Shown one piece after another: positions 1-64,000 of a stretch of 64,000 nt of DNA (positions are counted from its first letter, which is position 1; each line of letters begins with the position of its first letter). Source of the stretch: Candidatus Poribacteria bacterium. Its GTDB lineage: Bacteria; Poribacteria; WGA-4E; WGA-3G. The position numbers and the translations under genes were made by a program. Below the pieces are notes generated by a model, which was given only the letters and a program-made list of their open reading frames with translations, was not told the origin of the DNA and ran no database searches. The DNA lies in assembly GCA_965197475.1 (NCBI GenBank), contig CBDANF010000003.1, positions 128,001 to 192,000 on the forward strand, written 5' to 3'.

Positions 1-1520
1 ATACCCATCCGTCTTGGCATCCAACAAAAAATACAATTGTTTACGCCTCAGAACGAGAACGCAAAAATAGACTTATCTTAATTGATATTGATCAACGAAC
101 ACAACAGATACTCACAGATAGCACCTCAAATGCTATTAGTCCAATATGGATGTCTGGCGGTGAATCAGTGCTGTTTTGCGGTGATCGCACCGGAGTGTTT
201 GACGCATATAAACTCCATATCACGGACATGGAGATGACACGTCTTACGAACCTTATAACAGGTTGTTTCAACCCCAGCCTGTCGCCTGATGAAAAGAAGC
301 TTCTGTTTAGTGCATATCAAAATGGGAAATATGATATCTGTGTTATGGAATCAGAAAATATAATCAACGAGAAAGTTGAAACCCCTCCGTTAGAGACTCA
401 AGCAGTTCCTATCCTTTTAGATTCTGATATCCCTGAACCAAACTATAGGATCGCTAAACGAAAGTACAGCACAAGGTCTTCTTTCCGTTTTGACGCGATT
501 TTCCCGCAATTTAGTTACGGTGCAGATGGACTACTCCGCAGCCAAATCCAAATGAGCGCGAGCGATATGTTAGGAAATCATCGTGTCGAAGTGAGCGTAA
601 TTAATCAGTCTGGTGGATACCTCATCCCCGATTTTATTGCACAGTACGGGTTTTTGACGCATCGTGCCGATGTTGGTGCGGTGGTTTACAACTACCATCA
701 ATACCATATCCTCGGTTCAATCCGCAATCAACGCGGAATTTTACAACGCGTTACAGGGGCAGGCGGCTTCCTGAGTTATCCTTTTGATCGGTATCACCGA
801 TTAGACCTTCAACTTTCAATGTATTCAACGCCATTTTCCTATAATTTTCAGACAAGCGAGCCTTTTAACTACAATGATCGTGGGTTTCTTTCTCTCGGTT
901 CCATCGCTTTTGTCGGTGATAACACAATGTGGCGAGAGTGGGATCCATATAGAGGGACGCGTTACCGTTTTGAAATTGAGCGTTCATTCCCGGCTCTTGG
1001 AAGCCAATTAGCTCTTACAAATGCCATCTTCGATTTCCGTAATTATTTCGGCTTAGGAAGACGCACCACTATTGCCACCCGGCTGTTACTTGGTGGTAGT
1101 TTTGGTATTGACAAGTCCCTCTTTTATCTCGGTGGAATTGATACACTTCGCGGTTATAATTACGAAGACCTTGTTGGGTCTCGTATCGGACTGTTCAACG
1201 TTGAGCTACGCATCCCTTTCATAGATGTTCTGTATTTCGGATGGCCAATCCGTTGGTCAATCGGTGGCATTGGTGGCATCCTTTTTGCAGATTTTGGCGG
1301 CATTTGGAACGATCAGATATACGGTCCCGATAACCCTTTCCAGACACTTCGGCGCGATGGCAACCGCATCCGCCTTGTAGATGTAAAAGGATCAGTAGGT
1401 GTTGGACTCAGATTACGGCTCGGCCTGTTCTCTTTAGATTTTGCCGCTGCACGCCACACTGATTTAGCAAGCATCAAACCAGGATTCAAATATCACTTTG
1501 GTTTAGGACAAGCGTTTTAG
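1..1520 (+). CDS. TolB/WD40-like repeat protein fused to a C-terminal BamA/Omp85 beta-barrel (5' partial)
   Basis: The frame is open from the window start (THPSWHP..., FNPSLSPDEKKLLFS TolB repeats). It contains the Omp85 motif FYLGGIDTLRGY and ends with a terminal beta-signal FGLGQAF. Confidence 0.85.
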   Translation, partial: THPSWHPTKNTIVYASERERKNRLILIDIDQRTQQILTDSTSNAISPIWMSGGESVLFCGDRTGVFDAYKLHITDMEMTRLTNLITGCFNPSLSPDEKKLLFSAYQNGKYDICVMESENIINEKVETPPLETQAVPILLDSDIPEPNYRIAKRKYSTRSSFRFDAIFPQFSYGADGLLRSQIQMSASDMLGNHRVEVSVINQSGGYLIPDFIAQYGFLTHRADVGAVVYNYHQYHILGSIRNQRGILQRVTGAGGFLSYPFDRYHRLDLQLSMYSTPFSYNFQTSEPFNYNDRGFLSLGSIAFVGDNTMWREWDPYRGTRYRFEIERSFPALGSQLALTNAIFDFRNYFGLGRRTTIATRLLLGGSFGIDKSLFYLGGIDTLRGYNYEDLVGSRIGLFNVELRIPFIDVLYFGWPIRWSIGGIGGILFADFGGIWNDQIYGPDNPFQTLRRDGNRIRLVDVKGSVGVGLRLRLGLFSLDFAAARHTDLASIKPGFKYHFGLGQAF

Positions 1521-1606
1521 TTGGCTTATTTCGATTATGCTTGTTAGGTCTAAACAGAATATAGGAGATACGTCTTAAAAAGACATAATCCAGACAAGGA
1601 GAAAAA

Positions 1607-4600
1607 ATGGAATCACGGATCAAACGTTTAATTATTACCATAGTAATTTTAGGAGTTCTCGGTGGCATTTTTGCTGCTTGGGTCAACATATACCCCGATT
1701 TTTTATGGTTTGGGATGGTGAAATATCTCAACGTTTACACCAAAATTCTTACAACGAAAATCATGGTTGGTGTAATCGTTGGCGTTGTTTACCTCACAAT
1801 CCTCTTGGCAAATATCTTCATAATCTATCGGTTCACACCAGCACATCTCAGTCCCGCCTTCATGGGAGGCACTGATTTCACTGGTGGACAAACCAATACC
1901 CGAAAGATGATTTACGGAGGACTCACCCTGCTCGCAGTCCTCTTTAGCATTTTAATGGGTTATTCTGCAACTGATCGATGGGAAATCTATCTGCGATATA
2001 CCCACGCTGATGAATTGAACTTCCGATCTGCTACACCTATTGTTGTAGAAAACAGCATTAATTCAACCGAAATTCCTGTCTCTACGTTAGAATTAACAGC
2101 GAAAAAAATTCGAGCCGGTGATGAGATAAACGTTTACGTTGATGGAAACGAGCAAATCGCAAAAGTTGAAGATATATTAACCGAAGGAGGATCTCAAAAC
2201 GGTCTACGTTTGAACACAACGGTTCAGATAGAGTCCGGACAAAGAGCGTATTTCACCTCCCTTGCACGAGACCCAATTTTTGATAAGGATGTGTCCTATT
2301 ACATTTTCAAAATGCCGATGTTGCGCTATATATGCGGCACGTTCTTCGGTATTTTCTTGCTGGTTACAATCTTCGCAACTATCATCTACTTTTTCCACGG
2401 ATTGATAACGGGTGACACAAACCAACTTCACTTTCAACCCCCTTTCCGGGTGAAAGCGCACCTATTCTCTCTCGTAGGGTTGACCCTTCTCTTTCGCGCT
2501 TGGAATTACCGCTTTGCCATGTTTGACCTGCTTTATGCAACAAACGATGTTGTCCGGGGCGGTGGTGGATACGCCGCAATGAAGGCACGTCTCCCTATCC
2601 TATGGATTTTGCTGGGACTCACCGCTTTGTGTGCTATTATCTTCATCGTTAGCATCTTTTTGCGGCGCCACGTGTTCGCTTTTGGTGCGTTCGCTGTGTT
2701 CATAATTGCCGGATTTGTCGGGCAATTGTACCCTCAAATAATACAAAGATGGCGGGTTGAACCGAGAAAACAGGTTTTAGAGGCAGATTATATCAACTAC
2801 AACATCAAAGCGACACTTCAAGCTTACGGTTTAGCTGAAAATAAGGTAATGGAAGAGGAATACCCTCTGAAAGAAGAAATCAGTTACGATGACATCACGA
2901 GTCAAGAAAACGCGCCTGTTTTCAATAACATACGTCTCTGGGATTGGCGACCCTTACGGAGAACATTCCGCCAACTACAAGAATTACGATCACAATACGA
3001 CTTTTTCGATGTTGATATTGATCGGTATATCGTTAATGATGAAATCAGACAAGTAATGCTATCCGGACGGGAACTTAATATCAATGAGCTCCCTGCAGAA
3101 ATCAGGAATGATTGGTATAAGCAAACCTATGTCTATACTCACGGATACGGTGCTGTTGCTAGTCCTGTGAATGAAATTGATAAAGGTAAACCAAACATGT
3201 ACATGCAGGAGCTGTCCCCCATTCAATACCAAGAACAGTGGCCACACCGGTTTAGCGAAACACCAGGACCCCGTATCTATTACGGAGAGCGTACTGATCG
3301 ATATGTCATTGTACACCCTGATCGGACACAAGCTCTTGAATTTGATTATCCAATAGAAGGGCAACAATACGCTGAATATGCCTATCAGGGAGAAGGGGGC
3401 GTACTATTAAACTCATTTTGGCGAAAATTAGTGTATATGCTCAAATATGATAACCAGATTAACTTCATCTTGCCCGGTGAAATTTCATCTACAAGTAAGA
3501 TACTCTACGATCGAAATATCAAAAGACGTATTCAAAAAATCGCTCCTTTTTTGCGATACGACGGCGATCCCTACATCGTGCTCCATAACGGCCGGCTGGT
3601 TTGGCTGATTGATGCTTATACCATTACTCATCGCTATCCATATTCTGTCTCTATGAAAGAATTCGTTGGAGATAGAAGAAGACAGATTTCAAGTACACAA
3701 CGAGATGGTGAACCGTGGGGTAATTACATCCGAAATTCTGTTAAAGTCCTCGTCGACGCTTACGATGGCACCGTCGATTTCTACATTGTGGAACGGGAGA
3801 AAGACCCAATTGCAGAATGTTATCGAAAAATATTCCCAGACCTATTCAAACCTTTTGAGGATATGCCCACTGAACTAAAAACGCATATACGTTATCCAAC
3901 ATCAATGTTCCTCATCCAAGCGCGAGTCTATCAAGATTATCACATGAAAGACCCAATAACCTTTTATGCTGGCGAAGATAAATGGGAAATTGGTATGGAA
4001 CTTTATGACAACACAGATGCGCAAACGCGGCAAACACCGACTGCACAGCAAAGACCATCTTTTGTACCACAACAGCAGACAGTCCAAAGCTCCGGGGGAA
4101 ATGGACAACCAGTTGAACCATACTATGTCGTTATCAGGTTACCGGGACAGGAAAAAGCCGAATTCATATTGATGTTGCCCTTTACACCACTCAACAAACC
4201 GAATCTCACTGCTTGGCTCTCCGCACGATGTGATCTACCGCAATATGGGCAGCTTCTTGTCTACCGCTTCCCGAAAGGAAAACAGGTAGCAGGTCCAATG
4301 CAGGTGGAAAACTTTATCAGCCAAGAACCGGAGATTTCACAACAGATAAGCCTCTGGAATACGCAAGGTTCTCGTGTCTTACGAGGGAATCTGTTGATCC
4401 TCCCAATGAACAACTCCCTGCTTTATGTTGAACCGATCTACATCCAGTCTGAAGATGAAAAAACCGCAATTCCTGAATTGCGACGTGTCGTCATCGGGTA
4501 TGAGAATCAGGTCGTTTGGGGTGAAAGCCTCAACGAAGCACTCATCAAGATGTTCGGAAAAAGCACAGGACTACAAGAATCGTCTACAGTGACCACATCT

Positions 4601-4777
4601 GAGGCAACTGAAATTTCTGCGGGGGATACATCGTTGCGTGCCCTAATTGAACAAGCAAATAGCTACTATAATGGTGCGCAAAACGCACAACGTAACGGCA
4701 ACTGGACAGAATACGGACGCAATATTGAACTCTTAGAAAAAGCATTGAAACAACTTGAAGAAAACACTCAAGAGTAA
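1607..4777 (+). CDS. UPF0182 family membrane protein
   Basis: Motifs DFLWF, DPIFDKDVSYYIF, NIRLWDWRPL, YTHGYG and NYIRNSVKVLVDAYDG; RBS AAGGAG. Confidence 0.93.
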   Translation: MESRIKRLIITIVILGVLGGIFAAWVNIYPDFLWFGMVKYLNVYTKILTTKIMVGVIVGVVYLTILLANIFIIYRFTPAHLSPAFMGGTDFTGGQTNTRKMIYGGLTLLAVLFSILMGYSATDRWEIYLRYTHADELNFRSATPIVVENSINSTEIPVSTLELTAKKIRAGDEINVYVDGNEQIAKVEDILTEGGSQNGLRLNTTVQIESGQRAYFTSLARDPIFDKDVSYYIFKMPMLRYICGTFFGIFLLVTIFATIIYFFHGLITGDTNQLHFQPPFRVKAHLFSLVGLTLLFRAWNYRFAMFDLLYATNDVVRGGGGYAAMKARLPILWILLGLTALCAIIFIVSIFLRRHVFAFGAFAVFIIAGFVGQLYPQIIQRWRVEPRKQVLEADYINYNIKATLQAYGLAENKVMEEEYPLKEEISYDDITSQENAPVFNNIRLWDWRPLRRTFRQLQELRSQYDFFDVDIDRYIVNDEIRQVMLSGRELNINELPAEIRNDWYKQTYVYTHGYGAVASPVNEIDKGKPNMYMQELSPIQYQEQWPHRFSETPGPRIYYGERTDRYVIVHPDRTQALEFDYPIEGQQYAEYAYQGEGGVLLNSFWRKLVYMLKYDNQINFILPGEISSTSKILYDRNIKRRIQKIAPFLRYDGDPYIVLHNGRLVWLIDAYTITHRYPYSVSMKEFVGDRRRQISSTQRDGEPWGNYIRNSVKVLVDAYDGTVDFYIVEREKDPIAECYRKIFPDLFKPFEDMPTELKTHIRYPTSMFLIQARVYQDYHMKDPITFYAGEDKWEIGMELYDNTDAQTRQTPTAQQRPSFVPQQQTVQSSGGNGQPVEPYYVVIRLPGQEKAEFILMLPFTPLNKPNLTAWLSARCDLPQYGQLLVYRFPKGKQVAGPMQVENFISQEPEISQQISLWNTQGSRVLRGNLLILPMNNSLLYVEPIYIQSEDEKTAIPELRRVVIGYENQVVWGESLNEALIKMFGKSTGLQESSTVTTSEATEISAGDTSLRALIEQANSYYNGAQNAQRNGNWTEYGRNIELLEKALKQLEENTQE

Positions 4778-4840
4778 TCAACGAATTTTCAATAAGACTT
4801 TTACAAACCGATATAATTATACAGAAGGAGGTGAAAACAG

Positions 4841-5086
4841 ATGTCTCTCGATTGGAAACCGCGTCACAGGGATATGATTATCGGCGGCATTCCTTGGTTA
4901 GCCAGAATTTCCGACAAAGCTAACGCGAAACTGCAAGGCATCATCGGTGAATACATATACCCGTGACCACAGGACAAAATGTTCCTGGAGGAACACAAGA
5001 TATCTGCTGAGGATTTTGTTGAAATGGTGAAAAACAATCCCTCAGATGACGAGATGATTGCTGCTGTGAAAAAATTAAACAGTTAA
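4841..5086 (+). CDS. DUF5069-like small protein with in-frame TGA (4964-4966); putative selenoprotein, 81 aa
   Basis: SD AGGAGGT upstream. Translation: MSLDWKPRHRDMIIGGIPWLARISDKANAKLQGIIGEYIYP(TGA)PQDKMFLEEHKISAEDFVEMVKNNPSDDEMIAAVKKLNS. Family-like sequence continues on both sides of the TGA. Confidence 0.75.
4980..4995 (+). promoter_or_regulatory. Putative bacterial SECIS hairpin
   Basis: TGTTCC-TGGA-GGAACA forms a 6-bp stem with a 4-nt loop and G at loop position 2. There are 19 nt between the UGA and the loop. Confidence 0.6.
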
Positions 5087-5150
5087 CACCGTTTTATATG
5101 CAGTGTTAGAACATTTATAGTATATTTTACAAATTCAGTACACCTTGACT

Positions 5151-5174
5151 GGCGCGCTTACAAAGCGCGCCTAC
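5151..5174 (-). repeat. GTAG-type REP (family A)
   Basis: Reverse complement GTAGGCGCGCTTTGTAAGCGCGCC is identical to 29689-29712 and similar to 57251-57273. Confidence 0.85.
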
Positions 5175-5189
5175 TTGTGAATGTCCGAG

Positions 5190-5211
5190 GCGCAATGAAT
5201 TGCGCGACTAC
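5190..5211 (-). repeat. GTAG-type REP (family B)
   Basis: Reverse complement GTAGTCGCGCAATTCATTGCGC: GTAG followed by a palindrome. Confidence 0.65.
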
Positions 5212-5250
5212 AAACGCTGCAAATCCCAAGAAAAATATTTACTTATTGCG

Positions 5251-6170
5251 ATTATATTTAGGTATACTAAAAGTGGAAAAGTTACTTTTAACGTAAATAA
5301 TGTTAGAATTCCATATTCAGAGTCTGTAATGGACTCTTCAGAAAGCCGCTACGATAAGTCATATCGTAGCAATAAAGTGTATTCAGGATATAAGCCAAAT
5401 AAATTAGGAAAACATCCTGAAGATTGGTGGACTATACAACCGCTTATGCCTTCAGATAAAAAAGAACGTACAGGTTATCCAACACAAAAGCCGATTGCCT
5501 TACTTGAACACATAGTCAATGCGTCCTCTAATCCTGATGACTTAGTGTTAGATCCGTTCTGTGGTTGTGGGACTACGTTAATGGCGGCTCAAAGGCTGAG
5601 TCGTCAATGGGTAGGCATAGACCTAACCTATCTTGCTATAGGTGCTGTGAAGCAGCAGATAGAGAAGTTGTTTCCAAGTATCCGTGATGCCATTATTATC
5701 ACTGGCACACCTGAGAACGGTTTTCAAGCGTTAGACCTTGCGCGTAGTGATCCGCAAGGATTTGAGGGGTGGAGTATCACGCATGTGCTACACTTTAGAT
5801 CTAATGTAAAGAAGGTATCCGATGGCAGTATAGACGGTATGTTACGTTTTTCGTTGGGACGTATTAAAGTAAAGGCAAGCAAGCGTATGGCAAAGCGGTA
5901 GCACAAGTGAAGGGCGGTTGGTATACACTGGGTCATGTCCGTGATTTTAGGACTGCGATGCAGAATGAAAATGCGGATATAGGTGTCTTTGTTGCGACAA
6001 CACCACCAACGCGTGAAATGGAGAGAGAAATTGCACGCGCGGGCACCTATAGTCATCCCAGTTACGAGTTTACAATTCCAAGTTTGCAACATTACCAGAT
6101 ACAGGATTATTTCAAAGGCATATTGCCAAAACTGCCTTATGCTGAAAGGAATATACTGTAAAGAAAATGC
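5251..6170 (+). pseudogene. Duplicated 3' part of the DNA methyltransferase/Mrr-like endonuclease gene (copy 1)
   Basis: Near-identical to 7904-8821. Contains GYPTQKP and DPFCGCGTT, lacks the N-terminus, and has a frameshift near 5865-5875. Confidence 0.9.
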
Positions 6171-6215
6171 GGGGATTTTTCGCCGCATATAACAAATTTC
6201 TAGGAGGATAACAAA

Positions 6216-7184
6216 ATGAAACGTATCTTTACGTTGTTTGGCGTAACGTTACTGTTCAATCTACTTCTACTTGTCATAAATGCTTGGGGAGAGCAGTATA
6301 TTGCCTTCCATTCTAATCGGACAGGGAATTTTGATATCTACATTATTGATAGAAACGGCGAGAATCTACGCAATCTGACAAATCATCCCGCCAGCGACGT
6401 TGCCCCAACTTGGGCACCGGATGGGCACTCTTTGGCTTTTCAGTCAACCCGTGATGGAAATCCGGAAATTTATATTATGGACATCAACAGTAATCAAGTA
6501 CGTCGATTGACAAACCATCCGAGATGGGATCTGACTCCTACTTGGTCACCTGATGGAAATTGGATCGCTTTCGTATCCGATAGAAATGGAACATCTCATG
6601 TCTATAAAATAGACATCAACGGCAAGAATCTACGGCAACTTACTATCGCTGGAAAGTATAATCTTCAGCCAGCGTGGCATCCAGACGGACAATCAATTTT
6701 TTTCGCGCGTCCCACTGTAGGTTTTGAAGGCCAGATTTTTAAAATGGACACAAATGGATTCGATACTAGAGGATTTATAAGTTTCCCTCAAGCGGAACCT
6801 GGATCTCCCGCTTGGGCACCTGATGGAAAACAGATTGCCTATACTAGTAATATTGGGGGACGTAGTATCTACATTGCGGATGCAAAGGGGAAAAACCCTC
6901 GACTCGTGTCACCTGTTGATAATTATTGGAGCAACGCGCCTACATGGTCCCCAGATGCTAAGTGGATTGCATATTACGCGACAATTGAATTTCCTGCGGA
7001 TAATCCGAATGCAACTGAAGATATTTATATTTGCTCTGTTAATGGGGGCAAACCGCAGCGAATCACTCAACATCTGGGAGATGATGGTTATCCCGCATGG
7101 GCCCCCGAAGGTTTTTTCTCTGTTAATCCAACAGCAAACACCCAGGCGATACTTTGGGGACAGTTGAAGCAAACTGATTTTTAA
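6216..7184 (+). CDS. Secreted TolB-like beta-propeller (PD40 repeats) with a lineage-typical C-terminal WG motif
   Basis: Signal peptide, repeated P-[TA]-W-[SA]-PDG motifs, and tail SVNPTANTQAILWGQLKQ. Confidence 0.88.
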   Translation: MKRIFTLFGVTLLFNLLLLVINAWGEQYIAFHSNRTGNFDIYIIDRNGENLRNLTNHPASDVAPTWAPDGHSLAFQSTRDGNPEIYIMDINSNQVRRLTNHPRWDLTPTWSPDGNWIAFVSDRNGTSHVYKIDINGKNLRQLTIAGKYNLQPAWHPDGQSIFFARPTVGFEGQIFKMDTNGFDTRGFISFPQAEPGSPAWAPDGKQIAYTSNIGGRSIYIADAKGKNPRLVSPVDNYWSNAPTWSPDAKWIAYYATIEFPADNPNATEDIYICSVNGGKPQRITQHLGDDGYPAWAPEGFFSVNPTANTQAILWGQLKQTDF

Positions 7185-7389
7185 TCTGATGCATCTTCAA
7201 TTTTCTCTGAAGTTTGAATATGCGATATCGGTTGAGTATGCAAGGTAGAGATATGTTCTAAATGATTCTGTTTAGACAGAACGTGATACCATGTACGTCT
7301 TTATTCTTTCCACAAACACCACCACGTTGTATAGAGAAGCACACAAAGGAGTTTATATTTGACAGAGTTGTAAAAAAGGAGATCATCAA

Positions 7390-8810
7390 ATGTTTAAGAA
7401 CAAGACTTTAATTCGTGGCGACAACTTGGAAGCGATGCGGGGTTTTCCGGAGCAATGTGTTGATTTGATTGCGACGGATCCGCCTTTTAACTCCAAGCGT
7501 GACTATTTTGTGCCGTATAAAGATGACGATGAGCATAAACCCGATGTGCTTGTGAAAGCGTTTTCTGATACTTGGAACTGGGGAGAATCCGCTGAGAACG
7601 CATATAACGAACTACTTATTGATGCGGGTGGCAAAGTTGGCGACACATTCAGTTGGTTCGCGTCAATTCCTTGATGATACGCCTATGATGGCATACCTCG
7701 TTATGATGGGCATTCGGATTGTGGAGATGCATCGTATTCTCAAGGATACCGGCAGTCTATACCTACACTGTGATCCAACCGCGAGCCATTATCTCAAAAT
7801 CATATTGGATGCTGTCTTTGGACGGGAAAACTATAGAAATGAGATTGTCTGGTGTTATAGAGGTGGTGGGGTTCCTAAAAACGATTTTGCAAAGAAACAT
7901 GATATTATATTTAGGTATACTAAAAGTGGAAAAGTTACTTTTAACGTAAATAATGTTAGAATTCCATATTCAGAGTCTGTAATGGACTCTTCAGAAAGCC
8001 GCTACGATAAGTCATATCGTAGCAATAAAGTGTATTCAGGATATAAGCCAAATAAATTAGGAAAACATCCTGAAGATTGGTGGACTATACAACCGCTTAT
8101 GCCTTCAGATAAAAAAGAACGTACAGGTTATCCAACACAAAAGCCGATTGCCTTACTTGAACACATAGTCAATGCGTCCTCTAATCCTGATGACTTAGTG
8201 TTAGATCCGTTCTGTGGTTGTGGGACTACGTTAATGGCGGCTCAAAGGCTGAGTCGTCAATGGGTAGGCATAGACCTAACCTATCTTGCTATAGGTGCTG
8301 TGAAGCAGCAGATAGAGAAGTTGTTTCCAAGTATCCGTGATGCCATTATTATCACTGGCACACCTGAGAACGGTTTTCAAGCGTTAGACCTTGCGCGTAG
8401 TGATCCGCAAGGATTTGAGGGGTGGAGTATCACGCATGTGCTACACTTTAGATCTAATGTAAAGAAGGTATCCGATGGCAGTATAGACGGCATGTTACGT
8501 TTTCCGTTGGGACGTATTAAAGTAAAGGCAAGCAAGCGTATGGCAAAGCGGTAGCACAAGTGAAGGGCGGTTGGTATACACTGGGTCATGTCCGTGATTT
8601 TAGGACTGCGATGCAGAATGAAAATGCGGATATAGGTGTCTTTGTTGCGACAACACCACCAACGCGTGAAATGGAGAGAGAAATTGCACGCGCGGGCACC
8701 TATAGTCATCCCAGTTACGAGTTTACAATTCCAAGTTTGCAACATTACCAGATACAGGATTATTTCAGGGCATATTGCCAAAACTGCCTTATGCTGAAAA
8801 GAATATACTG
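7390..8810 (+). pseudogene. Frameshifted N6-adenine DNA methyltransferase with C-terminal Mrr-like endonuclease domain
   Basis: Motifs GDNL, DLIATDPPFNS, LYLHCD, GYPTQKP, DPFCGCGT and AQVKGG. Frameshifts near 7650, 8520 and 8767. Confidence 0.88.
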
Positions 8811-8871
8811 TAAAGAAATGCAGGAAAAATTTCCGCATAAAACAAAATATTTAGAATCCCAAAACTACTTA

Positions 8872-8899
8872 TTGCGTATTTTTATACTTTCACTATAAT
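8872..8899 (+). promoter_or_regulatory. sigma70-like promoter for pheA-queG
   Basis: TTGCGT-16nt-TATAAT. Confidence 0.55.
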
Positions 8900-8981
8900 A
8901 TCCGGTGGGTTAAGTGCCTACCGGGTATACAATTACAAAAGTGCGTCTTTTACGCGCACAAGAATCCATAGACATCGCGCA

Positions 8982-10061
8982 TTGGAGATAGTTTCCTTGG
9001 AACTAAAAGAATTACGTGATCAGATCAATCGCATAGATGATCAAATTTTAACCTTTCTCCACAAACGATCAGAGGTTGCCAAGCAGGTCGGTTCCTTGAA
9101 AGCCGACACAGGTAGGGAAATCTACGCCCCTCACCGGGAGATCGAAATCCTTAAGCGGCTAATAACGCAGAATCAGGGTATATATCCTGAAGCTGCGATT
9201 AAAAAAATTTGGACTGAAATTTTTTCGGCTTCCCGCGCTTTGCAAGCACTAAATCGGATCGCCTTCCTCGGTCCATCTGGGAGTTTCGGGCATACAGCCA
9301 GCTTATCACATTTCGGTTCTTCCGCTGAAATGATACCTATCACGCCGCAGATTGATATCTTTACCGAGGTTGAAACAGGGCGTGCCGATTTTGGCGTAGT
9401 AGCTATTGAAAACTCTGTACACGGTACTGTCAGAGACGTTTTAGAACGGTTCCTCCATACACCTTTGAATATTTGTGCTGAAATTTTCCAACCTATCAGA
9501 CACCACCTCATCTCAAAGTCCCAACTCCCTGAGATTCAGCGTATCTACTCACATACACAACCCTTTGCACAATGTAGAATGTGGTTAAATAAGTTTATGA
9601 AACCCGTGGAGCAGGTTGAAGTTGTAAGCACGTCTGAAGCAGCACAACGCGCAGCAGATGAACCAAACGCCGCTGCTATCGCAAGCAAGCTTGCAAGCGA
9701 CATCTATCAAGTGCCGGTAATAGCGGATTCTATCATGGATGAGCCGAATAACACGACCCGTTTTCTTGTTATTGGTGACCAAATAGCTGGCAAAAGCGGC
9801 AATGATTGTACGTCTATCTTTTTTGCAATCAAAGACAAAGTCGGCGCATTGTACGAAATCTTGGGTGTCTTAGAAAACAACGAGCTAAACCTTAGCTATA
9901 TAGAATCACTTCCTTCCCGAACCAAACCGTGGGAATACATCTTTTTTGCCGATATTGATGGACATGTTGACGATGATAACGTTCATTCTGTTCTTGAACA
10001 CCTCAATGATTTATGTCGTGATGTCAAAATCCTCGGTTCTTACCCCCGCGGTGCCAAATAA
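8982..10061 (+). CDS. pheA: Chorismate mutase/prephenate dehydratase
   Basis: CM domain (LRDQINRIDDQIL), AFLGPSGSF, ENSVHG, NTTRF and ACT domain IESLPS. Confidence 0.95.
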   Translation: MEIVSLELKELRDQINRIDDQILTFLHKRSEVAKQVGSLKADTGREIYAPHREIEILKRLITQNQGIYPEAAIKKIWTEIFSASRALQALNRIAFLGPSGSFGHTASLSHFGSSAEMIPITPQIDIFTEVETGRADFGVVAIENSVHGTVRDVLERFLHTPLNICAEIFQPIRHHLISKSQLPEIQRIYSHTQPFAQCRMWLNKFMKPVEQVEVVSTSEAAQRAADEPNAAAIASKLASDIYQVPVIADSIMDEPNNTTRFLVIGDQIAGKSGNDCTSIFFAIKDKVGALYEILGVLENNELNLSYIESLPSRTKPWEYIFFADIDGHVDDDNVHSVLEHLNDLCRDVKILGSYPRGAK

Positions 10062-10099
10062 CATTCTCTATAGCACAAAGTTTGCACTATCTGAGAAAA

Positions 10100-11254
10100 A
10101 TGGCAAACACATTGACCCAACAAATCCAGAATCGCGCACACGAACTCGGGTTTGAGCTTGTCGGTATTACCTCCGCTGAACAGAGTCAAACTATTGAACG
10201 CTACCGGCAATGGATTGAAAGCGGATATGCCGGTAAGATGGGTTACCTTGAAAGACACCTACCGCTTAAGGAAGATACCCGAAGACTCCTTAAAGAAGCC
10301 AAATCTGTTATCAGTCTCGCGATGAACTATTATACGTTAGATACACCTAAAGTTCTCGCGGAGGATCCTGGTCGTGGGCAAATATCTCGATACGCGTGGG
10401 GTGATGACTATCACGATGTCATTCGTGAACGTCTTTTACTGCTCGTTGAATTTATCAAAAACAGAGCTGAAACCGAACTCAAAAGTCGCGTTTTTGTGGA
10501 TTCCGGTCCGATTCTGGAAAGGGAATACGCCGAAAAAGCCAAACTCGGTTGGATAGGAAAAAACACCAATCTGATTAACTGGCGTTCAGGATCATGGTAT
10601 TTTCTCGCAGAAGTACTTGTGAGCATTGAATTGGAATCCGAATCCGAATCCGAACCTCTTCGCGGCAGTTGCGGCACCTGCACAAAGTGTATTGAGGCGT
10701 GCCCGACAGACGCATTTATTGAACCGAATTTGCTTGATTCAAGGTTATGCATCTCTTATTTAACAATTGAATTGAAGGACGGCATTCCAAAGGAACTCCG
10801 CCCCCAAATCGGAAACTTGATTTTCGGTTGCGACATCTGCCAAGAAGTCTGTCCTTGGAACAGCAAAGCGATACCTACAACTGAACCTGCATTCCAACCA
10901 CGCGATGGAAACCTTGCTCCTGAATTGCTAACACTCGTCGGCATGACACAAGCTGAGTTCAACAAAAGGTTTAAGGGGAGTCCTATCAAACGTGCCAAGC
11001 GGAGAGGTTTTCTTCGAAATGTTATTGTTGCCATCGGCAATTGGCAGTCACGCGCTGCTGTGCCAGCTCTTAAAAAAACTTTGACTGATGATGAACCCTT
11101 AATTCGTGGACATTCTGCGTGGGCATTAGGGCAAATCGGTGGGAAAACTGCTGAACAGGCTTTGAATACCCGATTAACATGTGAAACTGATTCTGAGGTC
11201 ATTTCAGAAATACAGGATGCGCTACAAGTCATAACTGATAACGACACACAATGA
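10100..11254 (+). CDS. queG: tRNA epoxyqueuosine reductase
   Basis: ISRYAWGDDYH, VDSGPILER, CGTCTKCIEACPT, CISYLTIE, FGCDICQEVCPWN and a HEAT-repeat tail. Confidence 0.96.
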   Translation: MANTLTQQIQNRAHELGFELVGITSAEQSQTIERYRQWIESGYAGKMGYLERHLPLKEDTRRLLKEAKSVISLAMNYYTLDTPKVLAEDPGRGQISRYAWGDDYHDVIRERLLLLVEFIKNRAETELKSRVFVDSGPILEREYAEKAKLGWIGKNTNLINWRSGSWYFLAEVLVSIELESESESEPLRGSCGTCTKCIEACPTDAFIEPNLLDSRLCISYLTIELKDGIPKELRPQIGNLIFGCDICQEVCPWNSKAIPTTEPAFQPRDGNLAPELLTLVGMTQAEFNKRFKGSPIKRAKRRGFLRNVIVAIGNWQSRAAVPALKKTLTDDEPLIRGHSAWALGQIGGKTAEQALNTRLTCETDSEVISEIQDALQVITDNDTQ

Positions 11255-11295
11255 AAACAATGTATACATTTGTTTGTACTTCACAATAACTAAAC

Positions 11296-12330
11296 CTATA
11301 CCCGCATCGCATTTTCGGAAATCCTTCCACTATCAAACCTGCCGCCAGTTTGCTCCAAATAGAGATGTGTTGTCAAAATTGCCCAGATGGGTGTAAAAAA
11401 AGCATGGATGAGAGTCTTGATAACAAGAATTACGCCTATTGTCCAAAAACTGGGTGTACCCCATAACGCCATCTTGATATTTCCAAAATTTATCTTTACA
11501 CTGTTATAGTTTATCCATGCATCAATACCGAAAAAGAGATGGAAAAATCGTCCAGACAGCAAACTTTCTCGGATTGGCACGAATTCAGGTTCTACAGTAG
11601 AAAGCAGTATCAACGATAGAGCAAATAACACACTAAGAAATACTGTGGATACCCATACAAGCAATAGATACCTTATAAAAAAGCCCCACCATCTGCCTCG
11701 AACAAGTTCACTACTTCGGCGAAACGCCTGAAGTGCCGATAGGTTTTCAATGATAATGCCTTGATTGAAAAGACTCCACCGCACCATAAAGTAAGATACG
11801 GTAAAAATGAAAACGAGTCCCATTACAAAAAATAGAGGAAAAGAATTAGTTGGCAATACAAACAATAAAGATAGAAGGAGAAAACAAATCGCTATGCATA
11901 GAAACAACACCAACAATAAGAAAGATGCACCAAAAATAGAACCAATTCTACGAAGCGTCCGTTGCCAAACACTTTGTACAGAAACATTCATATCACGGCA
12001 GAATTGGAATGTTGTAAGGACAAGCGGACACATTGTAAACCAAAGAAAAAATAAAATGAAGGACGAAAATGTAAAAGTGAATCTCCAATTCTGTATCGAT
12101 TCATAAGCAGTAGTCACAGAGAAACCTTCTGATGTACTAACAACCCATGAAGTGTTTGGAAAATTGTGGTAAAAACCGTTTAGCATCATAATATCACATA
12201 ATAAACTGATTAAGATAAGTGGCATCATCACTCGCCAAAATAGCCCTAAATGTTTTTGATATAACCTGAAAACACTGCTAAAAAGTTCAACAATTCCCAC
12301 AACGCACCTGTTTTCTATTAAACCAGTCAT
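11296..12330 (-). CDS. Multi-pass membrane protein (glycerophosphodiester phosphodiesterase membrane-domain-like)
   Basis: Hydrophobic; ENLSALQAFRRSSELVRGRWW motif; paralog of 24867-25991 and 26032-26910. Confidence 0.75.
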   Translation of the reverse strand: MTGLIENRCVVGIVELFSSVFRLYQKHLGLFWRVMMPLILISLLCDIMMLNGFYHNFPNTSWVVSTSEGFSVTTAYESIQNWRFTFTFSSFILFFLWFTMCPLVLTTFQFCRDMNVSVQSVWQRTLRRIGSIFGASFLLLVLFLCIAICFLLLSLLFVLPTNSFPLFFVMGLVFIFTVSYFMVRWSLFNQGIIIENLSALQAFRRSSELVRGRWWGFFIRYLLLVWVSTVFLSVLFALSLILLSTVEPEFVPIRESLLSGRFFHLFFGIDAWINYNSVKINFGNIKMALWGTPSFWTIGVILVIKTLIHAFFTPIWAILTTHLYLEQTGGRFDSGRISENAMRV

Positions 12331-12433
12331 TTCTATCCTCCAGGGCGTTCTGCCATCATCTCAATGTCAAATCCCTCTTTCCGACCTATCAATTGTCACA
12401 GCAAAGATTGAAAACTGGATGAACATCAACCGC

Positions 12434-13201
12434 TTATGATGTCTCTGATGTCTTTAGCGCGTAGACTTCCTCTAAAAATTTATCGTAACGGATAGCTCCA
12501 TCGCCTCCCATCTTTTCGGCAATGGGGCTGCCGATGGTTCGTGCAAGTTCAATACGGCGTACAAAGGAAAGTGTAGGGCATCGGGAAAGATATTCACGTA
12601 TCATACCTAACTCAGACTCTGTTACCAAGTCAGGTTGTATCCAGTCTGCATAGAGAAATTCCTGCGGTGAAATGTTGATAGGTTGAACAGATATTTTTGA
12701 ATTAACACCATTAAATTCTCGTTTTTTCCGAGATGTCTTAACCACAAGCGTCCCCGCAGCCAAGTCACCTAACCGTTGCCAATTCTTATTTATCAGCATA
12801 ACAAACAGACCTGCCCCATAGCAGAACGGGAGAAAATCAACCACCCGCACTAAATTTCGGATAGCCGAATCCGCGAAACTAATCGGGTATCCCCCTTCTT
12901 TAATGACGCGTAATCCGAGTGCCAACTTTCCAGGTGACTGACCATTCGTTGTAATCTCAAATACCATATAGTAACCCCATAAGATGGCGAAGATGACAAT
13001 ACCTCCAACCGCACCAAGCCATTTTCCAAGAATATCTCCAAGTTGTGTAATAAATTTGGTATTGACGTAAGTTCCGACAAATATAATGAGAACGAGTAAT
13101 AAAGTGTCAAGCAGTGCCGCATAGAAACGCGAACCGATACCTGCTTTTTGAAAATTAATATCAATCTGTTCCGGTGTTTCTATTGATAACTGTTCATTCA
13201 T
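12434..13201 (-). CDS. RDD family protein
   Basis: IETPEQI, AGIGSRFYAALLD, GQSPGKLALGLRV and QRLGDLAAGTLVV. Confidence 0.92.
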   Translation of the reverse strand: MNEQLSIETPEQIDINFQKAGIGSRFYAALLDTLLLVLIIFVGTYVNTKFITQLGDILGKWLGAVGGIVIFAILWGYYMVFEITTNGQSPGKLALGLRVIKEGGYPISFADSAIRNLVRVVDFLPFCYGAGLFVMLINKNWQRLGDLAAGTLVVKTSRKKREFNGVNSKISVQPINISPQEFLYADWIQPDLVTESELGMIREYLSRCPTLSFVRRIELARTIGSPIAEKMGGDGAIRYDKFLEEVYALKTSETS

Positions 13202-13382
13202 AGTTTAATATTTGTTTTGTATTGCTGAATATTGTAGGATTTTTTTGGCACGTTCAATAAGCGTTTAGTGCCCATACTCCAATTTCTCAATTGAAACCTA
13301 CATTCAATAACTATATTTTGGTTGAGGCGCACGACGATTTCGTGGTATATTAAAGTGAGTACTTTGCATTTGGAATTTATTT

Positions 13383-14207
13383 TTATTCCCATCGTGCCCA
13401 TGCATTCGGAGTGGTATAACCTTCGTCAACATAAGGATCATCACCTGAAACGATAACGACACCGCGATAATTACGCTGTCCCTTCCATCCAAGCCAAGAC
13501 GCTGTTGAGCAATAGTGGCTTACGAGAACGCGGCGATAGGTATTGCTCCGATTCTTTTTGGAACGATGCAAAAGGTAACCATTGAAAAACAAGACACTTC
13601 CTGCTTTCATTTCAATCGGAATTTCTTCGGAGTCGTCAAAACCGATAGCTTCGTGGCAGCTATCAAACTCGTCGCGTTTATTATGAGGATGTCGATCATA
13701 AATTACACCAGAACGATGACTGTTGGGTAGAACCCAGATACATCCATTGTCAACAGTAGCATCATCCAACGGAATCCAAGCCCCAACGAGCGAGCGATCA
13801 CGCGTCGGAATCGGATGTTCGTCTTGGTGCCAAGGATTTCCAGTGTGTCCTGGAACCTTACCCAACATCATTGACTGCATACACTTAACACCACCATCCC
13901 AAAATGGAATATGGGCACCGACGATTTCTCGGAGGATTGCACAGATTTTTGGATGTTCAACGTAACAGCGGATGAGTGGACTAAAGGTGTGCGGTTCACC
14001 GACACACATTATCCGATCTAAAATCTCAGTTTCAGTCGCATTTTCTGGTATAGATGGAATTGCTGCACACTCATAATCGCCCCGAAAGATTTTCAACATT
14101 TCTGATTTTAACGCTTCACATTCTTGCGGTGCAACGAGGTCTGGAACCAATAGATACCCATCGTTGATATATCTTTCTGCCCAACTTTCAGGAGATTGAT
14201 GCGCCAT
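13383..14207 (-). CDS. Phytanoyl-CoA dioxygenase (PhyH) family Fe/2OG dioxygenase
   Basis: WHQD, WIPLDDATVDNGC and LLHRS. Confidence 0.92.
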   Translation of the reverse strand: MAHQSPESWAERYINDGYLLVPDLVAPQECEALKSEMLKIFRGDYECAAIPSIPENATETEILDRIMCVGEPHTFSPLIRCYVEHPKICAILREIVGAHIPFWDGGVKCMQSMMLGKVPGHTGNPWHQDEHPIPTRDRSLVGAWIPLDDATVDNGCIWVLPNSHRSGVIYDRHPHNKRDEFDSCHEAIGFDDSEEIPIEMKAGSVLFFNGYLLHRSKKNRSNTYRRVLVSHYCSTASWLGWKGQRNYRGVVIVSGDDPYVDEGYTTPNAWARWE

Positions 14208-14310
14208 TTACGTGAGCACTCCTTTCATTATTTTAACATGCTTACTCATGATACCATATCTTGAAAGACATGTCATTTCAAATTCGGTGATAAGGTGTGT
14301 CAAGACTAAC

Positions 14311-14339
14311 TTGACATTTGTATGCGCGTGTGCTATTCT
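14311..14339 (+). promoter_or_regulatory. sigma70 promoter
   Basis: TTGACA-17nt-TATTCT with extended TG. Confidence 0.6.
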
Positions 14340-14368
14340 GTACTACACTGCACACAGGAGGTATTGAA

Positions 14369-14626
14369 ATGTCCGATCAAGATTTCCGAGAAAGAGTTCT
14401 TGAATCTTTGTCACGACTTGAGACACAAGCAAGAGAAAACAACGCACGTGTGGAGCAACGTCTCGATTCTTTGGATACCCGCGTCGGCACTTTGGAACGC
14501 GATGTCGGGTGGATAAAGGGGAAATTAGAAGGTAGTCAAGAAGGCAGCAGCAAAGTGTTGACTGTCCTCACTGTGTGTACTGCTGTCGGTGCAGCGATTA
14601 TTGCCCTTATTGCTCTGTTAACTTAA
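14369..14626 (+). CDS. Small coiled-coil protein with C-terminal membrane anchor
   Basis: SD AGGAGGT before ATG 14369; heptad pattern; hydrophobic C-terminus. Confidence 0.75.
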   Translation: MSDQDFRERVLESLSRLETQARENNARVEQRLDSLDTRVGTLERDVGWIKGKLEGSQEGSSKVLTVLTVCTAVGAAIIALIALLT

Positions 14627-14634
14627 GAGCACAT

Positions 14635-14704
14635 CGTAGGTTGGGTTGAGCTTGCGAAACCCAACAAAAATCAGCGCAATCTGCGAAATCCGAGATTCAG
14701 ACAA
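14635..14704 (+). repeat. GTAG-REP (family C) plus degenerate nonamer tail ending TTCAGACAAA; left arm of a long inverted repeat
   Basis: CGTAGGTTGGGTTGAGCTTGCGAAACCCAACAAAAATC matches the reverse complement of 18111-18148 at 37 of 38 positions. Confidence 0.88.
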
Positions 14705-14768
14705 ACTCACGACATCTCCATAATCCTGGAAATCCGATAATCCTGAAATCCTGGTTCAGACAATTCCC

Positions 14769-14797
14769 TTGACTCACACCCAAAAACCTGCTAACAT
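14769..14797 (+). promoter_or_regulatory. sigma70 promoter, probably giving a leaderless mRNA
   Basis: TTGACT-17nt-TAACAT with extended TG. The ATG is 6 nt downstream and there is no SD. Confidence 0.55.
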
Positions 14798-14803
14798 TTC
14801 CCC

Positions 14804-15540
14804 ATGCCGAAACTCAACCTAAAACCGACCCACAAACCGATCCGAGGCTACTACGCCACATTGCAACAATACCATCAGCACGATGTAACGCATGAAGGCG
14901 CAGTAAGTGCCCCTTTTGAAACGCTGCTCAACACCTGCGCCAGACAAGTGGGCGCAACGCTTATCCCACAATACGCCATGCACACCGCAACAGGTGACCG
15001 TATCGTGATTGACGGTGCCGTCTTAAACGAATACGGAATTCCCATCGGCTATTGGGAAGCGAAAGATATTGATGACGACCTTGACATAGCGGTGCAGCAA
15101 AAACGCGAAGCAGGCTATCCGCTTGACAATATCCTGTTTCAAACACCGGAACGCGGCATCTTGATTCAGAACGGACAGGTAGCACTGGACCTGGATATCT
15201 CTGACTCAGCACACCTTGTTGAGTCTCTCAAATATCTATTTGCATACACAGCACCCGCACTTGACAATTGGCAAACCGCGGTTACCGACTTCAGAGCGCA
15301 TGTCCCCGACCTCGCAAATAAACTTATGGAACTCATTGAGCAGCGGTATGAGATGGACCCAGCGTTCAAAAAAGCGTTTGCTGACTTCTACGAAATCTGC
15401 CGTACTTCCATAAACCCCGACCTCTCACGCCCCGCTGTTGAGGAGATGCTTATCCAACACATTCTCACCGAACGTATCTTTCGTACCATTTTTGAACGTT
15501 CCGATTTTGCGAGGCGGAACAATATGCAGTGGAAAAAAGT
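14804..15540 (+). pseudogene. N-terminal (nuclease) fragment of a Type ISP/IIG-like R-M enzyme
   Basis: Colinear with residues about 5-245 of 36664-39765 (HEGAVS, IDGA, YWEAKDIDDDL, EEMLIQHILTERIF), then stops abruptly. Confidence 0.88.
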
Positions 15541-15647
15541 TGTAACTATTTTTGGTAGATATAGTATAATATATGAATATGAATAGAGATAACTGAAAAG
15601 AAATTATAGTTGCCATAAGATGTTAGATTATCAATTGGAGGTGGCTT

Positions 15648-16565
15648 GTGTCAACACAAAAGGGCAATTTTAAAAGCATAGATCTTAACAAAGAAAGAAA
15701 AGTTAAGAATCGCAAACAAAAAGAAGCAGAACGTGGGAAGCATTATTACGCGAATGCCAACGACTTTAATAAAAAAAGTAATCCGTTGCCTGCCGAGTTT
15801 ACTAATAAAATTATCTGTGGTGACTCACAGGTCGTCCTCAAGCAGCTACCAGACAATTGTATTGATCTTATCTTTACTTCCCCACCCTACAACTTTGGAT
15901 TGGATTACGAGCAAACCGAAGATGCATTTGCGTGGGATTCCTACTTCAAGTTATTGTTCAGCATTTTTGACGAATGTATCAGAGTCCTAAAATATGGGGG
16001 TCGCATCATCGTTAACATTCAACCATTATATTCAGACTATATCCCAACACATCATCTTATTTCACAGTACTTCATGCGTAAAAAACTGATATGGAAAGGT
16101 GAAATTTTGTGGGAAAAAAATCATTACAATTGCAAGTATACTGCTTGGGGAAGTTGGAAAAGTCCATCAAGTCCCTATTTAAAATATTCATGGGAATATT
16201 TGGAAATCTTTTGCAAAGGGTCTTTGAAAAAATCGGGTGATCCGAAAAATGCAGATATTGACGCTGATTCTTTCAAAGAGTGGGTATATGGAAAATGGAC
16301 GATAGCACCTGAGCATAAGATGAAACAGTTTGGACATCCTGCCATGTTTCCTGAGGAATTAGCAAACCGAGTGCTGAAACTTTTCAGTTTCAAAGGGGAT
16401 GTCATTTTAGATCCCTTTGTAGGTGTTGGAACAACTTGTCTTTCGGCACTAATGAATCAGCGTCATTATTTGGGTATAGACATTTCACCCGAATACTGCC
16501 AAACTGCAGAGGATAGGCTACGAATCTTGATTAGTGCCCCTACATCTACAAAGTCTTGTTTGTAG
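15648..16565 (+). CDS. Type II DNA methyltransferase, beta class (probably N4-cytosine)
   Basis: TSPPY precedes HPAMFPEEL and DPFVGVGTT; SD GGAGG. Confidence 0.92.
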   Translation: MSTQKGNFKSIDLNKERKVKNRKQKEAERGKHYYANANDFNKKSNPLPAEFTNKIICGDSQVVLKQLPDNCIDLIFTSPPYNFGLDYEQTEDAFAWDSYFKLLFSIFDECIRVLKYGGRIIVNIQPLYSDYIPTHHLISQYFMRKKLIWKGEILWEKNHYNCKYTAWGSWKSPSSPYLKYSWEYLEIFCKGSLKKSGDPKNADIDADSFKEWVYGKWTIAPEHKMKQFGHPAMFPEELANRVLKLFSFKGDVILDPFVGVGTTCLSALMNQRHYLGIDISPEYCQTAEDRLRILISAPTSTKSCL

Positions 16566-16579
16566 ATAAGAACATTCAG

Positions 16580-17320
16580 ATGAACATCCAAATGAAACTT
16601 TTTGAAACAGACAATAATTTAGAATACGGGTCAGTTGACAATTTGGATTATGAGTCAATTGTAGATATGTATACAGATAGTATACATTCAATGTACACTA
16701 TGACTGCAGGACAAATTCGAGGGGCAAAGGGTGATCTTGTAGAAAATATAGTTGATGTTATTGTCAAATTGGCATGGCATGAAATAGGCGGTGAGGAGGA
16801 TCGATTAGATATAAAAAAACATACAGGAAGAATTTCTATTGATGAAGATTATGTAGAAGCCCTAACGCCTGAATATGTTAGAGATCACATTGAACAAAAT
16901 AAGGGTAAATATATTTGTAAAGTTGAACTTGATAGAGCGGTTGAGATAGACAATAAGATAATTTTAGGTATAGAATGTAAGTCGTATATAGAAAATGCAA
17001 TGTTCAAAAGAACTTTAAAAGACTTTGAATTGATCGTGAAACTGCTTTATCCAGATTTGCTTTTTTGTGTGTTTCAATTTGAAAATAGTTTGGGAGGGGA
17101 CTACGGAAAAGTAAGTGAACAAAAACAATTAGGAAGTGAATCAACACATACGTTACTTTCTCACACACCAGCGGTAGATTTAGAAATCATAACTCTTCTT
17201 GATGGTGATAGAAAATCGGATAGACCAATACATAAACGGGAATATTTCAAGGAACTTCCAGTGGAAAATATAGAAATTTGTGTAAATAAATTTAAGAATA
17301 TACTTAAACCTTTTGTTTAG
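16580..17320 (+). CDS. Type II restriction endonuclease, PD-(D/E)XK fold
   Basis: KGDLVE...ELDRAVEI...GIECKSY motif; AT-rich; directly follows the MTase. Confidence 0.75.
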   Translation: MNIQMKLFETDNNLEYGSVDNLDYESIVDMYTDSIHSMYTMTAGQIRGAKGDLVENIVDVIVKLAWHEIGGEEDRLDIKKHTGRISIDEDYVEALTPEYVRDHIEQNKGKYICKVELDRAVEIDNKIILGIECKSYIENAMFKRTLKDFELIVKLLYPDLLFCVFQFENSLGGDYGKVSEQKQLGSESTHTLLSHTPAVDLEIITLLDGDRKSDRPIHKREYFKELPVENIEICVNKFKNILKPFV

Positions 17321-17339
17321 CTGTAAACGCATAGACCGG

Positions 17340-18005
17340 GTATCAATCCTTCCCCTTCTACACCTACAACGAGGACGGCACAAACCGCCAAGAGAATATC
17401 ACCGATTGGGCACTTGCAGAATTCCGCACACACTACGGCGATGACACCATCAGCAAATGGGGCATTTTCCACTATACCTACGCCCTCCTGCATCATCCCG
17501 GCTATCGTGAGAAGTATGAGATGAACCTCAAGCGCGACCTGCCGCATATCCCAACCCCTCTGTCAAGGGGGGCGAGGGGGTTGCCGAAGATTTCTGGGGA
17601 TTTGCTAACGCAGGCGCGCAGTTGGCAGACATCCACGTTGCGTATGAGTTGCAGCCGAAATATGAGGGTCTGCGATATATAGAATCCTCAGACATGCCGG
17701 TAGATTGGCGTGTGGAGAAAATGAAGTTGTCTAAAGACAAAACGCAGTTGGTCTACAACGATTTTCTGACAATAGACGGTATTCCTGCGGCGGCTTATGA
17801 CTATCGGCTCGGTACACGTTCTGCGTTGGAGTGGAGTGTGGATCAGTATCGCGTCAAGGTGGACAAACGAAGCGGTATTGTGAACGATCCGAATCGTACG
17901 GAGCCGCAACAGCGGTATATTGTGGATTTGATTGGGGGGGTTATCAGTGTCAGTTTGCAGACGGTTGAGATTGTGGGAGCATTGCCGGAATTGGATACAA
18001 AGTAG
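17340..18005 (+). pseudogene. C-terminal fragment of the Type ISP-like enzyme
   Basis: FPFYTYNEDGTNRQENITDWAL...DWRVEKM...RSALEW...VISVSLQTV matches the C-terminus of 36664-39765. Frameshift at about 17580. Confidence 0.88.
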
Positions 18006-18026
18006 CAGGCACACTCCGTGTGCCGT
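18002..18026 (+). repeat. GTAG-type REP (family D)
   Basis: GTAGCAGGCACACTCCGTGTGCCGT; near copy on the minus strand at 42605-42629. Confidence 0.8.
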
Positions 18027-18040
18027 GTGCCGTCCGCCTT

Positions 18041-18148
18041 TTTTGTCTGAATCGCGGATTACACGGATTACACGGATTACACGGATTACACGGATTACAC
18101 GGATTACACGGATTTTTGTTGGGTTTCGCAAACTCAACCCAACCTACG
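18041..18148 (-). repeat. Nonamer tandem array (ACACGGATT)x6 plus REP family C; right arm of the inverted repeat
   Basis: Six exact 9-mers at 18061-18114, flanked by TTTTGTCTGAATCGCGGATT and the REP. Confidence 0.92.
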
Positions 18149-18181
18149 CACGATACTTGGATAAGGAATCAGGATCCATGT

Positions 18182-18953
18182 TCATTTTGGGACATCAAAC
18201 GCCATTACGGTAAGAGTAATTTCTTGATGCGGGTCATCAGGATAGGAAAAGATGAACTGGAATGATGTCTTAGAGCGTTGCCCTAGTTCATGCTTGAAAT
18301 GAGGGTGCTCCTTCGTCCTTAATTTAATGGATTTCAAAACTTCACTAAAATTGCTGTTTCGACTGAAAATGATTACTGCGACTTTAGTATCATGCCAGGT
18401 GCTATAGTTATCCAAAAGCTGATTAATTGCCGCTATTAGTGATTTGTGACCGTTCCAAAACTTGCATTCAGCAATAAAGATTTTTCTTCCTTCGTGTTGA
18501 ATCAAAATATCTGTTTTCCCATGTTTGTTATGTGTTTCTGCAGTAGCTTGCCCATTGTATTGAGCATTTAGTGGAACTAAAATATGTGATCGCAACGCCT
18601 CCTCTCCTATTTTAGAAAAAGTAGAAGGGTCGTGCTCCATAACCTGAGCCATATTCTCAATTGACTTAAGTATCTTTTCATATTGATCTTCGTCTTTGTC
18701 TGGTATGGATTTCCGATCATAATCAATTCCAAATGGACGTATAGGGTCACCTCCACTATGTACTATTACATTAAGTGTGCATTTGTCTCCACTATTGAGA
18801 TTTTCACTAATCTCAATAGCAAGATCCCCATCAAACTCGACTTCCATAGGTGTAGGACAATCGTTTGAACGAAACATAAATCTAACTCTGGGACTTCTGG
18901 GAATTGTCAAGTAATGGGTCGGTTGTTAGTTTGCCGGACATGCTGTTTGGCAT
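18182..18953 (-). pseudogene. PD-(D/E)XK nuclease-domain protein, probably frameshifted near its 5' end
   Basis: EEALRSHIL...GKTDILI...FIAECKFW. An ATG at 18953 with SD AAGGAG is out of frame with the main ORF (shift near 18912). Confidence 0.65.
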
Positions 18954-19246
18954 TTTTTTCTCCTTTTCAAGAGGATATACTATTACTATGAATCCTCTTA
19001 TGGTAACTCCACACATAGCGGTTAGGTCGCTGAGCAGTTCTCTACCAATACATTCTCACCTGTTATAATGGTGATATAAATTATAACGTTTCTTAATGGG
19101 TTTATCAAGGAAAACCAAATTTTCAGAGAAATTCAGCTTTATTCAGTACCCCTAATCCGTGTAATCCGCATAATTCGCGATTCAGACAAAATTCGTGAAA
19201 TCTGCTGAATGCCAAACGCGCATTAAACGTTGATTCAAACAATTAC

Positions 19247-19275
19247 TTGACAAACGAATCCATTTGTGTTAAAAT
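19247..19275 (+). promoter_or_regulatory. Consensus sigma70 promoter
   Basis: TTGACA-17nt-TAAAAT with extended TG. Confidence 0.65.
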
Positions 19276-19568
19276 TAATATCACATAACAATTGGAGGTT
19301 CGCCGACTTTTCACTTAATATCGCGCAGTAAAACCCGACAAAAGTAAAAAGAGAAAAAGAAAAAACACAAAAACACGTCCCATTCCTTGTACCGCTTAGC
19401 ATTAGCACGTCCGTGGGACGTGCAAAACGTCCTAATTACAACTTACAAAACGTCCTATATACAATGACAAAAACTTTACACACCCTCGTAAATCCGAGAT
19501 TCAGACAAAAAACTCTACAATCCTGTAAATCTGGAAATCCTGTAAATCCTGGTTCAGACAATAAGCAT

Positions 19569-19597
19569 GGCGAGGAAACCCAGAGACCTCGCCCTAC
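19569..19597 (-). repeat. GTAG-type REP (family E)
   Basis: Reverse complement GTAGGGCGAGGTCTCTGGGTTTCCTCGCC. Confidence 0.7.
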
Positions 19598-19642
19598 AAG
19601 TGATTTATGAGGTAGGTTGTATAAATTTTGGATAAGGACTAA

Positions 19643-20596
19643 TTGATGACTGTTGCAGAATTTATTGCGAAAAAACAGAAAACCTGGACTGAGTTAGAGG
19701 CGTTGTTGAATCAATCCCGAAATGCGAATGCACAGCAACTCAATCGGCTTGGATATCTGTATCGGCGTATTACGTCCGATTTAGCAGTAGCGCGCCGTGA
19801 TTTTCCACATGATCGGTGTGTTTCATACCTGAATGAGTTGGCATCAAGAGCGCATTCCACTGTCTACCAAACCTCACCTTTTAAACGCGGAACGCTTTGG
19901 CAGTTTCTCCGCTTCGGCTTTCCGCAAGTTTTCCGAGAAAATCTCTACTTTATCGGCGCAGCCTTCCTAATGTTCACCATTGCGTTTGCAGGCGCATATT
20001 GGAGTGCCTTGAGAACTCCCGCATTTGCGGAACAACTCATTCCTGAAAACACCTTAAAGCACATCAAAGAGTTGGGACAGGGTGCATGGAATGATACATC
20101 GGCAGAAAACAGAAATCTATTTGCGTCCTTTGTAATGACGAACAACATTCGTGTAGCGTTTTTCGCATTCGCTTGGGGTATCATGTTTATGGTAGGCAGC
20201 GTCTATATTTTAGTTTACAACGGTATTTTCATCGGAGCAGTGGCAGGACTGTGTCACGTCAACGGAGTCGCGTTAGCACTTTGGTCATTTGTGTCACCAC
20301 ACGGATACATTGAACTAACAACGATTTTTATAGCCGGAGGCGCAGGAATGAAATTGGGATATTCACTTATCGCACCATCGGTCCTTTCGCGGAAACGTGC
20401 TTTAATAAATGCTGCAAAAATCGCTATTCAGATGCTTGGGGGATGTGTTTTCTTGCTCATCATAGCTGGAATAATTGAAGGTTTTGTGTCACCTTCTGAA
20501 CTATCAAACGTTGTTAAGATCGGTTTTGGGGCTGTAACAGGTATTTTGCTGTTTACATATCTCTTTGGGATGAAAACGCCTAATACCGATCCCTGA
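19643..20596 (+). CDS. Stage II sporulation protein M (SpoIIM/DUF95) family membrane protein
   Basis: YRRITSDLAVAR, NNIRVAF, PHGYIEL and AGIIEGFVSP. Confidence 0.92.
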   Translation: MMTVAEFIAKKQKTWTELEALLNQSRNANAQQLNRLGYLYRRITSDLAVARRDFPHDRCVSYLNELASRAHSTVYQTSPFKRGTLWQFLRFGFPQVFRENLYFIGAAFLMFTIAFAGAYWSALRTPAFAEQLIPENTLKHIKELGQGAWNDTSAENRNLFASFVMTNNIRVAFFAFAWGIMFMVGSVYILVYNGIFIGAVAGLCHVNGVALALWSFVSPHGYIELTTIFIAGGAGMKLGYSLIAPSVLSRKRALINAAKIAIQMLGGCVFLLIIAGIIEGFVSPSELSNVVKIGFGAVTGILLFTYLFGMKTPNTDP

Positions 20597-20650
20597 TTAT
20601 CTTTATCTGTTGTCAACTTGATAAGTCCGCTATTGATTCTTTACCAACCT

Positions 20651-22006
20651 TTAAATTTTAGACTTCGCCTTCAGCTCCAAATATTTATTCACCACTGCCA
20701 TCGTCAATTGATGCGCCGGAACATCAATTGTGATAACACCTCGGCGACGTAAAATTTCTAAAGTTGCGTGTTTTTCCTGTAACAACCGTTCGGCGATTGT
20801 TTTCTGATAAACCGACTTAGAATTTGAAGGTTTCTGTTCAGCTAATTCAACGATGCCAGAATTTGTCAACGTCACGCAGACAACGAGGTGATGTTTGGAG
20901 AATTGTGAAACATAAGTAGCTATCCCTTCAGCAGAATCGTTGTCAAGAATGTCAGTGAAAAGTATAATGAGTGCACGTTTGCGTTGTTTTGAAGCAAGAT
21001 AGGTAAACGCCGATTCAAAGTCCGGTTCAACAGGATGCACTGGAAGCGCGTAGATCGTTTCAAGCATCGTTAGAAACTGCTTTTTCCCCGGTTTCGGGGC
21101 AAGGTATTGGTGCACGGTATCCGCAAAGGCAATCATTCCAACTTTATCGCCTTTCAACGTTGAAACATAAGCAGCCATTAAAGTTGTATTGATAGCGTAA
21201 TCCAATTTAAGCATCGCCACTTGTGATGTCGATTCTCCCGCGGGCATAGTAGACGTTTCTAAAAGAATCGGTGATGCCATCAGTCTGCCGGTATCCAACA
21301 TTATTACAACATCCTGACTCCTTTCGGTCTCAAATTCTCGCATGATCGGTTTGCGGTGACGTGCCGTGGCTTTCCAATCAATACGGCGAAAGTCGTCATC
21401 TGGAAGATACTCACGCAATCTTTCCATCTCCGTGCCTTCCCCAAATTGTCGAGAATTTTTTAGACCCATCCGATGGAGCATCCCACGTTTCACGAGTAGT
21501 TCATACTGTCGAACTGCTTGTAGATTAGGATAAACCTTTATCTTTGCTGTTGCTACTACCTTTTGCTGTCGGACAACAAAACCCAACACGCCCCAACACC
21601 GTACATGAATATCTCCGAACTGATAAATACCGCGCCGCAAAGGTGTGAGGCGGTAAGATATGTCCGCTTTATCTATAGCCGAAACGCGACAGTCGTGGAG
21701 TACATCCGCAAACAGAAATTCATCTGGGAAGTCGTCTTTGAGACGCATCTTTAGTTGATAATGTGAACGGTTGGCAATTCTCAAGGTCACAACGTTCGCT
21801 ACACCCAACGAAAATTTAGAATGCATCTCGCGGCTGATTTCGACGCTTTTAAACAGAGGATTCGTAACATAATCAATGATACTGACAATAAGCAGCAACG
21901 CCAAATACACACCACCGATAAATAACAGGTTCGGTGAAACTGTGTAAAGCAGAATCGGGATAGCTGCTGGAAGCAGAAAGAGCAGGAAACGCTTGCTTAT
22001 ATGCAT
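20651..22006 (-). CDS. DUF58 (vWA-like) protein
   Basis: GTEMERLREYLPDDDFRRIDWKATAR and LDTGRLM. Confidence 0.92.
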   Translation of the reverse strand: MHISKRFLLFLLPAAIPILLYTVSPNLLFIGGVYLALLLIVSIIDYVTNPLFKSVEISREMHSKFSLGVANVVTLRIANRSHYQLKMRLKDDFPDEFLFADVLHDCRVSAIDKADISYRLTPLRRGIYQFGDIHVRCWGVLGFVVRQQKVVATAKIKVYPNLQAVRQYELLVKRGMLHRMGLKNSRQFGEGTEMERLREYLPDDDFRRIDWKATARHRKPIMREFETERSQDVVIMLDTGRLMASPILLETSTMPAGESTSQVAMLKLDYAINTTLMAAYVSTLKGDKVGMIAFADTVHQYLAPKPGKKQFLTMLETIYALPVHPVEPDFESAFTYLASKQRKRALIILFTDILDNDSAEGIATYVSQFSKHHLVVCVTLTNSGIVELAEQKPSNSKSVYQKTIAERLLQEKHATLEILRRRGVITIDVPAHQLTMAVVNKYLELKAKSKI

Positions 22007-22011
22007 CTTTT

Positions 22012-22965
22012 CTAACGCGGAATTTCTACCTCAGCGAGTAGTCGGTCAATTACATCGTCCGCAGTTAAACCCTCAATTTCAGCATCCGGCTTCAGAAGGA
22101 TACGATGCCGATAGACATGGGGTGCCAAAAATTTTACATCGTCAGGCAGGATATAATCACGACCTTGCAATGCAGCATACGTTTTACTTGCTAACAAAAG
22201 CGCGATTGAGGCGCGAGGGCTTCCTCCTAACATTAACTCATTTGACCTGCGCGATGCCTCGGCTAAACTAACAATATAGTTGAAAATTGAATCCTCTACT
22301 GTGATTTTCTGGATCGTCTCTTGGCACTCCTGAAGTGAAGTGCTGTCAACTACGTTTTCAACCCCTACTGTTTCCAAGCGGGCAGCGTTAAAACCGCGAT
22401 GATAGTTCATCAAAATCTGCGTTTCTACCTCTGGAGCAGGATAATCCACGCGTAGTTTGAATAGAAATCTGTCAAGTTGTGCTTCGGGAAGTGGATAAGT
22501 CCCTTCGTATTCAATAGGATTTTGTGTTGCTAATACAATAAACGGCAAAGGAAGTTCATGACTCACACCGTCAATGCTTACCTGCCGCTCCTCCATACAT
22601 TCTAAGAGTGCCGATTGCGTTTTTGCCGGGGCACGGTTGATTTCGTCTGCAAGTAACACATTTGTAAAAACGGGACCGCGCTTCAAGTTAAATTGGTTCA
22701 TCGTCAAGTCATAAACACTCGTTCCAACAATATCAGACGGCATCAGGTCGGGTGTAAACTGCACACGGCTGAATTTTCCAGAAACGATCATCGCTAATGT
22801 TTTCGCAATAAGCGTTTTCGCAGTGCCGGGAACACCTTCTAACAGGACATGCCCACCTGAAAACAGACTGACGACAAGAAGTTCAAAGAGTTCTGTCTGT
22901 CCAACAATAACTTTTCGCGCTTCTTGCTTCATTCTCTCAAAAACTGTTTGAATTAAATTATCCAT
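22012..22965 (-). CDS. MoxR family AAA+ ATPase
   Basis: [33 protein letters not shown] and [11 protein letters not shown]. Confidence 0.96.
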
Positions 22966-23057
22966 AAATTATCGCCTTCTTACCCTATCCTCAGTTAAAA
23001 ACCGCGGATAGAAAAGGAATATGATAACCCTCCCTCAATTAATTATTATGCTGACGA

Positions 23058-24176
23058 CTATCTTGCCTTTCCGATTTTTGATGTTTCACGGTATGCTTCA
23101 ACTCTTTTCGCAATTTCGATCAGTTGTGATTCAGATATATTACCAGAAGATTCAAGGTCCCGAACAAGATTTGTAAGTTTTCCATCTTCATCAACCGCAC
23201 CACGCTGCATTAATTCCTCCAAAAAAGTTGCCGTATCTAAATTGGGATTGACATGCCAGCGGCTACCCAAATCTGCCCTGAATTTGTCACGGATGTGCTT
23301 CAATACTTCCATGCGTGTGTTGCCTTTTTGATATAGTGCTGTCATCGCATGGACATATTCGGAACCCAAACGTCTACTGTTTTCCTGCCCATCCAACGGT
23401 TTTCCGAATCGCCTCCCCCTCAGTGTTAGGAAAACAAACAGCATAAGGCAGATATAAACAGCAGCTAATCCCACAGGAGTTTTAAACACAAGTTCCACAA
23501 ACGAATTAGGTGGTTTAGATTCATTTGTGTAATATTTTCCTTCAGCAAGTCCGATGTGTGCATTGCGGGGAAGTGTTGATATAAGATTGTAAAGGAGTGT
23601 AGCGTTGCCACTATACCGCAGCCCCTCCGCGTTGAACAGATACGCAGACGTGGTGAAAAACACACGCCCCTCACCTTCGCGCAGGGTTACAACCACAGCG
23701 TCATTTTCTGAACCGTAGAGCACTGCTATGTCTCGTTCAAGAGTTTCAATAATAAAATATGTCCGTGCCCGAATTTCTTCAACTGGATATAACGAAAAAA
23801 AGGGTTCCTCGCCAATTCTTCGTGAAAATTCCAATCTTCTCGGTAATCTACGCAATTTTAAGCCGTATGCTGTAACAAGTCCATCTACTGCTTCGTGATT
23901 TCCACCACTCACGATTAAGGTGCCACCGTCTCTAACGAAATCTTGAATATTTTTAATCTCCGTTTCTAAAGGTGCTTTGTTAAGGTCTTGTAGAAACAAC
24001 ACATCGTATCTTTTCAGGCGGGAAGGATATTCTGCTGATATTTCTGTGACACGGAACTTTAATTTACGTAAGATGAGGTAAAGCACACTACCTTGTTCCA
24101 GCGAATCACACGAAAACTGAGAACAGGATAGTGCAATTAAAATCAGAGAAAAAATAGATGTTCGGAGAATTCGCAT
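23058..24176 (-). CDS. DUF4350 domain protein
   Basis: FVRDGGTLIV, GEGRV and RRFGKP; position in the MoxR operon. Confidence 0.8.
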   Translation of the reverse strand: MRILRTSIFSLILIALSCSQFSCDSLEQGSVLYLILRKLKFRVTEISAEYPSRLKRYDVLFLQDLNKAPLETEIKNIQDFVRDGGTLIVSGGNHEAVDGLVTAYGLKLRRLPRRLEFSRRIGEEPFFSLYPVEEIRARTYFIIETLERDIAVLYGSENDAVVVTLREGEGRVFFTTSAYLFNAEGLRYSGNATLLYNLISTLPRNAHIGLAEGKYYTNESKPPNSFVELVFKTPVGLAAVYICLMLFVFLTLRGRRFGKPLDGQENSRRLGSEYVHAMTALYQKGNTRMEVLKHIRDKFRADLGSRWHVNPNLDTATFLEELMQRGAVDEDGKLTNLVRDLESSGNISESQLIEIAKRVEAYRETSKIGKAR

Positions 24177-24231
24177 TTTTTCTTATTAATATTGACCAGT
24201 TTGATTGGAAATGTCAAGAACTTTCATAAAT

Positions 24232-24870
24232 TTAATTTCTCACATCAACCTTTTGTATCAGGTCTTTATAACTCGCAACGGTCTCCGCATCGCAAGGTTT
24301 GTGTCCGTACCACACCTCATCAAAAACTGCAATCGCTGGGCCAAGCGTTTTCTGTAAGTCAATGTCTACTTGCAATTGATGGAGATACTCACGATTAGTG
24401 AGACTTTTATCGTAAGGAAGTACACCGCGTTCCTGGAGATGTAAAATAGCAGAAAGATAGAGGTAGCGGAGCGCACCTCGAAAGTCGCTCGATTCTACTG
24501 CTGTTTCAGCACGGGCAAGTGCTGCTTTTTCTGTTTCCACGCGATCTAATGCTATTTCTGATTCCTCGTCTTGCACTTCAGATATCAGATTCATCCGAAT
24601 CTGCCTGATAAAAAAGACTACCACAACTCCCAATGCTATGGCAGCAAACGGAAATAACACATATTCAAGTTTAAAATGCCATTCAGGTTTGGGAGCAAGG
24701 AGTTTCGCTAAATCTTTCTGATATTTTTGGTGTGAAACACTAGGGACTGAACGGTCCGATTGCAATTCATCGCGAAATTGATGCTCTTCTACAGCCATTG
24801 CCAAAAGCACAGCTATATTAACAAAACACACGATGATACAAAAGCAAATCCTTATTTTTACTTTCATCAT
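24232..24870 (-). CDS. DUF4129 domain protein
   Basis: ALRYLYL...TNREYL...FDEVWYG. Confidence 0.88.
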   Translation of the reverse strand: MMKVKIRICFCIIVCFVNIAVLLAMAVEEHQFRDELQSDRSVPSVSHQKYQKDLAKLLAPKPEWHFKLEYVLFPFAAIALGVVVVFFIRQIRMNLISEVQDEESEIALDRVETEKAALARAETAVESSDFRGALRYLYLSAILHLQERGVLPYDKSLTNREYLHQLQVDIDLQKTLGPAIAVFDEVWYGHKPCDAETVASYKDLIQKVDVRN

Positions 24871-25991
24871 GCCTCTTTTTTAACCTCTGGCATCATATCT
24901 GTTCTTTCCAAGTAGAGATATGTGGTCACAATTGCCCATACCGGCACCAAAAAAGTGGTGATTATACCTTTGACAATAAGGAGTAAGACGGTGGGGAGAA
25001 TACCCGGTAACTTTGGCAACATTACTCCCACATTTCCGCCAACGAAAAGGGACAAAAATTTTAGTGGTGTTAATGCTTCTCGAATCGGGGTAAGTTCAGA
25101 GAAAGAGACTGAAAACAGTAGTAATACTGTACCCCGCAGAACGGAGGTGATAATAGCAGCGATCCATCCTGTCAAAAGATAAATCTTTAAAAAATGTAAT
25201 CTTGCCCCGCTGACCAGCGCATGGCTTCGTTTAAAAATACCTATAATGGATCTGTTTTCAAGGATGAGGCACGGGTTGTAGAGGCTCAACGTCACCAGAA
25301 AATAGAAATAGGGAAGTATTATCAAAATTGTTATTAATGTTATGGGCCACAAACTCGTCAACGAAGGGATCAACCATGTAATTCCGATATAGATGTAATT
25401 ACCAATATCTACAATAAGAACAAACAACACAGCCGCAACCAAAACTGTAAACGCCTTCTTTCCTGTTTGTCGCCAAGCCTCGCCCGCAGTTAGCAGGGTT
25501 GGATCCAGGGGAACATCAGAAAATCGTGAATTGGACGATAGACGTGCAACTACTAACGATAATGGGCAAAGTGTGAGTAACAAAAGGATTAAAGGAGTGT
25601 AATCAATGCTTCGAAAATTGAGTGACCATTCCCAAATGCTTCCGTCCCTGTTAATTGCACTGACATACGGAAAAGGTAAAAATTGCCAACTCACAGACGG
25701 TGAAAATCTTGTTTCCTTACCACCATTTTCAACCATTCTGGATGGGACAATTTTAGCTCCGGAGTACGTAGGATCAATTCCGTGGCGTGTGTTTAGACTT
25801 CCGGTTGCAGTGTAATCAGGTTGGTTATCAAAATGTTTTTCAATAAAATTTACAAAACGAAAAAACATCCCAATGTCCAATAAAATTGCGATGATAGCCA
25901 CCGGCAGCATGATACGCCAAAACAACCCACAATTTTTACGATACAGTGAAATAATTGTTCCAACAAGGTTGGTGTTTCGGTTGTTAGCCAT
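24867..25991 (-). CDS. Multi-pass membrane protein, paralog of 11296-12330
   Basis: LYRKNCGLFWRIMLP and ENRSIIGIFKRSHALV; likely start at ATG 25991. Confidence 0.72.
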   Translation of the reverse strand: MANNRNTNLVGTIISLYRKNCGLFWRIMLPVAIIAILLDIGMFFRFVNFIEKHFDNQPDYTATGSLNTRHGIDPTYSGAKIVPSRMVENGGKETRFSPSVSWQFLPFPYVSAINRDGSIWEWSLNFRSIDYTPLILLLLTLCPLSLVVARLSSNSRFSDVPLDPTLLTAGEAWRQTGKKAFTVLVAAVLFVLIVDIGNYIYIGITWLIPSLTSLWPITLITILIILPYFYFLVTLSLYNPCLILENRSIIGIFKRSHALVSGARLHFLKIYLLTGWIAAIITSVLRGTVLLLFSVSFSELTPIREALTPLKFLSLFVGGNVGVMLPKLPGILPTVLLLIVKGIITTFLVPVWAIVTTYLYLERTDMMPEVKKEA

Positions 25992-26031
25992 TTGGTTTTT
26001 TCCATCGGTCTTGAAAGTGCGATATGAGTTC

Positions 26032-26910
26032 TTAATTCGTAACTTGCATCTCAATATCGTAAGCTTCTTTGCGAATCCGTAGGTCAAAATAGAGAAGCGT
26101 TGAACCGATAGATGCAATCGGCATCGTGAGTGCAGCAATGCCTATGGTAAAAAAAGTCCGAATCATATACACTGTCCAACCAATATCGCGTGGTGACGGT
26201 GCAAATACAAAGGTGATAGTCTCAAGCGCAGTAGCGTCCTGTGGGATTTCACCTGTACCTGGGACAAGAAAGAAAATAAAAGTGATAGAGGTCGAAAGTA
26301 TAGACATAATCATATAATAGATCAGAAAAATGGCAAACATAATTCCACACACTCGCCACCAAGTTCCCTTAACCAATTCGGTACTGCGGCGCAGCGAAGC
26401 CATTGTCGGAGTCTCCTCAAACAGAACAGGCAGACCATATAATCCCCACCGAACTATCAAATAGATTGCAAATGGAATGCCGATACATGTAATTGACAAT
26501 CCAATAGCGACTAAAAAATAGATAACAAAACAGCCGAGGAACGGCAAATAACGTCGCAATGATTGTTGCAAAGCAGCTTCAACTGTAATGTTTCTGCCTA
26601 AAAACAGTTGTGCACTCGCGTAAGATAACCCACCTACAACAAAAAGTGATACTAAAAGCGAACTAAGCATAGTAAAAAATAACGTTCCGGAAATTGCATC
26701 AGGCAGGCTGTTAATAACAAAATATATAGAGATTTTATCTATCGTATAAGCTATAACAAAATACACTACAACGATCCGAAAAAATAGGTGGAAGTGATTC
26801 CGATAAAGCGTAAACATACCATCTAAAATATCCGTAAGACTCAAGGGTTGCATAGGTGTTGAAGCTGCTTGACTATTATCTTTTGGTACTAAATTGTCGT
26901 TTTCTTGCAT
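26032..26910 (-). CDS. Membrane protein of the MoxR/DUF58 cluster
   Basis: PLSLTDILDGMFTLYR...LRRSTELVKG...LLYFDLRIRKEAYD. Confidence 0.8.
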   Translation of the reverse strand: MQENDNLVPKDNSQAASTPMQPLSLTDILDGMFTLYRNHFHLFFRIVVVYFVIAYTIDKISIYFVINSLPDAISGTLFFTMLSSLLVSLFVVGGLSYASAQLFLGRNITVEAALQQSLRRYLPFLGCFVIYFLVAIGLSITCIGIPFAIYLIVRWGLYGLPVLFEETPTMASLRRSTELVKGTWWRVCGIMFAIFLIYYMIMSILSTSITFIFFLVPGTGEIPQDATALETITFVFAPSPRDIGWTVYMIRTFFTIGIAALTMPIASIGSTLLYFDLRIRKEAYDIEMQVTN

Positions 26911-27009
26911 TGTTTCCTCGCTTCTGAGAGAACTCATTGATATCAATTAGTGTATCGCATTTCGGCTTTTATTTCAAGACAGTGCAAAGTTCACTTGGAA
27001 CGCAAAGCC

Positions 27010-28380
27010 TTACATACCAGCATCCTCTCCTAACTCATCCTCATGCATAATTTCTTGTAGTCCAGTTGCTATACGGAAGGCGACAAGACAGATACCAAAA
27101 CATACAGCAAACAACCACCGATAACCGATACGTGGCACGAGGAGTCCCCCTATCACCGGTGCGAAGCTGGCGGGTAGCAGCAAGGTGTTCATGAAGCCGA
27201 TATAACTCGGACGACTGCGCGGCGGCGCGATGTTTAGCATATATGCCATGAATCCAACCATCATGCCATTTGCCAAGATACCTCCAATTGTGAAGATTAA
27301 CAAATAAGCAGGCACGTGTAAAGAGGATGGTAACATTCCAGAAGAGAACGCTATTATAGGTGGGAACGCCATGAGTCCTGCTGTGATAATTAACAGCCAC
27401 CGCACCCCATATTTTTCACCGATGTAGCCCCAAAATGCGTTTGAAACGACACCGCTCAGTGCGGAACATACGATGAAAAAACCGATAGTCGCCTCAGAAA
27501 CGCCTAATTCATACAAGGCATACGTTGTATAGAAAGGGGTTGCCATACCGGAAAAATGCAAACCGATGCGGAAGAAAATAAACCGACGATAATTTGTGTC
27601 TGTCCGTAAGAAATGTGGTCCCTGCTTTAGGTGTTGCCACATAGGTTGGCGTTGAGAGTTGACGGGATGAATAGGTTCGCGCACAGCTAAGAAACTAATA
27701 AACGAGAGAAAAGCGGTACTCACCGAACAGATAAAGAGAAAGGCGTAATTAGATGGGAATCCGAGTTCAGTCTCTATTTGACAGATGGAACTGATGAAAT
27801 ACAGGGTGAACGTTTTGAAGATCTGCGTAACCCAACCGAGAATACCGGTAAATTCTTCTTCATTTCCGAGCATAGCACGCACCAAAAACCCGACCCAAAT
27901 TCCAAAAAAGCCGCCAAACAGTTGGCGTAGACTAAAAAAGCGCGCACGCCGATTCGGTGCTATAGATTTAGAGATAATGTCCATGTAAGGCAGCGTTGAA
28001 ACACCCATAGCGGAGGAGGATAAAAAATAGAATCCTAAGAAACAAGCAGCGAGTAAAATTGGGTTTTGCGCGCCGATTTTGATGGTGCAAAAGAATATAG
28101 CGAGCCATGCCAACACGCGGATGCTCATACCGATTGCGTAATACGGCATTTTGCGCTGACGATGTTCCAATAGATTTGACACCAACAGTTGCGGCCACAT
28201 CCAACCGGCTGTCATCATTGAACCGGTCAAACCCACCATGAGTTCGGATCCGGTTAGTTTATGGATAAAAGCAGAAAGCACCGTCGATGAATCTACAAAG
28301 GTAAGGTTAATTCGCATGAAGGTGCCTTGAAGCAGTGCAAATCCGAAGTTTCGTCGTTGATCGTCTCTTTTTTTGGACAT
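27010..28380 (-). CDS. MFS transporter
   Basis: About 12 TM helices; NRRARFF, WGYIGEKYG and RPSYIG motifs. Confidence 0.88.
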   Translation of the reverse strand: MSKKRDDQRRNFGFALLQGTFMRINLTFVDSSTVLSAFIHKLTGSELMVGLTGSMMTAGWMWPQLLVSNLLEHRQRKMPYYAIGMSIRVLAWLAIFFCTIKIGAQNPILLAACFLGFYFLSSSAMGVSTLPYMDIISKSIAPNRRARFFSLRQLFGGFFGIWVGFLVRAMLGNEEEFTGILGWVTQIFKTFTLYFISSICQIETELGFPSNYAFLFICSVSTAFLSFISFLAVREPIHPVNSQRQPMWQHLKQGPHFLRTDTNYRRFIFFRIGLHFSGMATPFYTTYALYELGVSEATIGFFIVCSALSGVVSNAFWGYIGEKYGVRWLLIITAGLMAFPPIIAFSSGMLPSSLHVPAYLLIFTIGGILANGMMVGFMAYMLNIAPPRSRPSYIGFMNTLLLPASFAPVIGGLLVPRIGYRWLFAVCFGICLVAFRIATGLQEIMHEDELGEDAGM

Positions 28381-28700
28381 TCTATTTTGCGTCTTCACTC
28401 TTACGAGGATATGATTTAAGGTAATGATATTGAATTTACACTTTCAAGGTATTCCTAAATCTGCACATTGTTTTTTGACAGAATTGCAGCAATTAGGTTG
28501 AGTTAAAAACGGGATTCGCCATACAGAGTTGCATCATGCTTGGTTGAAACGTTTTTACATTGCAGTGGCGTGATGAATAGTATTGTGTTTCAAAATCTTA
28601 TATTTGATTCTCAATTTTCTTTACAGAGATATACATTTGTGGTAAATTTAGTGCAAACTTAATTATCAAAATGTGCATTGAAACGCATAAAGGAAAAAAT

Positions 28701-29651
28701 ATGGAACCTCTTCGAATTGGATTTCTTGGTGCTGGTGGCTTCGCAAGGCACACGATCTATCCCGCTTTGCATTTAGCACCGGTAGCACTGCAAGCGGTTT
28801 GCGATGCAGACGAAAATCGGGCAAAAGCCGCCGCTGGCAAATTTGGCACAGGAAGATACTACCTTGATAGACACGAAATGTTTGAGAAGGAGGATTTGGA
28901 AGCAGTAATAATCAGTATGGGACCGGATCCGAGGCAACCGCTCGTGCTTGAGACACTTGAGGCAGGATATCACGTTTTCACGCCGAAACCGCCTGCCCCG
29001 TCACTTGAAGAAACTATCACCTTGGCAGAAGCCTCTGAAAAGCATGGCAAGACACTGATGGTGAACTTCCAACGTCGTTTTAGCCGTGGTGTCCGAGAGG
29101 CGAGAGGAATCATGCAGACCGAATCCTTCGGTCAACTTACGCAGCTTTTCTGTTCGTTCTGTAGTGGGAAGTACGGATCGGTCAAACACTATCTACTTGA
29201 TTTTGCTATCCATCACTTCGATTTAGCACGGCACATTGCTGGTGCTGATGTCAAGGAACTTAGCGTTTTTCATAATGAGGTTGGCGGGCAAGGATCATTC
29301 GCTGTTGCTGTGGAATACACCAACGGGGCAGTGGGAAGTTTGCAGTTAAGTAGCCAACGTTTGTGGGGGCGCAACTACGACTATATTGAAATTACAGGAC
29401 AACATGAGTACATCGTTTTAGATGGATTGTGGGGTGTTAACCACTATACAGGCGGTGGAAACACTTTTACATCCAATTTTTCTGATGAACGTAATGGCGA
29501 GTTGACCGGTGACGGCATCAGTCTTACAGAGTTTGCGAATGCTATTCGTGAGGATCGTGAACCGATAGCAAGTATCCATGACTGTGTCGGAACGATGCGG
29601 CTCTATGATGCCGTGCTGCAACGCAAGAAGGGTGTCATCTCTCTTGCTTAG
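28701..29651 (+). CDS. Gfo/Idh/MocA oxidoreductase
   Basis: GFLGAGGFA, HVFTPKP, VNFQRRF and DFAIHHFD. Confidence 0.92.
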   Translation: MEPLRIGFLGAGGFARHTIYPALHLAPVALQAVCDADENRAKAAAGKFGTGRYYLDRHEMFEKEDLEAVIISMGPDPRQPLVLETLEAGYHVFTPKPPAPSLEETITLAEASEKHGKTLMVNFQRRFSRGVREARGIMQTESFGQLTQLFCSFCSGKYGSVKHYLLDFAIHHFDLARHIAGADVKELSVFHNEVGGQGSFAVAVEYTNGAVGSLQLSSQRLWGRNYDYIEITGQHEYIVLDGLWGVNHYTGGGNTFTSNFSDERNGELTGDGISLTEFANAIREDREPIASIHDCVGTMRLYDAVLQRKKGVISLA

Positions 29652-29688
29652 ACATTCCGATGAAATATAAAATATGTGTCACCAACTG

Positions 29689-29712
29689 GTAGGCGCGCTT
29701 TGTAAGCGCGCC
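29689..29712 (+). repeat. GTAG-type REP (family A) between convergent genes, possible terminator
   Basis: Identical to the reverse complement of 5151-5174 and followed by TTTTCTTT. Confidence 0.85.
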
Positions 29713-29718
29713 TTTTCT

Positions 29719-31176
29719 TTATGTGGTCTTCAAATTGATACTTTCTAATACCTCAAGACACGTTTTTCCATTGACGAACTGATGATAATATTGCGCGACC
29801 CGCCTGCTAAAGTCTTGATTCTGACTTAACGCATTGTCTGGCGTTGCGTTCTGGGGTGCCCATAGGGTTGCATTTGAGAAAATAATTTCAATTCGGTTTT
29901 CCACGTCTGTTAAGTTCGCACCAAATGCGCCTTTTAAAACATTCTGTATTGTTCGGTCAGGATCACGGATTTCGTATGCTGTGCCTGTATCGGTGGTGCC
30001 TCGGTAGTCGTCACCTGATATTGTGTGCGGTGTCAAAAATCGTAGGACTGTAGCGAAGGAATAAGCAAAATCGGATTTGAAAAGTTCTGTGCTATCCTGA
30101 TAGTTCGATGATCGGACAATGTCCGCTGCGCGTTCACGCAGTTTCACTGTTTCAATGATATTAATCCGTGCATTGTCGTCCTTGACTCGGCGGATTCTGT
30201 TGATGAATTCAAGTGTATATGCACGCGCACTCTTGCCTGTTATCGGAATATCTGCCTCAACAATTTCAGCGTATCCGTGCATCAACCTTTCCAGATGCGG
30301 TGCAAATGTTGGATGCGCTGCTGCCTCGTTTACATATTCAATCCCAGAGAGCATGCCTTTGTGCGTGATCCCCGGCACATGCACAGAATTCACGAGAAGC
30401 AATTTCCAATCATGATACGGTTCAATGCTCTCCTGCTTGACAATAACGCCGTGGTCGTCAAGTTCACCGAAGGGGACGCGTAGCCTGTTCTCTATGTCTT
30501 CCAGAATGAGCGGCGTTGCGGGCATCTGTTCCGCGTAGGTAATCAATTCATCTGAACCTTCAATCTGTGCCTGCACAGCTTCCTTAATCTCATCGGGAAC
30601 AGCGTAGACTTGTGGTACAAGCCGGTCCCCCATTTCGTTGAGAAAACCAACTTTTGTTTTCAACCATTTCACATAATCATCGTTGCGTTTGGGATATTCA
30701 TTGCATAGAATATCTCGGATAACATCACCGTTATTCCGCAGATTATCGGTATTGATAACGCTGAGGGTGGCATCTGCTCCGTGATTGCAAAAATAGCGAT
30801 AGAGGGTTTCATCTAACACATCCATCGCCAGTTCACCTTTGGCAATTCCTGCTTCGGTTACACCAATCAGAAGAAGGTCTAACAGATTTTCGGTTTGTGC
30901 GTAAAATTGCTCGCGCCCCGCTTCAGTCGCAAGTGTAGTTGCACCTACAACACTCGAAATCTGCTGAATATCATGGATGCTATCAAGGTCAAACGTGACA
31001 ACATGATATACGCCTCCTTGTTGGTTAAAGGCATCCGCTTTTTCGGTGCCTCGCGGTTGTCCTACAAAGATTCCCCCGTTATAAAGATTTCTTTGATTGA
31101 GGATATGAATGAATTGATGGGTTAAGGCGCGTTGTAAGCCTCCTGCACCGATAGCAAGAATTTTTATTGGAAGCAT
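29719..31176 (-). CDS. Mannitol dehydrogenase family oxidoreductase (tagaturonate reductase-like)
   Basis: IGAGGLQRA, VTEAGI, DNLRNNG, MGDRLVP and KLLLVNSVH. Confidence 0.8.
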   Translation of the reverse strand: MLPIKILAIGAGGLQRALTHQFIHILNQRNLYNGGIFVGQPRGTEKADAFNQQGGVYHVVTFDLDSIHDIQQISSVVGATTLATEAGREQFYAQTENLLDLLLIGVTEAGIAKGELAMDVLDETLYRYFCNHGADATLSVINTDNLRNNGDVIRDILCNEYPKRNDDYVKWLKTKVGFLNEMGDRLVPQVYAVPDEIKEAVQAQIEGSDELITYAEQMPATPLILEDIENRLRVPFGELDDHGVIVKQESIEPYHDWKLLLVNSVHVPGITHKGMLSGIEYVNEAAAHPTFAPHLERLMHGYAEIVEADIPITGKSARAYTLEFINRIRRVKDDNARINIIETVKLRERAADIVRSSNYQDSTELFKSDFAYSFATVLRFLTPHTISGDDYRGTTDTGTAYEIRDPDRTIQNVLKGAFGANLTDVENRIEIIFSNATLWAPQNATPDNALSQNQDFSRRVAQYYHQFVNGKTCLEVLESINLKTT

Positions 31177-31200
31177 GTGTCTGTTGTTTCTCCTTTTTTT

Positions 31201-31262
31201 ATCGCGACGAGGAGGTCACTCCTACAGAAAGCAAAAAATCGCGACGAGGAGGTCACTCCTAC
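31201..31262 (-). repeat. Tandem pair of GTAG-REPs (family F)
   Basis: ATCGCGACGAGGAGGTCACTCCTAC occurs at 31201-31225 and 31238-31262. The second copy supplies the glycosyltransferase stop codon. Confidence 0.85.
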
Positions 31263-32443
31263 GATAGTATATCATCATAAAGTGCAAGATAAGCGTCAGC
31301 GATGTTTTTCCAATCGTAGCGTTTAACCTCTTCTGTACTCGGATTGACCTTTTCTGTACTCGCATTACCCATCTTAAGGCGCGCTTCGCCTGCGTTAATT
31401 AGTTTTACGAGGCAGTCCGCGAGTCCGTCAACATCGCCAGGCTCAAACAATGCTCCGTTAACATCTTGCGCCACAAGTTCATCAACACCTTGAACACGAC
31501 TCGCGATAATCGGCAATCCTGTCCCCATCGCTTCCAAAACGACAAGCGGCATACCTTCTGCCAATGATGGTAAAATGAAGATGTCAGCCTCACGGTACTT
31601 TTGCGGTAAGTCTGGATACCGCACCGTGCCAGCAAAACGGACATAAGAAGTTACACCGAGATTTTCTGCCAATCCTATCAGTTCTTCCTCATAAGGTCCA
31701 TCGCCGACAATCTCAATTTCAAAGTTATGCAAGACTTTGTCAAGGATTTGTGGAAGTGCGCGAATGAGAAATTGGAACCCTTTACGTGGAATGAGTCTGC
31801 CAATCGCAAGACATCGGACTATTTTCGGATAAGCCTCGCGCTGCGTCGGTTGAAAACGATCTGGATCTAATCCATCAGGAATAATATCTATCTCTACGTC
31901 AGCATCCGTTACGCGAGCAAGATCGCGTAAACCGTCGCTGCATGCCACAACCGCACCAGCGTTGTCCCAAATTGCTCGAATAATCGGCTTTAGCAGCAGG
32001 TATAACCAACGATAATAGGGTGGATCGGGATCAGGGCGCGGCACGTCCCTACCGCCCAAGAACACTACATACGGCACATTATTGAATTTTCGCAGAAGAT
32101 AAGCACCACCACCCGCAGGAATACCGAAAAAAACTTGAACGATATCCGGTTTAAATTGTTTCGCAAATTTCAACCCGTAAATGCTGGAACTCACTGAGTA
32201 TGTCAACATCTCATGGACTGCACATACATTCGGATTTTTCCGTAGCGCGTTCACACGATGCACATGAAAACCTTCTACTTTTTCCATTTTCGCACAACCA
32301 CGAAATTGTGAGGTGATCAGGTGGACATCGTGTCCCGCTGCGGCGAAATGTTTCCCTATATAATAACTTACCCAACCACCCCCACCACCAATAGGTGGGA
32401 ACTCGTGATTGAACATCAGTATTTTTCGTTGATGAGAAGCCAA
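31259..32443 (-). CDS. Glycosyltransferase family 4
   Basis: EFPPIGGG, GRLIPRKG and EGMPLVVLEAM. Confidence 0.93.
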   Translation of the reverse strand: MASHQRKILMFNHEFPPIGGGGGWVSYYIGKHFAAAGHDVHLITSQFRGCAKMEKVEGFHVHRVNALRKNPNVCAVHEMLTYSVSSSIYGLKFAKQFKPDIVQVFFGIPAGGGAYLLRKFNNVPYVVFLGGRDVPRPDPDPPYYRWLYLLLKPIIRAIWDNAGAVVACSDGLRDLARVTDADVEIDIIPDGLDPDRFQPTQREAYPKIVRCLAIGRLIPRKGFQFLIRALPQILDKVLHNFEIEIVGDGPYEEELIGLAENLGVTSYVRFAGTVRYPDLPQKYREADIFILPSLAEGMPLVVLEAMGTGLPIIASRVQGVDELVAQDVNGALFEPGDVDGLADCLVKLINAGEARLKMGNASTEKVNPSTEEVKRYDWKNIADAYLALYDDILS

Positions 32444-32457
32444 TTGATTACCTATAC

Positions 32458-33345
32458 TTATAGGACGCGATTTTCTGCCAATTGAACAGCGTATTCAATC
32501 ATCGCCTTTGCAATATCAATTCCAGTGACCGACTCCAGTTCCTCAAACCCTGGCGACGGGTTAACCTCTAATATGACGGGTCCATCTTTTGTCTGAAGCA
32601 GATCAACGCCAGCAATATCTAATTCCAAGGCAGCAGCGGCATCAACGGCGATCCGACTATATTCATCAGTTATTGTTATCGCTTCCCCGTTTGCCCCTTG
32701 GTGAATGTTCGATCGGAATTCACCTTGGATTGCACGCCTTTTCATCGCTGCTATTACATTGCCGCCCATGACAAGAATTCGGACATCAACGCCAGCCGCT
32801 TCTGCTATAAAAGATTGAATGACATAATCCCGATGGAGGTCACACAGTGCCTCTACCGTTGAAGTGAGAGAAGTAGGTGTATCTAACAACATAACCCCCA
32901 TGCCGTGTGTGCCGTAAAACGGTTTTAAAATAAACGGATACTCTCCTATTTCAGGTGCTGCATCCTCTAAAAAAGTGGCGGAACCGACGGTAAGACTTGG
33001 GGGAATGGGCAATCCGTGTTGTGCAAGGATACGTAGGGAGCGAAACTTCTGACGTGCGGCAGCAATCGCACTTGCGCGATTCACTACCGGAATACCGAGC
33101 CATTCAAAATGGGATACAACCTCTCCACCGTATCTTGCTGTCGCGCCGCTGAGCCGTGGAATAACGACATCAAAATCTTCCGCCGGTTGCCCGTTGTATG
33201 TGATACGATTGCCAGTTCCACCGATTTGTAGGTAAAAACCGAACGGATCTCGGACTTGGGCGGTGTGTCCAGCATTTTCAGCGGCTTCAACGAGGCTGCT
33301 GGTTGAGTGGTTTTCGGGTCCACGGGAAAGGATGGCAATATTCAT
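32458..33345 (-). CDS. RimK family alpha-L-glutamate ligase
   Basis: DVVIPRL, FRSNIHQG, AGVDLL and EVNPSPG. Confidence 0.93.
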   Translation of the reverse strand: MNIAILSRGPENHSTSSLVEAAENAGHTAQVRDPFGFYLQIGGTGNRITYNGQPAEDFDVVIPRLSGATARYGGEVVSHFEWLGIPVVNRASAIAAARQKFRSLRILAQHGLPIPPSLTVGSATFLEDAAPEIGEYPFILKPFYGTHGMGVMLLDTPTSLTSTVEALCDLHRDYVIQSFIAEAAGVDVRILVMGGNVIAAMKRRAIQGEFRSNIHQGANGEAITITDEYSRIAVDAAAALELDIAGVDLLQTKDGPVILEVNPSPGFEELESVTGIDIAKAMIEYAVQLAENRVL

Positions 33346-33450
33346 AATTAGGATAGTATTCAGTTATCAGTTGTCGGTAATTAAAAGAAAAACTGGCTGG
33401 GTTAAAACCGAAAACTAACACTGGCAACTAACAAAAACAATATGAAAATC

Positions 33451-34488
33451 TTACACTTTATGCGGTTGGTAAGTTTTCTTTAGGAAATCTTCCAACTCCT
33501 CAAATGTATCAAAAATCTTATCACATAAGTTTTCAAAGAAGATACTCCGCGTCTCGTTGTAAACAGCATACACAGGTTTATTATGGCGACTGGCGTAGTT
33601 CATTTCGCTGAGAACACCGGGCGATAATTTGTCAGTAGGATAGAGCACAACGACAAAATCACTTTGGTGAACAAACTGGTAATCCCGCGAAATGGTTCGC
33701 GTTTTTATCTGCTCAATTACGTCATCGTCCAATTCACTCATCGTTTCAGGCACATTCAACACCTCATCATCACTCTCTGCTTTTGAGAAGGTAACGAGTG
33801 CCATATCCTTAATCGTCAGTGGATCGAAGACAATAAAAGAATGACGGAGTTTTGCGCCAAGTTCACGAATTTTCTCAATTTCCTTTGGGGTATCTCTTAG
33901 AAGCGTAATCGGGTAACTGAGGTAAAATTTCGGTTTGTCTGAAAAGAGCAGTTCATAGAAATTCGCAAGTTCGTGTTGCCGTGCAACAGTGTAGTGCGGT
34001 TTTTCTGTAAGGTGCGCGAGTTGTCTGGTGAGGAATTCTTCTTCGTCCAGCCAAACATTAAGTGCTGCTTTTTTGATGCCCGCCCATTGAACGCTTTTCT
34101 CCATCCGTTCGTAGATGTCTGCGATATTGTCAACCACGTTGATATACATATCCGGTGGAAGAATTTCAATGTCTTTAAAAGAAAACCCTTCAAGGAGGCT
34201 TCCACGCCATCGAAAGCACGCGTGCAACCCGATGACAGCGTGTTCATACGCTGCGGCATCTCTTGCGATTTCGTAGAAAGCGGTGCGCCGCGCTAACGAT
34301 AAGACCGCCGGATCCGAATCGAGAACCTTCTCTGTGAAATGGACACGCGATTCCGCAGCAACACGGTGCATATAATCACCAACATTGAAAAAGCCGATGT
34401 TCAGTTCTCTTTGTACGCAAAGTGCTTCAAAATCTGCGATTAACTGCTTGCGTCCAGAACAACTGATGCCGGTACAGAAAATATTCAT
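33451..34488 (-). CDS. P-loop NMP-kinase-like domain fused to a nucleoside 2-deoxyribosyltransferase-like domain
   Basis: N-terminal TGISCSGRK. C-terminal YLSYPI...FDPL...RDYQFVHQSDFVVV...SPGVLSEMNYA..KPVY. Confidence 0.7.
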   Translation of the reverse strand: MNIFCTGISCSGRKQLIADFEALCVQRELNIGFFNVGDYMHRVAAESRVHFTEKVLDSDPAVLSLARRTAFYEIARDAAAYEHAVIGLHACFRWRGSLLEGFSFKDIEILPPDMYINVVDNIADIYERMEKSVQWAGIKKAALNVWLDEEEFLTRQLAHLTEKPHYTVARQHELANFYELLFSDKPKFYLSYPITLLRDTPKEIEKIRELGAKLRHSFIVFDPLTIKDMALVTFSKAESDDEVLNVPETMSELDDDVIEQIKTRTISRDYQFVHQSDFVVVLYPTDKLSPGVLSEMNYASRHNKPVYAVYNETRSIFFENLCDKIFDTFEELEDFLKKTYQPHKV

Positions 34489-34636
34489 TGTTTCGTAACC
34501 TTTACTTATTCTGAAACTCCGCTTATATACTATGGAGTATATCACGATTGCTGTGTGAATTCAAGGAATTTGTGTATCAAAACGATTTGCGATTTGGACT
34601 TGATGTACGCTATAATTATCTAAAGGCAAGAATATA

Positions 34637-34918
34637 GTGAACATTCGCTTTTACAACAATCCAGAAACTGGATTGCCTCATATCTATGATCATGATGTCA
34701 ACAAGGATGAGGTAGAAGATGTTCTACTGAATCCTGGTGAAAATAGAGCGGGACGTGGACGATCAAGGGTTGTCATCGGTCAAACACAAGCGGGACGCTA
34801 CTTGCGAGTTGTCTATGTACAAGACCCGCAGCCCAACAGTGTTTTTGTGGTTACAGCTTACGAATTGACAGGAAAACCTTTAAAGGCATACCGAAGACGA
34901 AGGAGAAACAGAGGATGA
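34637..34918 (+). CDS. BrnT/DUF4258-like RelE-fold toxin
   Basis: HDVNKDEVEDVL...GQTQAGRYLRVVY...VVTAY. Confidence 0.8.
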   Translation: MNIRFYNNPETGLPHIYDHDVNKDEVEDVLLNPGENRAGRGRSRVVIGQTQAGRYLRVVYVQDPQPNSVFVVTAYELTGKPLKAYRRRRRNRG

Positions 34919-35136
34919 CGAAGAATAAATTTCCGCCTGGGTGGGATGAAGCGCGCGTACAAAGTGTCATTGTACATTACGAACAACAAACAGAGGATGA
35001 AGCTGTCGCTGAAGATGAGGCTGCATTTCAGGATGAGGCCAGCACATTGATGGCGATTCCTACAGAATTGGTACCCGCCGTGCTTGAACTGATTGACAAA
35101 CACATTGCTGTGAAACAACAAGAAATAAAAAATTGA
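34915..35136 (+). CDS. Putative antitoxin
   Basis: Small, acidic, ATGA-coupled to the toxin. Confidence 0.7.
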   Translation: MTKNKFPPGWDEARVQSVIVHYEQQTEDEAVAEDEAAFQDEASTLMAIPTELVPAVLELIDKHIAVKQQEIKN

Positions 35137-35249
35137 AAATTAAATGCGATATCTGCGATATATTTTTGAGACAACTGTTTGTCAAAACGCGGGGTTAAAC
35201 TTTTATTCATTGTTATTTTTATAGCAGTAGCAGTTTGGTACTGTGAGTT

Positions 35250-36047
35250 TTACTGAGCTTCCAAGATTGCAGATTTGAGATCTTCATCCCCCGCTTTCTC
35301 TGCTAAGTCTAATGCTGACTGGATATCTTGATTTCCTTTTTTAGTATCACCGAGCAAATGTTTAGCGAGTCCTCGCCCGTAATAAGCCCTTGCATAATCA
35401 GGTTTCAAGCGGATAGCCTCGTCAAAATCAGCGATAGCGTCTTCGGTATATTCTAAAAATAGCTTAGCGAACCCCCTTTCGTTGTGAGTTTGAGCATCAT
35501 CAGGTTTTAGATGGATAGCGGTGTCAAAATCAGAGATGGCAGCTTCAGCATGTTTTAGACGGAATTTCGCAATGCCTCGGTTGAAGTAGGCTTTATGAGC
35601 ATTAGGGGCTAAGCGAATAGCGATGTCAAAGTCAGAGATGGCATCAAAATATTGTTCCAATCTATTTTTGGACATACCTCGGGCCAAGTAAGACTCTGCA
35701 GCGTTCGGTTGAATCTTAATAGTCTTATCATAGTCAACGATGGCAGCTTCAGCATGTCCCAGTTTATCTTTTGCAACCCCTCGGTTGAAGTAAGCGTCTG
35801 CAGATTTCGGGTTTAGACTGATAACTTTATCAAAGTCGGATATAGCTTCAAAGTGTTGTCCCAGGTTGCCATTCGAAATACCACGGTTAAAATAGACATC
35901 TTCATACTCCGGATTTTGGTTGATAGCTTTATCATACTCTAAAATAGCAGACTGATAATCCTCTTGATTGTAAAACTCATTACCTTTGTAAAAGTGAGTC
36001 TTGGCAGATGTAATTTCATTGATTGAGGCGTTAGTGTTTTCCATCAT
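35250..36047 (-). CDS. TPR repeat protein
   Basis: Repeated AYFNRG...AISDFDxAIxLxP units. Confidence 0.92.
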   Translation of the reverse strand: MMENTNASINEITSAKTHFYKGNEFYNQEDYQSAILEYDKAINQNPEYEDVYFNRGISNGNLGQHFEAISDFDKVISLNPKSADAYFNRGVAKDKLGHAEAAIVDYDKTIKIQPNAAESYLARGMSKNRLEQYFDAISDFDIAIRLAPNAHKAYFNRGIAKFRLKHAEAAISDFDTAIHLKPDDAQTHNERGFAKLFLEYTEDAIADFDEAIRLKPDYARAYYGRGLAKHLLGDTKKGNQDIQSALDLAEKAGDEDLKSAILEAQ

Positions 36048-36574
36048 GCCGCATCCTTTGCTTTCTGATAACCGGGGAGTATACTATCTTTTAAATTAAG
36101 CTGACTCTCGTTGGATAAATGTGATCGGGGACTTTTGTCACTTGTCTCACTGTTTCTGTTAATCCATTGCGGAAACGCTTGAATGAGGATATAAAGCAGG
36201 ATTGCTACCACTATAGGGGCAATAATAGAGCTCAGAATCACATGTTGCACTTTAGCAGTTCCCTTGGTCCTTTCCTCAAGCACAGCAACTCTTGTGTTGA
36301 GATCTACTACATTTTTGCTAAGGTTCGCCACATTCTCGCTAAGTTTCTCCAGATTTTTGTTAAGTTCCTCTACGTTTTTGTTGAGTTTCTCTACATTTTT
36401 GTTTAAATCTACCAAATTTATTTTTTCGGTAACCGTTATGACTTGCGAGTCTGGTTGTACTGGCTCGGCTAATGCCCCCGATGTAAGGAAGAAGATAACC
36501 AGAATTACTAAAATTCCCCAAAGAGCACCCTGTACATTTAGCATTGTAAATCTCCTAAACTTTGATTTGACCAT
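36044..36574 (-). CDS. Membrane-anchored protein with 21-bp heptad repeats
   Basis: Signal/TM segment, LNKNVEK-LNKNVEE-LNKNLEK-LSENVAN-LSKNVVD, then a second TM segment. Confidence 0.75.
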   Translation of the reverse strand: MVKSKFRRFTMLNVQGALWGILVILVIFFLTSGALAEPVQPDSQVITVTEKINLVDLNKNVEKLNKNVEELNKNLEKLSENVANLSKNVVDLNTRVAVLEERTKGTAKVQHVILSSIIAPIVVAILLYILIQAFPQWINRNSETSDKSPRSHLSNESQLNLKDSILPGYQKAKDAA

Positions 36575-36663
36575 ACGAAAATAAGCATACGCCGTATTCA
36601 GTTAATAGGTTATATAATTGTAGCATATCATTCAAGAAAAAAACAGAAAAAGTTGAAGAGTCG

Positions 36664-39600
36664 TCACTTCTCTGGTAAACCGTTAATTATCTTCACCGTC
36701 TCAAGGCTAACGGTAATAACACGCGCGATTAAGTCCACAATATACTGCGGTTCCTCCTCACGATTCGGGTCATTCCGAATTTTACTCCGTGCGTCTACCG
36801 TGACACAATACTGATCAATTATCCACTCCAATGCAGACCGATTGCCTAACTTATATTGGAATACATCGGCAGGAATATTTTCCAGCGTTAAGAAACTGTT
36901 GTAACGAATTTGTGATTTGTCTTTGGACAAAGCCATTTTCTCAACGCGCCAGTTTAGTGGCATTTTTGGAGTTTCCTTAAGTGTTAACCCTTCGTATTTT
37001 GGGACAGTCTCATAGTTGACATGGAGATCCGCTAACTGCTTGCCAGCCTCCGCGAACACCCAAAAGTTTTCAGCAAAAGGGATACGAGGGAAGCTGCGCT
37101 TGAGGTCTTCCTTATACTTTTCGCGATAATTGGGGTGGTGCAAGATGCCGTAGTTATAATAAAAAATATCCCATTTTGTAATGCTTTCGTCTTCGTAGTG
37201 GTTTTGAAATGCCACTAATGCCCAGTCGGTAATGTTTTCGCGTCTGTTTGAGCCATCTTCATTATAGATGAAGAAAGGAAAACATTGATTCGGCGATCCA
37301 TAACCGCCTGTTACTACAAGATTAGGAATGCAGTTTGTGACAAGACAAGTAAAAGGTTTCTCTGGTGTCACATTGACACAGATCACTTGATTTTCCGTTT
37401 CTGCTTCACGGGTTGGAAAGATAGAGGGAAACAAGGATACTATATCAGTCATTATTCGGTCAAAATAGAGATTTGATTTAGTAAACGGACGGTAGAGGGA
37501 ATTCCTTGTCTTGTGGTCAACATATTCAGCAATTTTTTCTTGCTTCAACTTTCTTTTTAAGTCGCGGCTCCACTTTATTTTTGTATCATCGTATAAAACA
37601 AAATCATTTACTTTGGGTTCTGGGACATTTCCACGTTTCCATTCAACGACTTCACGTTTCCAACGATCCAACTCTGCTGTGTAAGTTTTTATCGTTCGTT
37701 GCACATTATTATGCAGAGAATCTTGATTGAAGTTGTAAACCCAGGCATCTCTATTGGTTGACACACCGAGACTGAATTTCCTGAAAATCACACCGTTCAC
37801 GACCGGGCCTTTTATTTTCTTTGCTGCTTTAGTTCCCACCGGAATAAGATCTTCAAAATCTTCTTGGAGTCCTTTAGTGAGCCATGTGTGGCGTGTGTTA
37901 GGTTGAATCTTTTGCCATTTGACATTGCTGGCATTTTGATGTTTGCTTAAGAAGTCAAACGTTTGTGCCTTGCTCTGTAATTCTGTTTCATTGTTGTAAA
38001 AAATACATGGAGTGTCAATAGGTTCTCCCGTTTTCAGGAGCAGCGCGATGCTTACACCGATTTTGATGTCAAACACGTTAGAGTCGACAGGCTGCCCCTT
38101 AAGAATATTTCCTCCTAAATTAAACAGATACAACGCATTGAATTCTTTCGCGAGATGTTTTCGCATCCCATCAAATGCTATTCCATCAATAAAAGTGTTG
38201 TTTGTCACAAACGCAACAATACCGCAGTCACCAATTCGTTTTGATGCCCAGCTAAACGCTCTGACATACGGGTCATATACGTTATATATCAGTTGTGCAT
38301 TGGAATCTTTCACATACGTATCCTTAATCTGTTTGTCCAATGCTTTTTTGTATTCACGATTTTTGTTATTGTCGTTTTCGCTTTCTTGTCGAGCATTGTA
38401 GGGTGGATTACCAATAACGACAAACATGTCCTCTGCTTTTTGTTTGTTAACCCGTTTTGTGTTTTCTTCAGAAAGAAGTGACATCTGTGCTTGGTCAAAC
38501 AATTCAAAAGTATCGGCAAAGACTATTCCCTTAAAGGGTAGGTATTTCCCCGTGGATTGCCAGAACTCTTGCTCAATGTTTAAATTGGCAATGTAGTAAG
38601 GCATTAACAGAACTTCGTTGCAATGTAATTCGCGCTGGTATTTATTCTCTAATGCTGTTGTGCGTATGTCCTGCATCAGTCGGACAATAAAATTACCGGT
38701 ACCAACAAACGGATCAATGATATGAACCCCTGTATCTGAAAGTGATCGACTAAACTTATCTTGTAGGAGATGTTCAACGCTGTTCACCATGAAATCGACA
38801 ATCGGTTGTGGCGTGTAGACAATGCCGTGTGTATCTGCTACCTTAACACAGAAACCTTGAAAAAATCGCTCATAGACGGTGTTAAGGTAGTGTTGTTTTT
38901 CTGAGAAGTCTTTACAACGGGTTGCCGCTTGCTCAATAGCAATGTAGAAAGGGTCCAGAGGTTCAAGAAATTTATCACGACTTACCGCTTGTTGCATGAG
39001 TACTGCACTGACCTTTTCAATCTCAACGGCAATGATATTGCGGCTTGCAAAATCGGACATGTTAAAGACTTTGCGGAAGATACGTTCAGTGAGGATATGC
39101 TGAATGAGCATCTCTTCAACGGCAGCTTGTGAAAGATCGGGATTGATTGCGTTACGACAGGTTTGGTAGAAATCGGCAAATGCTGTCTTGAACGCTGTAT
39201 TGGTTTCGTGCTGCTGCTCAATAAGTTTTTTCAACTTGTCTGCAAGTGCCGGAATCCGATCTCGGAATTTATCAACTGCATCATACCAATAGCTAAAAGC
39301 GGTATCGGAATATGAGAAAAGATATTGAAGTGCTTCAACAAGGTTTTTGGAGTCGGTAATGTCTGTGTTTAGTACTTCCTGTTCGTCCTGAAACAAGATG
39401 GCACGCTCGGGGGTTTGAAACAAAATATTGTCAAACGGATAACCCTTGTCACGTTTCTCCTGAATTGCTTTCGGGAGATCGTCATCTATATCCTTTGCCT
39501 CCCAGTATGCTATCGGGAGTCCGTAATTCATAATTATCGCGCCATCAATAAAGATACGTTTTCCTTCTTTGGTACGCATTGGGTATTGTGGGGCAAAGGT

Positions 39601-39765
39601 TGCTTTCACCTTTTTTGCACAAACATCAAGTAAGATAGCAAAGGGGTTGCTCACAGCACCTTCGTGGGTGAGGTCATAGTTTTCGTATTGTTGCAGTGCC
39701 TTGTAGTAGTCTTTTATAGGCTTGTGTGTGTATTTAAGATTTAGTTTTTCCATAAGGTTTTCCAT
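36664..39765 (-). CDS. Single-chain R-M enzyme (nuclease + N6-MTase + Type ISP C-terminal specificity domain; no helicase)
   Basis: YWEAKD, GIVYTPQPIVDF, IIDPFVGTGNF, IGNPPY, SLYRPF and YKLGNRSALEW. Confidence 0.92.
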   Translation of the reverse strand: MENLMEKLNLKYTHKPIKDYYKALQQYENYDLTHEGAVSNPFAILLDVCAKKVKATFAPQYPMRTKEGKRIFIDGAIIMNYGLPIAYWEAKDIDDDLPKAIQEKRDKGYPFDNILFQTPERAILFQDEQEVLNTDITDSKNLVEALQYLFSYSDTAFSYWYDAVDKFRDRIPALADKLKKLIEQQHETNTAFKTAFADFYQTCRNAINPDLSQAAVEEMLIQHILTERIFRKVFNMSDFASRNIIAVEIEKVSAVLMQQAVSRDKFLEPLDPFYIAIEQAATRCKDFSEKQHYLNTVYERFFQGFCVKVADTHGIVYTPQPIVDFMVNSVEHLLQDKFSRSLSDTGVHIIDPFVGTGNFIVRLMQDIRTTALENKYQRELHCNEVLLMPYYIANLNIEQEFWQSTGKYLPFKGIVFADTFELFDQAQMSLLSEENTKRVNKQKAEDMFVVIGNPPYNARQESENDNNKNREYKKALDKQIKDTYVKDSNAQLIYNVYDPYVRAFSWASKRIGDCGIVAFVTNNTFIDGIAFDGMRKHLAKEFNALYLFNLGGNILKGQPVDSNVFDIKIGVSIALLLKTGEPIDTPCIFYNNETELQSKAQTFDFLSKHQNASNVKWQKIQPNTRHTWLTKGLQEDFEDLIPVGTKAAKKIKGPVVNGVIFRKFSLGVSTNRDAWVYNFNQDSLHNNVQRTIKTYTAELDRWKREVVEWKRGNVPEPKVNDFVLYDDTKIKWSRDLKRKLKQEKIAEYVDHKTRNSLYRPFTKSNLYFDRIMTDIVSLFPSIFPTREAETENQVICVNVTPEKPFTCLVTNCIPNLVVTGGYGSPNQCFPFFIYNEDGSNRRENITDWALVAFQNHYEDESITKWDIFYYNYGILHHPNYREKYKEDLKRSFPRIPFAENFWVFAEAGKQLADLHVNYETVPKYEGLTLKETPKMPLNWRVEKMALSKDKSQIRYNSFLTLENIPADVFQYKLGNRSALEWIIDQYCVTVDARSKIRNDPNREEEPQYIVDLIARVITVSLETVKIINGLPEK

Positions 39766-39882
39766 TAGTGCTAACTTGTTCCTGATGGATTACAAGAGTC
39801 AACGATCCGAAAAAACAGATATACTTTTTAAATTGATACCTATGATTATAGAACAGTTAAACATTCACCATGTAAACGTATA

Positions 39883-39956
39883 TAATTACTATTCCCTATC
39901 TGCTGCTAACGATTTGAGTTTTGCGAGTGCCTCCTGCTCCTCTGTTTGCCACGGAC
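39883..39956 (-). pseudogene. 3'-end fragment of a diverged phyH allele
   Basis: 66/74 identical to 42633-42706; encodes PWQTEEQEALAKLKSLAADRE*. Confidence 0.85.
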
Positions 39957-39993
39957 AGTGCGCGGGTTTTTCTCATGTTCCTTTTGCATGTAA

Positions 39994-40374
39994 CTAATTT
40001 TCTGCTATCTGTGTCGATGTGTTTTGTGTCTCTAACACATCGGTGTACGCTTCAAGGTTTAGGTTTTCAGGGTCTATCGGTTGGATCGAAAGTTGATAGC
40101 CAAGCACTTTAAGGACAACTGTAAGAACATCAATCAAAGGTGTCCCTTCATTAGATAGGACTTTCGCAAGCACTTGTGGGTCCATATCTGTCTGCTTTGC
40201 CAGTTCAGAAACACCACCCTGCGCTTCAACAACGGTATGGAGAGATCTTAGAACTACTGGCGAATCCTCAAAAATTTGATAGTCTTCAAGGATAGCTTGG
40301 AGATAGTTAATTGCGCTTTCTCTGTCAGCAAGTTTTTCAATAAGGTACTCGCGCCATATTCCCATTTTTCTCAC
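39994..40374 (-). CDS. HigA-like addiction-module antidote (HTH)
   Basis: YLQAILED...[15 protein letters not shown]...LSNEGTP...VLKVLG. Confidence 0.85.
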
Positions 40375-40517
40375 TGATGTGTCTCCTTGTATTCTTGCCA
40401 ATATATTTTTGCCCGTTCAATATCACGCGTTTGTGATGACTTGTCTCCACCACATAATAAAAGAACGATTGTGTTCCCTACTTGTCCAAAATAGATTCGA
40501 TAACCTGCTCCAATCCG
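40371..40517 (-). pseudogene. C-terminal remnant of a RelE/HigB addiction-module killer toxin
   Basis: [35 protein letters not shown]; the N-terminus is replaced by a phyH fragment. Confidence 0.85.
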
Positions 40518-40557
40518 AGACATCCACATCATCAGTGACCAAGCCATGCACAAGTGG
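40514..40557 (-). pseudogene. Internal fragment of a diverged phyH allele
   Basis: Encodes [14 protein letters not shown] exactly as in 42859-42902, with six synonymous differences. Confidence 0.85.
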
Positions 40558-40713
40558 AGGACATGGGAGGTCCGCGCAAGCGCGGGAAGAAGTCTTCCTA
40601 AATGAGATATAACATATTAAAAATGGTATAAGCATTATTCTTACGCCAATTCATTTTACAATCAAGGTTCGGTTGGATTTATTGTATTGCATTGTTAGTC
40701 CTTTTATTGCATT

Positions 40714-41184
40714 TTAAAATGTCCATTTTTCTCTTTCCATGAATCCCTGCAAGTTAGTAAATGGAACTCCAAAATGGTCGCAAACATTTGGTATTTTAGG
40801 AGCGTTAGGTTTCTCTTTTTCTTCAGTGACAACACAGCCGTTTATTGTTTTGGCTAAGGCAATGATGAATGGATCGGCACACGGGTATCCAGCTAAGCGA
40901 TTTTTCTCATTTACTAAGTTTTGGAAATGTGGTACCAAGAAAATTTGCCTAACAAAGTGCGTTTCTGCAGCACTCGGTTTCACGAAAATGCTTTTATGCC
41001 GTTTTATCCAATCAGATAAATGAGGACGCCGTGTGTACCGTTGTAGTTCCCTTTCAACTTCCTTTACAGAGATAATCTTTCCATCTTTCACTGTTTGATC
41101 GAAATATTGCCAAAAAGTTGGGAATTGGTTCGGGTAATAATTACCAAGTACACTGAAACTATTGGTGTCAAATACGTAGATCAT
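40714..41184 (-). CDS. DUF4411 (PIN-like) protein
   Basis: YVFDTNS, FPTFW, ADPFIIALA, VVTEE and KIPNVC. Confidence 0.9.
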   Translation of the reverse strand: MIYVFDTNSFSVLGNYYPNQFPTFWQYFDQTVKDGKIISVKEVERELQRYTRRPHLSDWIKRHKSIFVKPSAAETHFVRQIFLVPHFQNLVNEKNRLAGYPCADPFIIALAKTINGCVVTEEKEKPNAPKIPNVCDHFGVPFTNLQGFMEREKWTF

Positions 41185-42341
41185 TTGCGAACTGCCTTTC
41201 TGAGCAGGCAGTCTTCAAGCCCAGATAAATTTTTAACCTTGACGTTTAGATGCTCTGAAAGTTGTTCAATCGTGCATTGCCCCTGGTAAAACTTGCTAAA
41301 GGCAAGTTCCATATATCTCGGACCTAAATATGCTGTTTGCGTATTGTAATAGCCTCCTCCACCTGGAGATTCATCTCCAGTTCTTTGTTCTCTATGTGAT
41401 TCATATAATGCTGTCCATCCCTTTATTTTCTGCAGATAAATTTCATTCGTAAGAATCCCCTTATTGACTAACTTTAACAAAATGACTGGACGACTAACTT
41501 TATAAATACTTGCCAATTTTTCTACAGTATCATCATCGTAATCAGGAAACTTAAGGTGAGATTCTAAGTCATCAGATGGCACAAGAAATTCAGCAGCAAA
41601 TTGGTTACAGAATGTCTCAATTTTTTCACCTGTAGGGTTAATGTCACGGGTAATCCCGTTTTTTCCAAGTAACAGGTGTGCTAATTCATGGAACAAAGTA
41701 AAAATTTGTCGGACTGCTGGTCGACTATTATTGAGATAGATTACTGGAAACACATCATGTACAAGGCAAAATCCATCAACAGAATTATCTTTAAATGCAT
41801 CTTTAAAAATGAAAATACCTTTTTCCTGAATACATTCACGCCAATTTTCCAATGCTTCTGTGGGATTTTTCCAATTTGTTTGTTGGTCGACACTGATGTT
41901 CAGATACACTCGAGTCTGTTTTGCTAATTCCAAAGGTGAATCATTAAGCTGGGCGTGAAAGTCTCTAAAAATTTGATTTTCAGATGGATTTTTACCCAGG
42001 CTGAGTTCCATCAAGGAAAGTTGTCGTGTATAAGCTTGTCGCAATAGAATATGGATTCTCGGTTCTAATTGATCAACGTCAGAACTTCGCAGTGCAAGAT
42101 TCTCAGCAATATTTTCTTCTTCCGGAGGTTCAGGAAAAAAGAAAATAGCTACAGGACGCTTGTACTTATCAGCTAAAGTTTCAAGTTGAGCATAAGTCAG
42201 TGCCAGATTGCCAGACTCACATTCATTGATGAATGAAATATCTTTACTTAAAGTTTTGGCAGCCGCTTCCAAGGAATAACCGGAACGTTCGCGTGCCCAT
42301 TTGAGGATTTCAGGATTAATCCCATCAACATACTCAGCCAT
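41181..42341 (-). CDS. XRE HTH + ImmA/IrrE (DUF955) Zn metallopeptidase
   Basis: INPEILKWARERSG HTH; FTLFHELAHL; CNQFAAEFLVP; ATGA overlap with the DUF4411 gene. Confidence 0.92.
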   Translation of the reverse strand: MAEYVDGINPEILKWARERSGYSLEAAAKTLSKDISFINECESGNLALTYAQLETLADKYKRPVAIFFFPEPPEEENIAENLALRSSDVDQLEPRIHILLRQAYTRQLSLMELSLGKNPSENQIFRDFHAQLNDSPLELAKQTRVYLNISVDQQTNWKNPTEALENWRECIQEKGIFIFKDAFKDNSVDGFCLVHDVFPVIYLNNSRPAVRQIFTLFHELAHLLLGKNGITRDINPTGEKIETFCNQFAAEFLVPSDDLESHLKFPDYDDDTVEKLASIYKVSRPVILLKLVNKGILTNEIYLQKIKGWTALYESHREQRTGDESPGGGGYYNTQTAYLGPRYMELAFSKFYQGQCTIEQLSEHLNVKVKNLSGLEDCLLRKAVRK

Positions 42342-42604
42342 GATAGTAGCCTCAATATGTAAGCAATTTTTTAAATGCGATCAAGAGAAATAGACTATAC
42401 TTACATAAATTGAAATAAACTTCAGTTAAATATATTATAACCTAATATATAGTTTTAATCAATTGTTTGGTACAGGGTTTTTATTGCCCACCTCCGGTTG
42501 CAAACCGAGTTTCATTGATTTTCCTTATCCTGCGATACCTGCGGATGGATTGTCCTTTCGTTTCGCGGTGCCGTGTCTGTAATCTTGGACCTCTTTTTTT
42601 GTGA

Positions 42605-42629
42605 ACGGCACACGGCGTGTGCCTACTAC
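42605..42629 (-). repeat. GTAG-type REP (family D)
   Basis: Reverse complement GTAGTAGGCACACGCCGTGTGCCGT. Confidence 0.8.
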
Positions 42630-42638
42630 TTTTAATTA

Positions 42639-43442
42639 CTATTCCCTATCTGCTGTTAACGATTTAAGTTTAGCCAATGCCTCCTGTTCCTCCGTTTGCC
42701 AGGGACGTTCTGCCGGGTTATCCAATTTCTGATGCGGACCGCTGAAGACGAGGATATATGCCCTACGCGCTTGTGCAGTGCTGTTAGGAGCAGAATAGTG
42801 TAAAGTCCGACAGTGATGGAACGTAGCACCGCCTGCTGGTATCGGACAAGCAACCGCTTCCGAGACATCCACATCATCGGTCACCAAACCGTGTACAAGC
42901 GGCTCGTCGTTGATATGACGATGCCAACGCACGTCACCTTTATGAGATTTCGGAATAAATTGCATACATCCGCTCTCAATTGTCGCTTTGTCAAGCGGAA
43001 GCCATACACTCAAACTATGCGGCAAGACTGTCGGATTCCAGTATGCCTCGTCCTGATGCCACGGCGTTTCGTTGCCGTAGTGCGCAGGCTTCAAAATCAT
43101 GTGGCCACCACCACCAACCTTTTCCATTTCTACACCGAGCAGTTTCGCAGCGAGTCTTTGTGCATTTTGGAAATAGATAGATTCGCGGAGTTCTGGAAAT
43201 TGCCCTTCTGGACCTAGTACTTGCGGTAACGTTTCTTTTCCGCTGTGCGCACGGGGACCAGCAAGATCAAAGTAGCGTCCCTGCTCTTCTCCTGTCCGTT
43301 CAGTGAAGAGTTCATCGTAAATGCCTTTGAGCCATTCGATCTCTTCATCGGTTGTGATGCGTGGAATACTCAGATATCCGTTCTCTTGAAAAAAGGCAAC
43401 CTGATCGTCGGTTACGTCAACGTGAAAGTTATTGGTTTTCAT
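42639..43442 (-). CDS. PhyH family dioxygenase
   Basis: TPWHQDEAYW, WLPLDKATIESGCM and FHHCRTLH. Confidence 0.93.
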   Translation of the reverse strand: MKTNNFHVDVTDDQVAFFQENGYLSIPRITTDEEIEWLKGIYDELFTERTGEEQGRYFDLAGPRAHSGKETLPQVLGPEGQFPELRESIYFQNAQRLAAKLLGVEMEKVGGGGHMILKPAHYGNETPWHQDEAYWNPTVLPHSLSVWLPLDKATIESGCMQFIPKSHKGDVRWHRHINDEPLVHGLVTDDVDVSEAVACPIPAGGATFHHCRTLHYSAPNSTAQARRAYILVFSGPHQKLDNPAERPWQTEEQEALAKLKSLTADRE

Positions 43443-43446
43443 AAAA

Positions 43447-45270
43447 TCATCGAATTAAAATATCAAAAGGTAAGGCTGTGACGACTCGCTCGTTTTCAAA
43501 TAGGGTTAACCATGTTATTATCCGATGCCATTGCGTACTAAACATAGGAATTGCTGGATGCCGCTGTGCTAACTGCAAAGGTAACGGCACTGAAATTCCC
43601 GCATCCTCTTCAAGCATGCGCTCTAAGAATTGCTCAAAAAAGGGTTTCTGTTCTGGTAGCACGATGATGTCAAATCTATCTTCATCTGTAAATCCCGCTT
43701 TTTCCTTAGCGATAGACAACGCAGTATCAAGTCCTCCGATTTCATCAACGAGACCGAGTTCTTTTGCCTGTTTTCCGGTCCAGACTCGCCCCTGTGCGAC
43801 TGCATCAATTTCATCGTAAGTCTTATTCCTACCCGATGCTGCCTTATTGACAAAATTTTCATAGACCGTCTTCATCATCTTTTCAACACGTTCGCGTTCT
43901 GTCGGCGAAAAACCTCCATAGTCTGAATAGAGCGTGGCGTTTTGGCCATGCGCGATAATCTCTTTTGTCAAACCGATTTTGTTATAGAGTCCCTTCAGAT
44001 TGAGTTTTCCACCGTAGACCCCTATTGAACCAGTAAGCGTTGCGGGTTGTGCAACGATTGTTCCGGCTGCCATTGATATATAATAACCACCAGAGGCAGC
44101 CATATTTGCCATAGATACGATGACAGGTTTTTCACGTTGTGTCAGCATCACCTCTCGCCAAATCATGTCAGACGCGATCGCAGAGCCACCCGGACTATCC
44201 ACGCGTAACACGACCGCCTGAATAGCATCGTCAGAACGCGCTTTTTGAAACGCTTTCTTTAACGTTTTCGGTGTAATCATAGACATTGTGGCAAAAGGCG
44301 AGTCAAAATCGGGTAAAATGGGACCGCTTGCATAGATGAGCGCGATCTGATTATCTGCGGGACGAGCCTTTGCACGCTGTGGTGGATTAAACATACTGAA
44401 CAACTGCATCATTCCCGCAAAACTATTCATATCCGGTATTTTTCGTTTCTTTTCACCGTCTTGTGTGACAACCTGTACCTCTCCCTCTGGTGCCGCTTTG
44501 ATCGCATCCAAGAGTTCATCGTAGTATTGTAATACATCAACGAGCTTTGATTCATGTGCCTCCTTCGCAGTAAAGGGACCACGATCTATTAACTCGGCTG
44601 CAATCTCAGAGGTAATCTCCTCTCTACCCTCGGCAATTTTCTCCAACATTTGGGCATACAAGTCATCAAGCAAACCTGTCATTGACTCACGGAAGGCATC
44701 TGACATGCTGTCGCGCGTGTAAGGTTCAATACCTGATTTGAATTTTCCCATTGCGAGCATATCAGCCTCAATATCCAGTTTTTCCAAAAATCCTTTGTAG
44801 AAAAGAATTTCTGCGCGTAAACCGGTTAGATTGAGACTTCCGGTGGGCATCAGAACGATTTGATCCATCGCAGCAGCGAGGAGGTATTGGGCATTCCCCC
44901 CACTTTCAAGATAGCCGATCATCTCTTTTTCTGCATCGCGAAGTTCACCTAATTTATTTCGGACTTCTTGAAGGCTTGCCCACCCTATACCGACATTCCC
45001 GATTTTGAAGATAATAGCATCCACTTCATCATCATTTTTGAGCGCGTCCAGTTTCTTGAAAAGTCCACGCAATGTTTTCGTTGAAGCGGTGCCAAAAAAA
45101 CTTATCTCTTTAGTATCGGAAAAGGTGCCACTTAATGTGAATTCAACGTATTTTTTGATAGGTGGTGCTGCTTCTTCTTCGGATTGTTCCTGAGCGGACA
45201 GTGGTAGGACGAACAGGAGGACCATAAGCAGAAATGTTGCTGTCTGCCAGAAGTTTTGTAATGGTTTCAT
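43447..45270 (-). CDS. sppA: Signal peptide peptidase SppA (67K type)
   Basis: GKFKS, LRVDSPGGS, AASGGYYIS, TLTGSIGV and QGRVWTG. Confidence 0.95.
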   Translation of the reverse strand: MKPLQNFWQTATFLLMVLLFVLPLSAQEQSEEEAAPPIKKYVEFTLSGTFSDTKEISFFGTASTKTLRGLFKKLDALKNDDEVDAIIFKIGNVGIGWASLQEVRNKLGELRDAEKEMIGYLESGGNAQYLLAAAMDQIVLMPTGSLNLTGLRAEILFYKGFLEKLDIEADMLAMGKFKSGIEPYTRDSMSDAFRESMTGLLDDLYAQMLEKIAEGREEITSEIAAELIDRGPFTAKEAHESKLVDVLQYYDELLDAIKAAPEGEVQVVTQDGEKKRKIPDMNSFAGMMQLFSMFNPPQRAKARPADNQIALIYASGPILPDFDSPFATMSMITPKTLKKAFQKARSDDAIQAVVLRVDSPGGSAIASDMIWREVMLTQREKPVIVSMANMAASGGYYISMAAGTIVAQPATLTGSIGVYGGKLNLKGLYNKIGLTKEIIAHGQNATLYSDYGGFSPTERERVEKMMKTVYENFVNKAASGRNKTYDEIDAVAQGRVWTGKQAKELGLVDEIGGLDTALSIAKEKAGFTDEDRFDIIVLPEQKPFFEQFLERMLEEDAGISVPLPLQLAQRHPAIPMFSTQWHRIITWLTLFENERVVTALPFDILIR

Positions 45271-45283
45271 TTTGTCTCCTTAC

Positions 45284-45310
45284 GGACGGGCATGATGGCA
45301 CCGCCACTAC
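45284..45310 (-). repeat. GTAG-type REP-like element (family G)
   Basis: Reverse complement GTAGTGGCGGTGCCATCATGCCCGTCC. Confidence 0.5.
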
Positions 45311-45429
45311 GGTTTTTGTTTTATTTTATAACAAAACGGGGATTGTGTCAACTAAAAATGGAAGGGATTCAGGGTCTTGAGTTTTCCTATAGCGGACAGA
45401 TAATTTTTCTGAACAAGTGAAAATCGCAA

Positions 45430-46737
45430 TTAAACAGTTGACTTTCTCAAAATGAGCAAAAATTCTGACTTCATCCCATCAGGGTTCTTATTCTTCCGCA
45501 CACCGAACAGTTGCCGCGTTTTAATCCTATCTTCATAAACTTTTTCAAACCTGAAACCGCGTTCCGTCCAGTATTCTGTCAATATTCGCCACAGTTCAAC
45601 CGTTATACCATCAATACGTGGATTACCAACGAAAATACAGGCGGCTGCGTTCGGTTTCAATCGATTCATCGAATTTTCAAGTGCGTTTAGCGTATGGCAA
45701 AAATAGGAGTCAAGCCGCTTATGCAAGTCTGTACGAGTGAGTTTTTCCCTGACTTTATCCAATGTTTCGGTGTGAATTGTCCTATCTGCTTTCCGATACG
45801 GGATTTCAAGACGTGATAATGCCTTTATTTCCTCATCAGTGTGTCCTAACCAAAAGAGGTCCATCTTTGTAGAGCGGATATATTCCTGTGCTTGGAGATA
45901 GGGAGGCGATGTGATTAATGCGTCACATTCGCGTGGCACAGTAATGTAAGAGGAATCAACACCTCCCTGAAACTCAACCTGATTTTGATGATGTTGCGTG
46001 TGCATCACAAAGTCGTTAAGGCTTCTTAACGTTTTCAAAGAATGGTCGTACACTATCTCTATTAACTGCTCCTTCCAATTCTCGCTGAGCAATTCTTCTA
46101 TCGCCGCTAATTTACGCTTGGATCTGGCTAATTTTGGCGTTCTATGCTCGGTGTAAGAGAAACGTTTGCTTACCTTCAGCAGTGCCGATTTGATAATACC
46201 GGAATAGATGTCTTGTTCTATGCTGTAGATATAACCCCAGTATTGCGATAAAAACTCCAAAATTTCAGGTGCGTACCAGTATTGGACATTAGACCAAGCG
46301 GGGATAAAACGGTGCTTTTTACTTTCTTTCATGCTGTCAAGCAATTTACATAAATGGTCTTTACACAACCGTTCTTTTCCGCGGTAAACCTTCAGCGGCA
46401 TGATGTGATTCAAAAGTAGGTTGAGATCGAGTAGCACAGCATTGCGTTTGCATAGGGACGCTTCAACGCCCACAGTTCCTGAACCTGCGAACGGATCCAC
46501 AATCCAATCCCCTTCCTTTGTGTAGGTGTTGATTGCATATCTGACGACTTGGGGGATAAATTTCGCAGGATACGATACGATGGCGTGTGTCAAGTAGCCG
46601 GTATCGGAAATTTCTGGCACTAAATCCCGGAACGACACTAATTCCACCGTGTCGGATGTCGCATTCTCTTTCGGGAATCCAAATTCAGTATCTATGGGAA
46701 AAAGCGTGAATTGTTCTTCCAGATTAAGGTTTTTCAT
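45430..46737 (-). CDS. Orphan DNA methyltransferase, alpha class (probably N4-cytosine)
   Basis: YPAKFIPQ; DPFAGSGT precedes ITSPPY; no adjacent REase. Confidence 0.88.
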   Translation of the reverse strand: MKNLNLEEQFTLFPIDTEFGFPKENATSDTVELVSFRDLVPEISDTGYLTHAIVSYPAKFIPQVVRYAINTYTKEGDWIVDPFAGSGTVGVEASLCKRNAVLLDLNLLLNHIMPLKVYRGKERLCKDHLCKLLDSMKESKKHRFIPAWSNVQYWYAPEILEFLSQYWGYIYSIEQDIYSGIIKSALLKVSKRFSYTEHRTPKLARSKRKLAAIEELLSENWKEQLIEIVYDHSLKTLRSLNDFVMHTQHHQNQVEFQGGVDSSYITVPRECDALITSPPYLQAQEYIRSTKMDLFWLGHTDEEIKALSRLEIPYRKADRTIHTETLDKVREKLTRTDLHKRLDSYFCHTLNALENSMNRLKPNAAACIFVGNPRIDGITVELWRILTEYWTERGFRFEKVYEDRIKTRQLFGVRKNKNPDGMKSEFLLILRKSTV

Positions 46738-46791
46738 CAGCTACTTACGAGGTTATAGAGATAGTTTAACTTGCACGCTGTGTCAAAAAGG

Positions 46792-47991
46792 TTATTGCGA
46801 TTCTTCTCCCACTTCTTTCGCTCTTTCAATTTCTTCCTCAGTCAATTGGAAATCAAACACATCTTCCTCTTCTTCTGTTGCTTCCGTTTCTGTATCTGGC
46901 GGGGTAACCTGCTGCACTTCATCTGTGGGTTGCGCTGCCTCCTGAGTTTCAAGTTTTGGCGCAGTCGCACCAAGGATCGTCAATCCCACAATTGCCACAA
47001 CACAAACACTTGTCACCGTCATCGCAACCGGACGTTTCCAGAGAACTTTGCGCTCACTTCTGTCTAAGAAGGGGAGGAATAGCAGTAGCAACATGCCGAC
47101 TGTCGGAATTATAAACGTCCCAAGAATTTCAAAAGGACCTTGGAAGTATTTCAGCAGTTGAAACAGGAAAAGGAAATACCATTCGGGTCGTGGATCGTAA
47201 TTTGCGTTCGTCGGGTCAGCAACATCTTCAAGTGGAACGGGTGCGAACAACGCAGCGCAGGCGAGTATTACAAAGAGAATTAGCATGCCGACAACGTCTT
47301 CAAATACTTGGTCTGGATAGAACGGTTTTCCCGTTTTCATTTCCTCTGGTGTGTTCTTCGGTAGACCTGAGGAACCGTAGAACCTGACAAAGAAGAGGTG
47401 TACGCCAACTAAACCGAAAGCCAACCACGGCAGCCAGATTGTGTGTAATGCGTAAAACCGCGATAGCGTCACCGCGCTAACCTCAGCACCGCCACGCATA
47501 ACCTTTGCGACTACATCGCCTAACACAGGCGCAGTGCTTGAGATTTCAATCCCGACAACCGTTGCCCAATACGCTTTTTCGTCCCACGGCAGCAGATAAC
47601 CTGTAAATCCGAAACCGAGGGTAACTAAGAACAAGAGAACACCGACGACCCACGTGAGTTCACGCGGTGCCTTGTATGATCCATAAAGCACAACTCGGAG
47701 TATATGCAGAAAGACGAGAATAACCATCGCACTTGCCCCCCAGTGGTGCAAGCCTCGTACGAACTTTCCGAACGGCACCTCTTCACTGATATAAGTTACC
47801 GCATTATGGGCATGGTCTGGTGAAGGAGAATAGGATAAGGCTAAAAATGCCCCCGTAGCAGCTTGAAGCAAAAGTAAGAACATCGCCAAACTACCGAGTG
47901 AAAAAAGCAGATTGATATGTTTAGGCAGCGGTTTGCGCAGATGCGCCATCACCCCATCTAACGAGAGGCGATCGTTGAGAAATTGCTTCAT
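46792..47991 (-). CDS. qcrB: Cytochrome b of a bc/b6f-type complex with an acidic tail
   Basis: RGLHHWGAS, HILRV, FTGYLLPWD, RFYALH and PEWY. Confidence 0.92.
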   Translation of the reverse strand: MKQFLNDRLSLDGVMAHLRKPLPKHINLLFSLGSLAMFLLLLQAATGAFLALSYSPSPDHAHNAVTYISEEVPFGKFVRGLHHWGASAMVILVFLHILRVVLYGSYKAPRELTWVVGVLLFLVTLGFGFTGYLLPWDEKAYWATVVGIEISSTAPVLGDVVAKVMRGGAEVSAVTLSRFYALHTIWLPWLAFGLVGVHLFFVRFYGSSGLPKNTPEEMKTGKPFYPDQVFEDVVGMLILFVILACAALFAPVPLEDVADPTNANYDPRPEWYFLFLFQLLKYFQGPFEILGTFIIPTVGMLLLLFLPFLDRSERKVLWKRPVAMTVTSVCVVAIVGLTILGATAPKLETQEAAQPTDEVQQVTPPDTETEATEEEEDVFDFQLTEEEIERAKEVGEESQ

Positions 47992-48459
47992 TTACGCCTC
48001 CTTTACATATAAAACGCCAGCTTCTATTTTGACTTCGAGTTTCTGCAACGGTTCCGGTGGCGGACCAGCAACAACAGCTCCGTTCTTATCAAATACAGCA
48101 CCGTGGCACGGGCAGAGGAAAGATTCTTTACTCTCGTCCCATCGGACAAGGCAACCGAGATGTGAGCATGTCCGTGAAAAGACGTTCCACTCCCCGTTAC
48201 CCATATCCGTCACGTAGACAGAACGTTTTTTCGTGGCTTTCACCCAACCATCTTTCGCTGTAAACGTATAATTGACCTTTTTGAAGCGGCTGTTTTTGAG
48301 ACGGTCTACTAAACCCAAGTCAACCCATTGCGATTCGCCTTTTTTCCACGCAGGCGAGATCGCAAATCCGATCAATGGGATACCTGCTGCTAAACTCACT
48401 AATCCACCAATGCAGGCGGTGGCGATTTGTAAAAAAGAGCGTCTACCCTCTTCTGACAT
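47992..48459 (-). CDS. qcrA: Rieske iron-sulfur subunit
   Basis: Tat RRSFL, CSHLGC, CPCHG and GPPPEPL. Confidence 0.92.
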   Translation of the reverse strand: MSEEGRRSFLQIATACIGGLVSLAAGIPLIGFAISPAWKKGESQWVDLGLVDRLKNSRFKKVNYTFTAKDGWVKATKKRSVYVTDMGNGEWNVFSRTCSHLGCLVRWDESKESFLCPCHGAVFDKNGAVVAGPPPEPLQKLEVKIEAGVLYVKEA

Positions 48460-48570
48460 CCGATTTCTCCTTCGTAACAATATAAATTTTAGGTATCAAC
48501 TTAGCAATTTGTATTTTGGAGATAATTATATCACAATTCCAATATTTAAAGAAGAGATTCACAAATCAAA

Positions 48571-49024
48571 GCAGAGCCATTCAATTTTCAAAATACATAT
48601 TGTTGTATAGGTTATCATCATGTGTGGCCTGACTTTTCACGCCACACATGATGGACTTCACCTTAGAGATTAGTCTAAAATCATTTGAGGTGAAAAATGA
48701 CAAAACAAAAGTCTCGTCATCTACTTGAAATGTTAGCAGAAGTTCCTGATTCTCGTAAGTCACAAGGCAAACGTCATCCGCTCCCAGTCATTTTAGGTCT
48801 CACGGTTGTTGCAATGCTGTGTGGGTATCGCAGTTATAGTGCTGTTGAAAAGGACACGGTTGGATACAAACACGCACGCTTACTGCCAGCACCGCCCTCA
48901 CAGACTATTTGGCATGCCCGGGGCCTGCACAAGGAAATAGCATATTCACTCCGATATTTTGCCTCACTTCCAGAGGAAGCACTCAAACTCATCGGGATAG
49001 ATACCGAAAATTGAATGGCTCTGC
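48571..49024 (+). mobile_element. Internally deleted ISAs1-family element (MITE-like)
   Basis: Perfect 19-bp terminal inverted repeats GCAGAGCCATTCAATTTTC. ORF 48697-49014 joins an ISAs1 N-terminus (VPDSR..GKRHPL..IL.L...AMLCG) to a short C-terminus. Confidence 0.88.
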
Positions 49025-49114
49025 AAAAAATGTTTGATAAAGGTTTAGGTTTTAAGTATAATATTAGGGTAGGCAAGCAAACTCCATTATTTTCTATTAT
49101 TGAAGGAAACGATT

Positions 49115-49885
49115 ATGCAAAGAAAAAGCTCCAGATCTCGATACTGTATAGGTGAACTCATTGAACGTGAAGATTTTTCTGAAGATTTAGCTGCTTTCAA
49201 ATTCCGTACCGATCAACAACTCCCTTTTATCCCTGGACAATACGCTACTATCGGTTTTGAAGTTGGTGAAAAAATTGTCCAACGCCCCTATTCTATTGTC
49301 TCCTCACCGCACGAACCTTTTATGGAGGTTTTTGTGGAATTGGTGCCGGAAGGGGCAACGACACCCTTGTTTTGGGAACTGAAACTTGGGGACACTGTAT
49401 TCATCAGAGACCGACTCGTTGGGAAATTTGTGATGGACACGGAGAGCGGTATGACACACCATGTTATGGCTGGCACTGTAACAGGAGCTGCGCCGTATAT
49501 TAGCATTGCTCGTACACAGAAAATTGAGCAGGAACAGGGTAAATCGAGCCCGCACCAGATTCTTGTGATTGTCGGGGCGAGTCGTTCTTGGGAACTTGGG
49601 TATTACATGGATGAACTCAATGAGCTCGACGCACAAGAGGAGTGGTTCACCTTTGTTCCGACGGTGAGCCGCCCATGGGAAGATGCTGAATGGCAAGGTG
49701 AAAGCGGTCGTGCTGAAGATGTTATTCGGAAATATGGAGATCAGTTGGAGTATGATCACACCAACTCGGTTGTTTATGCGTGTGGACATCCGCAAATGAT
49801 TGAGAATGCGAAATCGATCTGGGCACGGGCACGCTTCCCCAAAGAAAGGATTAAAGAGGAGAAATTCTTTGTGATTAAGGAGTAG
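49115..49885 (+). CDS. fpr: Ferredoxin/flavodoxin-NADP+ reductase
   Basis: FIPGQY, RPYSIVS, GTVTGAAPY, YACGHPQMI and EKFF. Confidence 0.88.
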   Translation: MQRKSSRSRYCIGELIEREDFSEDLAAFKFRTDQQLPFIPGQYATIGFEVGEKIVQRPYSIVSSPHEPFMEVFVELVPEGATTPLFWELKLGDTVFIRDRLVGKFVMDTESGMTHHVMAGTVTGAAPYISIARTQKIEQEQGKSSPHQILVIVGASRSWELGYYMDELNELDAQEEWFTFVPTVSRPWEDAEWQGESGRAEDVIRKYGDQLEYDHTNSVVYACGHPQMIENAKSIWARARFPKERIKEEKFFVIKE

Positions 49886-50291
49886 GGTGGAAAGTTAGGT
49901 AATCTACAAATAAAGAAAGATATTATCGTAATAGCGGCATAGGAGGAAAGAGTCATCTTTCACTTGTGCCGCTGTTTTCTTAGTTAGGTGAGAAGTGTCC
50001 ATTTATCATTTGGTGTAAACGTGCGCTCAAAGATAGTAGCAAATGCCACACGATAATGTCATATACGCATTTGTTATTGATTTGGCGTATCCTATATTGA
50101 TTGGAATTACAGAAATAGCAGTGTGCCTTCAGGGCTATTTAGTTTTAAGAATATTCAGTTTGGTTGATTATAACTTTAGAAAAAGTGTATAATTGAGGCA
50201 ATTACTGCCTCCTGAAAATGCCCGCAGTTCTTTTCACCCATGAAAAAGAGGGCAAGTCCAATTTGAACGAATTAACATAAGGAGGTGGACA

Positions 50292-50515
50292 ATGAAACAT
50301 CTCAAACAGCAACGCTGTATCAGGTGATGGTCTATTCGTTTATAATTTTTTGCATCCGGAGTTTTCTTCTGGTGGGTTCTATCAAGATTCGGAATGCAAC
50401 GCAGACAGAAATGGATTGCACAGAAAAGTCAAAGCCTGACTGTATACTGAAAAAACAGGAAGCACCCTGTCCAAAATCGAAATTGCCGCCCTGCACACGC
50501 GTGGCAGGGAAATAA
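50292..50515 (+). pseudogene. Small Cys-rich peptide gene, apparently frameshifted just after the start
   Basis: SD AAGGAGGT precedes ATG 50292, which is one base out of frame with the hydrophobic, 4-Cys ORF. Confidence 0.45.
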
Positions 50516-50527
50516 AGGAGTACTGAC

Positions 50528-51965
50528 ATGAAATTCTTTAGAAACAACTGGTATTGGATACTTGGTATCGTTATTGGTGTTGGTCTCTCAAGCATCATCC
50601 TTATACAACGCAACCAACAGTGGACAAGTGAAACAGGTAATGTCGTACCTGATCTCTTTACGCAGACAGAAAGTTCTGAAGTATTGTCTCCTGAAAATGG
50701 AAGTCTACGCTCACATCAAAGAATAATACGAACAAATCTGTCACCGGGAAACGAACACCACGGATACGCGCCAAAACCTCTGATATAACACCCTTTGATA
50801 TACCACATCTACTGCCCCACGCTCACAAGGAGAGAGTGCCACATTTGCCTAAGGACATTCAAGAACGTCTTGATGCACTCTACACAGGACTTCCAGAAGT
50901 AGATGCTCATTTGGACGAGAAAAGACTTGAAATTCTCGCCGGAGACAAGGATATTGAAAGTACCGTCCAATTTCTTGAGAAACATGAATACTATAACTCC
51001 GCTATCTTGAAACTTCTTGATACCACGAGAGCCTTTCAATACCTCAAATCATTGCGTGTGCATCAAAACGAAGCCACTGAATACGCAAAACAGGTACTCA
51101 TTGAAAATCCTAATAATTTGGAAGCGCGAATGCATTTAGCTTGCAGAGAAAAAGATGTTGAGGTAGGCGCGGCAGCATATCGCGCTATTCTTGAGATAGA
51201 TCCTAATTTTGTGCCTGCTATGAATGGCTTAGGGAGTCGTCTCCATTACAATCATCCGAAAGAAGCGATTCAAATCCTTAAGAAAGTGAACCAATTAGAT
51301 CCCGCGCGGGATTACTCATTAGGACTATCGTATGAAAGACTCGGGGACTACAAAACTGCTTGGGTCCACTACCGAAAAGCACTTATCCAGAATCCAGATG
51401 GGCAACTTATTTATATGCGAATGGAACATATCGCAGATGGAAACCCTGTCTATTCGCCCATTCAGCGGAACCCTCAAACTTCCGCATCTCTAAAAAAGGA
51501 AAGTGGACAAGTTCCTTCTCCTCAACGGTCTGATATAGATGCCACTGTTTCTAAAACCGAATCGTCGGAGACATCTTTGTGGAATGATGAACTGGCACCA
51601 GTGGATCCCTTAAAACCCGAGGGTCAATATAACCAAGGTGCTGCCGATGCTAAACAGGCATATCAGAAATTCCGAAAACTCGGATTTCAAGACCCTGACG
51701 AATTTCGACAATTCCTTAACTGGCTTGAACGTGTAGAAAACGATCCAAGTCATTCACAAGATTTCCTCTCCCAACAGATGAAATCACATCTCACTGGCGG
51801 AAATACCGCGCAGTTCACCCAGAACGTGTTATCCGTGCCTTTGAAACTCTTAACCGTTATGGACCCGAAGAGGGTTTCAAACGCCTACGAAAAAACGACC
51901 CCGAAGTTGCTGAACAAGTACAACGCTTGCTTACAGAAAAACGAAAACCGCAACGAAAAAAGTAA
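50528..51965 (+). pseudogene. Membrane-anchored TPR protein with two frameshifts
   Basis: The N-terminal TM ORF joins the 50836 frame near 50710. The probable true C-terminus ERVIRAFETLNRYGPEEGFKRLRKNDPEVAEQV is out of frame from about 51815. Confidence 0.7.
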
Positions 51966-51977
51966 AGGAGAATATTT

Positions 51978-52350
51978 ATGAAACGTACAACTGTTTTTGT
52001 CAGCACTATCTACCTTCTATGTGTTCTCATCACGGCAGGTATTTCAGAAGGTGCCCAACATTAGAAGTCGCGCAACTTTCACACATAGGAAATATCTGCG
52101 GTAGCCATCCCAATTTGAATCAAAAAATGAGTCCAAGTCATCGTCCAGATTTCCGTGGCAGTACACGATTGGACCTCTTGATTTCAAGCAACCTACTCAT
52201 ACCGAAAGGTACATTTGCAGGTCAACGTCTGGCAGTTGAGTTTCATCTCCCCATCGTTCAACATTTTGAAGGAATACAACTCAAAAACAGATGGCAGATT
52301 ACGCTTGGTTGGCAATATGCCTTCTTTAGGGCAAATAGCCACTAAACAGA
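51978..52350 (+). pseudogene. Degraded secreted-protein gene
   Basis: SD AAGGAG and a signal peptide MKRTTVFV...GISEGA, followed by an early TAG. Confidence 0.45.
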
Positions 52351-52391
52351 TAAAAGTATTTTCATGCCAAAACCCGAACACAAGAATAACG

Positions 52392-52805
52392 TTATTGGGG
52401 GGTAATTTGAGAGGCGATGAATTCAGGAATGGGAATGGAGCGTATTTTTTCACCCGGATTTGTTATGCAGCAGACTGTGGTAAGTTGTCCACGCGCAATA
52501 TCTTTACCTTCATGGGTAAAAAGAAATTGATATGTCAGTGATTTTGTTCCTTTTTTGGAAACCCAAAGTTGGATGTCCACCTCATCTTCAAATCTCAGCG
52601 GACTAAGATATTCACAGGAAGCGGCAAGCCGAGGCCATCCAATCTTATCCCCATTCCATTCAGTTGCTACACTTGTTCCTAAGCTCCGTAGAAATTCGTG
52701 TTCCGCGGTTTCCATAAAGACAAAAAATCTCGAAAAATGGACAATCCCCGCCATATCAGTATCGGTAAACTCAATTTTCCTTTTGGTTTTATACTTAGTA
52801 CGCAT
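52392..52805 (-). CDS. 4-HBT/YbgC-family acyl-CoA thioesterase
   Basis: FTDTDMAGIVHFSRFF and YLSPLRFEDEV. Confidence 0.92.
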   Translation of the reverse strand: MRTKYKTKRKIEFTDTDMAGIVHFSRFFVFMETAEHEFLRSLGTSVATEWNGDKIGWPRLAASCEYLSPLRFEDEVDIQLWVSKKGTKSLTYQFLFTHEGKDIARGQLTTVCCITNPGEKIRSIPIPEFIASQITPQ

Positions 52806-52906
52806 CTTACGTGATTTTTCTGTAGTCCGCTCACAATCTTTTCACTGTGTTCATAGCAAAAGACCCGTTCTTACTAAGAAATTCCGCTTCTTTGATTGTT
52901 GTAATA

Positions 52907-54307
52907 TCAGTTTTTGGGGAATTTAGGAACATCTTTGTAGAGACTCCACGTCTCGGCATATATTTTCCAATATCCATCAGATGGGTCAATCATTAAATTC
53001 AACTTTTTGGTGCCGATATCAGAATATGCTGGACGAGTGCCCGATGCGGGTGTGCCCTTGAATTCTTGCAGGAAACTGACATCAGCAACCGCCCTATCTC
53101 CGTTAATCTCCAAATTAGTGATCCCAACCTGAATACCTAAGTAGTGGACGTTTAACTGTTTCATTTTCTGACGAAGTTGTTTTTTCGTGAGATAAGTAGG
53201 TGTTTCTGTATCATTCCGAACGGTGACACGGGTGATTAGAGCTCTTTCAGCATAGATTGACATGTAGGTATCAAGGTCTTTTTCTTCCCATGCTTTCTGC
53301 CATTTACCGAGAATCTGACCTATTTTGAGTTGCGTATCAATTGGGGCATCACCGTTATAAATACCTGAACCATTTGTTTCTTCTGGTATAGTGTCAACAT
53401 CCAGTTGGTCCTGCTGAGAAATAGGTTGATCCGTTATATATTCGCCTCTTACCTCATCGTTGATTAGCTTCCAGCGTCGGAAGAAGAATCCCTTCTTTTC
53501 AATAGTTAGGGTGCGCGAATGGGTTTCAACCAGAGTGCCAGTGCTTGTGACACTGATATTGCCAACCACATGTCGGGTTTTTGAGTGTGCGACAGGGGTA
53601 TAGGTCGCTTGGCTTAAGTCAACATTCGATTCTTGGGAAATTTGATCAAGGGCGAGTTGAAAGTTATTTTTTCGCTTTCTCTGAGCAGATTTATCCCAGA
53701 GCGAGGTATACTTCTGTTTATCTTGGGATTCAAGAGTTTTTTTCCATTCCAATACTAACGAAGCAACAGGACTGTTGGATTGTGATGTTGTTTCAACAGA
53801 TCTTTCCGCTTCAAAAGCAGCGAGATCAGCCCCAATTTCTTCACTAACGACCTCATCTCTGACAAGTTTCCAGCGTTGTCGAACGAACCCCGTTTTAACA
53901 ATCGTGAGGGTTCTTGATTGAAGCATCGGTTCGCCGATGGTATGCACGAGAATAGGGATTTCTTCAATTCGCAAATAATCATGGTTTTGAGGATCCTTGC
54001 GTGTCCTATCCACAGCATTAGCAATATTGACTTCAATCTTGAATTCTTCTTCAATAAGATCGGCAGTGTGTTGATAACCTGAATTAAGTTGTTCTCGAGC
54101 GTTTTTTGCCCAGAGAGCATCGTAATTATTGAGATTTCTGGATTCCATTGCATTTTTCCATTTTGCTAAAAATCCAGCAGTCGTTTCACTTGAACGGGTA
54201 AGCAAGATACCCCAAATTGCCAAAATGACAACTAAAACTACAATCCCGCCCCATTTTAGAGAATCTGGCAAAGAGAATTTCGATGCGTTGTCTTGGAAGT
54301 TGTTCAT
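52907..54307 (-). CDS. Membrane-anchored protein with three NTF2-like domains
   Basis: Three W-x3-(W/M/L)-E...Y...(W/Y) openings and three WK(L/I)xxE closings. Confidence 0.7.
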   Translation of the reverse strand: MNNFQDNASKFSLPDSLKWGGIVVLVVILAIWGILLTRSSETTAGFLAKWKNAMESRNLNNYDALWAKNAREQLNSGYQHTADLIEEEFKIEVNIANAVDRTRKDPQNHDYLRIEEIPILVHTIGEPMLQSRTLTIVKTGFVRQRWKLVRDEVVSEEIGADLAAFEAERSVETTSQSNSPVASLVLEWKKTLESQDKQKYTSLWDKSAQRKRKNNFQLALDQISQESNVDLSQATYTPVAHSKTRHVVGNISVTSTGTLVETHSRTLTIEKKGFFFRRWKLINDEVRGEYITDQPISQQDQLDVDTIPEETNGSGIYNGDAPIDTQLKIGQILGKWQKAWEEKDLDTYMSIYAERALITRVTVRNDTETPTYLTKKQLRQKMKQLNVHYLGIQVGITNLEINGDRAVADVSFLQEFKGTPASGTRPAYSDIGTKKLNLMIDPSDGYWKIYAETWSLYKDVPKFPKN

Positions 54308-54311
54308 CAGC

Positions 54312-55661
54312 TTACCTCCTTAAATCCGGAACATTTTCGTAGATTTGCCAAGTTTCGCGATAGATTTTCCAATCTCCCTGAACTTGATGCATCCAGATTT
54401 CGCGAGTCCAGCTATGGTATAATGCTGTATCATCCTCAGTTTGTGCTGGTGAAACCAACCGGCTAAATCGAAATATCCCGATGACACTCTCTTGCTCAAC
54501 TTCAGTAGATTCTTTTATTTTTTTCCATGGCTGAGCATTCATCTCCCGAAGGTTAGATTCTATCTGACTTCGGTTAATAACACTCGGATTTTCCTTGCTT
54601 TCCACAATAAGAATCTTATTAGCAGTGAAATTCGGTGTGTAAAACGCCAGATGTGCGTCAAGGTTCTTGTTAGTCCAAGATTTTTCCCATTTACGTAGGG
54701 CTGCTTTCCCGGCATTGATTTGTTCCGTCGAAAGCGATGTCCTTCCTGTTCGTTTAGGTTCGTTGCTATGCAGTTGTTTCTCAAAAGTGCGTGCTTTTTC
54801 TTCTTGTCGTTTTACATATTCAGCATGCTCTGCTACAACATTCCGCTTATTCGCCGCAGCAAGCTTGTCAGTATAAATTTTTGCTTGTTCACGCATCTGT
54901 TTTCTGAGCGATTCTGCTTCGGCAATAGCGGCGCGCTTTTGCTTACTTGCGGAATTAGCCATAATTTCAGTCACTTCAAGTTTCCGTGACAACTCCTTCA
55001 CCTGGACACCATAATTACGGACATCTATTTCAGAACTCGCAACTCTTGCTTGAATCGATTTTAAGGATTCATTGAGTTCCGCAACTTTCTGCTCGTTTAT
55101 TTTCCGAGTATTGATCAGTCCATCTTTCTCTGTTTCAAGTGTGCGAATGGTTTGTGCAAGTTTCTTCTCAGTATCACGAAGTTGCTCTATTCCATTTTCT
55201 AAGTCCGAAATTTTTGTTTCTTTTTCAGTTATTTTTTTACGGAGTTCAACTATACGAGCATTTTTTGCCAGAATATTAGCGTTTGCTTCAGCATTCATTG
55301 TATTTTGCAAAGCTTCTCGTTTAGCGATTTTCGCATGAGTGATTGCCTGATTCGCACATCTTAGCGCATCAACTCCATTATTGTTACGCAATGCTTCTCT
55401 TGCCTTTTCAAGCTCAGTTTCTGCCTTTTCAAACTCCTCAAAAGCGAGGGAAGGCGCGTTAACTTCACGAGCAGAATTGATCGCTTCTTCTGTCTGCGAT
55501 AGCAGAGTGTCAACATCTTGAACTTCAATTGTACCCAGTTTTCCTCCGCAGGCAGCAAGGAATATCGGAAAGATGCACAAACAAGACAAAAGAATAGAGT
55601 GATATGACTGATAGTACTTTACAAACATTTCCCTTCCTAAAACACCCCATAATCGTTTCAT
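54312..55661 (-). CDS. Lipoprotein: DUF4398-like domain, coiled coil and C-terminal NTF2-like domain
   Basis: Lipobox LAAC; long heptad region; WEKSWTNKNLDAHLAFY...WKIYRE. Confidence 0.7.
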   Translation of the reverse strand: MKRLWGVLGREMFVKYYQSYHSILLSCLCIFPIFLAACGGKLGTIEVQDVDTLLSQTEEAINSAREVNAPSLAFEEFEKAETELEKAREALRNNNGVDALRCANQAITHAKIAKREALQNTMNAEANANILAKNARIVELRKKITEKETKISDLENGIEQLRDTEKKLAQTIRTLETEKDGLINTRKINEQKVAELNESLKSIQARVASSEIDVRNYGVQVKELSRKLEVTEIMANSASKQKRAAIAEAESLRKQMREQAKIYTDKLAAANKRNVVAEHAEYVKRQEEKARTFEKQLHSNEPKRTGRTSLSTEQINAGKAALRKWEKSWTNKNLDAHLAFYTPNFTANKILIVESKENPSVINRSQIESNLREMNAQPWKKIKESTEVEQESVIGIFRFSRLVSPAQTEDDTALYHSWTREIWMHQVQGDWKIYRETWQIYENVPDLRR

Positions 55662-55832
55662 TTTAGACTCCTTACTCTTATGAATTTGTAATTTTTAAAA
55701 TATATGTGTCTATTTTTGTTAACCTATAAATGTTTTCTGTCAAAAGATGGCTTTTTTCTCTCTGTTTTTAATCCAAATTCGTGGCATACACAAACAACGA
55801 ATATATCTTTAGAAGGTTGAAAATTTACTACT

Positions 55833-56948
55833 TCAATCCCAATCGAAAATGGGCAGTGCAAAAACCTGTGGTTGTGATGTTCCCGTTTTCATTTGCACAA
55901 GCGTTTCCTTAATTGCAGTTGCGCGCGTTTTTCCAACGCCTTCAACACCTTCCAGCGCATCAACAGAAGAGGTGATGATCGCATCTAATGAATTGAAGTT
56001 TACAACGATATTTTCAATAATATTCATCGGAATACGCCGTATTTGGCTTAGCATCCGGTAGCCACGTGGTTCTAATGTATCTACATCCGCGTTAAAATCA
56101 TGCGGATAACCGAGGGCTGTACTGATATTACTTTCCACAGATAAATCAGACGCATTAAGTCCAAGAATATGTTCATACGCTTGATATTCGTCTCGTTCTT
56201 CCTCTCTGTAATAATCCTTAATAATCAGTAACGCTCTCTCAATTTCTGCTGTTAATTCAGAAGGAATCAGCTGCAATGATTGTGCCGCTGTACCTAATTC
56301 AATCCGATATCGATTTAATTCGTATTCAGTTCTTCGCACCCGCTCGCAAACTTGTATAGCCATTATAACGTTTGATAATGTGACCGTTCCACTTAGCTCC
56401 GCCCAGTTAAGCGTAGCTAATACTTTTTGCATTGTTTTCACGTACTGGGTAAGAGCAAGCATCGTTTGGTTGGCACCAGATATTAAAATCGGTCGTTCGC
56501 GAAAGAGATAGTGTTGATTTTTCGTGTATAAAGTTAGCGTATTTCGGCGTCTTGACACCGCCAAAACAATATGACCTGTCTCTTTAGCGAATTTTTCTGC
56601 TGCACGGTGCCGCAATCCTGTTTCATTTGAAGAAATAGATGGATTCACCCTTAAAGTGACATTGGCGCGTGCAATGCGCTTCATATCCGATGAAAGGATG
56701 ATTGCACCATCCATTTTTGCTAATTCAGATAGGCGGGTGGGTAGATATGGGCAATTTATCCTAAAACCACCCTCCGTCAAATTTAAAATCTCGGGTGTAT
56801 CTCCAACGACGATCAAACCTCCCGTATTGGCTTGGATAATATAATCAATACCTTCTCGGAGAGAGGTACCTGGCGACAGTAGTTTCAAAACGGCAACGAG
56901 TTCCCGTTCCTTCTGATTTTCGGTTGGAATTCTCAGCACTACTTTCAC
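55833..56948 (-). CDS. disA: DNA integrity scanning diadenylate cyclase
   Basis: PGTSLREG, LAKMDGAIIL, ETGLRHRAAE, PRGYRML and the HhH motif VEGVGKTRA. Confidence 0.93.
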   Translation of the reverse strand: MKVVLRIPTENQKERELVAVLKLLSPGTSLREGIDYIIQANTGGLIVVGDTPEILNLTEGGFRINCPYLPTRLSELAKMDGAIILSSDMKRIARANVTLRVNPSISSNETGLRHRAAEKFAKETGHIVLAVSRRRNTLTLYTKNQHYLFRERPILISGANQTMLALTQYVKTMQKVLATLNWAELSGTVTLSNVIMAIQVCERVRRTEYELNRYRIELGTAAQSLQLIPSELTAEIERALLIIKDYYREEERDEYQAYEHILGLNASDLSVESNISTALGYPHDFNADVDTLEPRGYRMLSQIRRIPMNIIENIVVNFNSLDAIITSSVDALEGVEGVGKTRATAIKETLVQMKTGTSQPQVFALPIFDWD

Positions 56949-57046
56949 CTCCCAATGTTAAAAATAGGGTAACATATTAAAGTGCACAATGTCAAGGTAA
57001 TCTTCGGAATATGTCAACCGCCATACACTGCAGAACTATAATTTTC

Positions 57047-57075
57047 TTGACTTTCAGGTCAAAAAAATGTATAAT
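57047..57075 (+). promoter_or_regulatory. sigma70 promoter overlapped by the palindrome TTGAC-N6-GTCAA
   Basis: TTGACT-17nt-TATAAT. Confidence 0.55.
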
Positions 57076-57250
57076 AAATTGTCTATGTAGAAGAAATGTT
57101 TTATTTTACTTGTTAATTATTCACTGGTTAGGAACGTTCTTGTAAAAGGTTGTTGGGATTATAAATTTAGAACTTAAAACTTCAATAACTATTTCAAATC
57201 AAAACTTATTTATAATAGTCTTTGCAATTAATGTGATACATTGCCGATCA

Positions 57251-57273
57251 GCGCGCGGACAAAGCGCGCCTAC
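57251..57273 (-). repeat. GTAG-type REP (family A, degenerate)
   Basis: GCGCGCGGACAAAGCGCGCCTAC. Confidence 0.75.
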
Positions 57274-57319
57274 TAGTAGGCTACATATTTTACACAAATT
57301 TCAAAAGCAGCGAGGAAAA

Positions 57320-57853
57320 ATGCAATTAGGTTTATTCAGTTCCTTTATATCAACCACATTTTCAAGTGTCAAAAATCAGTCACCAATTGTAACGCTCAAA
57401 ACAGATAAAGGAAACATAATAATTGAACTTTATACAGAATGTGCCCCAGTAACCGTAGCGAATTTTGTGAAATTAGTTGAGTCAGGATTCTATAACGGTT
57501 TATCCTTTCACCGATTTGTGAAAGGGTTCGTAATCCAAGGTGGTGACCCCGATGGCACCGGAACCGGTGGGCCGGGGTGGACAATCCCTGGTGAATTCCA
57601 AAACGCTGAACTTCGCGATAAGATGCCGCCGCATGAAAAAGGCGTTATCGCAATGGCTCGAAAACCCTCACCTGATTCCGCTGGGAGCCAATTCTATATC
57701 TGTCTAAGTGAAGATACAAGCACGTATACCCATTTAAATGGAAGCTATACAACATTCGGAAGGGTCATTGATGGATTAGATGTCGTAGATATACTTCGAG
57801 AAAGAGATGTAATGACCGAAGTTACGATCACACCCTCATACGAACAGAGTTGA
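57320..57853 (+). CDS. Cyclophilin-type peptidyl-prolyl isomerase
   Basis: FYNGLSFHR, FVIQGGDP, MAR...SAGSQFYI and YTTFGRV. Confidence 0.94.
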   Translation: MQLGLFSSFISTTFSSVKNQSPIVTLKTDKGNIIIELYTECAPVTVANFVKLVESGFYNGLSFHRFVKGFVIQGGDPDGTGTGGPGWTIPGEFQNAELRDKMPPHEKGVIAMARKPSPDSAGSQFYICLSEDTSTYTHLNGSYTTFGRVIDGLDVVDILRERDVMTEVTITPSYEQS

Positions 57854-57894
57854 TTATTGCCTTTCGAATATTGATCTAGAGAGGATCGTTATAT

Positions 57895-58950
57895 ATGGAA
57901 GAATGGAAACAACTCGTTAGAGATACTGTTAACACGCCAGAGAAACTTGCAGCTGCATTTGATGTTGACGTAGAAGAGATGCGGCGCATACACAAAGAAT
58001 TTCCGATCCGCATCAATCCGTATTACCTCAGCCTTATAGAAAAACCGGGGGACCCTATTTGGAAACAAGTAGTTCCAGACACCCGTGAATTAATCAGCAC
58101 AGGCGTAGAGGACCCACTTCATGAAGAAAACGATAGTGAAGTACCCAACGTCACACACCGATACCCCGACCGCGCCCTCTTTTATGTCAATTACATGTGT
58201 CCTATCTATTGCCGTTTCTGCACTCGCAAACGGAAGGTCGGTGATCCTCACTCAATTTCTGAGAATAATATTGAAACAGGACTTGCCTATATTCGGTCTC
58301 ACCCAGAGATTCGAGATGTTATCATCTCTGGTGGTGATCCACTGATGTTGACAGATAAGAAAATTGAGATGATCGTTGGTGGACTCCGCGAAATAGAACA
58401 TTTAGAGATTATTCGGATCGGTTCACGGGTTCCGGTAACTCTTCCCCAGCGGATTACGCCTGAATTATGCACGATTCTCAAACGTAATCATCCTTTTTAT
58501 ATCAACACCCACTTCAACCATCCCCGTGAGATTACACCCGAAACAGAGAAAGCATGTGGCATGTTAGCCGATGCGGGGATACCGCTCGGAAATCAGACAG
58601 TTCTGCTCAAAGGTGTAAATGACGACCCTGCGGTGATGGTGGAACTGATGAAAGGGTTGTTGCGAATTCGCGTCAAGCCTTACTATATCTATCAAGCTGA
58701 CCTTGTGGTTGGAACTGATCATTTCAGAACAGCGGTTAAAACAGGGTTGAAAATTGTCTCGGCGTTACGCGGGCATATCTCTGGACTTGGTGTTCCACAC
58801 TATGTGATTGATGCGCCAGGTGGCGGTGGAAAAATAGCGTTAATCCCTGATCCCGTTGTCACATTTGATGATGACGAAATCCAGCTCCGCAACTATGAGG
58901 GTAATGTCTACAGTTATCCGAGTAACCCGTTTTTCGATGAGGACTGGTAA
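57895..58950 (+). CDS. KamA family radical SAM aminomutase
   Basis: THRYPDR, CPIYCRFCTRKR, SGGDPL, HFNHP and DAPGGGGK. Confidence 0.93.
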   Translation: MEEWKQLVRDTVNTPEKLAAAFDVDVEEMRRIHKEFPIRINPYYLSLIEKPGDPIWKQVVPDTRELISTGVEDPLHEENDSEVPNVTHRYPDRALFYVNYMCPIYCRFCTRKRKVGDPHSISENNIETGLAYIRSHPEIRDVIISGGDPLMLTDKKIEMIVGGLREIEHLEIIRIGSRVPVTLPQRITPELCTILKRNHPFYINTHFNHPREITPETEKACGMLADAGIPLGNQTVLLKGVNDDPAVMVELMKGLLRIRVKPYYIYQADLVVGTDHFRTAVKTGLKIVSALRGHISGLGVPHYVIDAPGGGGKIALIPDPVVTFDDDEIQLRNYEGNVYSYPSNPFFDEDW

Positions 58951-58970
58951 TATAAGGATTAAATTCTTTC

Positions 58971-59753
58971 CTATTCGTTCTCTTTCGACTTCTCTGTGTC
59001 TTTGTTAAGAAATGGAGTCAATAGATCAATCGGAATAGGGAAGATAACGGTAGAATTTTTCTCTGCGCTGACTTCTACCAACGCTTGAAGAAATCGTAGT
59101 TGCACAGAAGTCGGTGTTTTACTGAGGATTTCAGCGGCGTTCGTCAATACCTCCGCAGATTCAAATTCGCCTTCCGCATGGGTAACTTTTGCTCGGCGTT
59201 CCCGTTCCGCCTCCGCTTGTTTCGCCATTGCACGCTGCATTTCAACAGGTAGGTCAACGTGCTTGATTTCCATTGCATGCACTTCAACCCCCCACGGTTC
59301 ACACTGCCTTTTAATGATTTCCTCTAAATCCTGATTCAGTTTGTCGCGTTCAGAGAGCAGGTCATCAAGTTCTGCACGTCCAAGCACACTTCGGAGTGTC
59401 GTTTGTGCAATTTGGGCAATGGCAAAACCGAAGTCTTCTACCTCAATTACTGCCTTATCTGGTTCGGTTACTCGGAAAGTTAGGACGGCATTGACACTAA
59501 CGGATACGTTGTCTTTTGTAATCACATCTTGCGGGGTGACATCATTGACAATAACACGTAGGCTAATACGCTGCATCCGCTCAATCCAGAACGGGATCAT
59601 CAGCACAAGACCAGGACCGCGGGTGCCAGTGAAACGTCCTAATCGGAAGATGACAGCGCGTTCGTATTCTTTGAGTATCCGAATACTTGTAGCGAGCAAA
59701 ATAATAACACCAATTGCAATGGCAAAGTGGTATGGTTGAATTCCTTCTGGCAT
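58971..59753 (-). CDS. SPFH/stomatin (slipin) protein
   Basis: [21 protein letters not shown] and [11 protein letters not shown]. Confidence 0.95.
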
Positions 59754-59768
59754 TCTCAGCGTTCCTTT

Positions 59769-60788
59769 CTATGCGTTATATCCTGTAATGTCGCGAATTT
59801 TCTGGAAAAAGGCGCGTTTACGCGGTGTGTTGATCTGCCATTGCACAGGTACAGATTGGTAACCGTGGTGGTAGTCATTTTTACCAGGGTCAAAATAACC
59901 CCATGAGGCATATTGACTGACAGCGGCAATGCAGTTATTAATCGGTTTATCAAAATCGAAATGGTCATCTTCATTGAAAAGGATCGGCATTGGACGGTAG
60001 CCTGGTACGTGCCGCGCCTGCTGTACCATTTCAAGGATACGATTTGGATCACTCACACCGTTGCCATGTAGGAGCAAAAAATCGGAAGCGCGGACGACAT
60101 TTTCAAACGGCACTCGACCACCGCCATAACTTGTCCCTACGAGATATCTTCTACCATCATGTGTTGTTGCTTTCACTCTTTCAATGAGTTCATGAACCCT
60201 TTCCGGTTGTAAAATTTCATGGGAATATCTAACATTGCATTCATTATTAACCTCAACAATAACGTTGGTATAGCCGTTATGAAAAAGCCACTGAGTTGCA
60301 TTGTCCGTAGCGCGTATGACAGCATCTTCATCGGTGAGTTGATGGTCTTGTCCGAAGTAGAAGTATCCGAGAATAACGACCATGCCGAGTTCGTCAGCAA
60401 AGTCAATGATGCGCTTTAGATGGGAGAGGTAATCTGGATTGAGGCTTCCATCCGCTTCTATACCTGAGTTATGCCACGGTTGTGCTTTAGAATAACCTTC
60501 TGGACTCCCACCCTGCAAGTTAATTGTAAATGCCAACAGACCTTGCGCGCGCCAAGCAGGCATCGCTGCTAAAAATTCGCGTGTGTTACGTTCGGCATCC
60601 CATTTGCCGGTATCAGGATATTCCCAGCGATGGATAGTTTCTGGATCCCGATCATCAAAAATGCCTTGCACCATGCGGCTGTTGAGGAGCAAACCCTCAA
60701 TTTTGTTGCCTGCGTAGAAACGCCCCGGATAGGTAATTTCACCGTTAATATAAAATGCATCTTCTACGATGCTAACTGCTGTTTTCAT
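59769..60788 (-). CDS. Putative TIM-barrel glycoside hydrolase (clan GH-A-like)
   Basis: EVNNE acid/base-like motif, PILFNED and ADELGMVV. Confidence 0.55.
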   Translation of the reverse strand: MKTAVSIVEDAFYINGEITYPGRFYAGNKIEGLLLNSRMVQGIFDDRDPETIHRWEYPDTGKWDAERNTREFLAAMPAWRAQGLLAFTINLQGGSPEGYSKAQPWHNSGIEADGSLNPDYLSHLKRIIDFADELGMVVILGYFYFGQDHQLTDEDAVIRATDNATQWLFHNGYTNVIVEVNNECNVRYSHEILQPERVHELIERVKATTHDGRRYLVGTSYGGGRVPFENVVRASDFLLLHGNGVSDPNRILEMVQQARHVPGYRPMPILFNEDDHFDFDKPINNCIAAVSQYASWGYFDPGKNDYHHGYQSVPVQWQINTPRKRAFFQKIRDITGYNA

Positions 60789-61116
60789 TTTTCACCCTGA
60801 TTATCACAAAAGGTTCTAAAAGTATGATGTAGGTTTATATTTTAACATACTTCAGAGAATATTGCAATAAGATGGTTTAGGAAGAGTGTGTAAAGTTTTG
60901 GCAAAAGTCTGCGACCTCTCATTGTAAGGCCAAATTAACATAGCGTACCACACACGCTACGTTGATTTGGCCCACAGTAGAAAACGCAAAGGATTCTTCG
61001 TCCATCGAACCTATATGACAAAATATTTACATAATTTCCTTGACAAATTTTAGTCAAATAATATATGATAGAATTAATGTTAAATAAATTGAACGCATAG
61101 ACAAGTTTTTTGTTTC

Positions 61117-62652
61117 ATGACATCAAAGAAAAAAAGCATCCGTTTGTGGCCGTTACTTATCATCGTTAGTCTCACCGTTTTAGTGATCGGATCAGTGTGG
61201 TTGTTGGATGCAGGTCATCGCCAAGACAAAGTTGCCCTTACGGTTTTACTGCTCATCCTTACGGTTTTTCTGGAAATAGTGTGGTTGTTTGGGTTTTCCC
61301 GCTTGGCATGGCGAGTTAAATTCTTATTCTTTGGTGTTATCCTTTTATGCATCGCTGCGTTTGTAATCCTATTCCGATTTGATGGATTCAGCGGTGACCT
61401 TGCCCCGAAATTTGAATGGCGATGGCGCGAGGCTCCGCAGCATTCTGTTGGCACATCCTACGCGCAGGATACCTCAGCAAAGTTCCTGACAGATTATCCA
61501 CAGTTCCTTGGACCTAACCGAAACGCTGTAATAACTAATATCAAACTAAACACGGATTGGAAAAATAATCCGCCAGAGTTAGTGTGGAGGCAACCTGTCG
61601 GTGCTGGTTGGTCAGGTTTTGCTGTCGTAGGAGATTCTGCAATTACGCAGGAACAGGAAGACGAATGGGAGAAGGTCGTCTGTTATGACTTACACAGCGG
61701 CAAAGAAAAGTGGACACACAGAGATAAGGCGAGGTATTATACGGCACTTGGTCAACTCGGTCCGCGTGCAACACCAACTATTGACGGTGACCGTGTCTTT
61801 ACTGTCGGAGGAACAGGTATTCTAAACTGTTTGGATTTTGAAACAGGTAAACAGATTTGGTCAACAAATATCTTTGAGGAAAACGGCGCGGCAGCCCCAC
61901 CTTGGGGTGTAAGTGTTTCACCACTCGTTCTTGATGAACTTGTTATTGTAAGTGCTGGTGGTGCAGTGGCGTATTACAAAGAGACAGGTGAAATCGCTTG
62001 GACAGGACAGAGGATTCAGAGTGCCTATAGTTCCCCCGTTCTTCTAACCTTGGCAGGAACTGAGCAGGTCGTGTTGTTCGACGACGGTCTTGTCACATCT
62101 CATGAACCTACTACTGGTAAACTCTTATGGAAGCACCCGTGGACCGCTGCTGGCGTAGAATGTGTGGCACAACCGACCCCACTTCCTGGGGATAAACTTC
62201 TTGTCTCAACTGCGTACGGAATCGGTGCTAAATTATTTCAGATTTCAAAAAGTAACCCATCAGAGAAATTCAACGTTAATAAATTCAACGTTAACCTATT
62301 ATGGGAAACCACATACCTCAAAGCTAAATTCACGACTATCATTTATTATGAAGGCTATTTATACGGTCTTGACGACGGAATCTTCGTATGTATTGATCCA
62401 TCTGATGGGACACGTCAATGGAAGCGGGGGCGTTATGGTCATGGACAGACACTCTTAATCTCAGATGTCTTGTTGGTACTCACCGAATCCGGTGAAATCG
62501 TTTTATTAGAACCGAACCCAGAAGTTCATAAAGAACTCGCGCGTTTCCCTGCGTTAACTGGACAGACATGGAACAACCCAGCACTCACAGGCAATTATCT
62601 ACTTGTTCGTAATAACCGAGAAGCAGCTTGTTACCGGTTGCTAACTGAATAA
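61117..62652 (+). CDS. Membrane-anchored PQQ-like (BamB-like) beta-propeller
   Basis: 3 TM helices; YPQFLGPNR, GPRATP, AYSSP and TWNNPAL. Confidence 0.88.
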   Translation: MTSKKKSIRLWPLLIIVSLTVLVIGSVWLLDAGHRQDKVALTVLLLILTVFLEIVWLFGFSRLAWRVKFLFFGVILLCIAAFVILFRFDGFSGDLAPKFEWRWREAPQHSVGTSYAQDTSAKFLTDYPQFLGPNRNAVITNIKLNTDWKNNPPELVWRQPVGAGWSGFAVVGDSAITQEQEDEWEKVVCYDLHSGKEKWTHRDKARYYTALGQLGPRATPTIDGDRVFTVGGTGILNCLDFETGKQIWSTNIFEENGAAAPPWGVSVSPLVLDELVIVSAGGAVAYYKETGEIAWTGQRIQSAYSSPVLLTLAGTEQVVLFDDGLVTSHEPTTGKLLWKHPWTAAGVECVAQPTPLPGDKLLVSTAYGIGAKLFQISKSNPSEKFNVNKFNVNLLWETTYLKAKFTTIIYYEGYLYGLDDGIFVCIDPSDGTRQWKRGRYGHGQTLLISDVLLVLTESGEIVLLEPNPEVHKELARFPALTGQTWNNPALTGNYLLVRNNREAACYRLLTE

Positions 62653-62745
62653 ATGGTTGCCGGACAACAGTATCACTACAATACTTCAAAAGCTATCATA
62701 ACCCCACTTATCGGGACATTTTATAAAAAGAGGAAGACAAAACTA

Positions 62746-63657
62746 ATGAAAGGATATCTTGACAATTTCTTCAGATTATTGGTTTGTTGTGGACTCGGCA
62801 TCTTACTCTGTGAGCCCACAGTAATTCATGCTGGGTATGACCCTTCAATTGATTCTCCCCTTGAACAAAATATAGATGACTACATCAAAAGATACAGAAA
62901 GCGAGGCCCGCTGGCATCAACAGAGCGAACCAGTTTTGTTGTCTATGATCTCTCAAAAGGAGAAAAATTAGTTTCTATCAACGAAGATCGCAAGATGATG
63001 GCCGCCTCATTAATAAAAAACTTTGTTATGCTTGCATATTTTCACGAGGTGAAGCAGGGACGCTTAACACATACTAATAGAAATCGTACGCATCTGAAAC
63101 AAATGATTAAAGTAAGTTCAAACACTTCAACAAACTATTTTATTAATTTGGTTGGTGGACCTGCTAAAGCTAACCGTATCCTCAAAGCCAATTATCCCTA
63201 TTTTAAACAGACTCGTATTGTTGAAAGAATCCCTTCAACCGGACGTACATATCGCAACACGACCAGTGCACATGATCTGAATAGGTTCTATGTGCAGTTA
63301 TGGCACAATAAGCTGCCTTACTCAGATAAAATGAAATATTACCTTGAGCTTCCGAACGGGGATTATATCTATAAAAAGACTCGTATTCCCTCATCTGTCA
63401 AGGTTTACAATAAAACGGGGACTGTTTACGGGTTGATAGGCGATAGCGGAATTTTAGTTATGCGTGATCCGCAAGGAAAACTCCGTCCTTATGTCTTTAC
63501 CGGACTGATTGAAGATAAGACTAAAACCAGTACGCGAAGGCGGGGAATATCCTTTGGTGCGTGGGTTGGTCAACGGGCAAATATCCTACGTAGGGTTTCA
63601 GAAAGAGCATACGGTTATATTTATAACAGTTACGGTGGTAGATTTATCATTCGCTAA
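62746..63657 (+). CDS. Serine hydrolase, class A beta-lactamase/PBP-like fold
   Basis: SxxK (ASLIK), SSN and KTG motifs; signal peptide. Confidence 0.85.
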   Translation: MKGYLDNFFRLLVCCGLGILLCEPTVIHAGYDPSIDSPLEQNIDDYIKRYRKRGPLASTERTSFVVYDLSKGEKLVSINEDRKMMAASLIKNFVMLAYFHEVKQGRLTHTNRNRTHLKQMIKVSSNTSTNYFINLVGGPAKANRILKANYPYFKQTRIVERIPSTGRTYRNTTSAHDLNRFYVQLWHNKLPYSDKMKYYLELPNGDYIYKKTRIPSSVKVYNKTGTVYGLIGDSGILVMRDPQGKLRPYVFTGLIEDKTKTSTRRRGISFGAWVGQRANILRRVSERAYGYIYNSYGGRFIIR

Positions 63658-63678
63658 TTGCTTATCTAAGGCGATCCT

Positions 63679-64000
63679 ATGGCATCTATTGTTAACATTG
63701 GTCGGCGAATCGAACTCGTACCGATTGACCCACATTTCATGGATATTACGATAGGTCTTTACCGTCAACAACTTGATGATTGGGCTGTTTTTCGGGTGCA
63801 TACCTATAGTCGTATTGAAGGGGCTGCAACGCGAATTCAAGACGTGGTGCAGTCAATGAAGATATTAGGTGGCATGGAGGAAACTTCAGATGGGCTGCTC
63901 TATTTTCCTTGTGGTGAAAGACATGAGGCTGCTTGTCGCCGTGTTTTTTTGGAGGCATGCAAACTTGAACCGAATAAGCAGGTCAAACCGCGTCCTTTGA
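63679..64000 (+). CDS. Hypothetical protein (3' partial)
   Basis: Open frame MASIVNIGRRIELVPIDPHF... runs to the window end. Confidence 0.65.
   Translation, partial: MASIVNIGRRIELVPIDPHFMDITIGLYRQQLDDWAVFRVHTYSRIEGAATRIQDVVQSMKILGGMEETSDGLLYFPCGERHEAACRRVFLEACKLEPNKQVKPRPL

Follow-up and report, generated by a model that had tools for sequence, protein, structure and literature searches.

Bacterial selenoprotein genes with an intragenic SECIS, of which E. coli fdhF is the prototype, combine an in-frame UGA with a small stem-loop, Cys-containing homologs and the genes selA, selB, selC and selD. The bacterial SECIS (bSECIS) model, as set out in the available part of a review (PMC13188914), specifies an upper stem of 4-16 bp topped by a loop of 3-9 nt, with G within the first two positions of the loop. 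The apical loop lies 16-37 nt from the UGA, and the minimum free energy is at most -7.5 kcal/mol. Table 1 of the same review (May 2026) gives 119 prokaryotic selenoprotein families and subfamilies with their domain identifiers, including the single-Sec hypothetical families GOS_B, DG and DF which, like the gene described here, have one Sec and Cys homologs and were defined by comparative genomics alone. Among solved structures, PDB 3omd ('unknown function protein from Leptospirillum rubarum') has the same fold as the protein considered below, with a Cys at the same place.

The window (the whole stretch of DNA analysed, 64,000 nt) comes from a Candidatus Poribacteria MAG and includes, near its left end, a gene that shares the in-frame UGA, the small stem-loop and the Cys homologs of fdhF-type systems. 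We read it, with a probability of roughly 0.9, as a single gene encoding an 81-residue selenoprotein, in which UGA is decoded as Sec by means of a hairpin SECIS. The UGA is preceded by 41 sense codons, the last residues being GEYIYP, and followed by 39 more (PQDKMFLEE...KKLNS). Coordinates are given in Table 1. The Shine-Dalgarno sequence, ATG, TGA and TAA had been pointed out in a first-pass annotation of the window, and all were borne out on re-reading the sequence. Its remark that the ORF track misses the gene also proved correct, as the two halves stand in the ORF table as separate entries of 41 aa and 35 aa. Of 54 orthologs, nearly all have a GGAGGTG-type sequence ahead of the start codon. 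The TATAAT hexamer that the first-pass annotation had marked upstream is present, but a promoter scan found no sigma-70-type -35/-10 pair matching it. A palindrome downstream of the gene is a possible terminator; it is not followed by a T run and is absent from the output of a terminator scan.

Table 1. Features of the selenoprotein gene and its immediate flanks (positions in the window).
Feature	Position	Strand	Remarks
-10-like hexamer TATAAT	4812-4817	+	read from sequence
Shine-Dalgarno AGGAGGT	4826-4832	+	8 nt upstream of ATG 4841
Predicted selenoprotein gene, short-form DUF5069	4841-5086	+	81 codons plus TAA
Predicted Sec codon UGA, residue 42	4964-4966	+	in-frame TGA
Putative SECIS hairpin	4980-4995	+	arms TGTTCC 4980-4985 and GGAACA 4990-4995, loop UGGA (TGGA in DNA) 4986-4989; comparative evidence
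Stop codon TAA	5084-5086	+	end of read-through frame
GC-rich palindrome GGCGCGCTT-ACA-AAGCGCGCC	5151-5171	+	read from sequence; putative terminator

The read-through product had been assigned to DUF5069 in the first-pass annotation, and a search against Pfam confirmed this: it matches DUF5069 (PF16798) with an E value of 1.9e-14 and 54.4 bits (cut-off 27), over profile positions 4-75 of 133. The protein is a short form of DUF5069. It differs from the Pfam family and 3omd in covering only the first ~75 of the 133 profile positions, and in having Sec rather than Cys. A search of NCBIfam with the same product returned 0 families at E up to 1, and the protein therefore matches none of the NCBIfam-modelled families in Table 1 of PMC13188914 at that threshold.

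The UGA had been proposed to fall on a Cys conserved in the family. Of 165 related database proteins, 118 have C at this position, 15 have S and 12 have W, while 13 stop exactly at residue 41, four have another residue and three are unaligned. The Cys of the YNCPLD motif of 3omd also aligns to the UGA. The proposal holds for most of these proteins, but not for five further DUF5069 copies in the same genome, which have Ser at the Sec position and so are a poor fit to a purely redox role for DUF5069 as a whole. In the short form, the motif around the site is Y-P-U/C-P-x-D; in the window protein it reads YPUPQD, and there is no Cys anywhere in the sequence. The 12 proteins with W are gene calls on short contigs that read TGA as W, and no Trp of any other derivation was found at the site among the 165. 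Two public, NCBI-sourced gene calls (P0015 and P0018) end at ...GEYIYP, cut at the UGA. Elsewhere in the genome, a single open frame of 433 aa (G000:C3:2340415-2341662; L021-L023) carries three tandem DUF5069 domains with Ser in each, and two more DUF5069 copies, of ~145 aa each, lie at C3:1641573-1642458.

The in-frame TGA is not a private mutation of this genome, a possibility that the first-pass annotation had set against its own reading. In each of the first 61 relatives (61/61) the ortholog contains a single TGA, and protein identities are 61-99%. Across the phylum, orthologs (matches at E up to 1e-10) were found in 168 of 176 genomes, with TGA in 160 (149 with one TGA, and 11 further genomes with TGA) and a Cys codon, TGC or TGT, in eight. 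The eight genomes with no match comprise two that are 81% complete, three of one family and three of other classes. The eight Cys orthologs all belong to one Poribacteria family and have the motif YPCPADK. In all five of the Cys-form Poribacteria genomes examined selB is retained, indicating that the Cys form is not a by-product of loss of the Sec trait.

Downstream of the UGA, the median dN/dS was 0.19 for codons 43-79 (values from 19 of 21 pairs) and 0.16 for codons 52-79, from which the hairpin codons are left out (14 of 21 pairs). For codons 2-41 it was 0.10, from the 6 of 21 pairs that were usable, because synonymous sites are saturated. By this measure purifying selection (dN/dS about 0.17) acts on the codons that follow the UGA, which indicates that they are translated. 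Contigs from RNA libraries (records 11 and 17; two runs of one study) span the UGA with the TGA unchanged; these come from close relatives, may include DNA and cannot show read-through, and stretches that lack coverage are uninformative.

The prediction that the organism uses Sec is supported by the presence of all four genes of the Sec machinery. Matches to selA (611 bits), selB (350 bits) and the tRNA-Sec gene selC (75 bits, adjoining selB) are above the curated cut-offs, as is that to selD, which has an in-frame TGA of its own, i.e., it is Sec-containing. The hairpin of SelD, comparable to the one described below, has 6 to 7 pairs and a loop of CGGGU, 17 nt from the UGA. A SelW-like gene (CTSU; G000:C3:2600622-2600837) and an AhpD-like gene (CHYU; C3:1210855-1211376) both contain a single in-frame TGA, with a small hairpin downstream of it; they are additional members of the selenoproteome of this genome, from known families. 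TGA terminates 9 of the 42 long open frames in the window. In one Poribacteria genus (L057-L061, L064, L065 and L068) the ortholog carries a Lys/Ser/Arg-rich C-terminal tail (KPSKKRKSKSRKS) and is ended by a second TGA, so that the same codon would serve as Sec and as stop inside one gene.

The hairpin downstream of the UGA has a stem of 5 to 7 pairs and G at loop positions 2 and 3; 19 nt separate the last base of the UGA from the start of the loop. Its letters, 19-nt distance and the G at loop position 2 are as the first-pass annotation had them. The same annotation had considered it a fit to the bacterial SECIS model, and this is correct for the stem, loop, G and spacing rules as they appear in the available part of PMC13188914. 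For the energy given there, the outcome depends on the stretch folded: the 22-nt hairpin alone, at -6.4 kcal/mol, falls short of -7.5 kcal/mol, and the 47-nt region reaches -9.2 kcal/mol when a poorly conserved lower helix is counted. Compared to fdhF-type systems it is short and, alone, weak. Among shuffled versions of the 22-nt hairpin, 10 of 200 fold as well (z -1.99), and its 71-nt context is unremarkable (z -0.37). The lower SECIS helix, predicted from the window sequence, was rejected, being paired in just 63.8% of cells across orthologs. Fold energy was set aside as support for the hairpin, the region not being unusually stable, and the case for it accordingly rests on comparison between genomes.

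Both the sequence and the position of the hairpin are strongly maintained. The core TTCCTGGAGGAA occurs in 96 of 98 distinct regions, with pairing kept in the two variants, and the spacing from UGA to loop is 19 nt in 95 of the regions and 22 nt in the other three, which carry a one-codon insertion. Codons 48-51 (TTC CTG GAG GAA) were counted in 105 distinct genes, those with the one-codon insertion being left out. TTC and GAG are found in all 105, CTG in 104 (TTG in one) and GAA in 104 (GAG in one), and both of the synonymous variants still pair, as U-G wobbles. The minor-synonym fractions of these codons (0 to 0.01, against about 0.3-0.6 elsewhere) are the four lowest of all degenerate columns, and at the other Leu codons of the gene five or six synonyms are in use. 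The conservation of the hairpin overlaps partly with that of the peptide FLEE.

In 104 distinct regions of 48 nt, the five inner pairs are formed in every cell. The closing pair is GC in 102, GU in one and AU in one, and the next pair out is UA in 74, AU in 16, GU in two and unpaired in 12. Overall, 98.1% of cells are paired for the hairpin and 92.9% for the whole structure, compared to 26-69% in slid controls. The covariation score was 0.098 versus 0.039 for shuffles, with none of 500 shuffles as high, in a control that makes no correction for relatedness; since most hairpin positions are invariant, this signal comes from the two outer pairs. The compensatory changes proposed as a check in the first-pass annotation are present at the closing pairs, and the synonymous sites are frozen. 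The hairpin also follows the codon. In a set of loci with either TGA or Cys, which takes in the 19 loci of the Latescibacterota type described below, the core is found in 35/35 TGA forms and in 0/18 Cys forms, and none of the 26 Cys forms read at the DNA level has the hairpin (8 from Poribacteria and 18 others). These comparisons suggest that the hairpin acts as the SECIS. A ribosome arriving at the UGA would then encounter SelB, recruited by the hairpin with its Sec-tRNA(Sec), and selenocysteine would be placed at residue 42 before translation continues to the TAA.

Other readings of the locus have to be weighed against this one. If the TGA were a true stop, the gene would be decayed or specify a 41-residue peptide, with the downstream frame untranslated. 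Public gene calls appear to say so, as P0015, P0018 and the 13 truncated representatives end at ...GEYIYP, and TGA ordinarily terminates genes here. However, a stop at this place is hardly credible given its retention in 160 genomes with protein identities of 61-99%, the low dN/dS of the frame that follows, and Cys homologs that read across the site. Met47, the sole candidate for a separate start, is found in 65% of the 105 distinct genes, and this poor conservation makes independent initiation there unlikely. Decoding of the UGA outside the Sec system, whether by a reassigned code (Trp or Gly) or by near-cognate read-through, would account for the twelve database calls with W at the site, but these are from short contigs and were probably called under another code. 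It is highly improbable in a genome with complete selA, selB, selC and selD, where TGA ends nine of 42 long frames in the window; in one genus this same gene terminates at a TGA, the homologs have Cys at the site and, among the 165, no Trp other than that derived from TGA, and the hairpin co-occurs strictly with TGA.

Sec might instead be inserted as proposed while the hairpin serves pausing, stability or regulation, the true SECIS being different or larger. Its energy alone falls short of the bSECIS threshold, and with mostly invariant positions there are few pairs able to covary, both of which leave some room for such a role. It seems quite unlikely all the same, as every TGA form seen carries the hairpin and none of the 26 Cys forms read at the DNA level does, its spacing is fixed (19 nt, or 22 nt with the one-codon insertion), its loop obeys the G rule in the available part of the model, and the sole other predicted helix is poorly conserved.

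The Sec form is also found outside Poribacteria. Nineteen loci have TGA at the same place and an identical GTTCCTGGAGGAAC at the same distance, and 18 of these are labelled Latescibacterota or Latescibacteria. Proteins of the Latescibacterota type are only about 50% identical to those of Poribacteria, and yet the hairpins are letter-identical. Homologs from Chloroflexota, Bacillota/Clostridia and Eremiobacterota have Cys at the site. A tree was reconstructed from 55 short-form proteins (74 columns, with the Sec/Cys column masked), which leaves numerous branching points open and is rooted arbitrarily. It shows a clade (98/93) consisting of Poribacteria, Latescibacterota and two Cys proteins, P0013 and P0014. 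Within it are a Poribacteria clade (96/85), which encloses the Cys family (98/90), and a Sec clade of Latescibacterota (100/94), which has P0013 and P0014 as its sister group. This topology would require at least two Sec/Cys changes. As the SECIS is common to both phyla, the Sec form probably had a single origin and was followed by Sec-to-Cys replacements; Cys would have taken over in one Poribacteria family that keeps selB, the Sec form with its identical SECIS being otherwise common to Poribacteria and Latescibacterota.

The gene order in Poribacteria is UPF0182, selenoprotein gene, pheA and queG (79, 76 and 71 of 80 loci), and the homologs of Latescibacterota, Chloroflexota and Clostridia have different neighbours. 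Gene context was rejected as a functional clue, since the neighbours give no hint and none is common between phyla. In relatives, pheA and queG lie directly 3' of the gene; here, ~3.7 kb intervenes (window 5200-8900), and looks like an insertion. This stretch carries ORFs for N6/N4 DNA-methylases at 5200-5901 (partial) and 7619-8554, and for a PD40-repeat protein at 6216-7184. The same set of small ORFs is repeated at 5724-6190 and 8377-8840, offset by 2653 bases, suggesting an internal duplication over the 3' parts of both methylase genes. A 33-nt element at 5183-5215, with the palindrome GCGCAAT..ATTGCGC, has the appearance of a dispersed REP-like repeat: there are 28 copies in the genome (13 forward and 15 reverse, with up to three mismatches; the reversed control gave 0), one of them only within the window, and in contigs from sponge RNA libraries it is found with many different flanks.

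A structure was modelled for P0167, a naturally occurring Cys ortholog that shares 68% identity with the window protein, using 84 aligned homologs. The model (pLDDT 92.9, pTM 0.82) has four helices, and Cys42 is positioned directly before helix 2 (residues 43-51). K26 and D45 are invariant, and R22, D25 and C42 are nearly so. Foldseek matched the model to 3omd with E 3.4e-4 and TM 0.81, and VIA with Z 12.5 and an rmsd of 2.1 over 83 residues, the next match being at Z 3.9. In both searches 3omd was the sole resembling chain. A protein atlas search with the Cys homolog P0014 returned DUF5069 clusters only, with scores under 0.9. The location of the reactive residue at the N-terminal end of a helix is shared with thioredoxin-fold UxxC/CxxU selenoproteins, but the window protein has no second Cys three residues away and its domain is all-helical. 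No thioredoxin-fold chain was among the structural matches, of which only 3omd was above Z 4.

Because the window protein has no second Cys, its function may be that of a single-Sec redox centre working with an external thiol or partner protein, a tentative assignment to which we give somewhat less than even odds. Such a centre would cycle through a selenenic acid or a selenenyl-sulfide with the outside thiol or partner. Selenium/sulfur transfer and metal binding are alternatives.

DUF5069/PF16798 is not among the 119 families in Table 1 of PMC13188914, and none of the papers searched names either identifier. No DUF family is mentioned in the available part of the BSepDB main text, and DUF5069 is not among the new families in the available part of the deep-Sep paper; the supplementary tables of both may list it, as may a groundwater-MAG study mentioned in PMC13188914. 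On the sequence comparisons made here, this is a conserved selenoprotein gene that has escaped annotation; Sec would be inserted by the standard bacterial mechanism, and the family is so far uncatalogued.

DUF5069 would extend the prokaryotic selenoproteome beyond the May 2026 list, and a systematic annotation error is corrected, as public calls throughout the phylum cut the gene at 41 residues or read W. Within a widespread family for which a structure has been solved, one residue now stands out as the probable active site, which makes DUF5069 directly testable. The identical SECIS in two phyla, with proteins that are ~50% identical, offers an unusually clean natural case for the study of SelB recognition. 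A broader and distinctly doubtful proposal is that DUF5069 is a redox or chalcogen-transfer domain, of a fold that has yet to be connected with reactions of this kind, in which the invariant Cys/Sec is the active residue, and that the Sec form and its SECIS arose once and were then transferred between Poribacteria and Latescibacterota, or retained since before their split. Both phyla have sponge-associated members, and selA and selB are reported, in the available part of PMC5649159, to be enriched in sponge symbionts. If true, a single-origin Sec form would tie this gene to that enrichment.
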